From assembly GCA_052168235.1 (NCBI GenBank), contig JBQLZK010000041.1, forward strand, positions 1 through 64,000: 64,000 nt of DNA, in the 5' to 3' direction. Source of the DNA: Thainema sp. (lineage in GTDB: Bacteria; Cyanobacteriota; Cyanobacteriia; Phormidesmidales; Phormidesmidaceae). Position numbers and translations under genes: made by a program. Under the pieces are notes generated by a model. It worked only from the letters and a program-made list of their open reading frames with translations. It searched no databases and had not been told where the DNA came from. Shown in pieces: positions 1 to 64,000 of the stretch (position 1 is its first letter; every line of letters begins with the position of its first letter).

Positions 1-52
1 ATAAGGCCAACCCATAGCGCCGCTCCCCATCGGTGAACCAGCGAATGAACCG

Positions 53-80
53 GGCACTGGTCGTCTAGACGACCAGTGCC
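53..80. repeat. Perfect 28-bp palindrome (REP-like hairpin or terminator downstream of the PEP-CTERM gene)
   Basis: GGCACTGGTCGTCTAGACGACCAGTGCC equals its own reverse complement. Confidence 0.7.
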
Positions 81-107
81 TTATACAATGCACCCAATAT
101 TCAATCC

Positions 108-911
108 TCACAAAATTGGCTCTGAAGCTGGCTCAACAAGCACCGCAGATTTCCGTCTGAGCTGACCAACACCAAATAAAAGTCCCATGCCTAACCCTGC
201 ACCAATTACACCAAGCGCATTGCTCGCTTCTGGAACCGCTGTAATAGTTGTAGTCACACCAGTTGTAAAGTCAAACGCTGAGACGCCTCCACCAAAGCTG
301 AATGTTGTTGTTGTTCCCGACTTCAAGGGTTCAATCATAACGTAATAACCATCAGCAAAGGCTTTTTCAGTCGTTCCTATCGGAAGAAGAAACGGATTGT
401 TTTCGGCTGTTGTGTAGCTGAAGAAGTCGGGTGCAGTTGCTCAATAGTCAAACGGATTAGCAATCGGAACGCCATCAATGGTTGCTTCTAAGCTATCCAC
501 TAAATCAGCAATCATTGTTACCTGACTAGATATCTCTTGTTCGCTCAAACTCGGATCTTCAATGTCTGAGATGGAAACATTGACAAGCGGAAATAAAAGA
601 TATTTATTGCTCGGTACAGTGAATGTTCGAGTTGCACTTCCACCTGTTGTCCCAGCCACAAAGAAAATAGGCCCGGATTGATTAACGCCCGCATTTTCCC
701 CAGTTGTGTCTGAAAATGCATCATTTGGGCTAGATTGGCCTAAAGCCCATTGCCACCAATCGACTGTCCATTCACCAATCGTTTTGCCTGCAACCTCTGA
801 ATCAGGTGACACGATGGTCGCCGCATGAACCGGAGAGAGTGCGACCAAAACTGAAGCTGAAATCACAGAAATAAAAGATGCTGTACTGAAGTGCCTGTTA
901 TTTAACTTCAT
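108..911 (-). pseudogene. PEP-CTERM sorting-domain surface protein interrupted by one in-frame TGA (441-443)
   Basis: ORFs 441..911 and 108..338 are in the same frame. Reading through gives ...NPFDY*ATAPDFFSYTTAENNPFLLPIGTTEKAFADGYYVMIEPL.... It has an N-terminal signal peptide and a C-terminal VPEA + hydrophobic helix + RRK. Confidence 0.8.
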
Positions 912-1153
912 GTTTTTATTTCTTTAAATAAAAATGTAATTTCATCATAGGGCGAATCCCTGAAACTGCTGTATTCTTGTTTAAATCTTGAATAAAGTAA
1001 CACTGCTTCTTAATGATGCTTGAGTAAAAACACTAGCTACAGCTAAGATAATTAGCCATCGGTAAATAGTTCATTTGTATGCTTGAGCCCGTAGGGACTT
1101 CAAGAGGGTCTTCTCAGTAATCCTGTAATCAAAAAATCCTAGAGCGCCTAATT

Positions 1154-1168
1154 TGTATACGGTGTACA
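1154..1168. promoter_or_regulatory. Putative GntR-family operator, just upstream of a -10-like TAAGAT
   Basis: Imperfect palindrome TGTATAC-G-GTGTACA about 55 bp upstream of the gntR-family start; matches the GT-N-AC pattern of GntR-family sites. Confidence 0.45.
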
Positions 1169-1221
1169 GAGTAAGATGGATAAGATAACCAAACTTTGAA
1201 TGCGTTCAGCACGAGATATTT

Positions 1222-1911
1222 GTGGCTTTGTCTTCCCAACCCGCGATCCAGCGTGGTCAATCGTTATACGAGCAGGTCTATCAGGCATTGCGCAATGCCA
1301 TTTTGACTGGAGAACTAGCAGCGGGTCAGCGACTCGTTGAAACCCAGCTTGCGGAGTGGCTCAGCGTTAGCCGTACTCCTTTACGAGAAGCCTTGCGTCA
1401 GCTTCAGCAAGAGGGTTTGGTATCATCAGAAGCAAATGGTGGATTACGAGTCACGACGCTATCAATTGCCGATGCGATCGAACTATACGACTGCCGGATT
1501 GCGCTGGAGCAGCTAGCTGTGGCAGAAGCTTGTCGTCGAGCTACAGATGAGCAACTGAAACAGCTAGAGATGTACGTTGCCGAGGCGGAACAGTTCGCAG
1601 ATGCCCAGGAAAAACCGTCCAGTTCGTTTCAACTGCTGGAGTTAGACTATCAGTTTCATCATCTTATTGCCCAAAGTTCTGGTAATCAGCGGCTCACTGC
1701 ACTGCTGGAGCAGCTTTTTGATGCGATGGCGCTGTTGCGAATTCAGACGCTCCAGCACAATCCCAACGTGCTGGAAATTCGGCTAGAGCATCGGCAAATT
1801 TACACTGCGATCGCAACTCAGGATGCCGATGCTGCAACCGAGGCTATTGTCTCTCATCTGATTGCGAGTAAGCAGCGAGTGGCGCGCGAAATCAACGATC
1901 TAAGTAAATAA
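1222..1911 (+). CDS. GntR family transcriptional regulator (wHTH + FCD domain)
   Basis: LYEQVYQALRNAILTGEL..GQRLVETQLAEWLSVSRTPLREAL wHTH; FCD motifs DYQFHHLIA..SGN and EHRQIYTAI. GTG start. Confidence 0.92.
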   Translation: MALSSQPAIQRGQSLYEQVYQALRNAILTGELAAGQRLVETQLAEWLSVSRTPLREALRQLQQEGLVSSEANGGLRVTTLSIADAIELYDCRIALEQLAVAEACRRATDEQLKQLEMYVAEAEQFADAQEKPSSSFQLLELDYQFHHLIAQSSGNQRLTALLEQLFDAMALLRIQTLQHNPNVLEIRLEHRQIYTAIATQDADAATEAIVSHLIASKQRVAREINDLSK

Positions 1912-2038
1912 ACCCCCAATCATCACGTTAGGCAGCGGAAATTTTCTGCTTAGGCGCTATCGTTGCTTGCGCTGCGATCGCATCTTCCCAGAGCATGGCT
2001 TAGAGGGGATGTGAGATCGCGCTTTGTTCCTCATACCA

Positions 2039-2280
2039 TCAGTTATCAAGGGGGCTACGTACTCCTCGGTTGATACTTGTTCCTGTACAGCTAAGTGAGT
2101 CAAGAATTCCTCAATTTCTGGAACACCCATCTCCATCGGATGCCGTTTATTGTGGAAAAGGATATAGCGACGAATCCATTGAACGTAAGTTTCTTCAGTG
2201 CGGTAGGAGTAGTGTTTGAGGCGAATGGTGTCACGTACTTGGTCAAGTAGTTTCTTGGGACGAGGCTGAGGTGGCTGCAT
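2039..2280 (-). pseudogene. intI: Integron integrase (IntI) with an internal deletion of the catalytic domain
   Basis: The N-terminus KLLDQVRDTIRLKHYSYRTEETYVQWIRRYILFHNKRHP..IEEFLTHLAV is typical IntI. It is fused out of frame to an IntI-type C-terminus NRGVRSPLDN* (2039..2071). The 1957..2280 ORF tail is a frameshift product. Confidence 0.88.
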
Positions 2281-2360
2281 AGAGTGAATATATGTTGAGG
2301 GATGATAAATAAACTCTAAGCAGCGTGAGCCTGAAGTCGTAGGGGTGGTTATACTGATTT

Positions 2361-2482
2361 TTTCTGCCTAATCACCCAAATCAGGGTGTTAGGCTGACGG
2401 GTTTCTACCTAATCACCCAAATAGGCGTGTTAGGCTGACGAATTTCTGCCTAATCACCCGAATAGGGGTATTAGGCAGAAAG
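2361..2482. repeat. Three tandem ~41-bp palindromic repeats between intI and attI
   Basis: Units start at 2361, 2402 and 2443: TTTCT(G/A)CCTAATCACCC..GT(G/A)TTAGGC. Unit 3 has perfect 12-bp arms TTTCTGCCTAAT/ATTAGGCAGAAA. Confidence 0.88.
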
Positions 2483-2486
2483 TTTC

Positions 2487-2506
2487 ACTCTAATAAATAG
2501 TTAAAT
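2487..2506 (+). mobile_element. Integron attI-like site (predicted crossover G/TT at 2500-2502)
   Basis: ACTCTAATAAATAGTTAAAT resembles the attI1 simple site CCCTAAAACAAAGTTRRRY. It lies upstream of the divergent intI and precedes the first attC. Confidence 0.72.
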
Positions 2507-2675
2507 CGATGGCGGATTCAAAGGTTATTTTATAAGGCAAATATAGCAGTTGTCTGTTAGTGCTTGGGAATCCTAAAAGAGCGATCTCCGCCACGACTTA
2601 ACTACTCGTTGGAGCCGACGAACGCCGTTAGCCCGACGACGCTGACTAAGCGTCGTTCGCGGCTCAACTTCATTG
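2501..2675 (+). mobile_element. Integron cassette 1, ORF-less (~175 bp)
   Basis: Starts at GTTAAAT and ends in attC 2596..2681, whose R'' (ACTTAAC) is complementary to the start with one mismatch. Confidence 0.72.
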
Positions 2676-2681
2676 TTAGAC
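2596..2681 (+). mobile_element. attC site 1 (86 bp)
   Basis: R'' ACTTAAC ... GTTGGAGCCGACGAACG ... CGTTCGCGGCTCAAC ... R' GTTAGAC; imperfect palindrome with the classic attC box layout. Confidence 0.88.
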
Positions 2682-2705
2682 CGCCTCAAGTTATCAGAGA
2701 AGGCG

Positions 2706-2873
2706 ATGGAAAGCCAAGCTACATTAGATAAGAATAATTGCAACCCGGATACCTCTAAAGACGATTGCCGGATAATTAGAGTAGTAGAAATACTTACAGC
2801 ATTTCCCTGTGTGGTGAGGTACAGCCGCTGGCCTCAGGACAAGGGTTTTATGTCGATCCGTGTACCTCACTAG
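2706..2873 (+). CDS. Possible small (55 aa) leader ORF of cassette 2
   Basis: ATG at 2706 preceded by GAGAAGG just after attC1; MESQATLDKNNCNPDTSKDDC...; no recognisable family. Confidence 0.3.
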   Translation: MESQATLDKNNCNPDTSKDDCRIIRVVEILTAFPCVVRYSRWPQDKGFMSIRVPH

Positions 2874-2985
2874 CTTCAGAAACGCTGTATTCAAACAGCC
2901 CAATAAAACTCAACGGTGATTTTGCAGATAATAATTGCTGTTTTGTTGGTCTGCTGCGATTACCTTCTAGCAGAGGTTCTCAGGT

Positions 2986-3864
2986 ATGCCAAGCTCTCCA
3001 TCTACTCTCTTAAAACTTCGCACTGTTCAGTATCTTAAATTGTTAGACCACTTCATTTGTGTCAAAAATAGTTATCTTTTCTGGAAGCATATTGTACCTT
3101 TCACTATCTCTTGCCTCCTACTTCTCCTTCTATCAATTCCTAAAGATAACCTTTTACTAAATTTGAGCAATATATTACAAAAACCTGACTGGATATGGAT
3201 TCCTGCAATTCTACTAACAATAATTAGTATAGGAGTTTACATTGGAACTGTTTATGTCCAAGTGTGTAAATTATATCCATGTTCAAGATATGATATCAGT
3301 AGAACTTTAGGGACTTGTCTCCTTTATTCAATAACTTGCATTCTCATGGCTTATGCAGTATTGCTATCTGCATTAAGTCGTGACATTACGTTCGGAGATC
3401 TTTGGGCTTGTGTCTTGCTTACAGCTTTATCATTAACAGGTATAGGCTGGTCGGGTCCAAACTCATGGGTTGAAACAGTTGGGATTTCTTTCCCAAATTA
3501 TGAACATGGACGAAAATCAATAAAAAAAATCAAGCAGTTCCTAAAGAAGACACAAACTATCCCTACTAGCAAAAAGCAAGACGTACAAGATTTTGTGAAT
3601 ATGCTTGAAGTCTTGCGTGAAGATATTGACAATAATTCACGTCTTGAGCCAGCATGGTTTAGGCGTTATATAATTATAATTATTCGCTCTCTTGATGATT
3701 TAATAGAGCAAACAAAAATCTCTTTTCTGCAAAGCAATAACAGTTTGGCCATAGAGCAATTTGCTCCTGCTTGTAGAAAGGAATTGGCATTTCAATATTC
3801 AAACTTTACTTCTTCACTTGCTAGCTTTCAATCTGTGCTGACCCAAGCGGATACTGAGCTATAA
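2986..3864 (+). CDS. Hypothetical membrane protein (~4 N-terminal TM segments + soluble C-terminal domain), cassette-borne
   Basis: 292-aa ORF with four hydrophobic stretches in the first ~155 aa and a charged C-terminal half. Confidence 0.8.
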   Translation: MPSSPSTLLKLRTVQYLKLLDHFICVKNSYLFWKHIVPFTISCLLLLLLSIPKDNLLLNLSNILQKPDWIWIPAILLTIISIGVYIGTVYVQVCKLYPCSRYDISRTLGTCLLYSITCILMAYAVLLSALSRDITFGDLWACVLLTALSLTGIGWSGPNSWVETVGISFPNYEHGRKSIKKIKQFLKKTQTIPTSKKQDVQDFVNMLEVLREDIDNNSRLEPAWFRRYIIIIIRSLDDLIEQTKISFLQSNNSLAIEQFAPACRKELAFQYSNFTSSLASFQSVLTQADTEL

Positions 3865-3877
3865 AAGGAGGAAAACA

Positions 3878-5170
3878 ATGACTAATTTTGATTTTCATAA
3901 AAGCGACAGTTGCACGCATCTTCTTGCTCTAGCTTATCCCCCTCCAGATGGTAGATCAATTCTTAACTGGGTGCCATTTCAAGGGGGGGATCAGTTGTAT
4001 GAAATTATTGAGACATACAATAAAAAATGTCTCGCTCATTATCTCAATATGGGTTGGATACCCGAAAGTATAGAGGAGCAAGGAGACTGGATTATTGTTG
4101 TTCCACATGACTTGTCTGATATTGATACAGTGAGAAGAGAAGACTTTGCTAAGATCTATTTCTTGTTAATTGGTCTTGATCACGTAGAAGGTCAGGAATC
4201 AGCATTTGAGCGTGTGAAAGCGCGAATGATACCTCATAGACATAAGTATTATATTTCACAGGCTAGTACTAAAGAACAATCTACTTCGTGCCTATCAAAA
4301 TTTTTGTCAGTGCCTTTCTCTCCTTCTAATCCAGCAATTATTTCTCATCAAAAAGACTTTGAGAATTGGTTGGAAAATCTTCACGGAATTTATGCATATG
4401 CTTTAGGAGTCGCCAACTTTTCTCAATCATTACCAAAGACTCAAATATCCTTTAAAGACATTAAAGCGGTGGGAGTACTGCCTAGTACTGTGGATTTTGA
4501 AGGAGGAGAAAGATTTGACTTTGATAACAACATAATTTTGAGAGAAGAATATTTTAAGGCAATCCCAAAAATTTCTCTAAAGATTCGGGACTCTATCATT
4601 GAAAGTGATTTACCTATAGAAGAGATGTCTATAGAAGAGATGTCAGGGACTATCAAGGATCTGGCGTATAGAGAAGTATCCAAGGAACTTTCATCTATTC
4701 AAATCTCTGAATCAATCAGGACTCTTGATAGACCAAATGTTAATACAGAAAAAATTTTTGAACCATCTGAAGAAGCCAGAGCCGCTTTGGCTCAAGTAAC
4801 TAGCAATGTAATAGATGAAGGCAAGATTACACTAACTCCAGAATGGCAGCCTGTTGATTTGGTTGAAGTTTACTTGTCGGGCAGAGTGAAAGAGATGTCT
4901 TTGGGGCAACTAAAACGTGAGATGAATAAAGAACAATTTTCGGCATTGAGAGACTTAGGCATAAAAGGTAAGAGTCATTCAGTATTGTTATGGAATCATC
5001 AAACAACTTGGGATAAGCTCAGTGCTATAGACAACCTAGTGGAAACTCAAGAGAGAATATCTTGTTTGCCAATGAGATCTATTTTAGGTAATTCCAATTT
5101 TTCTTCTTTATCAAGTTCCACCCTCAATTTAGGTAGTTCAAACGACAATTTTGGAGGTATTAAGTTTTAG
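3878..5170 (+). CDS. Hypothetical soluble protein, cassette-borne
   Basis: 430-aa ORF with a strong RBS (AAAGGAGG), starting 13 bp after the previous stop and ending 16 bp before attC2. No motif recognised. Confidence 0.85.
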   Translation: MTNFDFHKSDSCTHLLALAYPPPDGRSILNWVPFQGGDQLYEIIETYNKKCLAHYLNMGWIPESIEEQGDWIIVVPHDLSDIDTVRREDFAKIYFLLIGLDHVEGQESAFERVKARMIPHRHKYYISQASTKEQSTSCLSKFLSVPFSPSNPAIISHQKDFENWLENLHGIYAYALGVANFSQSLPKTQISFKDIKAVGVLPSTVDFEGGERFDFDNNIILREEYFKAIPKISLKIRDSIIESDLPIEEMSIEEMSGTIKDLAYREVSKELSSIQISESIRTLDRPNVNTEKIFEPSEEARAALAQVTSNVIDEGKITLTPEWQPVDLVEVYLSGRVKEMSLGQLKREMNKEQFSALRDLGIKGKSHSVLLWNHQTTWDKLSAIDNLVETQERISCLPMRSILGNSNFSSLSSSTLNLGSSNDNFGGIKF

Positions 5171-5186
5171 ATGAACGTTTAGTGTG

Positions 5187-5274
5187 GTCTAACAAGCCCG
5201 CTGCACCGGAACGAATTTTAGCTATCGTTAAGACGTTAAAGGTTCTCTGCGTCCGGTGAGCGGGGTCGTTATCC
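5187..5274 (+). mobile_element. attC site 2 (88 bp)
   Basis: R'' GTCTAAC, CCCGCTGCACCGGA ... TCCGGTGAGCGGG, R' GTTATCC. Confidence 0.85.
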
Positions 5275-5389
5275 CAAAGCACAGTGAAGCCGCGCTAGAA
5301 TGGGCGGAAATGTTGTCCAAGCCAATACTCCTCAACTGAGCGCATCGTTGACTCCGGTTTCGGGTGGCTCCCCTCGATAAAGAAATGAC

Positions 5390-5719
5390 ATGGAAAAGCC
5401 AGCCAAAAACACGATTTGCCTTTGGTACGATGGCATTAAGCACAACGAAGCATTCTCATTTCAGGTTGCAACCGTTGACCAAGCTGAAACAGATCGCTAC
5501 TGGAACGCGATTGTCGGCAACGGCGGCTAGGAGAGCGCCTGCGGCTGGTGTAAAGATAAATGGGGAGTGTCCTGGCAGATTACGCCGATTACCCTGACGA
5601 ACGCGATCGCAGATCCCGATCCCGCTGTTGCTAAGCGGGCGTTCGATGCAATGATGCAGATGAGAAAAATCGACATCGCTGCAATCGAGGCGGCGTGCCG
5701 CTTGAATGAGCATATTTAG
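5390..5719 (+). pseudogene. PhnB-like VOC (3-demethylubiquinone-9 3-methyltransferase-like) pseudogene
   Basis: MEKPAKNTICLWYDG|IKHNEAFSFQVATVDQAETDRYWNAIVGNGG*ESACGWCKDKWGVSWQITP...AKRAFDAMMQMRKIDIAAIEAA. The internal segment after WYDG appears to be missing and there is a TAG at 5528-5530. Confidence 0.8.
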
Positions 5720-5727
5720 GATGAGAA

Positions 5728-8469
5728 CTAGGTGTTCAAAGTTCTCTTTCTCTCGTGTCGCTGGTTCCGGCGGTTCTTCAAGCTTTCGACAATCTGACCG
5801 ATGATCAGCGGCACAAGACTGGTGCCCAGAATTAACAGCCAGCCGTTGACGCCAATAGCGACGGTTTGGAGGGCATCCGATAGTCCTGGCACGTAGACTG
5901 CAATCACTAGCAGAACCGTACAGAAGGCAAGTGCGCCCCAAACGTATTTATTCTGAGTGATTTCATTGCGGAATATACCCGTACCGGGTTCTCGCATATT
6001 AAACACGTGCCAGAGTCGCGTGAAGCCCAGAGAAATAAATGAAATGGTGGTCGCGGCTTCTTCGTCTAGTCCCAGCCACTGTCGCGCCAGCACGAATGAA
6101 CCTAAGATAGTGCCTGCAATGATTGCGCCATAGCCGACAATCCGAATCCAGTGCCGTCGCGCCAAAACCGACTCTTTGCGGCGACGAGGGGGCTGCTGCA
6201 TCAGTTGAGGCGTTCCTTCGCCGACCCCCAGCGCCAGGGCGGGAAAGGCATCGTTGACGACGTTGATATAGAGAATTTGAAGCGGTAGCAAGGGCAGCGG
6301 CGCATTGAGAATAGAGGCCAGACCCACGGCAATAATTTCGCCCAAATTACCGGACAGCAGATAGATAGTGAACTTACGAATATTGGTAAAAATAGCGCGA
6401 CCCTGCTCCACTGCCGCCACAATTGACGAAAAGGAATCGTCTTGCAGCACCATATCTGCCGCTTCTTTGGCAACTTCAGTACCCCGTTGCCCCATCGCGA
6501 TCCCAATATCGGCTTTTTTCAGTGCAGGCGCATCGTTCACGCCATCACCCGTCATTGCCACGACAGAACTATTTTGCTGATGCACCGCAATTAAATTCAG
6601 TTTGTCTTCTGGATTAACCCGCGCAAAAATCGGTGTTTCAATCAAACGCTGGCGCTGATCCGCAGGTAGCTGGTCAGCATTTTTCAGATCTTTACCCTGT
6701 AGCGCTTGAGTTGTGTTGTCTTCGACCAAACCAACGGCAACTCCAATGTTGCGAGCCGTGACCGCCTGATCTCCGGTCACCATAATCACACGGATGCCCG
6801 CATCTTGGCACTCCTGAATGGCATCGCGCACGGTTTGGCGCGGTGGATCAAGCAGTCCCACAACGCCTAAGAGCGTTAGATCTTGGTATGGATCGGCATC
6901 GGCTTGATTCGTCACTTTCTGGGCCAGTCCTAGAACCCGTAGTCCCTGAGCGGCAAGCTGATTCGCGCGATCGCGCCATTCCTGGCGCATAGCACTGGTC
7001 ATTTCGCGCAGGTCTGATTCGGTTCGCAGCGTAGTACAAGCTTCCAAAACCGCCTCTGGTGCGCCTTTCACCGCATAACGATAGGACTTATCTGCTGCTG
7101 AAGTATTGTGATGAACCGTCGCCATCATTTTAGTGTCTGGATCAAATGCCTCTTCCCGCACTTCCGGCGACTGCTCAAGCAGCGTATCCCTTGTGATATC
7201 GGCTTTTTTGCCCGCAATCAACAGGGCGACTTCCATCGGATCGCCAACTACGCGGCTCTCGTTTGAGCTTTCGGGTTGAAGAGCCGCATTATTGCACAGT
7301 ACACCCACTTCCAGCGCATCCCGCAGTATTGCGTGTTCCTGGGGCTGGATTTGCTGATTGTCCTGCTTAAATTCTCCTTTTGGCTCTAAACCTTCGCCAG
7401 TAATTTCAATCTGGCCTGCGGCGAGGGCTATTCGCGCCACCGTCATTTGGTTTTCGGTCAGCGTCCCCGTTTTATCGGTACAAATGACGCTGGTGGAGCC
7501 GAGAGTTTCAACCGCTGAGAGCTGGTTGATCAGGGCATTACGCTTGGCCATCCGCCACATGCCTCGCGCTAAGGCTACTGTCGCCACAATCGGTAAGCCC
7601 TCTGGCACTGCCGCCACCGAAAGCGCGATCGCAATTTCCACCATCAGCCGCAGTTCTCGACCCGCGATGATGCCCGCAACGGCGACGAGTGCCGCTACTG
7701 CAATCGTGATCCAGACCAGTTGGCGACCCAGCTTATCCAGTCGCTTTTCCAGCGGCGTTTGCTGCTCCATGCCTGCTTGTTCAGCTAGAGCAGAAATGTT
7801 GCCCAGCTCGGTTTCCATACCTGTGGCAACTACTACGCCCGCACCACTGCCGCGCGTTAGAGCTGTGCCTTTATAGAGCATGTTTTTGCGATCGGCTAAG
7901 GGCACTTCGTCTGCTTCGAGCGGGTCTAATGTCTTGCCCACGGGCACCGATTCACCTGTCAGTGACGACTCATTGACCTGCATTCTGGAGGCTTCCACCA
8001 CCCGCAGGTCGGCTCCAATCACGTCACCGCTGTCGAGGATGACAATATCGCCCGGAACGAGTTCTTCAACTGGAATTTCTTGGATTTTGCCGTTGCGACG
8101 CACCGCAACGCTAGGACTGCTCAGCTTTTGCAGCGACTGCATGGATTGGACGGCTCGATATTCTGAGAAGAAGCCGATGATGGTGTTAACTGCGATCGCA
8201 ATTAATACCGCAATTCCTTCGATCCATTGACCAAAGCTAAACGATAAAACCGCTGCAACGGCCAGAATCGCAATGATCAAGCTTTTGAACTGATCAATAA
8301 AAATCGACCAAGCGCTGCGCTGTTCGGCTTGCTCTAGCTGGTTTTTGCCAAACTGATTGAGGCGTTGCTGAGCGTCGGATTCTGATAAACCGTTGTCAAC
8401 ATCAACAGCAAGTTGTTTGAGAACTTGATCAACGGATTGCGTCCAAGGTCGATCGGGAGTCTGAACCAT
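5728..8469 (-). CDS. Cation-transporting P-type ATPase (P2A, Ca2+-type)
   Basis: TGES, PEGL, DKTGT, KGAPE, TGDGVNDAPAL motifs. Confidence 0.95.
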   Translation of the reverse strand: MVQTPDRPWTQSVDQVLKQLAVDVDNGLSESDAQQRLNQFGKNQLEQAEQRSAWSIFIDQFKSLIIAILAVAAVLSFSFGQWIEGIAVLIAIAVNTIIGFFSEYRAVQSMQSLQKLSSPSVAVRRNGKIQEIPVEELVPGDIVILDSGDVIGADLRVVEASRMQVNESSLTGESVPVGKTLDPLEADEVPLADRKNMLYKGTALTRGSGAGVVVATGMETELGNISALAEQAGMEQQTPLEKRLDKLGRQLVWITIAVAALVAVAGIIAGRELRLMVEIAIALSVAAVPEGLPIVATVALARGMWRMAKRNALINQLSAVETLGSTSVICTDKTGTLTENQMTVARIALAAGQIEITGEGLEPKGEFKQDNQQIQPQEHAILRDALEVGVLCNNAALQPESSNESRVVGDPMEVALLIAGKKADITRDTLLEQSPEVREEAFDPDTKMMATVHHNTSAADKSYRYAVKGAPEAVLEACTTLRTESDLREMTSAMRQEWRDRANQLAAQGLRVLGLAQKVTNQADADPYQDLTLLGVVGLLDPPRQTVRDAIQECQDAGIRVIMVTGDQAVTARNIGVAVGLVEDNTTQALQGKDLKNADQLPADQRQRLIETPIFARVNPEDKLNLIAVHQQNSSVVAMTGDGVNDAPALKKADIGIAMGQRGTEVAKEAADMVLQDDSFSSIVAAVEQGRAIFTNIRKFTIYLLSGNLGEIIAVGLASILNAPLPLLPLQILYINVVNDAFPALALGVGEGTPQLMQQPPRRRKESVLARRHWIRIVGYGAIIAGTILGSFVLARQWLGLDEEAATTISFISLGFTRLWHVFNMREPGTGIFRNEITQNKYVWGALAFCTVLLVIAVYVPGLSDALQTVAIGVNGWLLILGTSLVPLIIGQIVESLKNRRNQRHERKRTLNT

Positions 8470-8755
8470 GCGAGCTTCCTAACTATGGGCTGCGAAACAC
8501 CGTCGATATTAAACATGAGCTAAATAAAATTCATCTATACGATGGCTGAGATTTTGCATGCAGTTGCGATCGCGCATCACATTCAGCATTGAAATTCAGT
8601 ACTAAATCAATAAATCTCTGGCCTTAGATAGAAGCTTTTGCTGCACAATATCGCTAGCTTCAAGCTGTTTGAAATCTAAACTAAGTTGGTAGCCAATCAA
8701 CTTACATGGATGTGTTGACGCTAGTGCAGCGCATTGAAGCGTATCAAAGTAGTGC

Positions 8756-8787
8756 GGTGCGTTACGACTTCGCCTAACACGCCTTAC
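8756..8787 (-). repeat. GTAG-type REP element (inverted copy of 9175..9206)
   Basis: Reverse complement GTAAGGCGTGTTAGGCGAAGTCGTAACGCACC versus GTAGGGTGTGTTAGACGAAGCCGTAACGCATC. Confidence 0.7.
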
Positions 8788-8822
8788 AGCTCCAAAATAT
8801 CTATAGCTAATAAAAATACGTC

Positions 8823-9101
8823 ATGAATCCCTCAATTAATATTGAAAAAGCCCTGCTCGATCCCAGCAGCGTATTTGAAACTCCGGCAGAGGTGACTAAC
8901 GCTTCAGACCTAACGCGGGAGCAAAAGATCGAGATTCTACAGCGCTGGGAGTATGATGCCCGAGAGCTTCAGGTGGCAGCCGATGAAAATATGGGAGGTG
9001 ATGCAGGCGGTTTACTTAGCGATGTTTTGGCGGCATTACATCAATTGGGAGCGGGTGCAAACACCGACAATTCTCCACCCACCAAACAAGGTGGAAAATA
9101 A
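8823..9101 (+). CDS. Small hypothetical protein, divergent from the P-type ATPase
   Basis: 92-aa ORF (ALLDPSSVFETPAEV..LTREQKIEILQRWEYDARELQVAADENM) with protein-like composition. Confidence 0.8.
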   Translation: MNPSINIEKALLDPSSVFETPAEVTNASDLTREQKIEILQRWEYDARELQVAADENMGGDAGGLLSDVLAALHQLGAGANTDNSPPTKQGGK

Positions 9102-9115
9102 TCTGATAAAGTTCC

Positions 9116-9206
9116 GTAGGTTGGGTTGAGCAACGCGAAACCCAACAGCCGTGGTAACTAAATTAGGATAATTTGTAGGGTGTGTTAGACGAAGCCGTAA
9201 CGCATC
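9116..9206 (+). repeat. Two GTAG-type REP hairpins (9116..9147, 9175..9206)
   Basis: GTAGGTTGGGTT..AACCCAAC and GTAGGGTGTGTTA..TAACGCATC between convergent genes. Confidence 0.7.
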
Positions 9207-9254
9207 AATTCACAAAATTTTGATGCTGCGATCGCAATAATCCGACAACAATTT

Positions 9255-10172
9255 TCAACAGTCAACTCGACATAAATCCTCATAGGATAACTCCGAATTA
9301 TCCCAGTGCGTTTCCCGCAGAAACGTTTCAAAAGAAGTGAGCAATCCCGGAAATTCTGACTGAAGATTTTTTACGTTTGCTTGATATCCAGCATTGCGAT
9401 ACCACTGAATCAAATCAAATAATGTTTTACGACCGAAGAGTAGAAAGAGCCAGGCCGGAAGCTCCCGGTGCTTAACCGTTTGATCCTGTACTTGAGAAAA
9501 AGCCGTCGCCATTTGCTGAGGCGTTAATGCATCGCTTGCTAGCTCAATGGCCTGCCCAATGTAGTTATCACCATGCTGCATAACGTAAGCTGCAACTCGT
9601 CCAACATCTTTGACAGAGACCAGATGCAGCGGACGATCAGATTGTACTGAAAAGCGAAAGGTGCCGTTCAAAATGCTGGGCCGCGTGTATTTCTTCCAAA
9701 ACTCTTCCATAAACAAGCAGGAGCGCAGCATGGTTGTTGGCAGTCCCGCCTGCTGAAGGATCTGCTCGACCCGATATTTCTGCTCAATGTGACGAATGCC
9801 GGAGTCGCGATCTACTCCACCAGACGAGTTGTAGACCAAATGCCGAATCGAGCAGCGCTGCGCTGCCTGTGCCACTCGTTCAGCGCGCTCAACTTCGACC
9901 GGATCAGCTTGAGTATAGTCGCCCGCCGTGGCGTGGCAGTAGATATGGCTGACATCAGCAAACGCTGCTTCCAGAAATGTCAGATCGTCTAAATCCGCCT
10001 CGACTAGCTTGATCCCCAGTTGATCCAGTTGTGCGATCGCATCTCTGGATTTGTCTACCTTCCGCGTCATCACCCGCAGATTGGCCACTCCCTGATCCAG
10101 GAAACCTTGAATCGCCCGATAGCCTGTGCCACCCGTTGCCCCGATTAGCAGTACGTTATCTAGTTCGCTCAT
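9255..10172 (-). CDS. NmrA/HSCARG family NAD(P)-binding protein
   Basis: VLLIGATGGTG Rossmann motif, HLVYNSSGG, H..KYRVEQ. Confidence 0.9.
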   Translation of the reverse strand: MSELDNVLLIGATGGTGYRAIQGFLDQGVANLRVMTRKVDKSRDAIAQLDQLGIKLVEADLDDLTFLEAAFADVSHIYCHATAGDYTQADPVEVERAERVAQAAQRCSIRHLVYNSSGGVDRDSGIRHIEQKYRVEQILQQAGLPTTMLRSCLFMEEFWKKYTRPSILNGTFRFSVQSDRPLHLVSVKDVGRVAAYVMQHGDNYIGQAIELASDALTPQQMATAFSQVQDQTVKHRELPAWLFLLFGRKTLFDLIQWYRNAGYQANVKNLQSEFPGLLTSFETFLRETHWDNSELSYEDLCRVDC

Positions 10173-10193
10173 TGATCTAGGACTACCAAATGG

Positions 10194-12692
10194 CTATACA
10201 ATAACGCCTTCAGGATTGCGTTTTCCAGCGAGAGCCTCCAATTCTGCCGTCGTAAGTAGCTTTTCACTTGGAAGCTCTAGCACGCGAGCAGTTTCGGCCA
10301 GCACATGTGCCCAGGTTGAGCGGTTAATATACAACATCCCTAGATGATCGAGGGTGCCACCTTGATTCACGTAACCCAGGGTGGCTGAGCGTTCTGACCC
10401 CTTGAACAGCAGGTGCAGCGTACCAATCATCGGTTCGGGCCGAGTATGAGTCAAAAAGACGCGATTGGGGACAGACTGGGGATATAAATCCGCCACCAGT
10501 TGCGCCGAAGCCGCATGGGCAATCTCACCCGCATCACGGGGAGAGCGGAAGCGCCCCGGCTCTAGCATGTAAACCACCGTATGCGGAATGTCCCGCTCAG
10601 TCAGCCGCGCAGAAGCCTTCAGCACCTCATGTAGTTGATACGAGCCAATCGCCGTTAGTACCACCTGCTGCTCCATCGGTCGGTGCCCCACCCAGTCTAG
10701 TCTCAAGGCTCCCTGCTGGTACAGACACTGGGCATCTTCTGGTGTGAATAAATTAGCAATCTTGTCTCGCTTAGACACCACCATTGTCCAAAACTGACCG
10801 TGAGTTTGGTAAACCTGCTGCATCAGCGTAGCGGTGGTGTTGTAATCGGCAGCAAACATGACTCGCGACACATCAGAGGCTTCATTCAGCATCGCCTCCG
10901 CCATCATCGTATCTTGGTGGGACTGCTCGTTCTTGCCATTTTCCCAAGTGTGGGAGGTGAGTACCAGCGGCACCGATAGCCAGTTGCGCTCCTGCCCCAT
11001 TTGCTTTTGATGCTTGGCAAAGATAATTTCCTGCCGCATAATGCCGTGCATCTTTGCGCCAAAGGCTTCATAGGTGGCCATTAGGTTAATGCCAGCTTTG
11101 TTGCCCAGTGCTGCCGCTGCGATCGCTTCTTCATTCAGCGCCGTCACAACCTTACCGTAAACCTCTTCCGGTACGCCCTCTTCCGGATCAGTGACGCGGA
11201 ACTTCAGGTAGTTCAAGGTCTTCTTCAGCCGATTCGACATCATTTCGTCAGGATTGCCCACCCGAGGCCGCAGATGGGGATTGGCATCTAGAACCGCCAC
11301 AAACGTGTCATCCACTGCCGCCATTGGCTTTAGGTAGCTCCAGGAACTGCGATCGCACCGATCCTCTGGAACAGGTTGGAATTCCAGCGTTGGGATTTCT
11401 TTGAGATCCACCTGCCGATGAGCGAGGGGATGATCTTTTTCCTGCGGGCGATGGTCAGAGTCATGAGTCGTCAGCCGATCAACCGCTTCCTGTAGTTCAG
11501 CCTTGGGTACCCAGAGCCGACGTGTCCACTGGTTGAATTTGGCCGCCATTTCAATGTCCTTGCGGGGGCTGACATCTAGCGGTAAATCATGGGCTGGGTT
11601 GGTGCCTGCATTGACGAAGCCTGCACCCTTTTGGGCAACAGCAATTCCGTAGGGTAACGGCACGGGATAGTGGTCTTCTTCCGCTTCTACGGCTTGTCCT
11701 GCCGCCGCCAATCGCTGCTCCATTTCGAAGATTAGCCAGACAAACGCTGCCGGATCGGTGCCATCAATCACAATTGGATCAAAACTGTTGAGCTGGAGAT
11801 GACGCACCAGCCAGTCCGTGCCGCCCTTCTGGGCCATCGTGCTGCGCTGATCAATCCGGCGACCGTTGTTGATCATAATTGGCAAAATCGCGCCGCAGTC
11901 CTTACTGCGCCACCAGCGCGGTGCCCAATCGCTGCCCCGCTGTTCTTCAAACGCTCCGTCGCTGAGAAACGTCACTAGCGCTTCACCCGGCAGCGGCATG
12001 TGCATATACTCCAACTGCACAAAACCCAGATAGCCACCCTCGGCCATACCGCCTGCCGTGTGGGGATTAACGTGGCTCCCCAAGGGTGAATCCTGTTTAC
12101 CCTCGTCCGTCAGCTTATAGGAGTAAAAATCGCGCACGTAGCGGGTTAGCCCTTCATCCGTCAGCGAATAGCGCTCCGCATGGGCAGGCAGCATGTTGTC
12201 CACCAGCAGATTCAGCGAATCAATTGCCGCCACACAGTGCCCCTGACCCATAATCCAGGAGCGAGTTTGACGTGCGATCGCATTTGCTGCCAAGTACCCG
12301 CTGTAGGCAGGCACCATGTTTAATGAGCCACCCGTATGCCCCTCCGGCTTTTCTTTAAAGTCTTCCGGTTTCAGATCGCGCCCATCCAGATACACGTTGC
12401 GAGTGTAGACCTCATGCACCACCAGCCACATCCCAGCGCTGGCAACTCGATCTAATGCATAGAGCAGTTCGAAGAACTCCGTGCGGGTCAGTCCTTCTCG
12501 ATCGCCATCTTCAGAAGCCACACCCCCCACAGCAATCTGTTCAGCTAGCGAAAAGACACGGGCTTGAGTTTCTAAGCTGTGGCTGATCTGTCCATAACCA
12601 ACTGCCCAGCGTTCGGCAGCAGGATGTTTCTGACGATAGTTCTCAACCCAATCCGACTGGCGAAGGTTTGTAGCGGTTGCAGTTTGTGGCAT
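10194..12692 (-). CDS. Phosphoketolase family (XFP-like, ThDP-dependent) protein
   Basis: KPEGHTGGSLN, MGQGH, SHVNPHTAGGMAEGGYLG, SDGAFEE..NNG, NPDE..SNRL, LNEE, SHTWENGKNEQSHQD. Confidence 0.85.
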   Translation of the reverse strand: MPQTATATNLRQSDWVENYRQKHPAAERWAVGYGQISHSLETQARVFSLAEQIAVGGVASEDGDREGLTRTEFFELLYALDRVASAGMWLVVHEVYTRNVYLDGRDLKPEDFKEKPEGHTGGSLNMVPAYSGYLAANAIARQTRSWIMGQGHCVAAIDSLNLLVDNMLPAHAERYSLTDEGLTRYVRDFYSYKLTDEGKQDSPLGSHVNPHTAGGMAEGGYLGFVQLEYMHMPLPGEALVTFLSDGAFEEQRGSDWAPRWWRSKDCGAILPIMINNGRRIDQRSTMAQKGGTDWLVRHLQLNSFDPIVIDGTDPAAFVWLIFEMEQRLAAAGQAVEAEEDHYPVPLPYGIAVAQKGAGFVNAGTNPAHDLPLDVSPRKDIEMAAKFNQWTRRLWVPKAELQEAVDRLTTHDSDHRPQEKDHPLAHRQVDLKEIPTLEFQPVPEDRCDRSSWSYLKPMAAVDDTFVAVLDANPHLRPRVGNPDEMMSNRLKKTLNYLKFRVTDPEEGVPEEVYGKVVTALNEEAIAAAALGNKAGINLMATYEAFGAKMHGIMRQEIIFAKHQKQMGQERNWLSVPLVLTSHTWENGKNEQSHQDTMMAEAMLNEASDVSRVMFAADYNTTATLMQQVYQTHGQFWTMVVSKRDKIANLFTPEDAQCLYQQGALRLDWVGHRPMEQQVVLTAIGSYQLHEVLKASARLTERDIPHTVVYMLEPGRFRSPRDAGEIAHAASAQLVADLYPQSVPNRVFLTHTRPEPMIGTLHLLFKGSERSATLGYVNQGGTLDHLGMLYINRSTWAHVLAETARVLELPSEKLLTTAELEALAGKRNPEGVIV

Positions 12693-12854
12693 AGCAGACG
12701 CTCCTGCTCCAAAGGATCTACTCTGACCCTCAGACTAAAGCGTTTGATTCGCTGTATCCTCTGGCTAAGGGTCTACTGTTGCCACACAAGTTAACCTTCT
12801 GTACGGACAAATGACCATTCGCCTTTACCAGATGCGTAACATCACGACTTTTAC

Positions 12855-13007
12855 TAGACTTTATTGGAAATAAGGTTTTTCTCACATCTTGCACCAAAAC
12901 CCTTCTGGGTTCTCAAAGTGCAGGGTGCAAGATGTGAGTTTTTGGGGTTGAAAATTGTTTTGTAGCGCGGCTCCGCCGCGCTACAAAACAATTTTCGATA
13001 AAGTCTA
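12855..13007. mobile_element. MITE-like element with an internal hairpin, hosting a nested MITE
   Basis: Ends TAGACTTTATTGGAAAT / ATTTTCGATAAAGTCTA; internal hairpin GAAAATTGTTTTGTAGCGCGG..CCGCGCTACAAAACAATTTTC. Confidence 0.6.
12881..12938. mobile_element. MITE family A, copy 1 (58 bp, TSD TTTTT)
   Basis: TIR CTCACATCTTGCACC / GGTGCAAGATGTGAG. Confidence 0.8.
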
Positions 13008-13066
13008 CTATTTTTACTACTAATTGCTTCTCAGCACTCAGTCCTCAGTCCTAAAACTGACATCAA

Positions 13067-14656
13067 CTAAATAGGTTCCAGATGATTGATCGGTTGACAA
13101 TCATCAGTAGACTTGTCGTGAACAGTGGTTTGTGCTTGAGCAATTGCGCCATAGAGTGGGACAAAGCTTTCTAATAGCTGAATGTACAGCGGTAGAACTT
13201 TTTGGTATCGCTTCACATTTTCAGGATTGGGGCGATGGCGATATGTTTCACCGATCATGTCAGTTACACGCTCCAGGTTGGGGATTCGACCCAGGGCATA
13301 AAGACCTAAAACTGCTGCTCCAAAGCAAGAGCTTTCGTAGGTTTCGGGAATGGTGACCGCTCGATTGAACACATCGGCCAGCATTTGTCGCCATAGCGTA
13401 GACCGAGCAAATCCGCCTGTGGCCTGAATGCTGGTGGCTGTGCCAACCACATCCTGTAATGCCGCTAAAACCACATAGAGGTTATAAACAATCCCTTCTA
13501 GAACGGCGCGAATCAGATGCGCTTTGGTATGGTGCAAGGCGAGTCCGAAGAAACTGCCTCGGGCGTTGGCATCCCACAGCGGCGATCGCTCTCCGGCCAA
13601 GTAGGGATGGAAGATTAACCCTTCTGATCCGGCGGGCACCGTTTCTGCGATCGCAGTCAAAATATCATAGGGATCAGTTTTGAGCAGCTTCGCGGTATCA
13701 ACTTCTGCATCAGCGAGATTATCGCGTATCCAACGTAGAATAATGCCACCGTTGTTGATTGCGCCACCAATAACCCAGTGACTTTCAGTGAGAGCGTAGC
13801 AAAACAGTCGTTCTTTGGCATCGGTTTTAGGTCGATCCAGAACCGCTCGCACTGCGCCGCTAGTGCCTACTGTAATCGCCACGACATCCGCCGTGATTGC
13901 ACCCACGCCTAAATTGGCCAGCACTCCATCGCTTGCGCCCAGTACCACAGGGATATCTACGGGCAGTCCCATAAACTTTGCTGCTTCCGGTTTCATGCCA
14001 GTGAGGGCGTGAGTAGTAGGCACTAACCGCGACAGCCGTGCTGGCGTAATCTCTGCCAAAGCAAGAGCTTCTTGATCCCAGTCCAGTTCCTGCATATTGA
14101 ACATTCCCGTCGCATTAGCGATCGAGTAGTCCACAACGTATTCTCCAAACCAACGGTAGATTACGTACTCCTTGATGGAAATGAATTTGGCCGCCTGTTG
14201 AAATAGCTCTGGCTGGTCATGGCGCAGCCACATTAGCTTCAGGAGCGGCGACATGGGATGAATGGGTGTACCCGTGCGGGTATAGAGTGCATGGGCATCA
14301 CACATTTGCCGAATCTTGCTGACCCAAGGAACGCTGCGGCGATCGGCCCAGGTGATGCTGCGAGTTAAGGCTTGACCTTGGCGATCAACGGCGATCAGGC
14401 TGTGCATAGCCGTGCTGAAAGACAGACCAATCAGGGTTGACACACATGTTGGATTTTTCTGAATAACAAGCTGAATGCTGCGAACAACGGCTTGATAGAT
14501 CACCTCAGGCTCCTGCTCTTGCACCTCCGGCTGGGGCGACAGCAGCGGATAACCAATCGCATGCTGGTCGATCATTTCCCCACTGGAGCTGAACAGAACA
14601 ACCTTGGTGCTGGTTGTGCCAATGTCAATGCCGATAATGTATTCCAGTTTAGTCAT
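13067..14656 (-). CDS. gntK: Gluconokinase (FGGY family)
   Basis: IGIDIGTTSTK, FSTAMHSL, ITWADRR, TGTPIHPMSPL, FISIKEY, PYLAGERSP (Bacillus GntK type); adjacent to a GntP permease. Confidence 0.88.
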   Translation of the reverse strand: MTKLEYIIGIDIGTTSTKVVLFSSSGEMIDQHAIGYPLLSPQPEVQEQEPEVIYQAVVRSIQLVIQKNPTCVSTLIGLSFSTAMHSLIAVDRQGQALTRSITWADRRSVPWVSKIRQMCDAHALYTRTGTPIHPMSPLLKLMWLRHDQPELFQQAAKFISIKEYVIYRWFGEYVVDYSIANATGMFNMQELDWDQEALALAEITPARLSRLVPTTHALTGMKPEAAKFMGLPVDIPVVLGASDGVLANLGVGAITADVVAITVGTSGAVRAVLDRPKTDAKERLFCYALTESHWVIGGAINNGGIILRWIRDNLADAEVDTAKLLKTDPYDILTAIAETVPAGSEGLIFHPYLAGERSPLWDANARGSFFGLALHHTKAHLIRAVLEGIVYNLYVVLAALQDVVGTATSIQATGGFARSTLWRQMLADVFNRAVTIPETYESSCFGAAVLGLYALGRIPNLERVTDMIGETYRHRPNPENVKRYQKVLPLYIQLLESFVPLYGAIAQAQTTVHDKSTDDCQPINHLEPI

Positions 14657-14672
14657 GATGATGGGGAAGAAC

Positions 14673-16037
14673 TTACAAAAAGAAACTCAAGATCAGCACA
14701 ATGAGAAAGCCAACGCCCCCCACGATCGTTTCCATTACCGTCCAGGAGCGCAGCGTTTGTGCCTCCGACATATCAAAAAACTTGCCGACTAGCCAAAAAC
14801 CTGAGTCGTTGACGTGTGAGAGAACAGTCGCGCCACATGCGATCGCAATTGTGATGGCGGCAGTCATGGGTGCTGAATAATTGCCTAGCTCAATGGCTGG
14901 AGCCATTAGGCCTGCGGCTGTCACCATCGATACAGTTGCTGATCCTTGGCTGACTCGCACCAGTGTAGCAATGAGGAACGCGAGTAGAATAATCGGCAGA
15001 TTAGAGGCCGACATCACGTTGGCTAAGGCATCGCCGATGCCCGTTTCGACCAGAACGCGGCCAAAAACGCCACCTGCACCCGTGACCAGGATAATTAAAC
15101 CCACGGGTTCAAATGAGCGGCTGGCAATTCTCATGATGTTGCGTCGAGAGTAGCCTTGGCGAATACCCAAAAAATAAAATGCGAGTAACGATGCAATGAT
15201 CAATGCGGTAAATGGATGTCCAATTAGAGCAATCCAACTGCGTAAAAAGCTGTCTTCTGGCAAAACAACTTCAGAGACGGTATTCAGCAAAATCAATACC
15301 AAAGGTACCGCCAGAATAGTGATCACCATCCCAAAGGTTAAGGGAGCTTTGGCCGAATGATCAGCGGTGACAGCCTCAACTGGTGCTTCCTCAACCACAT
15401 TATCGCCTGGCGCTTCAATATGAATTTGCTTAGCGATATATTTACCGAAAATGATGCCACCGATAATCGTGGCCGGAATGCCAGAGATCAGGCCAAACAA
15501 GATAACCCAACCTAAATCAGCTCCTAACAATCCCGCTACGGCAACGGGGCCAGGTGTCGGCGGGATAAAGCTATGAGCTACCGCAATACCCGCTACTAAT
15601 GGAATTCCGTAATATAGAAGGGAACGCCCTGTACGACGTGCCATGTTATAAACCAGCGGGATAAATAAGATGAGGGCTACATCAAAAAAAACTGGGATTG
15701 CTACAATCAACCCAGTAAAACTTAAAGCCCAAGGAGCTTTATCTTCTCCTGCTTTCTTCAGTAGTGTATTTGAGATAATTTCTGCACCACCGGAAATCTG
15801 TAACATCTCACCAAATATGGCTCCTAAGCCGATGATGATAGCGATGTAGCCTAGCGTTCCTCCCATACCTTCTTGAATGACTCCAGCAATTTCTGAAGGT
15901 GGAATGCCGCCAATAACGGCGACGAATAGGCTGGCAATGAGTAGCGCAACAAAAGCTTGAATTCGGGCATAAATTACTAGAAAAAGAAGTAACGCTATGC
16001 CTAAAACAGCGATGAAAATTAGTGAAAAAGTAGGCAT
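14673..16037 (-). CDS. gntP: GntP/GntT family gluconate:H+ symporter
   Basis: IPVFFDV, HSFIPPTPGP, QGSATVS, SHVNDSGFW motifs. Confidence 0.9.
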   Translation of the reverse strand: MPTFSLIFIAVLGIALLLFLVIYARIQAFVALLIASLFVAVIGGIPPSEIAGVIQEGMGGTLGYIAIIIGLGAIFGEMLQISGGAEIISNTLLKKAGEDKAPWALSFTGLIVAIPVFFDVALILFIPLVYNMARRTGRSLLYYGIPLVAGIAVAHSFIPPTPGPVAVAGLLGADLGWVILFGLISGIPATIIGGIIFGKYIAKQIHIEAPGDNVVEEAPVEAVTADHSAKAPLTFGMVITILAVPLVLILLNTVSEVVLPEDSFLRSWIALIGHPFTALIIASLLAFYFLGIRQGYSRRNIMRIASRSFEPVGLIILVTGAGGVFGRVLVETGIGDALANVMSASNLPIILLAFLIATLVRVSQGSATVSMVTAAGLMAPAIELGNYSAPMTAAITIAIACGATVLSHVNDSGFWLVGKFFDMSEAQTLRSWTVMETIVGGVGFLIVLILSFFL

Positions 16038-16493
16038 TTTTTCTCCCTACCTGCTTTAATAGCTCCTTTTACTGTTCAAGATTTTTGAAGTAAAGAAAAA
16101 GCCCAGCACTAGATTCTGATATTGTGTCTAGCACTTCTTTCGTATCAAGCTAGTGGTCGAAAATTCAATTACTTTTTGTAAAAGGCTTACAGCACAAGCC
16201 TTTTACAAAAAGTAATGCTGCTTTTGGGCAACTCGACACTAAGCAAGATAAGTGGCTTGGCAAATAACAGCTAGGAGAGCAGGTTTTGATTATTTGGAAC
16301 GGTGTAATAAAACTAGCTTCCTTGAAGGATTAATACTGAGCATCTTTCTTTTGAGAGAGATGTCATAAATGTTAGATTTCTTAATTAAAAATCGCATCGT
16401 TTCAGCCGATTTTGTATCTGGATCTGGCATCACGTTAGCTGAAAATCCCAAGAGCGATGTTTGAGTCCAGAATGAGTGTAGATACATATAAAC

Positions 16494-16586
16494 TACAGCA
16501 ATCTTAAGTTGATTATGAACAGGTCACCCCCCTAGGGCGGCCTGTTCATAATCAACTCAGTTCACTAGCTGTTTAGTAGAGCTATA
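16494..16586. repeat. Hairpin repeat family C, copy 1 (93 bp)
   Basis: Similar to 61725..61817; internal stem GTTGATTATGAACAGG..CCTGTTCATAATCAAC. Confidence 0.75.
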
Positions 16587-16851
16587 TGTTGATCCATAAA
16601 GATTTGTGGGAGGCGGAGTGAGCAAAACGTTCACTCCGCCTCTACAGCTTGATTTACATGTGCGATCGCAGTTTGAATGATCCCGCCGAGCCACGACTAG
16701 TGAGCATCACTGATGAGCATTACAATGATTCAACTGGCGTTTAGCTCCCTAACGAACCTGCGGTTCCCTCACCTGTCCGACATATTTTCTCCGTACTCAA
16801 GTTTTCCACCTTTCTCGACTAACCTCCAAATAATGGAGTAGAAGGTATTCC

Positions 16852-18924
16852 ATGAAAATCCTTTTAGTAGAAGATGATAAAAGTATTGTTGAACTGCTCA
16901 CGGTATCCTTGAGCCAGCAAAACTATGTTTTAGATGTTGCCCTCGACGGAGCAATAGGCTGGGAGATGGCTAGCCTGAGCCCCTATGACTTAATCCTATT
17001 AGATATTGGTTTACCTAAATTAGATGGAATTAGCTTTTGCCGTCAACTACGGGATATGGGTAACCAGTCTCCCGTACTGCTGCTTACTGCACGCGATGCT
17101 GCAGATGACAGGGTTTTAGGGTTGGATAGCGGAGCAGATGATTACGTAATCAAGCCGTTCAATATTCAAGAGCTAACGGCTCGCATTCGGGCCTTATTAC
17201 GGCGAGGAAACACGACGGGTTCGCCCTTATTGACGTGCGGAAATTTGTGTTTAGATCCAAGTAAGCGGCAAATTACGTATAGCGATCAAATCATGCCGTT
17301 TAGCCGTAAAGAATATTTGCTCCTAGAGCTGTTTTTGCGTAATCAGAAGCATGTTTTTAGTCGAAATATGATTATCGATCGTCTTTGGTCGATTGGTGAA
17401 GATCCACCGGGCGAAGATACCATCAAATCTCACATTAAAAATATTCGCCGAAAACTAAAAGCTGTGGGTGCAGATGATCTAGTTGAAACGATGTATGGGC
17501 AGGGATATCGTATTAATCCTAAATATTTAGAGTCTGAAATAGACCAACCTGAAGTAGATCAATCCGAAATAGAAACAATAGTTGACTCTACTCCTTCAGA
17601 GAAAGAAGCGATGCTTGCACAATCTGCTCTGGAAATTTGGGAACGGACTAAGGAGATGAGCTTTCAGCGGCTTGATGTGCTTAAGCAGATAGTGCAATCG
17701 TTGCAAGATAACCGTTTGGATCACAATACTCTCAGCCTAGCCGTACAAGCGGCTCATAAGCTCGCTGGTTCGCTGGGCACCTTTGGTTTTGAAGATGGAT
17801 CACGTCTAGCGAGAGAGATTGAGCATCAGTTGCAGGCAGCAGATCAGTTACACTGCTCGGAGCATTCACAGAATGAACTGCTGCAAGACATAACAGAGCA
17901 GGATGTAACAAGATCTCACGCAAAGCCGCAGTTACTCGCTAAACATCTGCAGCGAAATCTGTATCAACACATTGAACCGCTCGTTACCGATCTTTGCGCT
18001 GGAGTTATTCGACCGGACAGTTTCAGCCTGTTGTCGAGTGTCACCTCAAGTAGCACGACTTTCAACGCAAACGCAGGCAATACTAAACACGCTGGTTCTG
18101 TTTCGGCTCAACCAGTGACCGATCCTGTTGATTCTGTATCAGTAGCTTCCGATTGGCCCTTGCTGCTGATTGTCGATAGCGATCGCAATTTGGCCGAGAC
18201 GCTTTCATCTGAGGCAACAAAACGTAGCTTTCGGACTGCGATCGCTATTAACCTTGACACGGCAGAAGCCGCCATTCAAGCGACGCCACCGGATATTATC
18301 CTGGTTGATCCAGACTGTATAACGGCAACTGGAGCAGAAACGTCGATACGGAAGATAAGGCAGCAAGCACCCCAGGTTCCAGTTGTCCTATTTTCTGATC
18401 AAGCGGAAACCTGCGATCGCGTTGCCACTATCAAAGCGAGCGGTTGCTTATTTTTACAAAAATCAATTGCTCCATCTCAAGCTGTTCAAACAATTAGCAA
18501 CTTTCTCCAAAGTAGTTGTCGGACGAAAGCTAAAGTCTTAGCGGTAGATGATGATACTCAGATCCTAGAAACCTTGAAACTAATTTTGGAGCCACAGGGT
18601 TTTCAAGTCGTTGGGTTAGATGATCCAACCCAATTTTGGAGTACCTTAAATACTGTCAAGCCCAACTTCCTCATTTTAGATATTAATATGGAGCCGGTTG
18701 ATGGCATTGAGCTTTGCCAATCAGTTCGCCATAATCTTCAGTGGAATTGGTTGCCAATATTATTTTTAACAGCTCAGACTGATCGCGAGATGCTGGATCA
18801 TGCCTTTGCTGTAGGCGGTGATGATTATATTGCAAAACCAATCGCTCCAGCTGAATTATCTGAGCGATTAACGAAGCGATGGCAGCGCATTCATTTGCTT
18901 CAAAATCCAGCAGTAGTTATGTAA
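16852..18924 (+). CDS. RcaC-like multi-domain response regulator (REC-OmpR wHTH-HPt-REC-REC)
   Basis: ILLVEDD..DLILLDIGLP; wHTH ETMYGQGY; HPt AHKLAGSLGTFG; two C-terminal receivers. Confidence 0.9.
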   Translation: MKILLVEDDKSIVELLTVSLSQQNYVLDVALDGAIGWEMASLSPYDLILLDIGLPKLDGISFCRQLRDMGNQSPVLLLTARDAADDRVLGLDSGADDYVIKPFNIQELTARIRALLRRGNTTGSPLLTCGNLCLDPSKRQITYSDQIMPFSRKEYLLLELFLRNQKHVFSRNMIIDRLWSIGEDPPGEDTIKSHIKNIRRKLKAVGADDLVETMYGQGYRINPKYLESEIDQPEVDQSEIETIVDSTPSEKEAMLAQSALEIWERTKEMSFQRLDVLKQIVQSLQDNRLDHNTLSLAVQAAHKLAGSLGTFGFEDGSRLAREIEHQLQAADQLHCSEHSQNELLQDITEQDVTRSHAKPQLLAKHLQRNLYQHIEPLVTDLCAGVIRPDSFSLLSSVTSSSTTFNANAGNTKHAGSVSAQPVTDPVDSVSVASDWPLLLIVDSDRNLAETLSSEATKRSFRTAIAINLDTAEAAIQATPPDIILVDPDCITATGAETSIRKIRQQAPQVPVVLFSDQAETCDRVATIKASGCLFLQKSIAPSQAVQTISNFLQSSCRTKAKVLAVDDDTQILETLKLILEPQGFQVVGLDDPTQFWSTLNTVKPNFLILDINMEPVDGIELCQSVRHNLQWNWLPILFLTAQTDREMLDHAFAVGGDDYIAKPIAPAELSERLTKRWQRIHLLQNPAVVM

Positions 18925-18938
18925 AAAGCTAGGCAAAA

Positions 18939-19319
18939 TTGGTGGCAAAACAAGTTTTAGTAATTGACGATGAAATCGATATTCGGGAAATGGTCAAGGT
19001 CAGCTTAGAAATTGTGGCCAAGTTTGATGTCCTTGTTGCTGCGTCTAGTCAAGAGGGATTAGCCCTTGCAGCAGCCCAGCAACCAGATGCTATTTTGCTG
19101 GATGTTTTGATGCCAGGAACTAATGGCTTGATGCTTCTTCAACAACTCCAGGCTAATCCTGATACTCAAAATATTCCAGTCGTTTTTCTAACTGCAAAAA
19201 CACGGTCATCTGATCAGCAACACATGATAGATGTAGGGGCTAAGGGAGTTATCACTAAACCGTTTAAGCCCGTTGATTTGGCTGAACAACTGCAAGAAAT
19301 ACTAGGTTGGAATAGCTAA
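18939..19319 (+). CDS. Single-domain CheY-like response regulator
   Basis: VLVIDDE, DAILLDVLMP, FLTAK, KPF. Confidence 0.92.
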   Translation: MVAKQVLVIDDEIDIREMVKVSLEIVAKFDVLVAASSQEGLALAAAQQPDAILLDVLMPGTNGLMLLQQLQANPDTQNIPVVFLTAKTRSSDQQHMIDVGAKGVITKPFKPVDLAEQLQEILGWNS

Positions 19320-19777
19320 GTAGCTAACTGGTTTTAGTAGAGGCTCAAGGTATCCACGAGTTTTCCACTTTTCGGTTTTATCTTTATAAGTAGGCAAATC
19401 CCTGCATGCTGGCCAAGCAGGGAAACGTTAGGTTGAGCCGAGCTTGACCTTGAGTTTTTGATGCAGTCAGCAATTGCTAATTGCCATTAAATATAAACGT
19501 TTGAGTAGGATGACTTTGCCACCTGCCTAATGTCTAGGCTGAAACAACTCTTGCCATAGTGAATGTTATTTTAGCGAAAAACCATAGCTATTTATTGGAA
19601 AGAGCTTATGGGATCAGTGCTTCAGAAATAGTTATAGTTTTGCATATGCACAGATTAAGCTAAATGGCTTGTAACTGCTATTGATGATTTTGCTTGTTAA
19701 GCATCGGCTGGTGAAAATCTTGTTTAGTTGATTATATGTGTTACTGCACTTTCTAACTTTTTAGACATCAATGAATT

Positions 19778-21868
19778 GTGGTTTCACCTTATGTCATAAG
19801 ATGTTCTCTCTGTTTTAATCAATTGTTTTTTGATTTTAATCATCAGTTAACTATTAATAGGACAGGTATGATAGACGTTTCGTATCATCTTCTAGGCGAA
19901 AATTATTTTATTCCTCATGGGCACTGCTATCTTTGGAAGCCCTATCTTGTTTGGTTGAACGTGATATCTGATTCATCAATTGCGCTGGCGTATTATTCGA
20001 TTCCATTCTTACTCGTGTATATTGTCCGAAAACGAGGTGATGTGCCATTTAATAGCGTATTCTTTTTGTTTGCTAGCTTTATTCTTGCCTGTGGAACAGG
20101 CCATATAATGGATGTTTGGACGCTGTGGCATCCAAATTACTGGCTATCCGGCTGGATCAAAGCTGTAACTGCCATTGTATCTTGGGCGACTGGTGTTGCC
20201 CTGATCATTCTGATTCCTAAAATTTTGGAGCTTCCCAGCCCTGCTCAATTAGCTGAAGCCAATCAAAACTTAGAAATCGAGATCCTTGAGCGCCTTCAAA
20301 CTGAGGAAGAACTGAGGAAGGCAAAACTTGCTGCCGATGCTGCAAATCAGGCAAAAAGCGATTTTTTAGCCAACGTTAGCCATGAACTGCGTACGCCCTT
20401 AAACGGTATTTTGGGTTACGCTCAAATTCTAAATCGTTCTAAAGCATTAGCAGATAAAGAGCGACAAGGTATTTCAATTATTTATCAGTGTGGATCTCAT
20501 CTATTAACGCTGATTAACGACATTTTAGACCTTTCAAAAATTGAAGCTCAAAGACTAGAACTAAATCCGCATGTTTTGCATTTGCCCTCTTTTCTACAAG
20601 GGATTGCCGAAATTATCCGTATTCGAGCAGAGCAAAAAGGAATCGAATTTATTTACTGGCCACCGTCTGATTTGCCCGACGGCATTCAAGCAGATGAGAA
20701 ACGTCTGCGTCAGGTGCTGATTAACTTGTTAGGTAATGCGGTTAAGTTTACTACTCAAGGCTCGGTGACATTTAAAGTAGATGCGATCGCAACTTCACCT
20801 GGAGCTAAATTCAAATCTAAATCTGAAGTAACGACTGGGCTACATGACAAGGCGACCTACAGTGACTCATCAGATTACTTGCTTTCAACTGCTTCTGCTA
20901 TAACGATTCGGTTTCAAGTTGAGGATACCGGAGTTGGTATTAGTGCAGGAGCGTTGCAGTCGATCTTTATGCCCTTTGAGCAGGTTGGAGATAAGAAAAA
21001 GCAAAATGAAGGAACAGGTTTAGGATTAGCCATTAGCCATCAGATTGTGAGTATGATGGGCAGCCAAATTGATGTCCAAAGCCAAGCTGGTGTGGGCAGT
21101 ATTTTTTCGTTTCAAGCTCAATTTCCAGTTACTCGGAATTGGGCGCAGGCTGCTATTACCGAAACAGGTAAGCAAATTGTTGGCTACAACGGTTCTCCGC
21201 AAACTGTTTTGGTCGTTGATGATAAATGGGCGAATCGGTCAGTGCTTGTGAATTTGCTAGAGCCTTTGGGATTTGAAGTAGTTGAGGCAGAAAATGGCCA
21301 AGATGGATTAGATAAAGCTGCCCAGGTTAAACCTCAGTTAATTATTACTGATTTACTAATGCCGGTAATGAATGGCTATGAAATGCTATATGAACTTCGT
21401 CACGCACAGAATAAGAAGTTGAGCGAAGTCTGTATTATCGTGTCATCTGCTTCGGTGTCTGAAATGGATCAGCAGAAGAGCTTAGATGCTGGCGGCAGCG
21501 ATTTCTTGACTAAACCTGTCCAGGTAGAAGAGCTGTTTAGGCTCTTAGAAAAGCATTTGCAAATTGCGTGGAACTATGAACCTCAACCTGTCGGAGCAGC
21601 TCAAGAATCAGCCCAGACTGTCATGGATGGCGATTTAGTTAATTTTAATAGCAGTTTTACATCAGAATTGTTTGCTCCGGCAGTTGAAGATTTAGAAACC
21701 TTACTGGATTTAGCTCGGCAGGGGCGACTCAAAAAATTAGTTGATGAAGCTCAGCGAATAAAGCAAGCTGATCATAAATTTGCTCCCTTTGTTTACAAAA
21801 TCAGCCAATTGGCTAATGCTTTTCAGGCTGAAGAAATTGAATCTTTAATCATTAGCTACATGAAATAG
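19778..21868 (+). CDS. Hybrid histidine kinase with an N-terminal ethylene-receptor-type transmembrane domain (start possibly ATG 19868)
   Basis: SDSSIALAYYSIP..FILACGTGH (ETR1-like); [25 protein letters not shown]-terminal REC. Confidence 0.88.
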   Translation: MVSPYVIRCSLCFNQLFFDFNHQLTINRTGMIDVSYHLLGENYFIPHGHCYLWKPYLVWLNVISDSSIALAYYSIPFLLVYIVRKRGDVPFNSVFFLFASFILACGTGHIMDVWTLWHPNYWLSGWIKAVTAIVSWATGVALIILIPKILELPSPAQLAEANQNLEIEILERLQTEEELRKAKLAADAANQAKSDFLANVSHELRTPLNGILGYAQILNRSKALADKERQGISIIYQCGSHLLTLINDILDLSKIEAQRLELNPHVLHLPSFLQGIAEIIRIRAEQKGIEFIYWPPSDLPDGIQADEKRLRQVLINLLGNAVKFTTQGSVTFKVDAIATSPGAKFKSKSEVTTGLHDKATYSDSSDYLLSTASAITIRFQVEDTGVGISAGALQSIFMPFEQVGDKKKQNEGTGLGLAISHQIVSMMGSQIDVQSQAGVGSIFSFQAQFPVTRNWAQAAITETGKQIVGYNGSPQTVLVVDDKWANRSVLVNLLEPLGFEVVEAENGQDGLDKAAQVKPQLIITDLLMPVMNGYEMLYELRHAQNKKLSEVCIIVSSASVSEMDQQKSLDAGGSDFLTKPVQVEELFRLLEKHLQIAWNYEPQPVGAAQESAQTVMDGDLVNFNSSFTSELFAPAVEDLETLLDLARQGRLKKLVDEAQRIKQADHKFAPFVYKISQLANAFQAEEIESLIISYMK

Positions 21869-21877
21869 GATGAAAAT

Positions 21878-23164
21878 ATGAACGAGCCTGAACTGATTCT
21901 AGTCGTAGATGATAAACCTGCAAATCTAGTTGTGATGTCTGAGACTTTAACTGATGCAGGCTACGATGTTGCAACTGCTATTGATGGTGAGCGGGCATTA
22001 AAACAAGTGGATTATCATCCACCGGATTTAATTCTGTTGGACATCATGATGCCTGGTATTGACGGCTTTGAAACCTGTAGGCAGTTAAAAGACAACACGA
22101 GAATACAGGATATTCCAGTCATTTTCATGACGGCTAATGCTGATGTGGAGAGCAAAGTAAAAGGTTTTGAATTAGGCGCAGTCGATTATATTACAAAACC
22201 ATTTCAAGAAAAAGAAGTACTTGTTCGGATCAAAAACCACCTTAAGCTGCGTAGCTTGACTAAGGATTTGGAAAAACAGGTCATGATCAGAACTACACAG
22301 TTGTCCCAAACCATTCAGAAGCTACAAGAGTCACAGGTACAACTAATTCAGCGGGAAAAGATGTCTGCACTAGGACAGTTAGTGGCAGGCGTGGCGCATG
22401 AGATCAATAATCCAATCAGTTTTATTGCGGGTAATCTTAAACCACTAGATGACTACTTTCAAGAGTTGATCAGCCACCTGGCACTTTATCAATCTAAATT
22501 TCCTGAGCCAGGCGAAGAAATTTTAAATCATGCAGATCAAATTGATTTAGAGTATATGTTCTCTGATTTGCCTAAGATTTTGATTTCAATGGTAGAAGGA
22601 ACAGAACGTATTATTCATATCAGTAATTCACTCAGGAACTTTTCGAGAACTGACTGCGATCGCAAAATTGTTTGTAATATTCATGAGAGTATCGACAGCA
22701 CGATTTTAATTCTAAAACATCGCTTGAAGGCAAATGATGATCGTCCCGCTATTGAAGTTGAAAAGCAGTATAATGATCTTCCTGAAATTAGTTGCTTTCC
22801 TGGACAGCTTAGTCAAGTATTTATGAACTTGTTGGCAAATGCAATTGATGCTTTAGAAGAATCAAATCAGGGCAAGAGCTTCCACGAGATTGCCAATAAT
22901 CCTAACCAAATTTCTATTCGGACAGCTTTAGCTGATAATCAGCAGTCTGTTGTGATTGAAATTGAAGACAACGGCTTAGGAATGCCGGAAGCAGTTCAGC
23001 AAAAAATATTTGAGCACTCATTTACGACTAAACCTGTTGGCCAGGGAACTGGTTTAGGTTTAGCCATTGTGCATCAAATTGTTGTTGAAAAACATGATGG
23101 CTCAGTACGCTGTACGTCCAGTCCTGGAAACGGCACTCAGTTTACAGTTGAGCTACCGTTATAA
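21878..23164 (+). CDS. REC-histidine kinase
   Basis: N-terminal REC; GVAHEINNP, NLLANAIDA, GTGLGL. Confidence 0.92.
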   Translation: MNEPELILVVDDKPANLVVMSETLTDAGYDVATAIDGERALKQVDYHPPDLILLDIMMPGIDGFETCRQLKDNTRIQDIPVIFMTANADVESKVKGFELGAVDYITKPFQEKEVLVRIKNHLKLRSLTKDLEKQVMIRTTQLSQTIQKLQESQVQLIQREKMSALGQLVAGVAHEINNPISFIAGNLKPLDDYFQELISHLALYQSKFPEPGEEILNHADQIDLEYMFSDLPKILISMVEGTERIIHISNSLRNFSRTDCDRKIVCNIHESIDSTILILKHRLKANDDRPAIEVEKQYNDLPEISCFPGQLSQVFMNLLANAIDALEESNQGKSFHEIANNPNQISIRTALADNQQSVVIEIEDNGLGMPEAVQQKIFEHSFTTKPVGQGTGLGLAIVHQIVVEKHDGSVRCTSSPGNGTQFTVELPL

Positions 23165-23277
23165 AGCCTAGAGCGCTTGTTTTTTGGACAAACTCTTTAG
23201 AAAAACTTAATTTTTCACCCTAATTGTTCAGCTAGATAGCTAATCTAAATGGTGTTTTCTCTTCAAGCTGGAGAGGG

Positions 23278-26200
23278 TTAAAGGAGAGGATTTCCTGATT
23301 CACTTGCTTCCAGAAATTGAACGATTAAGTCAAATCGAAAATTTTCAACTAAATCGGTCAAAGTTGCGCTAAGTTGAGCTTTATTGGCCGGAATGGCCTC
23401 TAAAAGTTGCAAGCAGGCGTGATTGTTCAACTGGCGAGCTGCTTCACCTAACTGCGTCTTCCAAACGAGTGGCATTGCAGCTAAATCTCGGATGGTGACC
23501 TCTTTTGCTGTGAGAGCAGGTTCAGCTACTGATGATGGCGAATTCGCCACCTGATCCATTCTTTCTCCGTATACGTACTGCACGTCTAGATGCTGCCCGA
23601 TCGCAGTTAAAAACTCGTCGGCATTGAATGGTTTGTAAACAATGTCATCACAGCCTGCTGCCAAAATATGCGATCGCTGTTCTCTAAAGGAATCGGCAGT
23701 CAAGGCAATGATGGGAATTTTCTCTCCTGCGGCTAATGCTTTAATCTGTTGGGTTGCCTGATAACCATCTGTACAAGGCATGTTCATGTCCATCAAAATT
23801 AAATCGGGTTGCCAGTCTTGGTATCGGATAACGCCTTCCTGACCATCAGCAGCCTCACAAATCTCAAATCCAATCCGCTGCAGTAGCTTTACAACTAGGC
23901 TACGCTGCACCTCATGATCTTCTACGATCAAAATTTTATGGGTTGGCTGATTGGCGGCTAACCCAACAATTGGATTGTGAGTTGATTGGGCTTCCACGAC
24001 CTCTACAACGACCGTGGATACTGGAATATGTGCATAAAACGTGGTGCCGGAACCGAGGACGCTATGCACCGTGATGTCACCACCCATCAATCGAGCAAAC
24101 TGGCGACTAATTGCTAATCCTAAGCCAGTTCCCTGATGAGACTGCCGTCCGGCCTCAGTTTGGACAAAGGCTTGAAAAAGCTGATCTAATTCACTGTCTG
24201 CAATTCCTAGGCCTGTATCTTCCACTTCAAAGACCAAATGAATACGAGAAAGGTCAGCCGCATCAGCAGAACAAACGGAATGAATAGAATTAATAGATGA
24301 GGTAGTAGAAGCAATTGCTGGATCTTTGGGTTGTTCAACACGTTTAACCCTTAAAACGATTTCACCCTGGCGTGTAAACTTAATAGCATTGCTCAGCAAG
24401 TTCAGTAAAATTTGACGCAGCTTTCGCTGATCGGCCTGAATAAATTGCGGAATCTGATCCATATATTCAAAGCGGAGCCGCAATCCTTTAGATACGGCTT
24501 TGAGCTGAAAGATTTCTTTCAAATTTGCTAGCAAGTAATAGAAATCAAAGCTGGTTTCATCCAGCGTCATCTGCCCCGATTCAATTTTGGAGAGCTCCAA
24601 AATACTGTTGATCAGCTCTAGCAGGTGGTTACCACTTTGCAAAATAGTATCTAAATGTCTGCGATGACGATCGGTGATTAGGGGATCGCGATTGAGCAGT
24701 TGAGTAAAGCCCAAAATGGCATTAAGAGGCGTACGCAGTTCATGATTCATATTGGCAATGAACTGACTCTTGGTGCGGTTTGCCATCTCCGCTATTTCTT
24801 TGGCCTGCTGTAACTCTACTTCCGTTCGCTGACGCTCTTGTAGTTCAGCCTGTAGCTGTTGGGTGCGGAGAGCAACTTTTTGCTCAAGATGGGTGGCGTG
24901 TTCTGCTAGCTGTTTGTAGAGTCGGGCGTTCTCTAGTGCGATCGCAGCTTCAGTTGACAGAATATTTAAGGTTTCAATTCGATCATGGGTGAATGCGCCA
25001 GTAGTGAGGCTATTTTCAACGTATAGGATGCCGATTAGTTGGCTCTGATGCAGGATGGGCATACACAATACGCTCTTGGGCTGCTGCTGCAAAAAGTAGG
25101 GTTCTCCAGCTAAAAATGCAGAATGAGTGGCGACATTATGAATGACGAGTGGCTGCAGCGTGTGTTTAACGTGGTACAGCAGTTTGGCCGGAACAACTGC
25201 GCAGTCTGCAATCGAGACTGAATTGAGCAGGCTCACCGACTGATCAATCTGCACAATGGCCTCAATCATAAGCTGCTCGTCTTGCAGCAAGATCAACACG
25301 CCCTTATCCGCGCCCGCATTCTCAACCATCACTTTGAGTAAGATGGTTAATAGCTTATCCAAGTGAATTTCCTTAGATAAAGCTTGCGAGGCTCGAAAAA
25401 TGGCCGTTAAATCTAGAGCCGCAGAAGAGTGGTGATAAACCGTTGTAGTTGTTATCAGTGACGAACGGGATTCATTCTGTAACTGATGAGGGGCTTCATT
25501 AGCGGTAAGGGAGGCAAGGGATGTTGATTGCAGCGGTATCAGCAAGTGAGAATAGTCGTCTTCGAGCTGAGCAAGTTTCGCGTTAGCTCCCCAGTGCGCA
25601 TAGTGCTGATAGGCTTCAGTGAGATAGAGCTGTGCCGTCATCTCTCGTCCCCACGCCAAGTAAAATCGGGCCGCCAGCTCGTTGGCTAATGCAATGTCAG
25701 GTAAACAGCCGCTGAGCTTTGCACCTGCGATCGCACGATCGTAGTGTTCAATCGCGGCAGCTTTGCGGTTCAAAATGCGATCGCGCTCAGCTTCGATTAA
25801 GTCAACTTTGTGTTGCAAGCTGACTGGTGTTTGTTGCTCCCAATCGATCAGCCGTTCCTGACAAGCCGTAATTGTCTGCCAATATTGAGACTGCTCAGTA
25901 CTAGGCGCAGCAGAGTATAAGTCTGCCAAGATTAAAGCTCGATAAAATGTATAGGCAAAATCTTGATGAGTGGCTATGGAACTCACAATATTTTGTTCAA
26001 TCTGCTCAATTTGCTGTAAATAATATTGCGCTGCAGTAGATTCTTTATGCAGATAGAGTATTTGTGATTTAAGAATGTAGTGGAACTGCTGAATTGTTGC
26101 GATTTGTTCTCGATTACAGCAGGACAAAAACTGTGAATCAGGTATTAGCTCAAATTCAACTGAAAATCGATTAGACGTGAATTTTGTTAGAGAAAATAGT

Positions 26201-26433
26201 GCATTTTTAAGAACGAGCGATACTGTTTCAGCCAGTTGAACATTAGATGATGAGGCAGTGAACAGTGGTTCGGGTGTGGATTGTGGGAGAGCATTAGCAA
26301 TTTGCTCTAAAGGCATTCCCTGATAAAAAGCAGCCAATAACTGTTTAGCTGAAAGAAGGCCAGCAGCAGATTTTTGAAAGCCCCAGTTTGATTGCATATC
26401 CTGATTCAACTGTTTGCCCAATTTTTGCATCAA
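23278..26433 (-). CDS. Hybrid histidine kinase (TPR-like remnant-GAF-HisKA-HATPase-REC)
   Basis: [14 protein letters not shown] segment shared with the STK-AAA proteins; [24 protein letters not shown]. Confidence 0.88.
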
Positions 26434-26864
26434 GAGTTCATGTGTCGTTTATTACATCAAATTGCATGAAAACTTTGCAGTCCGCCCATACTGGTTATTA
26501 TAGGAAGAACTGGAATAGCTGTTTAATATAATTATTGAATAGTCTAAGTAAAATCACTGATGGAGGACTAAATAGCTAAGGGACTACTCTGAAACTTGTT
26601 TTACTTGCAATATCGCCTGCTCATTTCTTAGGGTAGCTAAGTTTGGCATCTCATGGCTTGCAAGTCTATCCAGTTCTTTTATCTTCTTTTATATGAAGAA
26701 AAAATAAAGAGTATATAAGAGCGATCTAAGGTTGATCTAAGACTGCCTGGCCGATGTTTTTGAGACCGATAAATTGGGTTAAATAAAGTGGTAAAGCGTT
26801 TTGTGCTCCTTTAAGTTAGATAAGCAGATTCAAAGTAGGCGTTTTCCTTGGCTCCCCCATTACC

Positions 26865-28013
26865 ATGAGTAGTTTTTCTACTAGTTCAGAAAATTCAGCG
26901 TCCAAAGGTAGTATCTTGATCGTCGATGATACACCTAATAATCTGCATCTACTATCTAGCATGTTGATTGAACAAGGATATGATGTTCGCAGTGCCATCA
27001 ATGGCTCTATTGCCCTGATGGCAGTGGATAAAATTCAGCCAGATTTAATCTTGTTAGACATCAATATGCCTCAAATGAATGGCTTTGAAGTCTGTGAAAA
27101 ATTGAAGATTACTGAGGCAACCCAATCTATTCCAGTCATCTTTTTGAGCGCAATGGATGAAACGCTGGATAAAGTTCAAGCGTTTCAGGTGGGCGGGGCT
27201 GATTATATTACCAAACCGTTTCGAATTGAAGAAGTAATTGTCCGAGTTGAGCGGCAGCTAGAACTCAAGCGATTGCAGGCTGCTCTGCATCAGGCTAACG
27301 TTGATGCTCTACGTGCATTGGAACAAGAAAAAGAGCTAAATCGGTTAAAGTCTGAGTTTGTATCTATGATTTCTCACGATTTTCGGACTCCGTTGACGAC
27401 GATCCAAGCCTGTGCGGAACTGATACGATACAGCAGCGACCAGCTATCTTCTGATACTAAAAATCGTTATTTTGACAAAATCAATTTATCGGTTGAGCAT
27501 ATGCTCGATCTCCTAGATGAAGTATTGCTAATTGGAAGCATTGAAGCTGGTGGCATTCAGTTTCAACCGAGTTTGGTTAATTTAAACCAATTTTGTCATG
27601 AGCTAATTGAAGCGCTGCAAGTTGGTCATAATATGCAGCATCAGATTCACATCACTGCCGATGATGGCAATGTTCAGGCAATGATTGATCCCATGCTGCT
27701 TCGACAAATTCTAACTAATCTTTTGTCTAATGCCATTAAATATTCGCCCGCAGATCAGCCTATTGATTTTGTATTAAACTGCTTTGAAAGCAGTATTGAG
27801 TTTCGCATCTGCGATCGCGGTATTGGCATTCCGCTTGACAACCAAACGTATCTGTTTGAACCGTTTTACCGCTGCCCAAATACGAATGACATTCAAGGTA
27901 CGGGTTTAGGGTTAACCATTGTAAAGCGCTGTATTGATACTCATCAAGGGCAGATCCAGATTGAGAGCCAGGAAGGGGTTGGAACGACCGTGATTGTCAC
28001 GCTACCCCAGTAG
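26865..28013 (+). CDS. REC-histidine kinase
   Basis: [41 protein letters not shown]. Confidence 0.92.
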   Translation: MSSFSTSSENSASKGSILIVDDTPNNLHLLSSMLIEQGYDVRSAINGSIALMAVDKIQPDLILLDINMPQMNGFEVCEKLKITEATQSIPVIFLSAMDETLDKVQAFQVGGADYITKPFRIEEVIVRVERQLELKRLQAALHQANVDALRALEQEKELNRLKSEFVSMISHDFRTPLTTIQACAELIRYSSDQLSSDTKNRYFDKINLSVEHMLDLLDEVLLIGSIEAGGIQFQPSLVNLNQFCHELIEALQVGHNMQHQIHITADDGNVQAMIDPMLLRQILTNLLSNAIKYSPADQPIDFVLNCFESSIEFRICDRGIGIPLDNQTYLFEPFYRCPNTNDIQGTGLGLTIVKRCIDTHQGQIQIESQEGVGTTVIVTLPQ

Positions 28014-28260
28014 CTTGTCCACATCTGACATCGAGCTTGAGTTTACCCAAAATCTAGAAGGGTTGCTGCACTCCGCATCACGACACCGTCGCTCTTTTAA
28101 GTTTTAATGCAGGAAGGGGCAACATCCGCATCCGAAACGGTTGAGTGACTATCTGTGTTTTCCCCGGTTTTTCCACTTTTGCCTTTTATTGTTGTATGCA
28201 CGTTACGGAATTGCAGGACCAGTTATGGCCGTAGTACCGATAAGAAACAGCAATGAGCAA

Positions 28261-28704
28261 ATGCAGTCAATGCAGTTTAACTATCCAAAGCAAGATACTT
28301 CTTCATCCTCGCGGCAGCGGATCCTAATTGCGGATGATTATCCAAATAACCGCCTGTTTTTGACCGAGTTTCTTCAATTCTTTGGGTTTGAACTACAGGA
28401 AACTGATAATGGTCGAGATGCGATCGCACTTTGGCAGCAGTGGCAACCCAATTTAATCCTGATGGATTTGCGGATGCCGATTGTCAGTGGGCTAGAAGCC
28501 ATCAGGTATATCAAGCAGACTGATGTTGGTAAACAGACGGCTATTATCGCTTTAACAGCTGTACTCACGGCTGAGGATCGGCAGGAGTTACAGCAAATTG
28601 GATGCGACGATTTCCTGTGTAAACCTTTTCAGGTCAAAGAACTAATTGCTAAACTCAGTCGCTGTTTAGCTGTTGAGCTAGATCAAGCTTTTTTGAATGG
28701 ATAA
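28261..28704 (+). CDS. Single-domain response regulator (start uncertain; ORF open from 28141)
   Basis: RILIADDYP, NLILMDLRMP, IIALTA, KPF. Confidence 0.85.
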   Translation: MQSMQFNYPKQDTSSSSRQRILIADDYPNNRLFLTEFLQFFGFELQETDNGRDAIALWQQWQPNLILMDLRMPIVSGLEAIRYIKQTDVGKQTAIIALTAVLTAEDRQELQQIGCDDFLCKPFQVKELIAKLSRCLAVELDQAFLNG

Positions 28705-28920
28705 TCGATATGGCCTACTGTGTAAGACTTGTCTAAAGGTTCTTACATGGCTCGTAAAAAATGCTTGTCGATTGCCTTACGTCTTGAGTACTTCCTGAGT
28801 TTTTGTATGAGTTTGGTTCAGTTTTAGATTTCCTTTTTAGATTTCCCTTAAGGCTGGTTGTGTGTTCCCTGCCTTGTCAAACAGCCCGAATCGTTGTCTT
28901 TTTATATGACGGTGACAAAA

Positions 28921-29026
28921 TAAGTAGGTTGGCATGAATAAATGCATATCTAAAAAACCGGGGGAGCACCCCTTCGGGGTGCTCCCCCGGTTTTTTAGAT
29001 GCGTTTATTTATATGCAGCTATTTAC
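28921..29026. repeat. Long hairpin / MITE-like element with a perfect 25-bp stem (28948..29000)
   Basis: ATCTAAAAAACCGGGGGAGCACCCC-TTC-GGGGTGCTCCCCCGGTTTTTTAGAT; outer imperfect IR TAAGTAGGTTG / CAGCTATTTA. Confidence 0.8.
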
Positions 29027-29255
29027 ATCGCCAGGTTTTAGTTTGTCAAGTCTAAGTTCTAAGCTGACTAGAGCCATGATTTTGTTGTTTTGTTACTCTA
29101 TTTTTTTCTCCTTAAGGAGAATGTCTAAACGCTTTTCGAGAGTTTAATTCATTAAAAGTTTATGTATTTAAAGCGTGTTTATTTCACGCATTGTCAGAGT
29201 TATTTGTTGCACCAAACAAGTAACTCTAAATAAAAACTAGTTTAACGATTTTCCT

Positions 29256-31508
29256 ATGGGCAAAACATGTTCTACCTCTAAAAATTGTGCGTGTCGAAGT
29301 TTGATCCGCTGTCCGGCTTCTGATGCTGGGCGGCTGTTTCTTTGGTTTCCGATTCCACACACACAGGCCAAAGTCACTTCGCATCTGCGCAAATTAGGGA
29401 TTGAGTATGAGCTAATGCAGGAACGACCTGGTCTGAGCCTATACTGTCAACCGGGCCAAGCTCAAGACGTTGCCTGTAATTTGGCCGCAATCTTGGCGCT
29501 TAGGGAACTGAGAGAAACACAAGTTTTATTCATTCGAGGTGCAATGCAGCCTCAACTGCAAGACTTCAGCGATATCGCCTCACTACAGCGCTTTATCAAT
29601 TTCTGTCAGTCAGATTGGTTGGTTGACATGCTGGCAAATAAGCAGTTTGTCAGCCATTTTCAGCCGATTGTATCAATTCAGGATACGTCTCAGATTTTTG
29701 GCTACGAATCTCTTTTACGTGGTTTGGATGAACAGGGGAAGATAATGTCCCCTGCCCCTATGTTTAAGTTGGCAGCCGAATCCGGCCTGCTGCCGCAGCT
29801 AGATCAGATTGCTCGACTAAGTACGATTGCTCAAGCTGCTCAACATCAGATCAAAGAGCATATTTTTATCAACTTTGCTCCCACCGCGCTGTATGACCCC
29901 AGTTTTTGTTTGCGCAGTACGGTGGAAGCAATTGATCAGGCTGGGATTGCCCATGATCGGGTTGTTTTTGAAGTTGTTGAGTCGGATGATCCACAGGATT
30001 TAGCTCATCTGCGATCCGTCCTGCAGTACTATCGAGATGCTGGTTTTTTGATTGCGCTGGATGATTTGGGATCGGGCTATTCGAGCTTAAATTTGCTGCA
30101 TCAAATTCGGCCTGATTTTATCAAGCTGGATATGGAGCTGGTTCGTGATGTCCATCAAGATTTGTATAAGGCGTCTATTACCGAAAAGCTGCTAGAAATT
30201 GCTCAGCAGCTTGACATTCGCACTGTGGCAGAAGGAATTGAGTGTACGGCAGAGCTGGACTGGTTGCGATCGCGAGGTGCCAATTTTGCTCAAGGGTATT
30301 TGATTGCCCGCCCGAGTGCTGTCCCGGCTAAAACGACGCCTCATTTTGAGCCAGTAGCGCTACCGTCTTCGCCGATTCAGTTAGGGGCTGAATCATCTGG
30401 ATTAGCTGAACTACTGGAGCAGCAGGTGCAGCATCAGAGCGATTCTGAGCGCATCGTGGCGGCGGTGACTCAGCGTATCCGGCAGTCCCTAGAGCTAGAT
30501 GAGATCTTACAAACAACGGCTAATGAAGTGCGGCAGCTGTTTGACGTGGATCGGGTTGTCATTTATCAGTTTGATTCTGACTGGAGTGGACGGGTCGCGG
30601 TGGAATCCCTGGCCGAAAACTCTACGTCAATTCTCGGCTTGCACGTCATGGATACCTGTTTCCAATCGACCCATGCCGTCTACTATCAGCAAGGAAACAG
30701 CCGAGCGATCGCAGATATTGAAGCGGCCAATCTGTCATCTTGTCACGCTAATCTGTTGCGCAGTTTACGCATTCGGGCCAATCTGGTGGTGCCCATTCTC
30801 CAGCATGAGCAACTGTGGGGCTTGCTGATTGCCCACCAGTGCCGCAGTACGCGCCAGTGGCAGCAATCTGAAATTAACTTGTTTAATCAGTTGGCGAGTC
30901 AGGCTGCGATCGCAATTCAACAGTCTGAGCTTTATCAGCGGCTACACCAGGCCAACCAGGAGCTACAGCGCTTGGCTGCTTCCGATGGATTAACGCAGGT
31001 AGCCAATCGGCGCTGCTTTGATGACACGCTGAATGCAGAGTGGCAGCGGTTAGCTAAAGAGCAGCTTCCGATCTCGCTGATTCTGGGCGACGTAGACTGT
31101 TTCAAACTGTATAACGATAATCATGGTCATTTAGCAGGGGATGATGTGCTGCGCCACGTTGCCGCTGCTATTGCCCAAGCCGTGCAGCGTCCGATTGATT
31201 TAGTCGCTCGCTATGGGGGGGAAGAATTTGCGGTGATTTTGCCGGAGACGGATACTGAAGGTGCGATCTCAGTTGCGGCAGAAATGCAGCGGCAGATTAG
31301 CAGCTTAAAATTGCCTCATCCCCATTCTCAAGTCAGCGAATTTGTTACCTTGAGTCTGGGCATTGCTACGACTGTGCCCGATGCTGAATCATCGCCTGAA
31401 ATCTTGGTTGCTGCAGCCGATCAGGGGCTCTACCAGGCTAAGGCACAGGGGAAAAATTGTGCTGTATCCACCGACAGCACGGCAGTCCTGATGCCGCTCA
31501 GGTGGTAA
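29256..31508 (+). CDS. EAL-GAF (DXCF cyanobacteriochrome-type)-GGDEF c-di-GMP enzyme
   Basis: YESLLRG, DDLGSGYSSL, KLD, AEGIE, QGY; GAF MDTCF..LSSCHANLL; ARYGGEEF. Confidence 0.9.
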   Translation: MGKTCSTSKNCACRSLIRCPASDAGRLFLWFPIPHTQAKVTSHLRKLGIEYELMQERPGLSLYCQPGQAQDVACNLAAILALRELRETQVLFIRGAMQPQLQDFSDIASLQRFINFCQSDWLVDMLANKQFVSHFQPIVSIQDTSQIFGYESLLRGLDEQGKIMSPAPMFKLAAESGLLPQLDQIARLSTIAQAAQHQIKEHIFINFAPTALYDPSFCLRSTVEAIDQAGIAHDRVVFEVVESDDPQDLAHLRSVLQYYRDAGFLIALDDLGSGYSSLNLLHQIRPDFIKLDMELVRDVHQDLYKASITEKLLEIAQQLDIRTVAEGIECTAELDWLRSRGANFAQGYLIARPSAVPAKTTPHFEPVALPSSPIQLGAESSGLAELLEQQVQHQSDSERIVAAVTQRIRQSLELDEILQTTANEVRQLFDVDRVVIYQFDSDWSGRVAVESLAENSTSILGLHVMDTCFQSTHAVYYQQGNSRAIADIEAANLSSCHANLLRSLRIRANLVVPILQHEQLWGLLIAHQCRSTRQWQQSEINLFNQLASQAAIAIQQSELYQRLHQANQELQRLAASDGLTQVANRRCFDDTLNAEWQRLAKEQLPISLILGDVDCFKLYNDNHGHLAGDDVLRHVAAAIAQAVQRPIDLVARYGGEEFAVILPETDTEGAISVAAEMQRQISSLKLPHPHSQVSEFVTLSLGIATTVPDAESSPEILVAAADQGLYQAKAQGKNCAVSTDSTAVLMPLRW

Positions 31509-31554
31509 GAACAAACGGTCAATTTGCTCACTGGGATAAGCAACGCCCTAAACT

Positions 31555-34500
31555 ATGATCAGCCAGACACTCTGCATTCCGGGATATGAAATTACTGAGC
31601 AACTGTATGCGGGGACTCGCACAGTGGTCTATCGAGCCTTACAAACGGCAGACCAGCGTCCCGTTGTGCTGAAACAGCTGCGGCAGGAGCAGACCAACTT
31701 CACGACGCTGCTGCAATTTCGCAATCAGTATGAAATTGCTAAAAGCCTTGATCTGGCTGGTATTGTCCGCCCCCATTGCCTGCAACTGCACGACAACAGA
31801 TACCTGTTGGTGATGGCAGATGATGGCGGAATTTCTCTGGCTGAGTACGTGAAGACCAACGAAATTGGCCTGGCCGACTGGATTGCGATCGCAATTCAGC
31901 TAGCTGATATCTTGCATGGGTTATACCAGCATCGGGTCATTCATAAAGATATTAAACCGGCCAATATTGTGATTCAGCCTGAGCGTCAGCAGGTCAAGCT
32001 GATTGACTTCAGTATCGCCTCCGTATTGCCCAAAGAAACTCAGGACATTCAGCATCCCAATGGTTTGGAAGGGACACTGGCCTATCTGGCTCCGGAACAA
32101 ACGGGCCGGATGAATCGCGGCATCGACTACCGGGCTGATTTCTACGGCTTGGGCGTCACGCTCTATGAGTTGCTGACGGGGCAACTGCCCTTTTATGCCG
32201 CAGATCCGCTGGAGATGGTGCATTGCCATCTGGCAAAAGCTCCTACACCGCCGCACCAGCTCAATCCTGCCATTCCGCCCGTTCTGTCGGCCATTGTGCT
32301 GAAGCTAATGGCCAAAAATGCCGAGGATCGCTATCAGAGCGCTCTGGGGCTGAAGCATGACTTAGAATACTGTGAGCGCCAGTGGCAGCACAGCGGCACG
32401 ATTACTGAATTTGAGCTGGGTCTGCACGATAGATGCGATCGCTTCATAGTTCCGGAACGGCTGTACGGACGAACAACTGAAGTACAAGCTTTGCTAGAGG
32501 CTTTTGACCGAGTTGCCCAGGGTCGTTCGGAGATGATGCTGGTGGCGGGTTTCTCTGGAATCGGCAAAACCGCCGTTGTCAATGAGATACACAAGCCAAT
32601 TACCCGTCAGCGAGGCTATTTCATTAGGGGTAAATTCGACCAGTTCAACCGCGATATCCCGCTTTCTGCCTTTGTGCAAGCACTGCGGAATTTGATGGAT
32701 CAACTGCTGGCCGAGTCCGATGCTCAGCTGGCTGAGTGGGGTCGCAAAATTCTGGCGGCAGTAGGTAAAAATGGTCAAGTACTGATTGATGTCCTGCCGG
32801 AGCTGGAATATGTAATTGGCCAGCAGCCTCCGGTGGTAGAACTGGCGGGTATGGAAGCTCAACAGCGCTTTAATCGGCTGTTTCAAGCGTTTATCCAGGT
32901 CTTTACGACTCCAGACCATCCACTGGTTCTGTTTTTGGATGACTTGCAGTGGGCTGACTCCGCTTCTCTGCAGCTAATGACGCTCTTGATGGACGATAAA
33001 GACCATCTGCTGCTGTTAGGTGCCTATCGGGACAACGAGGTGTCTCCGGTTCATCCGTTTATGCTGACTGTCGAAAACCTACAGCAAGCGGATGCAGTAG
33101 TTAATACGATTACCCTAAAACCGCTGGCGTTTGAGGATACCAATCAGCTGGTGGCCGATACGCTGAACTGTACCACTGAGCGATCGCAGCCGCTGACGGA
33201 ACTGATTGGGCGGAAAACTCAGGGCAATCCCTTCTTCACCATCCAGTTTCTCAAGGCGCTGCATGAAGATGGCCACTTGATTTTTAATCGCGATCGCAAC
33301 TGTTGGGAGTGCGATATTGCTCAAATTCACGCGCTGTCCCTCACCGACGATGTGGTGGAGTTTATGGCTCAGCAGTTGCAGAAGCTGCCTACTGCGACCC
33401 AGCATGTCCTCAAGCTAGCGGCCTGCATCGGCAATCAGTTTGATTTAGCCACTCTTGCCATTGTGTCGGAGCAGTCGGAGGCTGATACGGCTCAAGCCCT
33501 GTGGAAAGCGCTGCAAGAGGGCCTAATCTTGCCCCAAAGCGATGTCTATAAGTTCTATTGCGGCTCGGATCTGGATACTGATTTACGACAGGTACAAACG
33601 GCAGCCTATCGCTTTTTGCACGACCGGGTGCAGCAGGCGGCTTATTCACTGATTCCCGCTCAACAAAAGCCCTTTACTCACGTTCGCATTGGCCAGCTGC
33701 TGTTGACCAATGTGCCAAATCGACAGGATATCCAGAAGTGCGATCGCATTTTTGAAATTGTCGGTCAGCTCAATGCGGGCAAATCGCTAATCATCCAAGC
33801 GGCAGAACGACAGCAGCTAGCCGAATTGAACTTGGTTGCAGGTCGCCGCGCTAAAGCCTCTACGGCCTACAGCGCGGCGTTGGATTATTTTCAGCACGGC
33901 ATTCAACTTTTGTCTGCGAAAAGCTGGCATACCTTGCCGGAACTGACTCGTAACCTGCATGAAGAAGCGGCAGAAGCCGCCTTCTCGATTGGGAACTTTG
34001 AACAGCTCAATACGCTGGTTCAGGCCGTAATCACTAATACGGAAAGCCTGCTGGCTCAGGTACGGGTCTATGAACTGAAAATCTTGGCGCTACAGCTGCA
34101 GGGACAAGCCTTGGCTGCCATTGTGCTCGGTCGAGATTTATTGGGAGCGCTCGGTATTGCCCTACCGGAAACCGTTACGCCCGCTGAGATTCACCAAACG
34201 GTTGCCGATACGCTGGCCACTCTACAGCGTCACACGATTGAAGACTTGGCGCATCTGCCAGTTATGACGGATGCCCACATGCTGGCAGCGCTGCGGATTA
34301 TGGCCAGTCTTGTCCCCTCAATTTTCTCGGCTGCGCCCTACTTGTTTCCTATCACAGCCAGCGAAGCCGTCAAACTGTTTTTGCAGTATGGCAATGCTCC
34401 CTTGTCTGGGCCGGGCTATGCCGACTTTGGCATTGTGGTCAGCAGCGCCTTAAATGACTACGAAGCTAGCTATCAACTGGGGCAGTTGGCGTTGAGCATG

Positions 34501-37410
34501 CTGAATACCTTTCCAGACAAACCGATCCAGTGCATGACAGAGTTCAAAGTTGCTGCTTTTACGCAGTTCAATCGGCAGCCGCTGCAGGATGCGATCTCAG
34601 GTTTACAAACGTCCTACATTTTGGCTGTCGAAACGGGCGACTTCATGCATATGAATGCCTCCGTGCTGTATATGCTGTTGTATCTTGTCATGAGCGGAGA
34701 GAAGTCACTAGATGCTATTCCCGCCGTCATCGAGTCCTATCGGCCCACAATCGGCTCCAGCCAGGTCTTTGTCCGATTAACCGCCATTATTAATCAGGCC
34801 CTGCACAATCTAACCCAGCCCACAGCGCAACCGGATCAGTTGATTGGTGAGTTTTTTGACGAAACGAGTCAGCTGCCTGTTCTCATCAAACGGCAAGAAA
34901 CCTTTATCCTGCATGTCATCTATCTCTACAAGATCATGCTGGCCTACCGATTTGGCCATCCGCAGGCTGCTCTAGACTATGCCGCTCAGGGAGAACCCTA
35001 CCTGCAAGGAGGAGCCGGAATGGCGACAATTCCGGTTTTCCACTACTACTCAGCCCTGACCCATTTAGCGGCCTGTGCCCAAGCGAAACCGTCTGAGCAG
35101 GCCACGCTGTTAGCCAAGGTGGAACACGATCAGGCCCAACTTCAGGCAAGGGCAAAATCCGCCCCCATGAATTTCCAGCATCTGCATGATTTGGTGCAGG
35201 CCGAACGGTATCGGGTGCTGGACAATCGAGCAGATGCCATCGAATTCTACGATCGCGCTGTTGCTGCCGCGAGAGAAAATGGCTACATCCAGGAAGAAGC
35301 CTTAGCCAACGAACTTGCTGCTCAGTTTTATCTGGATTGGGGTAAAGAAAAGGTCGCCATCGGCTATATGCAAGAAGCGTATCGCTGCTACGCCTTTTGG
35401 GGGGCTAGAGCCAAAACCGATGACTTAGAACGCCGCTATCCCTATCTGCTGCAGTCTATCCTCCAGTCAGCTCCCCAGCCGTTCAGCCTGTTTGAAACGC
35501 TAGCGACCGTTACCATTCCCAATCTCTCTAGTGCGGCTGAGCCAGTCGGCCAGTCATCCAGCAGTACAGGCATGAATGCGGCTCTTGACTTAGCCGCTGT
35601 CTTGAAAGCGTCACAGGCGTTGGCCAGCACAATTCAACTGGATAAACTGCTCCAGCAGCTCACTCAGATTATTCTGCAGCAGTCTGGGGGAGATAGCTGC
35701 GCTCTTGTCTTGCCCAACTCAGACGGCATTTGGTGTGTGGAAACGATTGCCACTCATGCCACCATGACCCAGTGTTCAGAACCGCTTGATGGCCATCCTA
35801 ATGTTCCAGTCAAGCTGATCCAGTATGTTAAGCACAGGCAAGAAGTCGTGGTAATTGACGATTTGGTCACCGAGTTACCTGTACTCGACGATTATCTGTT
35901 GCAGCAGCAGCCTAAAAGCGTGTTGTGCTTGCCCGTACTGAATCAAGGTAAGCTGCTCGGTATTTTGTCCCTTACGAATCAATCCATTAGCGGCGCATTT
36001 ACCCAAAATCACATTCTGATTCTGAACTTTCTCTGTACTCAAGCTGCGATCGCACTGGAAAATGCTCGTCTTTATCAGGCATCCCAAGTCTATTCTCAGC
36101 AGCTGGAGCAGTCCCTAAAAAAGTTGCAAATTAGTGAGGCTCGGTTTCAGAAACTGGCCGATAATGTACCGGGTTTGATCTACCAAATCCGAATTAAGCC
36201 CGATGGTGAAGCTTCGATTCCCTACGTTAGCTCTGGTTGCCAAGCGCTGTATGAAGTCCCAGCAGACGATCTAATGTCTGGCAAATGCAGCTTACGAGAT
36301 TTTGAGCATCCAGATGATCAGGCGGGCGTGTTTCAGGCCGTGCTGGAATCGGCCCAGCAGCTGACTCCATTTCAACATGAGTGGCGGATTATTACGCCGA
36401 GCGGTCAGGTGAAATGGGTGAAAGCGGCATCTCAACCAGAACGGGGAGCAGATGGCGAAACTGTCTGGGACGGCATTTTAATTGATATTAGCGATCGCAA
36501 GCGAGCTGAAGCGGAACTCCAGCAGAGAACCAATGAGCTAGAGCAGACGCTACATGAACTGAGCCAAACTCAGCTGCAAATTATTCAGAGCGAAAAAATG
36601 TCTAGTCTGGGACAAATGGTCGCAGGCGTGGCCCATGAAATTAACAATCCGGTCAATTTCATTCACGGTAATTTGACCCATGTTGATGAATACACTCAGG
36701 ATTTATTGCATCTCATCAATCTGTACCAGCAGCAATATCCGATTCCGTCCCAAATCATTCAGGATGAGCTGGCTGTGATGGATTTGCCATTTTTAATGAC
36801 TGATTTGACAAAAGTACTTCAGTCGATGCGAGTTGGGACTCATCGTATTCGAGAAATTGTGTTATCGTTGCGCAATTTTTCGCGCTTGGATGAGGCTGAA
36901 ATCAAAGATGTCAATCTGCATGAAGGGATTGATAGCACGATTACGATCTTGCACAACCGCTTAAAAGCAAGAGCTAATCGTCCAGAAATTCAAGTTATTC
37001 GAGATTATGGCGATTTGCCACTAGTCGAATGCTATGCTGGCCAGCTCAATCAGGTGTTTATGAATATTATTAGCAATGCAATTGATGCGTTAGAAGAACA
37101 CAATCAAGAGCGAACGTATCAGGAGATAGAAGCTCATCCTAGTATCATTTCAATTCAAACCGTAGTATCTTCGAATCAAGCAATTCGAATTTGTATTGCC
37201 GATAATGGTGCCGGAATTCAAGAATCTGTCCGCAAACGGCTTTTTGATCCCTTCTTCACAACGAAACCTGTGGGCAAAGGCACCGGATTGGGTCTATCTA
37301 TTAGCTACCAGATTGTGACGGAAAAACATCATGGCAAATTGTGGTGTGAGTCTTCTTCTGGGCGGGGCACACAGTTTTTTATTGAGATTCCAGTGCAGCA
37401 AAAGCGATAG
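31555..37410 (+). CDS. Ser/Thr kinase-AAA ATPase-GAF-PAS-histidine kinase (HstK-like)
   Basis: HKDIKPAN, DFS, APE; GFSGIGKT, FLDDLQW; GAF; PAS; AHEINNP. Confidence 0.93.
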   Translation: MISQTLCIPGYEITEQLYAGTRTVVYRALQTADQRPVVLKQLRQEQTNFTTLLQFRNQYEIAKSLDLAGIVRPHCLQLHDNRYLLVMADDGGISLAEYVKTNEIGLADWIAIAIQLADILHGLYQHRVIHKDIKPANIVIQPERQQVKLIDFSIASVLPKETQDIQHPNGLEGTLAYLAPEQTGRMNRGIDYRADFYGLGVTLYELLTGQLPFYAADPLEMVHCHLAKAPTPPHQLNPAIPPVLSAIVLKLMAKNAEDRYQSALGLKHDLEYCERQWQHSGTITEFELGLHDRCDRFIVPERLYGRTTEVQALLEAFDRVAQGRSEMMLVAGFSGIGKTAVVNEIHKPITRQRGYFIRGKFDQFNRDIPLSAFVQALRNLMDQLLAESDAQLAEWGRKILAAVGKNGQVLIDVLPELEYVIGQQPPVVELAGMEAQQRFNRLFQAFIQVFTTPDHPLVLFLDDLQWADSASLQLMTLLMDDKDHLLLLGAYRDNEVSPVHPFMLTVENLQQADAVVNTITLKPLAFEDTNQLVADTLNCTTERSQPLTELIGRKTQGNPFFTIQFLKALHEDGHLIFNRDRNCWECDIAQIHALSLTDDVVEFMAQQLQKLPTATQHVLKLAACIGNQFDLATLAIVSEQSEADTAQALWKALQEGLILPQSDVYKFYCGSDLDTDLRQVQTAAYRFLHDRVQQAAYSLIPAQQKPFTHVRIGQLLLTNVPNRQDIQKCDRIFEIVGQLNAGKSLIIQAAERQQLAELNLVAGRRAKASTAYSAALDYFQHGIQLLSAKSWHTLPELTRNLHEEAAEAAFSIGNFEQLNTLVQAVITNTESLLAQVRVYELKILALQLQGQALAAIVLGRDLLGALGIALPETVTPAEIHQTVADTLATLQRHTIEDLAHLPVMTDAHMLAALRIMASLVPSIFSAAPYLFPITASEAVKLFLQYGNAPLSGPGYADFGIVVSSALNDYEASYQLGQLALSMLNTFPDKPIQCMTEFKVAAFTQFNRQPLQDAISGLQTSYILAVETGDFMHMNASVLYMLLYLVMSGEKSLDAIPAVIESYRPTIGSSQVFVRLTAIINQALHNLTQPTAQPDQLIGEFFDETSQLPVLIKRQETFILHVIYLYKIMLAYRFGHPQAALDYAAQGEPYLQGGAGMATIPVFHYYSALTHLAACAQAKPSEQATLLAKVEHDQAQLQARAKSAPMNFQHLHDLVQAERYRVLDNRADAIEFYDRAVAAARENGYIQEEALANELAAQFYLDWGKEKVAIGYMQEAYRCYAFWGARAKTDDLERRYPYLLQSILQSAPQPFSLFETLATVTIPNLSSAAEPVGQSSSSTGMNAALDLAAVLKASQALASTIQLDKLLQQLTQIILQQSGGDSCALVLPNSDGIWCVETIATHATMTQCSEPLDGHPNVPVKLIQYVKHRQEVVVIDDLVTELPVLDDYLLQQQPKSVLCLPVLNQGKLLGILSLTNQSISGAFTQNHILILNFLCTQAAIALENARLYQASQVYSQQLEQSLKKLQISEARFQKLADNVPGLIYQIRIKPDGEASIPYVSSGCQALYEVPADDLMSGKCSLRDFEHPDDQAGVFQAVLESAQQLTPFQHEWRIITPSGQVKWVKAASQPERGADGETVWDGILIDISDRKRAEAELQQRTNELEQTLHELSQTQLQIIQSEKMSSLGQMVAGVAHEINNPVNFIHGNLTHVDEYTQDLLHLINLYQQQYPIPSQIIQDELAVMDLPFLMTDLTKVLQSMRVGTHRIREIVLSLRNFSRLDEAEIKDVNLHEGIDSTITILHNRLKARANRPEIQVIRDYGDLPLVECYAGQLNQVFMNIISNAIDALEEHNQERTYQEIEAHPSIISIQTVVSSNQAIRICIADNGAGIQESVRKRLFDPFFTTKPVGKGTGLGLSISYQIVTEKHHGKLWCESSSGRGTQFFIEIPVQQKR

Positions 37411-37478
37411 TTTTAGCGCTTTCATCCAAGAAGCCAAGCACCAGTAAACTTGTTTCACCGTTGTCAAAGAAGATCAGA

Positions 37479-37548
37479 ACGAGAGAAGAGAGTGCCTCAT
37501 CCTGATGCACTCTCTCTCGTTTTCTCACTCTTAACTGGAATCACGATA
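37479..37548. repeat. Hairpin repeat family B, copy 1
   Basis: GAGAGTGCCTCAT..GCACTCTC plus a 29-bp tract (37520..37548) identical to 54770..54798. Confidence 0.75.
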
Positions 37549-37644
37549 TAAGGTAATCGCAGATCTGTGTTTGGTATCAGTATCGATTTTGTAAAATTTT
37601 CAGTTTAAACAACCCCTGCCCTGCAAAAACTGATTTGATGGTTA

Positions 37645-37748
37645 TATAGCGCTTCTTGCGCTAGTAAAGGGAGATTATTTTTTGAAAGCCGCGCGAAGCG
37701 TGGCTTTCAAAAAATAACTTGTACCTCAGTAGCCTAGGAAAGGCTATA
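37645..37748. repeat. MITE-like element with TATAGC/GCTATA ends and an internal hairpin
   Basis: TTATTTTTTGAAAGCCGCGC-GAA-GCGTGGCTTTCAAAAAATAA stem. Confidence 0.65.
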
Positions 37749-37853
37749 GATATTCATTGAGTAGCAGAATAAACAGAATAGAAAAATCAGCGTATCGCCC
37801 CTAATACCTTTAGCTGTAAATCCTGATATGAAATTCGTAATTAAAATACAGAA

Positions 37854-40800
37854 ATGGTTCCAGATCGGCCATACGTTATTCCAGGCTATCAACTGCATGA
37901 TCAGCTTTACTGTAGTTTCAAGACGGTAGTGTATCGCGCCGTTCGTGAGCGCGATCACCATCCGGTTGTTGTAAAACTACTCAGACCTGAATGTGCGGCG
38001 CTAAACCATAGTTTTCAAATTTGGAACCAGCAGCTTCAAAATCACTATGCGATCGCAACTTCGATTGAGCATCCAGGTATTATTCGCCCCTACAGCTTGG
38101 AGCCTTACCGAAATAGCCATGTGCTGGTCATGGAGGACTTTGGCGGTCTGTCTCTACACCAATATGTCCAACTGCGATCGCTATCGTTGGTTGAGCAGCT
38201 AGAAATCGCCCTGCAACTGACCGATATTCTAGATCGTCTCCACCAGTATCAAGTCATTCATAAAGGCATTCAGCCAGCGAATATTCTGATTCATCCCGAC
38301 AGTCAACAGGTTAAGCTGACCGATTTTTCGCTCGCGTCCCGCCTGCTGAAGGAAACCGCCGAGCTGCAAAATTCTAGCTTATTAGAGGGAAATTTTGCCT
38401 ATCTGTCGCCGGAGCAAACGGGCCGCATGAATCGGGGCATTGACTATCGCAGCGACTTCTACGGCTTGGGCGTCACGCTGTATGAACTGCTCACGGGACA
38501 AACACCCTTCCAATCCAGTGATCCCATCGAACTGATCTACTGTCACATCGCCAAGCAGCCCATCCCGCCCCATCAGTTAATCGAACAGCTCGCAGCACAA
38601 CACGTCTCCGCACCCTCCCTGCCTGAACCCTCAACAACCGATCAACTCCCAACTCCCAACCAGCCATCAACTCCTAACTATCCTCTCTCTATTCACCATC
38701 AGCCCCTCAACTATCAGCCCCTAACCTCTCAGCCTCCCCCCATTCCCCCTATCCTCTCCGACATCGTCATAAAGCTCTTGGCCAAAAATGCTGAAGATCG
38801 CTATCAAAGCGCTTTGGGGATTAAATACGATTTAAACCACTGTCTAACCCAGCTGCAAAACCAAGGTGCGATCGCATCATTTGAAATTGGTCAGCATGAT
38901 GTAAGCGATCGCTTTCTGATTTCTGAAAAGCTCTACGGTCGGGAAGAGGAAGTTGCTCAACTGTTAGCAGCTTTTGAACGGGTAGCTGGTAGCCAATCCG
39001 CTGCACCAACCCAGAGTGAGCTAGTTCTCCTTGCAGGCCAGGCGGGCATTGGCAAAACTGCTGTTGTCAACGAAGTGCATAAACCGATTGTTCGGCAAAG
39101 AGGCTATTTTATTAAGGGGAAATTTGATCAGTTCCAGCGTCATAGACCTTTATCTGCATTTATTCAAGCGCTGCAAGACTTGGTTCGGTATTTGTTATCC
39201 GAAAGTGATGCTGAATTGACCAATTGGAAAACTAAAATACTGGCAGCCTTGGGCCAGAATGCTCGGGTCATTCTCGATATTATTCCTGAATTAGAGCAGA
39301 TTATTGGCGCTCAACCAGCGGCATCCACATTATCCGGAAGTGCTGCTCGGAATCGCTTTAACTTGTTATTTCAGCGCTTTATTCAGGTGTTTGCAGCCAA
39401 AGAGCATCCCCTGGTCATTTTCTTGGATGATCTCCAGTGGATTGATTCTGCGTCTTTACAACTCATTGAACTGCTGATTACCGCTCCTGATATCCACTAT
39501 CTGCTGCTGATTGGAGCCTATCGAAATCATGAAATTATATCAACTCATTCGCTTCAGCTTAAACTGAATAATTTACGTCAGCGAAATGCAGTCATTATGA
39601 CCATTTCTCTGGCTCCGCTATCAGAAAATCATCTTAATCAGCTCATTGCCGATACCCATACCTGTTCAAGGGAGCGAGCCTTACCTCTCACCCAACTTGT
39701 CTATCGAAAAGCCAAAGGCAATCCCTTTTTTAGCATTCAATTTCTAAAGCTACTGCATGATGAAGGCGTTATTTTTTACAACCAGCAGTGTGGACATTGG
39801 CAGTGCGATATTGCCCAGGTGCGGGCCAGAGCTTCGACTGACGACATTGTTGATTTAATGGCGCTACAGCTGCAGAAGCTTCCTGCCCAAACCCAAACAT
39901 TGCTCAAATTTGCGGCCTGTATCGGTAATCAATTTGATTTAAAGACGCTGGCTATTGTGGCTCGGCAATCACTATCTGAAACGACAGCAGCATTATGGCC
40001 TGCTTTACAGGCAGAATTGATTCTGCCAACGAGTGAAGTGTATAAGTTCTATGAAAACGGCTTACTCACAACTGGCATAAAAACGATTGATTCGCTATTG
40101 GATTCATCGAGCGCACCGACAGCAGTTTATCGGTTTTTGCATGATCGAGTTCAGCAAGCGGCTTATGCTCTCATTCCAGTGGATCAGAAATCAATCATTC
40201 ATCTTGATATTGGTCGCTGCTTGCTGAGCCACGCTGAAGCGAATGAGCTGGAAGAACACATTTTTGATATTGTTAACCAGATCAACAATGGTGCAGATCT
40301 GATCACTCAGCCAGAGGAGCAGGAACAACTTATACAGTTGAATGTATTGGCTGGGCAAAAAGCAAAAGCTTCCACTGCTTATGTCGCTGCAATTGAATAT
40401 TTTGCAACTGGCATTCAGCTCCTACCGGGCCAGAGCTGGCAAACCCACTATTCATTAACGCTAGCGCTGTATGAACAAGCGAGTGAAGCGGCCTATCTCG
40501 CAGGTGATTTTCAACAAATGGAGGTCTGGCAAGAGCAGCTTCTGTTGCAGACTGGGAATCTGCTGGATCGAGTAAAAGCCTATGAAGTCAAAATAGCGGC
40601 TTACATTGCCCAAAATCAGTTACGAGATGCGATCGCACTTGCGCTGTCGGTACTGAGTCAGCTCGACATTCACTTTCCTCAGCGGCCCACACCTGCTGAC
40701 TGGGCCGAGGGCATCCAGACTATCACGCGCCACCTGGCCGGAAAACCCGTGGCTAGTGCTTTGGATTTACCGCATATGAGCGATCCCCATCGGCAAGCGG

Positions 40801-43196
40801 CGCTACGACTGCTGTTGAGTATTGATGCGCCAGCTTATCTCTGTTGTCCTGAAATTTTGCCGCTGACAATTTGTACTCAGGTAGACTTGTCCCTCACCTT
40901 TGGCAACGCACCCGGTTCGGCCAAAGCCTATGCCAACTATGGGCTGCTGCTGTGCTCGGGACTGGGCGACCTGGAGATAGGTTATCAGTTTGGCCAGGTG
41001 GCACTGCAGCTACTTGAGAGCATCGATGCAGACGAAATCCGAGCCCGCACGTCGTTTTTGGTCAACTTCCTGGTGCGACCGTGGAAAGATGCCCTGCGTG
41101 ATACTCTACCGTCTTTAAAGGACGCCTCTGCGATCGCACTGGAAACGGGCGATTTAACCCATGCTGCGATCGCGGCTGAAAAGTACTGCTATCACGCCTA
41201 TTTTGCTGGCAAAACGCTGCCGACCTTAGCGCAAACCATGCAAACCTACGCTGAGCAGATGCGGCAGATCAAGCAAGATGTCGCCCTATCAACCCATCAA
41301 ATTCACTGGCAGGCTGTACTCAACTTGATCGGCACAGCCGAGTATCCTACTCATTTAACTGGTCAGGTATTTGATGCCCCAGCTATGCTGCCGCGTTTTC
41401 AAGACGCCAATGCCCGCACGGCGCTCTACTATCTTTATTTCAATCAGCTCATGCTGAGTTATCTGTTTAATGACTACGCTCGCGCCGTAGAACAAGCCGT
41501 ATTGGCGAAACAGTATTTAGATGGTGGCAGAGGTCAGTTTATCTTTGCGCTGTTTTATTTTTATGACTCCTTAACGCAACTGGCCGTTTATTCAGACTGT
41601 TCTGTAGACCAGCAGTCTGACATTTTAGCCAGGGTTGAGGCAAACCAGGCCCAACTGCGCCACTGGGCCGATCATGCGCCGATGAATTTTCAGCACAAAT
41701 ACGACCTCGTTCGCGCTGAACAGGCCCGAGTGCTCAACCAAAAAGGTGAGGCGATTGAAGCCTACGATACTGCGATCGCAGGTGCGCGATCAAACCGCTA
41801 TCGCCAAGAAGCGGCCCTGGCAAATGAGCTAGCGGCGAAGTTCTACCTAGCCTGGGATAAAGAAAAAATTGCCCAAAGCTATTTGCTCACTGCCTACAAC
41901 GGCTACAGTCGGTGGGGCGCAAAAGCCAAAACCAATGACTTAGAACATCGCTATCCCTACCTGCTTCAGCCCGTCTTACATCCAAATCAGCCCTATTCCG
42001 CCTCTATCTCTCTTGCGGAACCAAATCAATCTAATCAGTCTAATCAGTTTAAGGTTTCGTCCGGTTCATCAACCTACGGCAGCAGCTCCAACGCCCTGGA
42101 TTTTGCGGCTATTCTCAAAACGTCCCAAACCTTATCTAGCCAAATTCGGTTTGATCAGCTCCTCTCGACGCTGCTCAGCACGGTGATCGCCAGTGCTGGA
42201 GCCAGCAAGTGCGTTTTGATGCTGCTGTGGAACCAGCGCTTGCAGGTCGAAGCCGTCATGCAGATGGAACAGCCCCCCAAAGTCCTACAGGCGATTCCCG
42301 TTGATGACAGCACGGATCTACCCATCAGCCTCATCTATCGGGTTAAGCACAATCTTCAGACCACTGTGATCAACAATGCGGCTCAAGATCCATCGCTCTT
42401 AGCCGATCCCTATATTGTTCAGCATCAGCCCAAAAGTCTGCTCTGTACCCCGATTTGGGCCCAGGGCAAGCTGATTGGCATGTTGTATTTAGAAAATCAG
42501 CAGACCGCAGGAGTCTTTACCGCTGGGCGGGTGGAAGTTCTCCAGCTTTTGTGTCGTCAAGCTGCCATTTCGCTGGAAAATGCGCGACTCTATGAGCAGT
42601 TGAGAGACTATTCTCACCAGCTGGAAATTAAAGTGGCCGAACGGACGGAGGAGCTAGAACGGGCCAATCAAGAGCTGTATCGAATGGCGATTCTGGATGG
42701 GCTAACTCAAATTGCCAACCGTCATCGCTTTGATGTGTATGTGCAGGAACAGTGGCAGTTGCTCCTGCTGGCCCGTCAACCGCTCGGCCTCATCTTGTGT
42801 GACGTTGACCATTTTAAGTATTACAACGACCAGTATGGGCATCCGGCGGGCGATAACTGTTTGAAGCGGGTTGCCCAGCTTTTAAGCCAGATCTCTCAGC
42901 GACCGAGGGATTTGGTTGCTCGCTATGGGGGGGAAGAGTTCGCCATCGTTTTGCCCAATACTGATGTAGCAGGCGTGAGTTATATCGCTGAACAGATTCA
43001 ATCAGAAGCGCAATATTTACAAATTCCTCACATTGCTTCACCGATTGCACCCTACATTACCCTCAGCATTGGAGGGGCCAGCCTGGTTCCTCATTCAGGC
43101 ACAACTTGGGAAACACTAATTTCACAGGCCGACCAAGCACTATATAAAGCAAAAGAGACAGGACGTAACCGATACTGCATTTATGGGTATTTTTAA
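37854..43196 (+). CDS. Ser/Thr (pseudo)kinase-AAA ATPase-GAF-diguanylate cyclase
   Basis: Degenerate catalytic loop HKGIQPAN; GQAGIGKT, FLDDLQW; GAF; RPRD + ARYGGEEF. Confidence 0.92.
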   Translation: MVPDRPYVIPGYQLHDQLYCSFKTVVYRAVRERDHHPVVVKLLRPECAALNHSFQIWNQQLQNHYAIATSIEHPGIIRPYSLEPYRNSHVLVMEDFGGLSLHQYVQLRSLSLVEQLEIALQLTDILDRLHQYQVIHKGIQPANILIHPDSQQVKLTDFSLASRLLKETAELQNSSLLEGNFAYLSPEQTGRMNRGIDYRSDFYGLGVTLYELLTGQTPFQSSDPIELIYCHIAKQPIPPHQLIEQLAAQHVSAPSLPEPSTTDQLPTPNQPSTPNYPLSIHHQPLNYQPLTSQPPPIPPILSDIVIKLLAKNAEDRYQSALGIKYDLNHCLTQLQNQGAIASFEIGQHDVSDRFLISEKLYGREEEVAQLLAAFERVAGSQSAAPTQSELVLLAGQAGIGKTAVVNEVHKPIVRQRGYFIKGKFDQFQRHRPLSAFIQALQDLVRYLLSESDAELTNWKTKILAALGQNARVILDIIPELEQIIGAQPAASTLSGSAARNRFNLLFQRFIQVFAAKEHPLVIFLDDLQWIDSASLQLIELLITAPDIHYLLLIGAYRNHEIISTHSLQLKLNNLRQRNAVIMTISLAPLSENHLNQLIADTHTCSRERALPLTQLVYRKAKGNPFFSIQFLKLLHDEGVIFYNQQCGHWQCDIAQVRARASTDDIVDLMALQLQKLPAQTQTLLKFAACIGNQFDLKTLAIVARQSLSETTAALWPALQAELILPTSEVYKFYENGLLTTGIKTIDSLLDSSSAPTAVYRFLHDRVQQAAYALIPVDQKSIIHLDIGRCLLSHAEANELEEHIFDIVNQINNGADLITQPEEQEQLIQLNVLAGQKAKASTAYVAAIEYFATGIQLLPGQSWQTHYSLTLALYEQASEAAYLAGDFQQMEVWQEQLLLQTGNLLDRVKAYEVKIAAYIAQNQLRDAIALALSVLSQLDIHFPQRPTPADWAEGIQTITRHLAGKPVASALDLPHMSDPHRQAALRLLLSIDAPAYLCCPEILPLTICTQVDLSLTFGNAPGSAKAYANYGLLLCSGLGDLEIGYQFGQVALQLLESIDADEIRARTSFLVNFLVRPWKDALRDTLPSLKDASAIALETGDLTHAAIAAEKYCYHAYFAGKTLPTLAQTMQTYAEQMRQIKQDVALSTHQIHWQAVLNLIGTAEYPTHLTGQVFDAPAMLPRFQDANARTALYYLYFNQLMLSYLFNDYARAVEQAVLAKQYLDGGRGQFIFALFYFYDSLTQLAVYSDCSVDQQSDILARVEANQAQLRHWADHAPMNFQHKYDLVRAEQARVLNQKGEAIEAYDTAIAGARSNRYRQEAALANELAAKFYLAWDKEKIAQSYLLTAYNGYSRWGAKAKTNDLEHRYPYLLQPVLHPNQPYSASISLAEPNQSNQSNQFKVSSGSSTYGSSSNALDFAAILKTSQTLSSQIRFDQLLSTLLSTVIASAGASKCVLMLLWNQRLQVEAVMQMEQPPKVLQAIPVDDSTDLPISLIYRVKHNLQTTVINNAAQDPSLLADPYIVQHQPKSLLCTPIWAQGKLIGMLYLENQQTAGVFTAGRVEVLQLLCRQAAISLENARLYEQLRDYSHQLEIKVAERTEELERANQELYRMAILDGLTQIANRHRFDVYVQEQWQLLLLARQPLGLILCDVDHFKYYNDQYGHPAGDNCLKRVAQLLSQISQRPRDLVARYGGEEFAIVLPNTDVAGVSYIAEQIQSEAQYLQIPHIASPIAPYITLSIGGASLVPHSGTTWETLISQADQALYKAKETGRNRYCIYGYF

Positions 43197-43259
43197 TTAG
43201 GCAGAGTAATTTAGGGAGCTAAACGTCATAGCTCCCTGATGGTGATGCTGGTTGATTAA

Positions 43260-46200
43260 TTGGGCACAGCTCGTGAAGTTAGCGATGATCACCTCAATAC
43301 CACTATGCCAAGCGTTGCGGATAGAATAACTTCTATGGTGGAACTCCCTGGCTATCAAACTCTCGAACCGATTTACACCAGCACGAGAAGCCTGGTGTAT
43401 AGAGGCCGACGCTGCTCTGATGGCCAGCTCGTCATTATCAAACTACTGCGCAATGAGTATCCCAGCTTTAGTGAACTGATCCAGTTCCGGAATCAGTACA
43501 GCATTACCCAATCGTTGAACCTGCCCCATGTTGTTCAGCCCCAGAGCCTGGAAACGTATCACAACGGATATGCTCTGGTTTTAGAGGATTATGGCGGTAT
43601 TTCACTCAAGCAGTGGATGGATAACCAGCAGCAAGGCGGGCGAGCTTATACCATTCATTTGCGTGACTTTTTTGCGATCGCACTTCAACTGTCTGAAACA
43701 TTAAACGCGCTCTATCAGCATCGCATTATTCATAAAGACATCAAGCCCAGCAACATTCTGATCCATCCCGGCACCCAACATATCAAGCTAACGGACTTTA
43801 GCCTTTCCTCTCGGCTACCGCGTGAAACGCAATCGCTGCAAACGTTCAATGCCCTAGAAGGAACATTGGCTTATCTCTCGCCAGAACAAACGGGCCGCAT
43901 GAATCGGGGGATTGACTATCGCACCGATCTTTATTCCCTGGGCGTAACGTTTTACGAACTGCTGACGGGCCAGCTTCCCTTTACCTCTGATGACCCAATG
44001 GAGCTGATCCACTGTCATCTGGCAAAAGCCCCTACACCGCCGCACCAGCTCAATCCTGCCATTCCGCCCGTTCTGTCGGCCATTGTGCTGAAGCTAATGG
44101 CCAAAAATGCCGAAGATCGCTATCAGAGCGCATTGGGGCTGCAACATGATCTGCAACGGTGCCAACGGTATTGGCAAACCCAGGGAACGATTCCTGACTT
44201 TCCACTGGGTCAGCGGGATATCTGCGATCGCTTTTTGATTCCTGAAAAACTCTACGGTCGTGAAGCCGAAGTGGCTCAGCTACTGGCGGCCTTTGCGCGA
44301 GTGGCGGGTGTAGCGGATGATACGACCGTAGACTCAGAGGCTGAACCGGATAACGCGCGAATTCCTCAGTCTGAGCTAGTTTTGGTTGCTGGCTATTCGG
44401 GGGTGGGCAAAACAGCAGTGGTCAACGAAGTCCAGAAGCCGATTGCCCAGCAGCGGGGCTATTTCATTAAGGGCAAGTTTGACCAGTTTAATCGCAACAT
44501 CCCGTTTTCTGCCTTTGTGCAGGCCTTTCGCGACTTGATGGAGCAGCTGCTGGGCGAAAGCGATGCCGCGCTGAACAGTTGGAAGACAAAGATTCTAGCG
44601 GCAGTTGGTGAAAATGGTCAGGTGATTGTGGATGTAATTCCAGAGCTGGAGCGGATGATCGGGCCACAGCCAGCCGTTGCCGATCTTTCTGGCGCAGCGG
44701 CGCAAAATCGCTTTAATCTCCTATTTCAGCAATTTATTCAAGTTTTTACAACTTCCGATCATCCGCTAGTCATCTTTTTGGACGATTTGCAGTGGGCAGA
44801 TTCGGCTTCGTTAAAGCTGATGCAGCGACTGGTGGCTGAATCGGCTACAGGCTATTTACTTCTGATCGGGGCCTACCGCGACAACGAAGTCTCTGCCGCT
44901 CACCCTCTCGTATCCACCATCAACAGCATCCGCCAAACTCATCTACATCCAACCACGATTCCTGTTCATACCATTACGCTCAAGCCGCTCAGCTCAACCA
45001 GTCTCAACCAGCTAATTGCCGATACGCTGCACTGTTCACTGGCCGTGGCGCAACCGTTTTCAGCATTGGTGTATCAAAAAACAACGGGCAATCCCTTTTT
45101 TAGCACCCAGTTTCTCAAGGCACTGTATGAAGACGGCTTGATTAGCTTCAATACGGCACTTGGCTATTGGCAGTGCGATCTCGCTCAAATCAAAACGCTG
45201 GCCTTGACCGATGATGTAGTCGAGTTCATGGCGCTACAGCTACAAAAACTACCGTCGCAGGCTCAGGCTACGCTCAAGCGGGCCGCCTGCATCGGCAACC
45301 AGTTTGATTTAGCAACCTTGGCAATTGTCTGTGAACAGTCTGTCCGTCAAACCGCCGTCAGTCTTTGGCAGGCGCTGCAAGAGGGGTTTATCCTGCCGCA
45401 AAATGAGGTTTACAAATTCTTTAGCGCAGATGGGAACACGGTTGATCCGGTTGAACTTGCAGAGTGCCAGGCAAAATCAGCCATTCGGGATGCGGCTACG
45501 GCGGCGGCATCCTCCACCCTCTACAAGTTTCTGCACGACCGGATTCAACAAGCGGCTTATTCTCTGATTCCAGAGGCGGAACGTGCGATCGCACATTACC
45601 AGATTGGCCAACTGCTTCTGCACCGACTGTCGCCCACGGCAAAAGAAGAGCGCATTTTTGAATTGGTCAACCAGCTCAACTATGGTGTTTCGCTCATCAC
45701 CGAACAGTCGCAGCGGGATGAACTGGCGCAGCTCAATCTGAGAGCAGGACGCAAGGCCAGAGCTGCAACCGCTTATGAAGCGGCCTATGCTTACGTTCAG
45801 GTTGGACTATCTGTATTAAGTGACGACACCTGGCAGCGCCAATATGAGCTAACTCTAGCGCTGTATGAACTGGCCGCTGAGGTTGCTTCGCTCAACGGTG
45901 AATTTGAACAGATGGATCGCTGGATCGAAACCATCGTTCAACAGGCTAAGACGCCGCTGGATCAGGTGCCATCCTATCAGGTCAAAATTCAGTCACTCAA
46001 TACCCGCAATGCCTTTACCACAGCGATAGAAACGGGATTGGCTGTTTTGCAACAATTGGGCATCAGCTTTCCTGAGCAGCCCACGCCTAACGATGTGCAA
46101 CAAGCTAAACAGGACATTGAACGGCTGATCTGCGATCGCACCTCAGTCCAATATTCAACCCAATCTGCTGATCAGACAACGCCTGATTACATCGCCAGTT

Positions 46201-47525
46201 TAATCCCCGATCTCCTTCATCTGCCCAAAGCCACGGATGCCACAACACTCGCGATCCTACAGATTGCAGACAGCATCTCGCCTGCCTGCTACATGACGGG
46301 TTCTCCCCTCTACCCGTTGGTTGTCGCCTTGCAGGTTAAGCTTTCTATTCAGTTTGGCAACAGCCCAAGCTCTCCTGTTGGCTATGTCGGCTATGCGTTC
46401 CAGCTCTATCTGTCAGGAGAAGAAAGCGCCCAAGCGCAGCAGTTTGGCCAACTCGCCTATCAGCTTGCCCTAGATCCGGAGGCCAAATACGTTCGAGCCT
46501 CCACGTTTAATATTTTTGCAGGTTACATTCACCATCGCACTGCCCACTTAAAAGAAAGCCTTCCTATTTTTCAAGATGCCTTTCAGGCTGGATTAGACAC
46601 GGGCAATCTAGAATTTATTGTTTATATTGTTCAAGTCTTTGCCCTCAATGCCTTCTGGTCGGGACAATCACTGGCTGAGCTGGCGACCCAAATTCAGAAC
46701 TATCACCAGCACTTGCTGGATCTTAAACGTGATACAACCGCTAAACACTATTTCATTTACTGGGAAACAGCTCGCATTTTGTTAGGAGAATCTGAGGAAG
46801 AAATATGCCTGCGTCAAATATCGTATGAAAATACTCTCTTGTCAGAAGTCAAACTGTCTCACGATGCCTTGCGGCTCTGTATTTTTTATCTGCATCGATT
46901 GGTGCTGAATTTCTTGTTGGGAAATATTGATCAAGCTACATATGATGCGGTGCAAACTCGGCAGCATTTAAATAGTTGCGTTGGTATGATTATTGAACCC
47001 AATTTTTATTTTTATGACTCCCTAATTATCTTGTCTAGTAACACTGAATTCGTGCTCGAATCTCATCCGGCATGGCAGCAAATACTCGATAATCAGCTAC
47101 AGTTACAGCAATGGGTGAAACAGGCTCCCATGAATCATCAGCATAAGTGGCAACTAATCGAAGCTGAGCGATATCGTATTCTCAAACAGTATGAATCTGC
47201 TATTGACTGTTATGACAAAGCTATTCAAGCTGCCAAAACGAATGGCTATATTAGTGATGAAGCTTTAGCTAATGAATTAGCTGCAAAATTTTATCTAAAT
47301 TGGGGAAAGGACTGCATTGCGGTTGACTATTTGCATAGTGCTTATTACAGCTATGCTCGCTGGGGAGCAAAAGCAAAAACAGATAGTCTTGAACAGCAGT
47401 ATTCTCAGCTTCTTCAACCCGCATTTACACTCTTCATGGCTAATTCAACTCATTTAAATGGCCAGGTAAATATTTCTCAAAACTGCTGGAATCCTTTAGC
47501 AGATGAAATTGTGGATTCTATTTAA
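43260..47525 (+). CDS. Ser/Thr kinase-AAA ATPase-TPR-like protein with no GAF or output domain (start probably 43335)
   Basis: HKDIKPSN, GYSGVGKT, FLDDLQW; ends ~45 aa after WGAKAK. Confidence 0.9.
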   Translation: MGTAREVSDDHLNTTMPSVADRITSMVELPGYQTLEPIYTSTRSLVYRGRRCSDGQLVIIKLLRNEYPSFSELIQFRNQYSITQSLNLPHVVQPQSLETYHNGYALVLEDYGGISLKQWMDNQQQGGRAYTIHLRDFFAIALQLSETLNALYQHRIIHKDIKPSNILIHPGTQHIKLTDFSLSSRLPRETQSLQTFNALEGTLAYLSPEQTGRMNRGIDYRTDLYSLGVTFYELLTGQLPFTSDDPMELIHCHLAKAPTPPHQLNPAIPPVLSAIVLKLMAKNAEDRYQSALGLQHDLQRCQRYWQTQGTIPDFPLGQRDICDRFLIPEKLYGREAEVAQLLAAFARVAGVADDTTVDSEAEPDNARIPQSELVLVAGYSGVGKTAVVNEVQKPIAQQRGYFIKGKFDQFNRNIPFSAFVQAFRDLMEQLLGESDAALNSWKTKILAAVGENGQVIVDVIPELERMIGPQPAVADLSGAAAQNRFNLLFQQFIQVFTTSDHPLVIFLDDLQWADSASLKLMQRLVAESATGYLLLIGAYRDNEVSAAHPLVSTINSIRQTHLHPTTIPVHTITLKPLSSTSLNQLIADTLHCSLAVAQPFSALVYQKTTGNPFFSTQFLKALYEDGLISFNTALGYWQCDLAQIKTLALTDDVVEFMALQLQKLPSQAQATLKRAACIGNQFDLATLAIVCEQSVRQTAVSLWQALQEGFILPQNEVYKFFSADGNTVDPVELAECQAKSAIRDAATAAASSTLYKFLHDRIQQAAYSLIPEAERAIAHYQIGQLLLHRLSPTAKEERIFELVNQLNYGVSLITEQSQRDELAQLNLRAGRKARAATAYEAAYAYVQVGLSVLSDDTWQRQYELTLALYELAAEVASLNGEFEQMDRWIETIVQQAKTPLDQVPSYQVKIQSLNTRNAFTTAIETGLAVLQQLGISFPEQPTPNDVQQAKQDIERLICDRTSVQYSTQSADQTTPDYIASLIPDLLHLPKATDATTLAILQIADSISPACYMTGSPLYPLVVALQVKLSIQFGNSPSSPVGYVGYAFQLYLSGEESAQAQQFGQLAYQLALDPEAKYVRASTFNIFAGYIHHRTAHLKESLPIFQDAFQAGLDTGNLEFIVYIVQVFALNAFWSGQSLAELATQIQNYHQHLLDLKRDTTAKHYFIYWETARILLGESEEEICLRQISYENTLLSEVKLSHDALRLCIFYLHRLVLNFLLGNIDQATYDAVQTRQHLNSCVGMIIEPNFYFYDSLIILSSNTEFVLESHPAWQQILDNQLQLQQWVKQAPMNHQHKWQLIEAERYRILKQYESAIDCYDKAIQAAKTNGYISDEALANELAAKFYLNWGKDCIAVDYLHSAYYSYARWGAKAKTDSLEQQYSQLLQPAFTLFMANSTHLNGQVNISQNCWNPLADEIVDSI

Positions 47526-47595
47526 TCCTGAAATTGCTTCAGATAGAATGAAAATAAAATGGTACTGGTTGAATGCGATCGATTAGATAGTAAAT

Positions 47596-48201
47596 ATGCT
47601 TCACCGACTATATTTTCCGACTGGACTGGCTAGCATAGCACTACTCATCAGCGCCGTTATTGCTCCATCTGGGGTGCAGGCGCAGTTGAGCCAACAGTGT
47701 GAAACGGATGGCAGCTATGAGCCCGCTGCCGAAACCACTCGTACCGTTGAGCTACCAGATTTTGGCATTAGTATTGAGATTCCAGAAAACTACCGAGCTA
47801 TGAAGCTCCAGGATGGTGCAGTCCAGATCTTGCATCCCGATGACTTTGAGTGGCTCCAGTGTATTGCTAGGGGCGGTACTGGGGCACATGGCTACTATTC
47901 TGAAACGATTGAACAGGTTGAGCCGGATCCAGCTATGAGCCTGCGTGAACAGGCAATCTGGTCAGTTGGCTATGCCACAAACCCTGATGGCAGTCGCAGC
48001 CCGGCTGTAACTGACGTAGTGCCCTATCAACATAGTGGCTTGAACGGTTACGTTGTCAGCTCAATGTCTGGTTATAGTGCCGTCTTTCTCGGTACATCAC
48101 CTGATTCAGACCAACTGCTGCGCGTCTCGGCTAGCTGTGATTGTGAGGTGGAAGCAGAAGCCGTAACTGACTTACTGGCTGGGATTAAACCGTTGGACTG
48201 A
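47596..48201 (+). CDS. Hypothetical secreted protein
   Basis: Signal peptide ending VQA; 201 aa. Confidence 0.8.
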   Translation: MLHRLYFPTGLASIALLISAVIAPSGVQAQLSQQCETDGSYEPAAETTRTVELPDFGISIEIPENYRAMKLQDGAVQILHPDDFEWLQCIARGGTGAHGYYSETIEQVEPDPAMSLREQAIWSVGYATNPDGSRSPAVTDVVPYQHSGLNGYVVSSMSGYSAVFLGTSPDSDQLLRVSASCDCEVEAEAVTDLLAGIKPLD

Positions 48202-48241
48202 GCGATAATAGTAGCCTTAGCTTAATGTTCTGACAATAGAT

Positions 48242-49555
48242 GTGACTGTTAAACAGCCCATATCACTCCGAACCGTCAATCCCGACGAGTTCTTGCCGCC
48301 CATCTCTCGCTGGTCGAAACTGGGTGGTGTCGCCTTGCTTGGCGTCTTTGGTGGCGTTCTGACCTTTGCGGCGTTGTTCAAATACAACGTCACTGTCAAG
48401 GCTCCAGCTGTTATTCGTCCCGCCGGAGACTTGCGCGTCGTTCAAGCTGCAACCGCAGGCACCGTCACCGAAATCATCGCGCAGGCCAATCAAACTGTGC
48501 AGCAGGGCGATGCGATCGCAGTTCTCGATGACACCGCCCAACAAACCCAAAAGCGTCAGCTTGACATCACCATTGATCAACTCCAGACCCAAATTCAGCA
48601 AGCTAGCCAACAGTTAACTGCACTTGAGAATCAAATCACCGCTGAACAATCTCGGCTTGCGGGTGCGATCGCAGGTGCAGAAGCGGAACTGAAACTGGCC
48701 CAGCGGCAATATCAGGATCAAGATGCGATCGCGCAGGCCAATGTACGCGAGGCAGAAGCTGCTGTGAAATTTGCGGAAGAGGAGCTAAATCGGTTTCGCC
48801 AATTAGCGAATACCGGTGCTGTCGCCGATCTGCAAATTGAAGAGAAAGCGGCGGCGCTGGAGACGGCTCAGGCTCGTTTGGAGCGTGCCCGAGCGGCCCT
48901 GAACCCCACTGCGGCTGAAGTTGAACAGTCACAGCAATCTGTGGCCCAAGCGATCGCAAATCGTGATGCTACTCTGGCTCAACTAGCGCAAACTCGGCAG
49001 CAAATTCAGCAGCAGCAGGCCGATCTGCAAGACCAACTGCTGAATCGCCAGCAAGACCTCCGGCAGCTGGAAACAGATTTGAGCCAAGTGATTATCCGTA
49101 GTCCGATAGATGGCATTGTGCAAACAATGGACTTACGCAACTCGCAGCAGGTCGTGCAGGTCGGCGACATCATTGGCTATATTTCACCAACTCAAACCGA
49201 GCTAGAGATCAAGGCTGCGGTCAGTCAAGCCCACATTAGCCAGGTGGAAATCGGTCAAACCGTACAGATGCGGATTGATAGCTGTTCCTATCCTGACTAT
49301 GGAGTAGCTGCGGGAGTGGTAAGTGCGATCGCACCCGATGCTCACGTTCAGAACTCAGATAGGCCCGATGGCACGAGTTCATCCACCGCCGCCGTTTACG
49401 ACGTGACGATCCAACCCCAGCAGCTAACACTACATACCACCTATCAAACCTGCACTCTGCAAGCGGGGATGCAGGGCAGAGCAGATATCATCACTCGGCA
49501 AGAGACGATGCTGCGACTGATCTTCCGCAAATTACGGTTATTCGTCGATCAGTAG
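48242..49555 (+). CDS. HlyD family membrane-fusion (secretion) protein
   Basis: N-terminal DEFLPPISRW + TM helix, coiled coil, IRSPIDG, YPDYG..G.V..IAPDA. Confidence 0.9.
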   Translation: MTVKQPISLRTVNPDEFLPPISRWSKLGGVALLGVFGGVLTFAALFKYNVTVKAPAVIRPAGDLRVVQAATAGTVTEIIAQANQTVQQGDAIAVLDDTAQQTQKRQLDITIDQLQTQIQQASQQLTALENQITAEQSRLAGAIAGAEAELKLAQRQYQDQDAIAQANVREAEAAVKFAEEELNRFRQLANTGAVADLQIEEKAAALETAQARLERARAALNPTAAEVEQSQQSVAQAIANRDATLAQLAQTRQQIQQQQADLQDQLLNRQQDLRQLETDLSQVIIRSPIDGIVQTMDLRNSQQVVQVGDIIGYISPTQTELEIKAAVSQAHISQVEIGQTVQMRIDSCSYPDYGVAAGVVSAIAPDAHVQNSDRPDGTSSSTAAVYDVTIQPQQLTLHTTYQTCTLQAGMQGRADIITRQETMLRLIFRKLRLFVDQ

Positions 49556-49705
49556 CTGGAAGTCCCCAGCTCATAACCAGCACAACAGAACGAGTAGTGT
49601 TTAAGTATTTATACTTCGGTTGATTTTTTTAGCGATTTAGGCCCAGACACAGCTTGCAGCATCTGTTGAGTATTAGTCTTAAAGTGGTTATTCCACTGTT
49701 GGACT

Positions 49706-52700
49706 ATGGCACATCCGTCCTCTCGCTACATTTGGCGACTGCTGCCAGTACTTGCGCTTCACGGCTGGTTTAGTCTCCTCACACCTGCTGTATTGGCTCA
49801 AATCACACCTGACAATACGCTGGGTGCCGAGTCATCCCGTGTCAGAACGGTGAATAACCGTCGCGATGTCATTGAGGGAGGAGCTGTTCGCGGCGCTCAT
49901 TTATTCCATAGTTTTGATGCATTTAATGTGAGGCAGGATCGAGCAGCTTATTTTGCGAACCCGGCTGGCACGCTGAATATTTTCTCACGGGTGACGGGTA
50001 ACAGCAGCTCGAACATTTTGGGCACTCTGGGGGTAGAAGGAACTGCTAATCTCTATCTGCTCAATCCTAACGGCATTGTATTTGGCCCGAATGCCCAGTT
50101 GGATGTCGCAGGTTCATTTGTGGCAAGTACAGCCAATCGACTCGTGTTTGACGATGGGCAGTTCTTCAGCGCGGTGGCTCCCAATCTTCCCCCACTGCTG
50201 CAAATCAACGTGACACCAGGATTGCAGTACAGCAATAACTTATCAGCCACGATTCGCAATCAGGGCAATTTGCAGGTAGGACAGAATTTAACGCTGGGAG
50301 CACAGCGGCTGGATCTAGATGGTTCATTAGCAGCAGGACGAGACATTGTTCTGCAAGGTTGGAGTCGTGATTTGGGCGATGCAGGCTATACGGTTGGTGG
50401 CTATCTCTTTACACAAGATTTGAGTGGGCAGGGAATTGATGTATTGATTCCCCATGAGAATACGATTTTGGCCAATGGTGATGTGCGATTTACGCAGAAC
50501 TATGCAGGTGAATCACTTTATGTCTTGGCTGGAGGGCAGGTAAGCCAGGTAACGGATGTGAATGACATCACAGTCACGGGAACTGTTGGTGGCCGCATCA
50601 CGGAGCAGATTGGTAACGGAACAGGTGGACTGCAGTTTGTAACGGTGGCGGCAACTGATCAACCGATGGTGGACATTCGGAGCGGTGTGAATTGGTTAAG
50701 TTTGCTGGATGAGTTACCAGGCAATTCAAATATAAGTGGATTACCCGTAACGTTTGGAGCGACTACAGGAAAAGGAATCGAGCTTGGCAATATCACGAAT
50801 CACGGAGGAAATATAGTACTTGTTTCAGCGCGGGATATTGTCACAAATAACTTGGATACATCTGTTTCTACATTTTCAGTTGATGAAGATATTCACGCAG
50901 AAAATGGAGGTGTAATTACATTATGGGCCGACGAAAATATCAAGTTAGGCAATTTAACTAGTTTTTCGTCTGCTGGCTCGGAGACGGGAGATATTATAGG
51001 TGGCGATGGAGGAACAATTCTGCTAGCGGCTGGAAATAATATTCATGTATTTCGTATTGATTCGTCGTGGGGCAGCCGAAATTGGTTGGATTTTTACACA
51101 ACCTCCGGTAATGTTACAGGTGGAAATGGTGGAAATGTTTCTTTTGCTGCAAATAACAATATTTATTCAGATTCTATCGTTGCATCATCGGAATCACTTT
51201 CAAGGTCACGCTCTGAACCCTTCAAGAGCAATGTCATAGGTGGTAATGGTGGTACTATTTCTATCTATGCTGGGAATAGCTTTGCTAATTCTTATTCTGT
51301 TGAATCATTATCCTCATCAATTTCATTTCTAGCGTCTGATATAGATTCTTTTACGGGTGATGTGACATGTGGAGATGGAGGAGATATTTCAATTCATACT
51401 GGATATGATCTTAGCTCTTCTTCTATTTATTCATCCTCATCTTCATCCTCATCATTATTTCAAAATCTGCATTTAGATTTAGATTCTTTTACTGGAGATG
51501 CTATAGGTGGAAGCGGCGGCAGAATTTCTCTGACCGCTGGCAATAATATTAACATTGGTTCTATCAGATCACGTTCATTCTCAGCTTCTGCTCTATATTC
51601 ACGCGATGATTATTCATTGGCCCATTATTCAGGCTTTTCTACTGGAGATGTAGTAGGGGGCAATAGCGGTCATATATTTCTTTCTGCTGATAACAATATT
51701 AATGCTGGCTCTATTGACTCTTTGTCAGACTCCTACTCCTCATCAGTTGTTGGAGATGTTACGGGAGGCAATGCGGGAGACGTGTTTCTTTCTGCTGGAA
51801 ACAACGTTATCCTTGGTTCTGTTAGCTCATCCTGGTCACGTCCGTATAATCCCCAGAATTGGTGGGAATTGAGATTTAACACAATCTCTGGAAATCTCAT
51901 TAGTGGCAGTGGGGGAGATGTTTCTATTTCTGCTGGACAAGATATTAATGCTTACAATGTAGATGCATCCACGTATGCGTATGCGTTCTCATATTCATTT
52001 GTACCCACTGGCAATATTAATAGCGGAGACGGTGGAGATATTGCCCTTACTGCTGGACGGAATATTGATGTTGATAATATTGGTGCGAGATCTGACACAC
52101 ACTCTGTTTCAAGATCAACGACTGGTAGTGTTGTGGGAGGAGATGGAGGAAATATTTCTCTTATTGCCGGAAGAAACATTATTACCTCTTATGAAGAGGA
52201 TATTTTTTGCTGTGGCGATTGTGAATTTTTTAACTCCTATAAGATTGACAACTCCTCGTATACAGAATCATTAACTGGCGATGTGATTGGTGGTAATGGA
52301 GGGGAGATATCTTTTGTTGCTGGTATAGATATTATTAATTCTGGCTCGATTGACTCAAGTTCTACATCCGAATCAAGAGCTGGCAATATTATAGGTGGTG
52401 ATGGGGGGAGGATTTCGCTCGCTGCCAAGAACGATATTACTAATTCCGGATTTATTTCATCGGCTGCGGATTCTGTTTCATGGCTGTTCCATTTCCTGGA
52501 CCCAAATTGGGTTTCTGGCGATGTAGTGGGAGGTGATGGTGGAGAGATTTTCCTTTCTGCTGGAAACAATGTCATCATCTCCGATTTTGTCTCCTCTGCT
52601 TCAAGTTCAACCTCTAATGCTGCTTCATATTCTGCATTAAGCTCGACTGCTGGAGATGTACTAGGAGGAGATGGAGGAACAATTTCGATGTCTGCTGGAA

Positions 52701-54697
52701 ATGATATCACTATCTCCAGTTTTACGTCTTCTGCTTCGTTGTCATCCTCAGACTCATATTCTGCCTTAGACTCAACTATCGGAGATATAGTGGGAGGAGA
52801 TGGGGGAACAATTTCGATGTCTGCTGGAAATGATATCAATACTGATTTGATTAATTCATTCTCTAGCTCAATATCTAATTCCTATTCTTATTCTGACTTG
52901 GCCTTTGCTACAGTGTCAGGAAATATTAAAGGTGGTAATGGAGGAACTACTGTTCTCTCTGCTAGCAACGATATTCAGCTTGAGTCTATTAACTCGTCTT
53001 CATCTGCGATCGCATCTTTGACCTCAGCGAACGGAACGATTATGGGAGGAAATGGAGGCGAGATCTCCATCTTTGCTGGTAGCGATATTGTAAGCTCCTA
53101 CGACATTGATTCCTCTTCATACTCAATCTCATTGTCTGGATATATTGCAGGTGGCAATGGCGGCGATATTACCATGACAGCGAATAGAGGAGCGATTTCT
53201 GGTTCTCAAGATTCAACGCTTCTGTCCTTTGCTGCCACTGAAGGGGGAATATCAGGAAATGGTGGAAATGTGAAAATTTCCGCTAATACCCAAATTCGAG
53301 ACCTCGCAATTCTGACTATGTCATCTTCTGCCCAATCAGGTGTTGTTCAAATTACTGGGCTTGGTGAAAATTTTAGTCTTCTGAATACCTCCATCACTGA
53401 TCAACTCCAACCCATCGATATCGCAAGTTTCTTTTCGGAACCTGTGACTATTTCAGTCGTTGAAGAAGGTCAGTCTGCTGGTGTTCATATTCTTGGGACA
53501 GGTAATCTTGCTTTTATTAATAGTTCTGTTTTGAGTAACGTCAATGGTGATGAATCAGCAGGCAACATTACCGTTACTAGCCCAGGTTTGATGACCTTTG
53601 ACAATAGCTTGATTAATACCAGCACTCGCAGCTCTGGCCAAGCCGCTAGTATTACGTTAAATGCCCAAGATCTGATCATTCGTAATGGGTCGGCAGTTGT
53701 GACCAACACCTCCAGCAGCGGCGATGCAGGCGACATTAAATTCAACGTTAGCAGTGCGATCGCAATTGACGATAGCACAGTCGCCGCTACAACAACTGTG
53801 GGCTCAACAGGGGACAGTGGCGACATTAATATTGATCCGATACTGACTCAAATTCGAAATGGCGGTCGCATTGAAATCAGCTCTGTAGGGCAAGGGCAGA
53901 GTGGCAATATCCTAATGACCTCTGGCGCTCTCTTTCTTGATCACGGATTTATTACAACCACAACTGCATCTGGCGATGGCGGTAACATCGAATTGAATAT
54001 TCAAGATCTTTTGTTCATGGATAACACCAGTCTGATTGCGACCAGTGCCGGAACGGCAGCAGCAGGAGGCGATGGTGGCAACATTACCATTGATATTCCA
54101 ACTGGTTTTTTGGTCGCTCCAGTGGGGACTGATAGCGATATCGTGGCGCAAGCCTATGAAGGGATCGGCGGCAATATCAATATTGCGGCTCGGGGGATCT
54201 ACGGCTTTGTCGAACAGCCCGCAGCGCGTGGCAACGACACAAACGACATTGATGCTAGTTCTCAGTTGAATCAAAGCGACATCATTAGCACTGATAATCT
54301 GTGGGTTGGCTTTGGTCAGGATGCCGTGGAACCAACTGCCAATGTCCTTGAAACTGGGCGACTCATTGATCAGAGCTGCCAAGTGAACTCTCGTCAAAAG
54401 TTCAGTCGTTTTGTATCTACGGATCACGGTGAATTGTCGCCGATATCTGAGGAGAGCGTCCAGAACACCCATGAATTTGGGGATAATTTAGAATCATCGG
54501 TTCAAACGACCGAGAATCATGAGCTGTCTGCTTTGAACCATTCTCCTAATAACGAGGTTGAGTCTTCATCAAGTGCATCTTCAATCGTGGAAGCACAAGC
54601 GTGGGTACGCAACGCCAACGGTCAACTCATTCTTCATTCTCCTGCCGCAAGCACGAATGCTCAACGCATCAAGCTTTTTACAGTCACTTGTCAGTAG
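49706..54697 (+). CDS. Filamentous haemagglutinin-family exoprotein with glycine-rich repeats
   Basis: AQITPDNTLG, LFHSF..FNV, LLNPNGIVFG; many GGNGG/GGDGG.I.L.AGN repeats; C-terminal IVEAQAW. Confidence 0.9.
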   Translation: MAHPSSRYIWRLLPVLALHGWFSLLTPAVLAQITPDNTLGAESSRVRTVNNRRDVIEGGAVRGAHLFHSFDAFNVRQDRAAYFANPAGTLNIFSRVTGNSSSNILGTLGVEGTANLYLLNPNGIVFGPNAQLDVAGSFVASTANRLVFDDGQFFSAVAPNLPPLLQINVTPGLQYSNNLSATIRNQGNLQVGQNLTLGAQRLDLDGSLAAGRDIVLQGWSRDLGDAGYTVGGYLFTQDLSGQGIDVLIPHENTILANGDVRFTQNYAGESLYVLAGGQVSQVTDVNDITVTGTVGGRITEQIGNGTGGLQFVTVAATDQPMVDIRSGVNWLSLLDELPGNSNISGLPVTFGATTGKGIELGNITNHGGNIVLVSARDIVTNNLDTSVSTFSVDEDIHAENGGVITLWADENIKLGNLTSFSSAGSETGDIIGGDGGTILLAAGNNIHVFRIDSSWGSRNWLDFYTTSGNVTGGNGGNVSFAANNNIYSDSIVASSESLSRSRSEPFKSNVIGGNGGTISIYAGNSFANSYSVESLSSSISFLASDIDSFTGDVTCGDGGDISIHTGYDLSSSSIYSSSSSSSSLFQNLHLDLDSFTGDAIGGSGGRISLTAGNNINIGSIRSRSFSASALYSRDDYSLAHYSGFSTGDVVGGNSGHIFLSADNNINAGSIDSLSDSYSSSVVGDVTGGNAGDVFLSAGNNVILGSVSSSWSRPYNPQNWWELRFNTISGNLISGSGGDVSISAGQDINAYNVDASTYAYAFSYSFVPTGNINSGDGGDIALTAGRNIDVDNIGARSDTHSVSRSTTGSVVGGDGGNISLIAGRNIITSYEEDIFCCGDCEFFNSYKIDNSSYTESLTGDVIGGNGGEISFVAGIDIINSGSIDSSSTSESRAGNIIGGDGGRISLAAKNDITNSGFISSAADSVSWLFHFLDPNWVSGDVVGGDGGEIFLSAGNNVIISDFVSSASSSTSNAASYSALSSTAGDVLGGDGGTISMSAGNDITISSFTSSASLSSSDSYSALDSTIGDIVGGDGGTISMSAGNDINTDLINSFSSSISNSYSYSDLAFATVSGNIKGGNGGTTVLSASNDIQLESINSSSSAIASLTSANGTIMGGNGGEISIFAGSDIVSSYDIDSSSYSISLSGYIAGGNGGDITMTANRGAISGSQDSTLLSFAATEGGISGNGGNVKISANTQIRDLAILTMSSSAQSGVVQITGLGENFSLLNTSITDQLQPIDIASFFSEPVTISVVEEGQSAGVHILGTGNLAFINSSVLSNVNGDESAGNITVTSPGLMTFDNSLINTSTRSSGQAASITLNAQDLIIRNGSAVVTNTSSSGDAGDIKFNVSSAIAIDDSTVAATTTVGSTGDSGDINIDPILTQIRNGGRIEISSVGQGQSGNILMTSGALFLDHGFITTTTASGDGGNIELNIQDLLFMDNTSLIATSAGTAAAGGDGGNITIDIPTGFLVAPVGTDSDIVAQAYEGIGGNINIAARGIYGFVEQPAARGNDTNDIDASSQLNQSDIISTDNLWVGFGQDAVEPTANVLETGRLIDQSCQVNSRQKFSRFVSTDHGELSPISEESVQNTHEFGDNLESSVQTTENHELSALNHSPNNEVESSSSASSIVEAQAWVRNANGQLILHSPAASTNAQRIKLFTVTCQ

Positions 54698-54707
54698 GGT
54701 CGTGAAA

Positions 54708-54798
54708 TATAGCGGTTCGAGATAAGAGAGAGGAGAGTGCCTCATGATGAGGCACTCTCCTCTCTCTTATTTTCTCACTCTTAACTGGAATCACGATA
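54708..54798. repeat. Hairpin repeat family B, copy 2
   Basis: ATAAGAGAGAGGAGAGTGCCTCAT-G-ATGAGGCACTCTCCTCTCTCTTAT stem; shares its 3' tract with 37520..37548. Confidence 0.75.
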
Positions 54799-54895
54799 AG
54801 ATTTGGAATCCGCAGTCCGGTTAAACCCCGATGATTGATTGGTGTGAAAAGTTGGCTTGGGCCAACCTTTCACACCAATCAGTGGTTCTTATACA

Positions 54896-54996
54896 CTCAC
54901 ATCTTGCACCAAAACCCAGAAGGGTTGTTTTGCCGCCGCATCGCGGTGGCAAAACAACCTCTTCGGGTTCTCAAAGTGCAAGGTGCAAGATATGAG
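54896..54996. mobile_element. MITE family A, copy 2 (101 bp, TSD ATACA)
   Basis: CTCACATCTTGCACC..GGTGCAAGATATGAG with ATACA on both sides. Confidence 0.82.
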
Positions 54997-55205
54997 ATAC
55001 ACGGATTTGAATAAGTCTCGCTACCCGTCAAATGCTATCAAGAGTACCCACGACGGGTCTATTGATTTGGTAGTTTTCCTCACATAATGAAGGCAGCTAA
55101 ATTTAGCGGCTCCCATTTGCAGGTTGTAAATGGAGTTTGAAGTGGGTATTTTGTTGGCGCACACGGCAGCAAAATACCCCTTCTTGTTTTGGCGCGACTA
55201 TGTGA

Positions 55206-56120
55206 TTAGAACGCTGCTGCTCTAGACTGCACAACTTGTAATAGATCCCGGTGAATCTCGGGAGAGGCGGCAATCAGTAGGCCGGGGCGCTGATATTGAT
55301 TGCTTGTGCAGAGCGGTGGTGGTGCGCTGCCGTCCCAGGTGGTGACGATTCCTCCAGCTTCCTGGGCCAAAAATGCGATCGCAGCACTGTCAATAAACTT
55401 ACCGTTTTCGAGTACCGAGCCACAGAGCTGACCGCTCAGAATGTCGGTATGGTTTGGAATTTGCTGCTCAGCTGAGTAATCAACGGACAGACATAGCGCC
55501 TGATAGCGGTCAGAGAGGGCCGTATAGATATCGGATTCCATATCGCGAGTGAGATAAACGGTGTTGCTGGTGGTGCTGAGATGAAACGTTAGACAATCTT
55601 CCAGCGCATTAGCAAACGTGCCGCGATAGGCTCCCTCGCCTCGGAATGCGTAGTAGTAAATATCTTGGGCTGGAAAAAGTGCGATCGCGGCTTCATATTC
55701 ATCCCGATTCAGAATGGTCAAAATCACACAGTAGTTGGCATGACCATCTAGATAAAACCGAGTGCCGTCAATCGGATCGAGTGTGATCAGGTAATCATCT
55801 GGCTCGCCCAGTGTAATAGCCCGAAAATATTTGGTGTTGTAGGATTTCTCGTACTCTTCGCCAAAGAAGCGCACGTCCGGAAACGTCCCTAACAGCGCCA
55901 CTTCGATCATGGTTTGCACGGATAGATCGGCATCGCTGAGGGCAGCGGCAAAGATATTGTCGTAGTCTTTACTCGGTTGCGCCCTAATGTGGGGCTGGAT
56001 CTGCTGAGCATAGCGAGCGGCTAGCTTCAATGTGGGCAGAAGAGTTGCAAGAATCTCGCGGGGAGTCGGCTGTTGAGACATGGTTAGCGCTGACGCTATC
56101 AAACGTAATAAAGAGTTCAA
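55206..56120 (-). CDS. Inositol monophosphatase family protein (start probably 56081)
   Basis: ADLSVQ, FGEE, LDPIDGT, D.AA..LAQEAGG.VT..DG. Confidence 0.88.
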   Translation of the reverse strand: MNSLLRLIASALTMSQQPTPREILATLLPTLKLAARYAQQIQPHIRAQPSKDYDNIFAAALSDADLSVQTMIEVALLGTFPDVRFFGEEYEKSYNTKYFRAITLGEPDDYLITLDPIDGTRFYLDGHANYCVILTILNRDEYEAAIALFPAQDIYYYAFRGEGAYRGTFANALEDCLTFHLSTTSNTVYLTRDMESDIYTALSDRYQALCLSVDYSAEQQIPNHTDILSGQLCGSVLENGKFIDSAAIAFLAQEAGGIVTTWDGSAPPPLCTSNQYQRPGLLIAASPEIHRDLLQVVQSRAAAF

Positions 56121-56310
56121 GCTATCTTTAGCGTAAATCGGCCATTATCGCCATCCCCCCCAAAGCATTTTGTGTGATCTGTGTCTCCGATTTAGGTCAC
56201 AATCGGTCACGCGTCTTGCCAAAATCTATCACGCCTCGAAACCTGTGGCGGTCACGGAGAAAACCATCTCAGCCATCGATACTAATAGTATCGAGTTTCA
56301 CCGTTTTGTC

Positions 56311-56526
56311 ATGGCTGCTTCCCTCGTTCTCCCCGGCGCAATTGCTGAACTGTTTGCTCAAGCGACCCAATCGGGTCAGCTCACTCAAGCCGATCGCTAC
56401 GGCATTGCCGCCGCGCTATTATCCGGCGACCTGAGTGAGGAAGAGCAGAGTTCAATTAATCGTCTACTGCGAGCTGTCAAGCGGCAGCGAATCATGCTCA
56501 GCCAAGAGCTATCGGTTGTGCTGTAA
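56311..56526 (+). CDS. Small cyanobacterial-type hypothetical protein
   Basis: MAASLVLPGAIAELFAQ..GQLTQADRYGIAAALL..LSEEEQSSINRLLRAVKR; followed by a terminator. Confidence 0.75.
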   Translation: MAASLVLPGAIAELFAQATQSGQLTQADRYGIAAALLSGDLSEEEQSSINRLLRAVKRQRIMLSQELSVVL

Positions 56527-56573
56527 AGGACGCAGTTCCTGAAATTCGTCATCTCATCTCCTCAACTGATCTG

Positions 56574-56601
56574 GACTCAACCGCAAGGTTGAGTCTTTTT
56601 T
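56574..56601 (+). terminator. Intrinsic terminator
   Basis: GACTCAACC-GCAA-GGTTGAGTC followed by TTTTTT. Confidence 0.85.
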
Positions 56602-56624
56602 ATCCCAAATCTGGAGAATGCCAT

Positions 56625-56975
56625 GTAGGGGGAAATGGCTATTTGCCCTTCAGGTAGGGTTACGCCAATGTCCTTAGTTGTGTATATCTGAACCCATCGA
56701 CATTGGGTAGGGGCGAATGCCGTTTAGGTGAGACATTAGGGTAAGACTCACATCTTGCACCAAAACAACCCTTCGGGTTCTCAAAGTGCAAAGTGCAAGA
56801 TATGAGTAAGATAAATATCATTTAGGAAGGCGGATTTAATAAGGTGAAATCTTTGAGGTAGGGACACGGCAATGCCGTGTCCCTACAGATGAAACGGTTT
56901 ACAGGTTATTTAATCCACAATCCTTAGGTAAGGGCGAATGCCATTTAGGTGAGGGCGAATGCCATTCGCCCCTAC
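56625..56975. repeat. Cluster of GTAG-type REP elements
   Basis: GTAGGGGGAAATGGC.. (56625), GTAGGGGCGAATGCC (56707), GTAGGGACACGGCAATGCCGTGTCCCTAC (56858), GTAAGGGCGAATGCC..TTCGCCCCTAC (56928). Confidence 0.78.
56747..56806. mobile_element. MITE family A, copy 3 (60 bp, TSD TAAGA)
   Basis: CTCACATCTTGCAC..GTGCAAGATATGAG with TAAGA on both sides. Confidence 0.82.
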
Positions 56976-57451
56976 TGGGAAATGCGGAAGAATATGATTG
57001 AAGGACGGCCAAGCGGTTCTCCGGTTTCAGGATCGAGAAAGGTTTCGGTTAGCGTTTGGGTCGCTGCGTCGTAGGTGTAGCGCACGCTAAACGAGCGATC
57101 GCCGCTCTCGGCTGTCTCTCCTGCCTGACAGTCTAACTCCAGTGTTCCTTGTAGTGACTCTTGCTCGACCTGCACTCTGGAAATGCCCACTGCTGGATCG
57201 CCATAGCCACAAGGGCCGTGCCAAGTATCGCGACCAATCACCTTAAAGCCTGAGCCATCCGGTACGATGGAGCGGATCGAGTGGCCACCATCGACTTCGT
57301 CTACGCCTTGCCACAGACCGATGTAGATTTCCGCTGGTGTAAGGTGTTCCTGGGCTGACAGAGACTCACAGCCCAGCAGCGCTGTAGCCGTGGTGACGAC
57401 ACCGACCAAACCTGCGATCGCACTCTTGGCAATATTGACTGTATTATTCAC
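56972..57451 (-). CDS. Hypothetical exported protein (possible lipoprotein)
   Basis: Hydrophobic N-terminus with LLGC; GLWQGVDEVDG. Confidence 0.7.
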   Translation of the reverse strand: MNNTVNIAKSAIAGLVGVVTTATALLGCESLSAQEHLTPAEIYIGLWQGVDEVDGGHSIRSIVPDGSGFKVIGRDTWHGPCGYGDPAVGISRVQVEQESLQGTLELDCQAGETAESGDRSFSVRYTYDAATQTLTETFLDPETGEPLGRPSIIFFRISQ

Positions 57452-57663
57452 AAGTTCTATTCTCCTTATCCTGATCCATCCTGATCCAATGTGAAATTAT
57501 CTTTCTGGTAGGGCTGCAAGATATACGTCGCGCAACATTTCATGAGGTCGCCGGATTCATTTGCATACAATAGATTTACTCATATCTTGTATAGCGGTAG
57601 TTGGCTGATATGGAATGCAAGATGGGAGATTACATCAAGTCTGTTTATCAGAAGCCAATTTAT

Positions 57664-57707
57664 TTTTTGTGAAACGTTTGCTCCACAAACGTTTCACAAA
57701 AAATAAA
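57664..57707. repeat. AT-rich hairpin (MITE/REP-like)
   Basis: TTTTTGTGAAACGTTTG-CTCCA-CAAACGTTTCACAAAAA. Confidence 0.6.
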
Positions 57708-57798
57708 CTATGGGTTTTCAACCAGATTTGGAGATTAACCAGATATGGCGGGGTGCGCAATCGGAGTGATATGCGATCGCAACTGGAGGTTAACTACA

Positions 57799-58761
57799 AT
57801 GTTGGACTCGTTGACTCAAGACCTGATAGCCGCAACGAAAGATTTACATCAGGTCAATGCGTGGATTGGACTGTTGAGATTTGTCGTGCTGGGTGGCAGC
57901 TTTCTGGCGCTAGTGAGCTTGGCTTGGGGCGCTGAAACTGCGATCGCATTTGTTGTCTGGACAGTTTTGGCCGGAATTCTATACACGTTCTGGCTAATTT
58001 GCACCCACGATGCGGTTCACCATACTCTGAGCGGCTGGGCTTGGTTCGATGAGCTGTCCTCGCGCCTGATTTCTTGGCCAATGATGTGGCCGTTTGGCGT
58101 CTATAGCGAACTACACCGTCTGCACCATAGCTGGAATGGCCGCAATCTGCGCGATCCAGAGCGAGTGCAGTGGACAATGCAGGAATATGAGCAAGCCCAT
58201 CCGCTGCTGCGCTGGTATGTGCGCCATCAGTGGCTTGTGGATATCTTCATCGCTAGTGGTATCGGCATGATTTTGAAAACGCTCTATAAAGGCGTTGTCC
58301 TGCGAACGGCGACACCGCGACTATCTTGGCAGCTGATCATGGATGGCGGCGGCATTGTAGTGATGCAGGGCTGCTTAATTGCGTTTGTCCTCGCCAGTGG
58401 CCACAGTCTACTGGAGTACCTGCTGTTTTGGTTTATTCTGGAGCGTACGATCGGTATTGGCATTCAGATGCGCGATCACCTGGAGCATTATGGTCTTTGG
58501 GGAAACCACGGCAAGCACCAAACTACCCAACTTTACACCTGTCGCAATCTGCATGTTTTAACAGGCATTGGTTGGTTAGTTGGGGGACTGCATTATCATT
58601 CAGTGCATCATGCCTTTCCGGGCATTCCGTTTAACCAGTTACCGGAAGCCTTTCAGCGAATTCAGGCGGTGCTGCAACAGCATCAAATGCCGCTGATGAC
58701 GGTTGATGCCGGCTACCTGCGGACGTCGTGGCAACTGAGCCAAAATCCATCACTAATATAG
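57799..58761 (+). CDS. Fatty acid desaturase family protein (ORF open from 57745)
   Basis: His boxes HDAVHH, HRLHH, HSVHH plus TM segments. Confidence 0.88.
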   Translation: MLDSLTQDLIAATKDLHQVNAWIGLLRFVVLGGSFLALVSLAWGAETAIAFVVWTVLAGILYTFWLICTHDAVHHTLSGWAWFDELSSRLISWPMMWPFGVYSELHRLHHSWNGRNLRDPERVQWTMQEYEQAHPLLRWYVRHQWLVDIFIASGIGMILKTLYKGVVLRTATPRLSWQLIMDGGGIVVMQGCLIAFVLASGHSLLEYLLFWFILERTIGIGIQMRDHLEHYGLWGNHGKHQTTQLYTCRNLHVLTGIGWLVGGLHYHSVHHAFPGIPFNQLPEAFQRIQAVLQQHQMPLMTVDAGYLRTSWQLSQNPSLI

Positions 58762-58905
58762 GGATCTGAATCTTGTATTGAGTACACCCAAATTCACATC
58801 GATTTACTTGTAAAAGCTGTTTTTTATAGGTGGATTTCGTATTAGAAGGTGTGTATGCGATCGCACCTAATCACTACTTCTTTAGCTTGTGGTGAATTTA
58901 ATCCA

Positions 58906-59955
58906 TTAGAACATTGGCACCCGATCTAATCGGGTCAGACATATCACACCAACTAAGCCCATTAACAGCACAAGCCAAATCCCGTAGGCCATCTGCGTGA
59001 CCTGCTTGGCTTTGGGCACTTCTTTCCAGTGTCGGGGGCGTAGATCCTGCACCAGAAAGGTGGTGACAGCCGCTAGGTTGAGGCAAATTAAATTAGTTGT
59101 TACCAGTAAAGCAGAGCTGATTGCCTCTGCCCAAAAGCCTGCTCCCAAGAGTAATCCCAGCACTACCAAGGGCGGCAGCAACGCCACCGATACCATGACG
59201 CCGACAATGCTGCTGCGTTCTTCAGTCGTCAGCGCGATCGCACCTGCCATCCCCGACGCAAAAGCCAAGATTCCATCTGACCAACCGACGTGAATGCGGC
59301 TGGCAATTTCGGATGAGCTGAGGTCTACGGGCACCGCTAAACCGATGCCTACCGCGAAGATCAGCGCCAGCAAAACGCCTACCATGCCTGTTAGAACGGT
59401 ACGAATGGCCAGTGAGGTGTCGCCCAGCGTCGTGGCAACGGCCAGCGCCATATTCGGCTTTAACAGCGGTGCAATCACCATTGCGCCAATCACCACCGCT
59501 TGGTTGTCGCGCAGAATACCAATAGTTGCGATCTCAGTTGAAAGCAGCACCATCGCTAGTTGTGACCAAGAGAGTTCAGCACTGCCTGCCACTCGGTCAT
59601 AAATTTCTGCTCGGTAAATCCGCGATTCTTTAGGATTGAGCTTAGTTTCAACGTCGGATGAGACTTCTTCCTGAACGGATTCTTGTACCGATTTTGAGTC
59701 GTTATTGGCTTCATATGGCAACGAAGCTTCTACCTCTAACAGCAGTAGCCGAAACCCTTCCACGCCGTCAAACTGCTGGTCGAACTGGTCAATAATTGCC
59801 TCAGTTTTAGTTGCATCAATAAAAATTCTCACCCATAGCTGCTGTTGCGACAGTGCTTCGTACCAGGCTTCAGCCGCTTCGTGATCTGCCAAAAGTGTTT
59901 CAACTTTTGCCCGTTCTGCTTCTGGCAGAAACACCTCTATCAAGCGTGAACTCAT
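58906..59955 (-). CDS. TIGR00341/DUF389 family membrane protein
   Basis: AVVIGAMVIAPLL, GVMVSVALLPP, TTNLICLNLA. Confidence 0.88.
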   Translation of the reverse strand: MSSRLIEVFLPEAERAKVETLLADHEAAEAWYEALSQQQLWVRIFIDATKTEAIIDQFDQQFDGVEGFRLLLLEVEASLPYEANNDSKSVQESVQEEVSSDVETKLNPKESRIYRAEIYDRVAGSAELSWSQLAMVLLSTEIATIGILRDNQAVVIGAMVIAPLLKPNMALAVATTLGDTSLAIRTVLTGMVGVLLALIFAVGIGLAVPVDLSSSEIASRIHVGWSDGILAFASGMAGAIALTTEERSSIVGVMVSVALLPPLVVLGLLLGAGFWAEAISSALLVTTNLICLNLAAVTTFLVQDLRPRHWKEVPKAKQVTQMAYGIWLVLLMGLVGVICLTRLDRVPMF

Positions 59956-60094
59956 AATTGTTGTTTACATTCCACTGTTTATGTTCCACTATTGTCTTTC
60001 TCCTGATCTCCTAATCTTGGATCAAGAATCCAGGATCATGGTAATGACGCATTGCGTCTGCGTCTGGGGTCAGAATTTCGTTGCCTAATGTGAT

Positions 60095-60685
60095 TTAGGT
60101 ACGCTTCAGAAAATCTGCTGTCGAATTAACGTGAGGGAACGGTTCATTGGGTATGTCTACGCCGAGTGCTTGACAGATGGGTTCCCAGCCATCGCTTGCT
60201 TGCCATTTGAGCAGCCGATTACCCAAGTCTGCATCAAGAACCTGCTCATTGTGCCGATGAAACGCAGCGATGCAGGCATCTCGATCATTGAGATTGAGGG
60301 TGAATCGTTTGTCCAATAGCGTATACATCATCTCGTACCACTGGCCTTCCGTTTCCTGTAGTTTTGGGAAGATAGTCGAGCTAGCACTTTTCCACCACGA
60401 TGCTGGCGTTCGGTACGACCAGATGATTAGCGCATCTGGATAGGCGTCACTCAGCTCTGGCCAAAACGAAGCAGAAGGCCAATCCACTGTAGCGGCATAG
60501 CCGTCAAAAATCACTGACCAATCCACCGTCTCGCCTAGTGCTGCTGCATGCCAAAGTGGGACGTGCTCTGGATGGCCAAACACCTCAATCATGTGATAGC
60601 AAGGCTCACCGAGTAAGCGCTCCAGTGCTAGCTTGAGCGAATTCGTACCTGTGCGACCCAGACCTGCGCCAATTACCTTTGGCAT
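60095..60685 (-). CDS. Sulfotransferase family protein
   Basis: KVIGAGLGRTGTNSLK.AL, PCYHM, VDWP, GWEPIC, PFPHVN. Confidence 0.9.
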   Translation of the reverse strand: MPKVIGAGLGRTGTNSLKLALERLLGEPCYHMIEVFGHPEHVPLWHAAALGETVDWSVIFDGYAATVDWPSASFWPELSDAYPDALIIWSYRTPASWWKSASSTIFPKLQETEGQWYEMMYTLLDKRFTLNLNDRDACIAAFHRHNEQVLDADLGNRLLKWQASDGWEPICQALGVDIPNEPFPHVNSTADFLKRT

Positions 60686-60880
60686 CTATCTAACTCCTCC
60701 CAATCCTCCCGACAGTGCTTTCATCATCTTATCCGAGGCTCTTTCGCTAGCCCTCTGCCTTTGGGCTTTGGTGCAAGACGAGAATCATCGATAGTCGTGT
60801 CCATAGAAAGATGCGATCGCAGATTTTCTATCGTTAGCATCGACAGACGGCCACCTAGAGAACATGAAACGGAGAACACT

Positions 60881-61720
60881 ATGACGCTTGAGGCACATGG
60901 ACTAATTCCCCTACTGGGACTTGGAACCTACCAGTTAGAAGGCAATACGGCCAGTGAAATTGTGCAACATGCTCTAGCAGTAGGCTATCGACATATCGAT
61001 ACTGCTCAAGCGTATGGCAATGAAGCTGCGGTTGGTCACGCGGTTCGGGCATCTGGTCTGCCCCGTGCCCATGTGTTCTTAACCACGAAGATCTGGCCCG
61101 ATCGCTTTAGCAAAACTGAGTTGCCCCGATCTGTAGACGAGAGTTTAGCCAAGCTAGACACCGAGTACGTAGACCTGCTGCTGCTCCACTGGCCCAGCCG
61201 CACCGTGCCTCTAGCGGAAACGCTGAATGTATTAATGGCGGTGCAGCAGTCCGGCAAAGCTCGCTACATTGGCGTGAGCAACTTTACGATTGATCTGATG
61301 CAGCAGGCTGCCGAAATCTGCGGTGAAGGTACGCTGATTACAAACCAGATTGAGTATCACCCCTATCTCAAACAGGAACAAGTCATTCAAGCTGCTCGCC
61401 GTTTAGGCATGGAAATCACGGCCTATCGACCCATTGCTAAGGGCCAAGTGCTGCATGATGACACCATTTTAGAGATCGCACAGCAGCATCAGAAGTCGGC
61501 AACTCAAGTGACGCTACGCTGGATTATACAGCAGGGTATCGTTGCCATTCCCCGCTCTAGTAATCCTCAGCATGTTGCTGAAAACTTTGATCTGTTTGAC
61601 TTTGAGCTTTCTCCTCAAGAGATGCAGGCCATCAGCAAGTTGAGAGGCGATCAGCGTTTGGTTGATCCGGAGGGACTAGCACCCGATTGGGATAATCCTC
61701 AACCCCTGGTGAGTAAATAA
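60881..61720 (+). CDS. Aldo/keto reductase (ORF open from 60761)
   Basis: LGLGTY, GYRHIDTAQAYGNE, DLLLLHWP, IGVSNF, NQIEYHP. Confidence 0.93.
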   Translation: MTLEAHGLIPLLGLGTYQLEGNTASEIVQHALAVGYRHIDTAQAYGNEAAVGHAVRASGLPRAHVFLTTKIWPDRFSKTELPRSVDESLAKLDTEYVDLLLLHWPSRTVPLAETLNVLMAVQQSGKARYIGVSNFTIDLMQQAAEICGEGTLITNQIEYHPYLKQEQVIQAARRLGMEITAYRPIAKGQVLHDDTILEIAQQHQKSATQVTLRWIIQQGIVAIPRSSNPQHVAENFDLFDFELSPQEMQAISKLRGDQRLVDPEGLAPDWDNPQPLVSK

Positions 61721-61724
61721 GTTA

Positions 61725-61817
61725 CATGGCAATCTTACGTTGACTATGAACAGGCCGTCCCAGCGGGGCGGTCTGTTCATAATTGACTCAATTTATCAGC
61801 TATTTAATAGAGCTATA
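61725..61817. repeat. Hairpin repeat family C, copy 2 (93 bp)
   Basis: Similar to 16494..16586. Confidence 0.75.
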
Positions 61818-61854
61818 TTTGTACCAAAACTCACAGATTATCTTTATGAAAAGT

Positions 61855-61913
61855 AAAAGTCCCAAATGCTATTTTGCCATCATGGTGCAATGGTAAATAG
61901 CATTTGGGACTTT
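61855..61913. repeat. Imperfect hairpin
   Basis: AAAGTCCCAAATGCTATTT..AAATAGCATTTGGGACTTT. Confidence 0.65.
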
Positions 61914-62382
61914 GATGTTACACAGGGTGAGACTGCGCCAAGCAAATCCTGTTGAGGAAACTTGCATTCGTAATTTTGGGGATTTATGGCTGGATTTTGT
62001 ATGAGATGAGCGTATATGATGACAGGGAACGGATCGGGTCAGATTTTAGGTTGAATTTTAGGTCAAATTCTGAGAGGAATTTGGGCTGTGTGTTTAGTGT
62101 CTATATTGAGTGCCTATATTGAGTAGTTAAATCCACATCTTGCATCAACCCTCAGAGAAATATTGTGTTATTTGCACCAGCACAATAATTTTGGGGATTG
62201 CTAATTTTAAGCATGAATTATGATCCGGGAGCACCGTCCCCAGATCACAATTCATACCCAGATTAAGCAACGCCTAATTTCTTTGGGTCTCAATTTGCAC
62301 ATGCAAGAACGTGAATCAATGCTGTTGAAATCATCCAGCGTTAGATAGGCACGCTTTACCTGAAACGTAAAAGCCATCAAGC

Positions 62383-63732
62383 ATGACTGAATCTGTACCC
62401 CCACCGAGCCGTCTACGGCTTTCTCCGTCTGGACTTCAACGAGTTGATACAATTCTGGAACGATTTGGCTGGCGCAAGCAATCCCCTGCTTGGTGCATGA
62501 AGGCTGAGGTGTCTGAGTCAACTCTAAAACGCTTTCGAGCCAGAAAGTTGCTAAAAGCTACAACATTTCAGCGAATTTGCCGCGCGCTTGAACTGCCCTG
62601 GGAAGAAGTGGTTGAAGTCTCGCTACCGAGTGAAACCGAACAGGATGCTTCCACTTGGGTCGGTAGAGCGGCGCTACTGAATACGTTGAATGAACAAATT
62701 CAATCCTGTCGCCTGCTTATCGTTACAGGAATTACAGGCATCGGCAAGACGGCCTTGATAGAACAGTTTGTCCGGTCATTGCGATCGCAGTATTCGCACA
62801 CAATTTTCTTCAATTTTGAAGCTCAACCCCATGTGCAGTTTGTTGATGCAGCGCGGGTTGCTCTCGAACAAATTTCGCAACCCGTGACTGAGGAAGAACA
62901 GCAGCAACCGGAACAGCTGATCAGCCGCTGGATACAGCTACTGGCAAACCAACATTATTTGGTTGTCATTGATTCGCTAGAGCAGATTTTGAAAGGAGAT
63001 GAACAAACGGGCTGGAGCAATTTTGTTGATCCGCTGTGGGATCTTTTCTTTCATCGATTGTTGGGCCAAGAAAGCTGCCACAGCCGAATTCTTTTGACCT
63101 CTCAAGATTTGCCCGGAGACCTGCAGGTTCATGGTCAGCGGTATCACACGCGCTTCTGGCATCAGCGGCTTCAAGGGTTAAATGCTGAAGAACAAACCCT
63201 GCTTTTTCAACGGCAAGGATTTGAGTTAGAACCAGCCAGTTTGGAGCAGGACTATTTGGTTCGCATAGGTGCCGCCTATGAAGGTCATCCCCTGGCCCTG
63301 CGAGTGATTGCGGGTGATATTTGGGAGCGGTTTGATGGTGAAGTGGTGGCTTATTGGCAGCAGTATGGCGGCAAAATTGAGGCGGTTGAACAAAGCCGCG
63401 TCACATTAGAGCTAGATCGATATTCTCAGGAATTGCGTCGGGCAGTGCGATCGCGGATTGAAGAATCCTTTAAGCGTCTATATCAAGATCTACCGGATGC
63501 GTATCTACTCATGTGTATTGCTTCTGTCCATCGAGAACCTGTGACAGAAGATTTTTTGTTGAACTCAGTTAGACGCTTGGGCTGGTCAGATGAACAATGC
63601 GAAAAAGCTCTTTATACGCTGCTCGATCGATCTCTGTTGGAAATTGCCCCAGGCTATCACTTAAGGCAACACAATTTAATTCGTAGCGTTGCCAAAGATC
63701 ATCTGGATAATTCTGAGAATATAGATAACTAA
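62383..63732 (+). CDS. HTH + NB-ARC/STAND ATPase with no C-terminal repeat domain
   Basis: N-terminal VSESTLKRF..FQRICRALELPWEEV; WVGR, GITGIGKT, LVVIDSLE, ILLTSQ, GHPLAL, HNLIR. Confidence 0.85.
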   Translation: MTESVPPPSRLRLSPSGLQRVDTILERFGWRKQSPAWCMKAEVSESTLKRFRARKLLKATTFQRICRALELPWEEVVEVSLPSETEQDASTWVGRAALLNTLNEQIQSCRLLIVTGITGIGKTALIEQFVRSLRSQYSHTIFFNFEAQPHVQFVDAARVALEQISQPVTEEEQQQPEQLISRWIQLLANQHYLVVIDSLEQILKGDEQTGWSNFVDPLWDLFFHRLLGQESCHSRILLTSQDLPGDLQVHGQRYHTRFWHQRLQGLNAEEQTLLFQRQGFELEPASLEQDYLVRIGAAYEGHPLALRVIAGDIWERFDGEVVAYWQQYGGKIEAVEQSRVTLELDRYSQELRRAVRSRIEESFKRLYQDLPDAYLLMCIASVHREPVTEDFLLNSVRRLGWSDEQCEKALYTLLDRSLLEIAPGYHLRQHNLIRSVAKDHLDNSENIDN

Positions 63733-63734
63733 AT

Positions 63735-64000
63735 ATGTGCGATCGCAAAATTGAGGAATCCAAAAGTCTTCAGTCGCTCTTATTGGAATTTTTGCCGCCT
63801 GAGCTAGAAGATTTAGTGCAAAACTTTGATCCTAATCGAATCAAGAGTAGTGGTACTTCAATCAAACAATTGGCTCATCAAGCTGCTCTGGGTAATTATT
63901 TAACCTATGACACTTTATCTCTAGCTAATGCTGCTCAATTTGAGGATGTGAAAGATTTATTTGAAGCCTCCTATCATGCTCGCATGTTGGAGTGTTGGGA
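63735..64000 (+). CDS. Partial ORF running off the window, coupled to the NB-ARC gene
   Basis: ATG 2 bp after the NB-ARC stop; open to the end: MCDRKIEESKSLQSLLLEFLPPELEDL...DLFEASYHARMLECW. Confidence 0.65.
   Translation, partial: MCDRKIEESKSLQSLLLEFLPPELEDLVQNFDPNRIKSSGTSIKQLAHQAALGNYLTYDTLSLANAAQFEDVKDLFEASYHARMLECW

Follow-up and report, generated by a model that had tools for sequence, protein, structure and literature searches.

Integron cassettes are viewed as stores of compact defence systems, and the evidence for this comes almost entirely from Vibrio and other Proteobacteria. The accessible part of one preprint (10.1101/2024.07.02.601686) places small defence systems in integron cassettes, including Sucellos and RexAB-like pairs of a sensor and a membrane pore, and locates Sucellos (SclAB) in an integron cassette of Vibrio cholerae. 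In the same portion of that source, the Sucellos/RexAB layout is described as two-gene abortive infection, combining a cytoplasmic sensor with a multi-pass membrane protein. A second point of reference is provided by CALIN, attC clusters without an integrase, and by sedentary chromosomal integrons; according to the available sections of Cury et al. 2016 (PMC4889954), intI pseudogenes adjoin 15 of 279 CALIN.

In this study, we examine a clean, experimentally tractable 2.6-kb cassette of two genes from a cyanobacterium. It lies in a 64-kb stretch of genomic DNA, here called the window, for which a first-pass annotation had claimed an integron cassette with two coupled genes of no recognised family, forming one mobile functional unit and possibly a new phage-defence module. 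The analysis defines a rare unannotated gene-pair family (~113 representatives among 1.84 billion) and identifies a non-ribosomal protein whose end domain is a recruited uL30 fold and whose host is itself without uL30.

A genuine cassette in a decayed integron

The focal cassette occupies 2676..5268 on the + strand (2593 bp, 37.8% GC) and has an attC at either end. Its own attC (5187..5274, +) carries the R'' box GTCTAAC at 5187-5193 and the R' box GTTATCC at 5268-5274. On its left is the attC of cassette 0 (2596..2681, +; R'' ACTTAAC, R' GTTAGAC at 2675-2681), an ORF-less cassette of 175 bp (2501..2675, +) that stands between an attI-like core and that attC and shares 97 nt at 100% identity with contig C80. 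The boundaries first claimed, G2675|TTAGAC and a GTCTAAC at 5187-5193 as its exact complement, are both present, although the left-hand GTTAGAC proves to be the R' of the cassette 0 attC and not attI itself.

The consensus of attC core sites is RYYYAAC for R'' and GTTRRRY for R'. GTCTAAC at 5187 matches the former, and GTTATCC at 5268 matches the latter only at GTT and the A that follows, the bases past G|TT belonging to DNA beyond the cassette. As expected of a circular form, R'' GTCTAAC complements the G plus the first six cassette bases (2675-2681); cassettes 1 and 2 of C80 and the cassette of C4 obey this rule too, and R''/R' complementarity is chained in three arrays of the host genome. 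The 7-mers themselves are common, with seven copies of GTTAGAC and three of GTCTAAC in the window against about four expected per strand, so that a 7-mer match is not significant by itself. The cassette call draws instead on the hairpin fold, compensatory pairs, a covariance model and the junction on C80.

An attC typically folds as an imperfect hairpin with R and L boxes, an unpaired spacer and an extrahelical base, its structure being better kept than its sequence. Folding gives an imperfect hairpin at 5180-5280 on either strand, and the bottom-strand energy of -18.1 kcal/mol (z -3.1) was equalled by none of 200 shuffles. One hairpin of 24 pairs is common to four aligned sites of the genome, with a compensatory change in 10 of these pairs, and the attC consensus from the four sites leaves a single base of the 5' arm unpaired. 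A covariance model (R1), built from four attC sites of the host genome with 2596-2681 outside the training set, matched this latter site at full length (+ strand, model positions 1-87, 29.6 bits, E 1.2e-5); genome-wide it returned 18 sites at E<=0.01, and in the window only two. Contig C80 matches the stretch 2266-2688 at 95% identity, the match ending directly past GTTAGAC, where another cassette follows on C80. Positions 2676-5268 are therefore a genuine integron gene cassette. A further GTTAGAC at 3042, inside ORF1 (15 of 17 bases as at the junction), was considered as a cassette boundary and rejected, because the codons upstream of it are kept in P0007, P0135, P0005 and P0006 and because, on a rough estimate, chance would yield ~0.6 matches of this kind in 4.1 kb.

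Next to the cassettes lies an integron integrase stump (1957..2280, -), a 107-aa ORF that is IntI-like over its first ~62-70 residues only (Pfam Phage_int_SAM_4, E 3e-21, residues 11-71; TIGR02249, which covers positions 1-62 of 315 and scores 69.6 bits where the cut-off is 265). The stump is the sole TIGR02249 match in the host genome, which is 99.99% complete and yielded no intact intI, and the locus lacks the functional intI beside attI of a complete integron. Between intI and the first cassette are three tandem 41-nt hairpin units (2361..2483, unstranded) with core-like arms GCCTAAT ... GTTAGGC and a fold z of -6.3; compared with the reference copy, the other two units are 85% and 80% identical. 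Comparison of the platform copies C41 (the contig of the window), C80, C71, C1 and C4 identifies an attI-like core, AATAG|TTAAAT (G2500), at 2494..2506 (+), since ...AATAGTTA is common to all copies and divergence sets in thereafter; the cut site G|TT within the core is presumably that of the canonical model.

The 41-nt repeat platform is itself a repeated structure, with copies on C80, C71, C1 and further contigs as well as in related genomes. Five copies in the host genome have both repeats and core and others are partial, and related genomes hold more. Among the full platform copies read, the first cassette is different in each, cassette 0 of C41 and C80 excepted. The first cassette of C80 encodes TIR_2+Mrr_cat plus a PDC-M36A-like protein and that of C1 an HNH plus a PDC-M36A-like part, with a PIN gene in the second C1 cassette, and the ORFs of C36 gave GFA as their sole match; of the three other platform copies scanned for their first cassette, two (C80 and C1, not C36) have a defence-type gene there. 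Downstream of the focal cassette is a decayed PhnB/VOC-like gene (5390..5719, +) with an in-frame TAG ending at 5530 and an internal loss, recognised by Pfam 3-dmu-9_3-mt on a 46-aa piece (E 1e-8, profile positions 67-97). The ORF list next gives a P-type ATPase gene (5728-8469, -), and the R1 model placed no attC between the two. The locus is a decayed chromosomal integron, in a genome with many small cassette arrays and one attC family throughout.

A membrane protein and a three-part partner

The cassette opens with a leader of 310 nt (2676..2985, +; 43.9% GC), followed by ORF1 (2986..3864, +), a predicted membrane protein of 292 aa, and, after a gap of 13 nt, by ORF2 (3878..5170, +), a predicted soluble protein of 430 aa with a GGAGG ribosome-binding site at 3867..3871 (+), 6 nt before its ATG. 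At 37.8% GC the cassette lies below both the window (47.2%) and the genome (50.0%), and the initial description of two tightly coupled AT-rich ORFs is borne out by coordinates, gap, GGAGG and composition alike. The leader is apparently non-coding: its ORF at 2706-2873 (55 aa) has no homologue, a longer 66-aa form has no Pfam match, and the fold of 2676-2985 is unremarkable (z -0.38). Rfam gave no match at E<=1 over 1800-6000, and ten promoter-like sites were counted against 8.1 +/- 3.1 in shuffles, none of them on the + strand of the leader.

Hydropathy of ORF1 shows three strong segments and a weaker fourth, and the AF2 model (pLDDT 86.2, pTM 0.80) has four long helices at those places, in agreement with the ~4 TM helices first proposed. 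Together they place membrane helices at residues ~27-49, 71-96, 103-129 and 136-150 and a cytoplasmic four-helix bundle at ~173-287. ORF1 has 11 homologues, and a motif that follows TM4, LSLTGIGWSGPxSWV, is conserved. Searches with the ORF1 structure returned generic four-helix bundles only (best Foldseek E 0.037; best VIA Z 9.5, against designed bundles), and such matches allow no fold assignment. Several related copies are broken. ORF1 contains a run of eight A (A8) at which P0007 and P0134 are split, and the ORF1 of locus L005 is split in two; in another assembly, P0135 has an ORF1 that is 100% identical. Breakage in some relatives would fit a costly effector, and the broken copies could be assembly errors.

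ORF2 is modelled by AF2 (pLDDT 79.3, pTM 0.77) as an N-domain and a C-domain with a helical hairpin between them. The N-domain (residues ~1-180; 3878..4417, +) has a receiver- or flavodoxin-like alpha/beta fold with a DWxPF motif, and like CheY-type receiver and flavodoxin-like domains it is predicted to be a five-stranded parallel alpha/beta sandwich. Its best VIA match, at Z 9.8 with an rmsd of 2.8 and 120 aligned, is to the receiver domain of VpsT; numerous rows for receivers and flavodoxins at Z 6.4-7.9 and one for a plant TIR, RPS4, at Z 7.8 lie about the Z 7-8 that is stated as background level for the tool. L16, W31, P33, F34 and N48 are near-invariant in this domain, and across the protein these five together with F142, L165, R237, E270, L397 and P398 are kept in >=90% of 63 relatives, a set that amounts to no enzyme signature. 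In contrast to receiver and TIR domains, residues 1-180 hold no Asp or Glu conserved in >=90% of the 63 relatives, and the N-domain has no Pfam match; D78 is invariant only within a 14-sequence set. A conserved phospho-acceptor Asp and acidic pocket, as in a receiver, are accordingly missing from the N-domain, as are a TIR profile match and the conserved catalytic Glu of a TIR NADase from ORF2, which matched neither Response_reg nor TIR in Pfam and no TIR model of PADLOC. A match to DUF6960 was set aside, since at E 0.03 it scores 15 bits where the cut-off is 27 and is shown by one of the 63 relatives.

The C-domain (residues ~323-403; 4844..5086, +) is uL30-like by profile, hhalign and Foldseek. 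In an hmmsearch of the ORF2 profile against PDB sequences, uL30 accounts for 34 of the 35 matches at E<=1, with an E of 1.9e-6 and coverage of uL30 residues 3-57 of 58. Alignment of the C-domain with three real uL30 by hhalign gave a probability of 89.6% (E 1.9e-6, 61 columns), and Foldseek gave TM 0.78-0.82 and rmsd 2.1-2.3 A against uL30, so that homology extends over the whole uL30 domain and the predicted fold is that of uL30. The ORF2 C-domain is a homologue of ribosomal protein uL30. Its C-terminal 60-80 residues align with uL30 (PF00327) at full length and keep the LGL+K-type motif. Unlike uL30, which is a free protein of ~60 aa from a ribosomal operon, the domain is the C-terminal end of a 430-aa cassette protein, has a 9-residue insertion and is not basic (11 K/R and 10 D/E); it also lacks the Ser and the Gly found without exception in the three real uL30 of the alignment. 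Given its charge and these two missing residues, binding to RNA or to the ribosome would be a putative property only. PF00327 (Ribosomal_L30) gave no match to the window ORF2 and did not pick it up in a search of the host genome, and it matched 4 of 63 relatives below the Pfam gathering threshold (best E 0.0017). The first-pass annotation had overlooked this uL30-like end. Foldseek, which had been put forward for both proteins, was informative for ORF2 through this domain and gave generic bundles only for ORF1.

The C-terminal end also varies within the family. The N-part is retained in P0068, P0085 and P0094, each of which finishes with a Gly/Arg-rich tail, and P0102 has B12-binding domains at its C-terminal end; to judge by these sequences, the ORF2 C-terminus is modular and exchangeable. 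No strong match longer than 446 aa was found among the 113 ORF2-family representatives. In P0116, on a 410-kb contig, the C-half of ORF1 runs into the N-part of ORF2 and similarity is then lost, and this probably decayed copy was not counted as a Rosetta-stone fusion. Prediction of an ORF1 and ORF2 complex scored 0.00 and 0.30, short of the mark of 0.32, and speaks neither for nor against a complex.

A rare gene pair in distant lineages

At E<=0.001 the ORF2 family comprises 113 representatives out of 1.84 billion. An ORF1 homologue followed by an ORF2 homologue is found in all 13 related loci with enough downstream DNA, two further loci of the 15 found (L009 and L015) ending too early to be included. 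From a reading of the sequences the 13 represent ~9 distinct lineages, with intergenic gaps of -17 to +20 nt, and the labels of their MAGs name several phyla. The family as a whole extends over MAGs with the labels WOR-3, Acidobacteria, Nitrospirota, Methanobacteriota and others and is annotated nowhere, and the pair is conserved down to 28-45% identity across lineages. It was not found in 60 relatives or in 400 further sampled genomes of the phylum. Searches for it in mobile and viral sequence returned nothing: tblastn of ORF1 and ORF2 against plasmids and of ORF2 against phages, a pattern scan of viral contigs, and BFVD viral structures at E<=0.001 were all without match, and the ESM Atlas held no usable match for ORF2. 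Among sequencing runs, no RNA run is listed as containing the sequence, and DNA runs share at most 0.11 of the sampled words. At none of the 15 foreign loci (L001-L015) did the R1 model place an attC of the host family next to the pair, which is weak evidence because R1 is specific to the cyanobacterial attC family of the host, and a rough search for attC around the foreign pairs likewise gave no site. Two attC, foreign composition, absence from the 60 and the 400 genomes and unbroken adjacency at 13 of 13 loci support the claim of one mobile functional unit, as well as the expectation that homologues stay paired. The two genes are a horizontally acquired, tightly coupled unit, and the same pair recurs in distant lineages.

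That neither protein belongs to a recognised family also held: Pfam, NCBIfam, PHROG and PADLOC gave no match above noise, and the NCBIfam and PHROGs hits all had E >= 0.05, including VapB at a noise-level E of 0.14. The suggestion of phage defence fared less well, with no catalogued anti-phage system in PADLOC-DB 2.0 matched above noise. The ORF1 of the window had no PADLOC match, and the ORF2 family had noise-level ones to pAgo (E 0.005, 13 bits, 2 of 14 sequences) and AbiEi (E 0.017, 1 of 14). Nor do the homologues consistently gather in defence islands. Neighbourhoods vary, and toxin-antitoxin or mobile-element genes occur in two of six long loci, HEPN/MNT and PIN genes beside L001 and a TrwC relaxase and IS21 beside L003; L005, L007, L008 and L013 have metabolic or uncharacterised neighbours. 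That the pair is a phage-defence module is nonetheless plausible, the hints being circumstantial: the sister cassettes with TIR-Mrr and HNH and the integron precedent.

Possible roles of the pair and comparison with known systems

By analogy with RexAB and Sucellos, we tentatively favour a self-contained conflict module of abortive-infection type, composed of a sensor and a membrane effector, while granting this reading somewhat less than an even chance. ORF2 would be the cytoplasmic sensor or adaptor. Its constant N-domain would dock onto the cytoplasmic helical bundle of ORF1, and its exchangeable C-module, uL30-like here and a Gly/Arg-rich tail or B12-binding domain in relatives, would read a signal linked to RNA or the ribosome. 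Once triggered, ORF1 would perturb the membrane and the cell would be halted. A more specific version, which we regard as improbable, makes ORF2 a membrane-tethered guard whose uL30 look-alike sits at an empty uL30 site or on an rRNA partner and reports phage-induced changes in translation to the membrane effector. No uL30 gene was found in the host genome (99.99% complete), nor in Synechococcus elongatus as a control, and the uL30 site of the host 50S would therefore be empty; the guard reading would take that site as naturally empty in cyanobacteria. Canonical uL30 is present in four of the five other host genomes with the pair that were searched, and an empty site is thus no general condition. 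As judged by titles and the opening lines of abstracts, no extraribosomal uL30 domain is treated in the papers listed by a search on uL30- or L30-like domains with phage defence, and ORF2 would on the guard reading be the first such protein described.

The uL30 homology is robust and would also suit a different role, in which ORF1 anchors ORF2 and the uL30-like domain docks onto 50S, pre-50S or structured RNA, serving stress hibernation, localised translation or ribosome quality control and not defence. This is the most credible of the alternatives, if still unlikely. The empty site of the host, the lack of a conserved toxin-like or enzymatic motif in ORF2 and the ordinary neighbourhoods of four of the six long loci agree with it, but the other hosts mostly have canonical uL30, unrelated tails replace the uL30-like domain in relatives, and the very patchy distribution and cassette location are better suited to accessory or selfish cargo. 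Cassette arrays often hold toxin-antitoxin pairs, and tight coupling, constant adjacency, the broken ORF1 copies and the PIN gene in the second C1 cassette could point to an addiction pair that stabilises itself and the array, with ORF1 as membrane toxin and ORF2 as protein antidote. Both proteins are, however, far larger than typical type II pairs and match no toxin or antitoxin family (VapB being noise), and an antidote has no need of a modular three-domain build with swappable C-termini, so we give this possibility rather little weight.

Slighter still is the prospect that the cassette is functionless cargo, stranded and decaying in a dead integron. The integrase stump in a genome without full intI, the adjoining pseudogene, the absence of a promoter signal that stands out, and the A8 run at which ORF1 is split in a 96%-identical relative are in keeping with decay. 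Against this, all 292 and 430 codons are intact here, ORF1 is fully identical in P0135, and conservation of the pair at 28-45% identity across lineages argues for selection. That the island is no cassette at all, its GTTAGAC/GTCTAAC match being due to chance and its arrival to another route, can appeal to the commonness of the 7-mers and to the departure of R' GTTATCC from GTTRRRY, but is scarcely credible in view of the covariance-model matches, the compensatory pairs, the C80 junction and the chained R''/R' boxes of three arrays.

With this locus, a connection of a mobile two-gene module to the ribosome or RNA becomes testable. If the guard reading is true, the pair would be a defence system whose sensor mimics a ribosomal protein; should the defence reading fail, an explanation is still needed for the uL30-like domain and the strict pairing. 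The genome, with 18 attC sites, several attI-like platforms and no integrase, also bears on how arrays persist and spread after the loss of intI. It resembles CALIN and sedentary chromosomal integrons, as characterised in the available sections of PMC4889954, in its attC-bounded arrays, its similar attC sites, the lack of a functional intI and the intI pseudogene nearby, and differs from them in that its attI-like platform, which includes the three 41-nt hairpin units, is itself present several times.

Measured against Sucellos and RexAB, the sensor and membrane-effector reading has both likenesses and differences to account for. No Pfam RexA/RexB or PADLOC match links the proteins to RexA or RexB, and no RexA chain is among the structure matches listed, an absence that is uninformative. 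Like those systems, the pair joins a small membrane protein of several helices to a soluble partner without enzymatic motif, the two being always linked, and it shares with Sucellos, as the accessible part of its report has it, the placement of both genes in one integron cassette. The receiver-like and uL30-like build of ORF2 sets it apart, and no defence system so built was found in the portions of the literature available (10.1101/2024.07.02.601686 and others). It differs, too, in that the gene for the membrane protein comes first and that ORF1 carries an extra cytoplasmic helical bundle of 130 aa.

Boundaries of the cassette

Judged by its sequence, the segment at 2676-5268 is a genuine integron cassette. 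The first-pass annotation had delimited it by GTTAGAC and GTCTAAC core motifs, and both are present where it had placed them; these 7-mers are weak alone because the window holds seven copies of GTTAGAC and three of GTCTAAC. An imperfect hairpin was found at 5180-5280 (z -3.1 on the bottom strand and -3.3 on the top strand), and none of 200 shuffles folded equally well. Scanning the genome by motif and fold gave eight attC candidates, half of which share an internal AAAGGTT and are similar overall (5187-5272 on C41, the contig whose bases 1-64000 are the window, two sites on contig C80 and one on contig C4). A single 24-pair hairpin fits all four sites; compensatory changes occur in 10 of its pairs, and a single base of the 5' arm is unpaired. 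At a genome threshold of E<=0.01, a covariance model trained on these four sites identified 18 attC sites, all of one family and spread over 12 contigs. The 18 sites form scattered small arrays without intI: C58 and C1, for instance, have three each and C43 has two. Within the window the model returned just two sites, each of them on the + strand: the attC of the focal cassette at 5187-5274, which was a training site, and an untrained, full-length site at 2596-2681 (29.6 bits, E 1.2e-5), which belongs to an ORF-less cassette of 175 bp at 2501-2675 (cassette 0). The segment 2676-5268 therefore sits between attC sites.

The left GTTAGAC, previously taken as the boundary of the focal cassette, is indeed a cassette edge, and it is the R' of the cassette 0 attC. 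An independent check of this boundary is provided by C80, to which window 2266-2688 is 95% identical (100% over the 97 nt ending at GTTAGAC) and which beyond GTTAGAC carries another cassette than the window. R'' complements the G and the six opening bases of the cassette to which it belongs; this rule holds for the focal cassette, whose R' at 5268 is GTTATCC, and also for both C80 cassettes and the C4 cassette. Array orientation is fixed because the C4 cassette begins directly at the attI-like core. A second GTTAGAC inside ORF1, the gene for the 292-aa membrane protein, lies in a stretch (3039-3055) sharing 15 of 17 bases with the junction at 2672-2688; we judged it to be chance or coding constraint, and a secondary recombination site there is possible.

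No further attC was found by the covariance model between the focal cassette and the P-type ATPase gene of the window. Directly 3' of the cassette is a decayed PhnB/VOC-like gene (5390-5719) that is interrupted by an in-frame TAG (its end at 5530) and has lost about 50 internal residues. In the same-genus genome G001, the P-type ATPase has another neighbour than in the window.

Integrase stump, platform and sister cassettes

The cyanobacterial host assembly (7.54 Mb, 50.0% GC, 8963 HIP1 octamers) carries a 107-aa ORF with an intI-like start on the - strand at 1957-2280, matching Pfam Phage_int_SAM_4 and TIGR02249. Over its first ~62-70 residues it corresponds to an integron integrase's N-terminal SAM-like domain (Phage_int_SAM_4, E 3e-21). 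Against TIGR02249 it aligns to positions 1-62 of 315 with 69.6 bits (cut-off 265), the remainder of intI is missing beyond the stump, and no second TIGR02249 match occurs in the host genome (99.99% complete). The end of a GntR/FCD regulator gene lies at 1911.

A run of three tandem 41-nt hairpin units with core-like arms (2361-2483) lies downstream of the intI start, and after it comes the string ...AATAGTTAAAT, whose G is at 2500. Copies of this platform with repeats and core string occur on C80, C71, C1 and C4 besides C41; partial, weaker matches lie on C36, C125, C60 and C56. The platform (window 2266-2506) is also multi-copy in the related genomes G001 and G004. The four platform copies read all end in ...AATAGTTA and differ beyond that point, the next bases being TTAGAC (C1), TTAGGC (C4), TTATGC (C71) or TTAAAT (C41 and C80). 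Such divergence right after a shared string is how an attI core with a cut at G/TT should behave; following the canonical integron model, we take G/TT to be the cut site. The attI-like platform, repeats and then ...AATAG/TTA, has multiplied although the host has no intact integrase, and its first cassette differs between the copies read, save cassette 0, which C41 and C80 have in common. In G001 the intI stump lies elsewhere than beside the ATPase, and after the platform comes another cassette (L021, G001:C87, 338-1343); this contains a 307-aa ORF without Pfam or PADLOC match and its own attC (48.6 bits).

The first cassette on C80 (L028, 3503-4911, - strand) encodes a 290-aa TIR_2+Mrr_cat fusion protein, which PADLOC PDC-S66 matches at E 1.5e-14, together with a PDC-M36A-like protein of 179 aa, and is likely a defence cassette. 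In the sister array on C1 (L029, 373-2542), the product of the first cassette is a 401-aa HNH protein whose C-part resembles PDC-M36A. The second cassette on C1 carries a PIN-domain gene with a small ORF upstream of it.

A paired membrane protein and soluble partner

The focal cassette has a GC content of 37.8% and consists of a 310-nt leader (43.9%), ORF1 at 2986-3864 (35.6%) and ORF2, the gene for a 430-aa soluble protein, at 3878-5170 (36.8%). A gap of 13 nt separates the two genes, and GGAGG stands 6 nt ahead of the ORF2 ATG. In the leader there was no Rfam match, unusual fold or conserved small ORF, and no promoter signal exceeding shuffled sequence. Public annotation of the contig starts ORF1 at Met121 (P0133, 172 aa), leaving out 2986-3345 and with it three of four membrane helices. 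The full 292-aa ORF1 is backed by the identical P0135 from another assembly and by homologues aligning from about residue 20. Within ORF2, 15 nt are exactly duplicated in tandem (4614-4643), which yields IEEMS IEEMS in a poorly conserved loop that distant relatives lack.

Pfam, NCBIfam, PHROGs and PADLOC gave no match above noise for either protein, which bears out the first-pass annotation's failure to recognise a family. The AF2 model of ORF1 (pLDDT 86.2, pTM 0.80) comprises an N-terminal helix, four long hydrophobic helices, the very conserved segment LSLTGIGWSGPxSWV and a four-helix bundle (~173-287), and structure searches returned generic helical bundles only. The charge distribution would be compatible with both termini being cytoplasmic.

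The AF2 model of ORF2 (pLDDT 79.3, pTM 0.77) has three parts. The first ~180 residues adopt a five-stranded alpha/beta sandwich, for which the best structural match was the VpsT receiver (Z 9.8, rmsd 2.8, 120 residues aligned), followed by other receivers at Z<=7.9, flavodoxins and one TIR at Z 7.8, against a background of Z 7-8 stated by the tool. The residues conserved in >=90% of 63 relatives are L16, W31, P33, F34 and N48; no acidic residue of this domain reaches that level, so the domain is not a functional receiver and not a TIR NADase. R237 and E270 sit in a helical hairpin made by residues ~219-307.

Residues ~323-403 are, by profile and fold comparison, homologous to ribosomal protein uL30. 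A 14-sequence ORF2 profile matched uL30 chains in the PDB at E 1e-4; with 63 sequences the match improved to E 1.9e-6, spanning residues 3-57 of S. aureus uL30 (58 residues), and 34 of the 35 matches at E<=1 were uL30. Alignment by hhalign with three real uL30 from the host genomes of L001-L003 (loci with ORF1 homologues) gave a probability of 89.6% (E 1.9e-6, 61 columns), and Foldseek with a template-free ORF2 model matched many bacterial uL30 at target-normalised TM 0.78-0.82 and rmsd 2.1-2.3 A. No Pfam family other than PF00327 (4/63, best E 0.0017, below the cut-off) had matches in two or more of the 63 relatives. The domain is divergent, with a 9-residue insertion, 11 K/R against 10 D/E, and without the Ser and Gly invariant among the three real uL30. 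PF00327 had no match in the host genome (99.99% complete) nor in the control Synechococcus elongatus, and canonical uL30 was present in four of five other host genomes searched. The cassette holds the sole uL30-like sequence of its host genome. Some ORF2 relatives keep the N-terminal two thirds and have the end replaced, by Gly/Arg-rich tails in P0068, P0085 and P0094 and by B12-binding domains in P0102.

A collection of 5.8 billion clusters contained 11 ORF1 homologues (39-96% identity), the window's own ORF1 being missing there, and four ORF2 matches, namely itself, two at 72-73% and one at 28% identity. Alignment scans with ORF1 located five loci in species genomes, all MAGs (labelled uncultured bacterium, WOR-3, Acidobacteria, Methanobacteriota and Nitrospirota), and 10 in metagenomes. 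That homologues stay paired was upheld: an ORF2 homologue is next, on the same strand and at a spacing of -17 to +20 nt, in all 13 loci reaching past ORF1 (15 found; L009 and L015 were left out since their DNA ends too early). These represent about nine independent lineages, because L010/L011/L013/L014 and L007/L008 are near-duplicates. Searched against 1.84 billion proteins, the ORF2 profile (14 relatives) found 113 representatives at E<=0.001, 94 at 1e-10 and 67 at 1e-30, mostly 330-400 aa long, with no strong match above 446 aa. No member of the family turned up in 60 relatives, in 400 more sampled genomes of the phylum, or in the plasmid collection, phage collection and viral contigs searched. 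ORF1 and ORF2 are a mobile, strictly paired, non-enzymatic-looking unit: ORF1 is a small multi-pass membrane protein and ORF2 its soluble partner, modular in build with a constant N-part and an exchangeable C-terminal module.

Possible function and comparison with known systems

Our tentative reading is that ORF1 and ORF2 may be a sensor and membrane-effector pair of the abortive-infection type, with a logic as in RexAB. The constant ORF2 N-domain would contact the cytoplasmic bundle of ORF1, and the uL30-like end would be an input facing RNA or the ribosome. Receivers dock on four-helix HPt bundles; for ORF2 and ORF1 this is a structural analogy only. The sister cassettes on C80 and C1 are circumstantial support for a defence role. 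Counted against it are that no known defence family was matched and that neighbourhoods elsewhere are mixed. A non-defence membrane function linked to the ribosome or RNA, for which the same uL30-like end would serve, is unlikely.

Strict pairing would also be seen in an addiction pair, which we consider improbable. Breaks in ORF1 bear on the reading of the unit as decaying cargo, which, with pairing kept across lineages, is quite improbable. ORF1 contains an A8 run (3523-3530), exactly where P0007 (185 aa) and P0134 (87 aa), from one 28-kb contig and a relative 96% identical to ORF1, are split; ORF1 of L005 is also in two pieces. The A8 split could be slippage-prone inactivation or sequencing error, and the breaks would fit a costly effector, as in the defence-type reading, again with sequencing error as the alternative. 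That the ORF1/ORF2 island is not a cassette at all is extremely improbable, with attC sites at both its ends. The defence-type reading of the pair has a precedent in Sucellos, described in a preprint (10.1101/2024.07.02.601686) as a RexAB-like system that is located in a V. cholerae integron cassette and requires both of its genes. The ORF1/ORF2 pair is rare, widely scattered, unannotated and compact enough for direct testing, and the uL30 look-alike supplies a concrete functional hypothesis.

As a cassette, the focal element is of a known and ordinary kind; its setting, which includes an intI stump, is decayed and CALIN-like, in the sense in which CALIN are described by Cury et al. 2016 (PMC4889954). 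Every membership test places ORF1 and ORF2 outside RexAB and the PADLOC systems, and ORF2 outside TIR and receiver domains. In homology and fold the ORF2 C-domain resembles uL30, but its context is not that of a ribosomal protein and it falls below the Pfam threshold; a literature search on uL30/L30-like domains and phage defence listed no extraribosomal uL30 domain, which is thin support for novelty. The pair belongs to no described family, and what is new here is a membrane-linked two-gene module, carried by a cassette and assembled from new parts.
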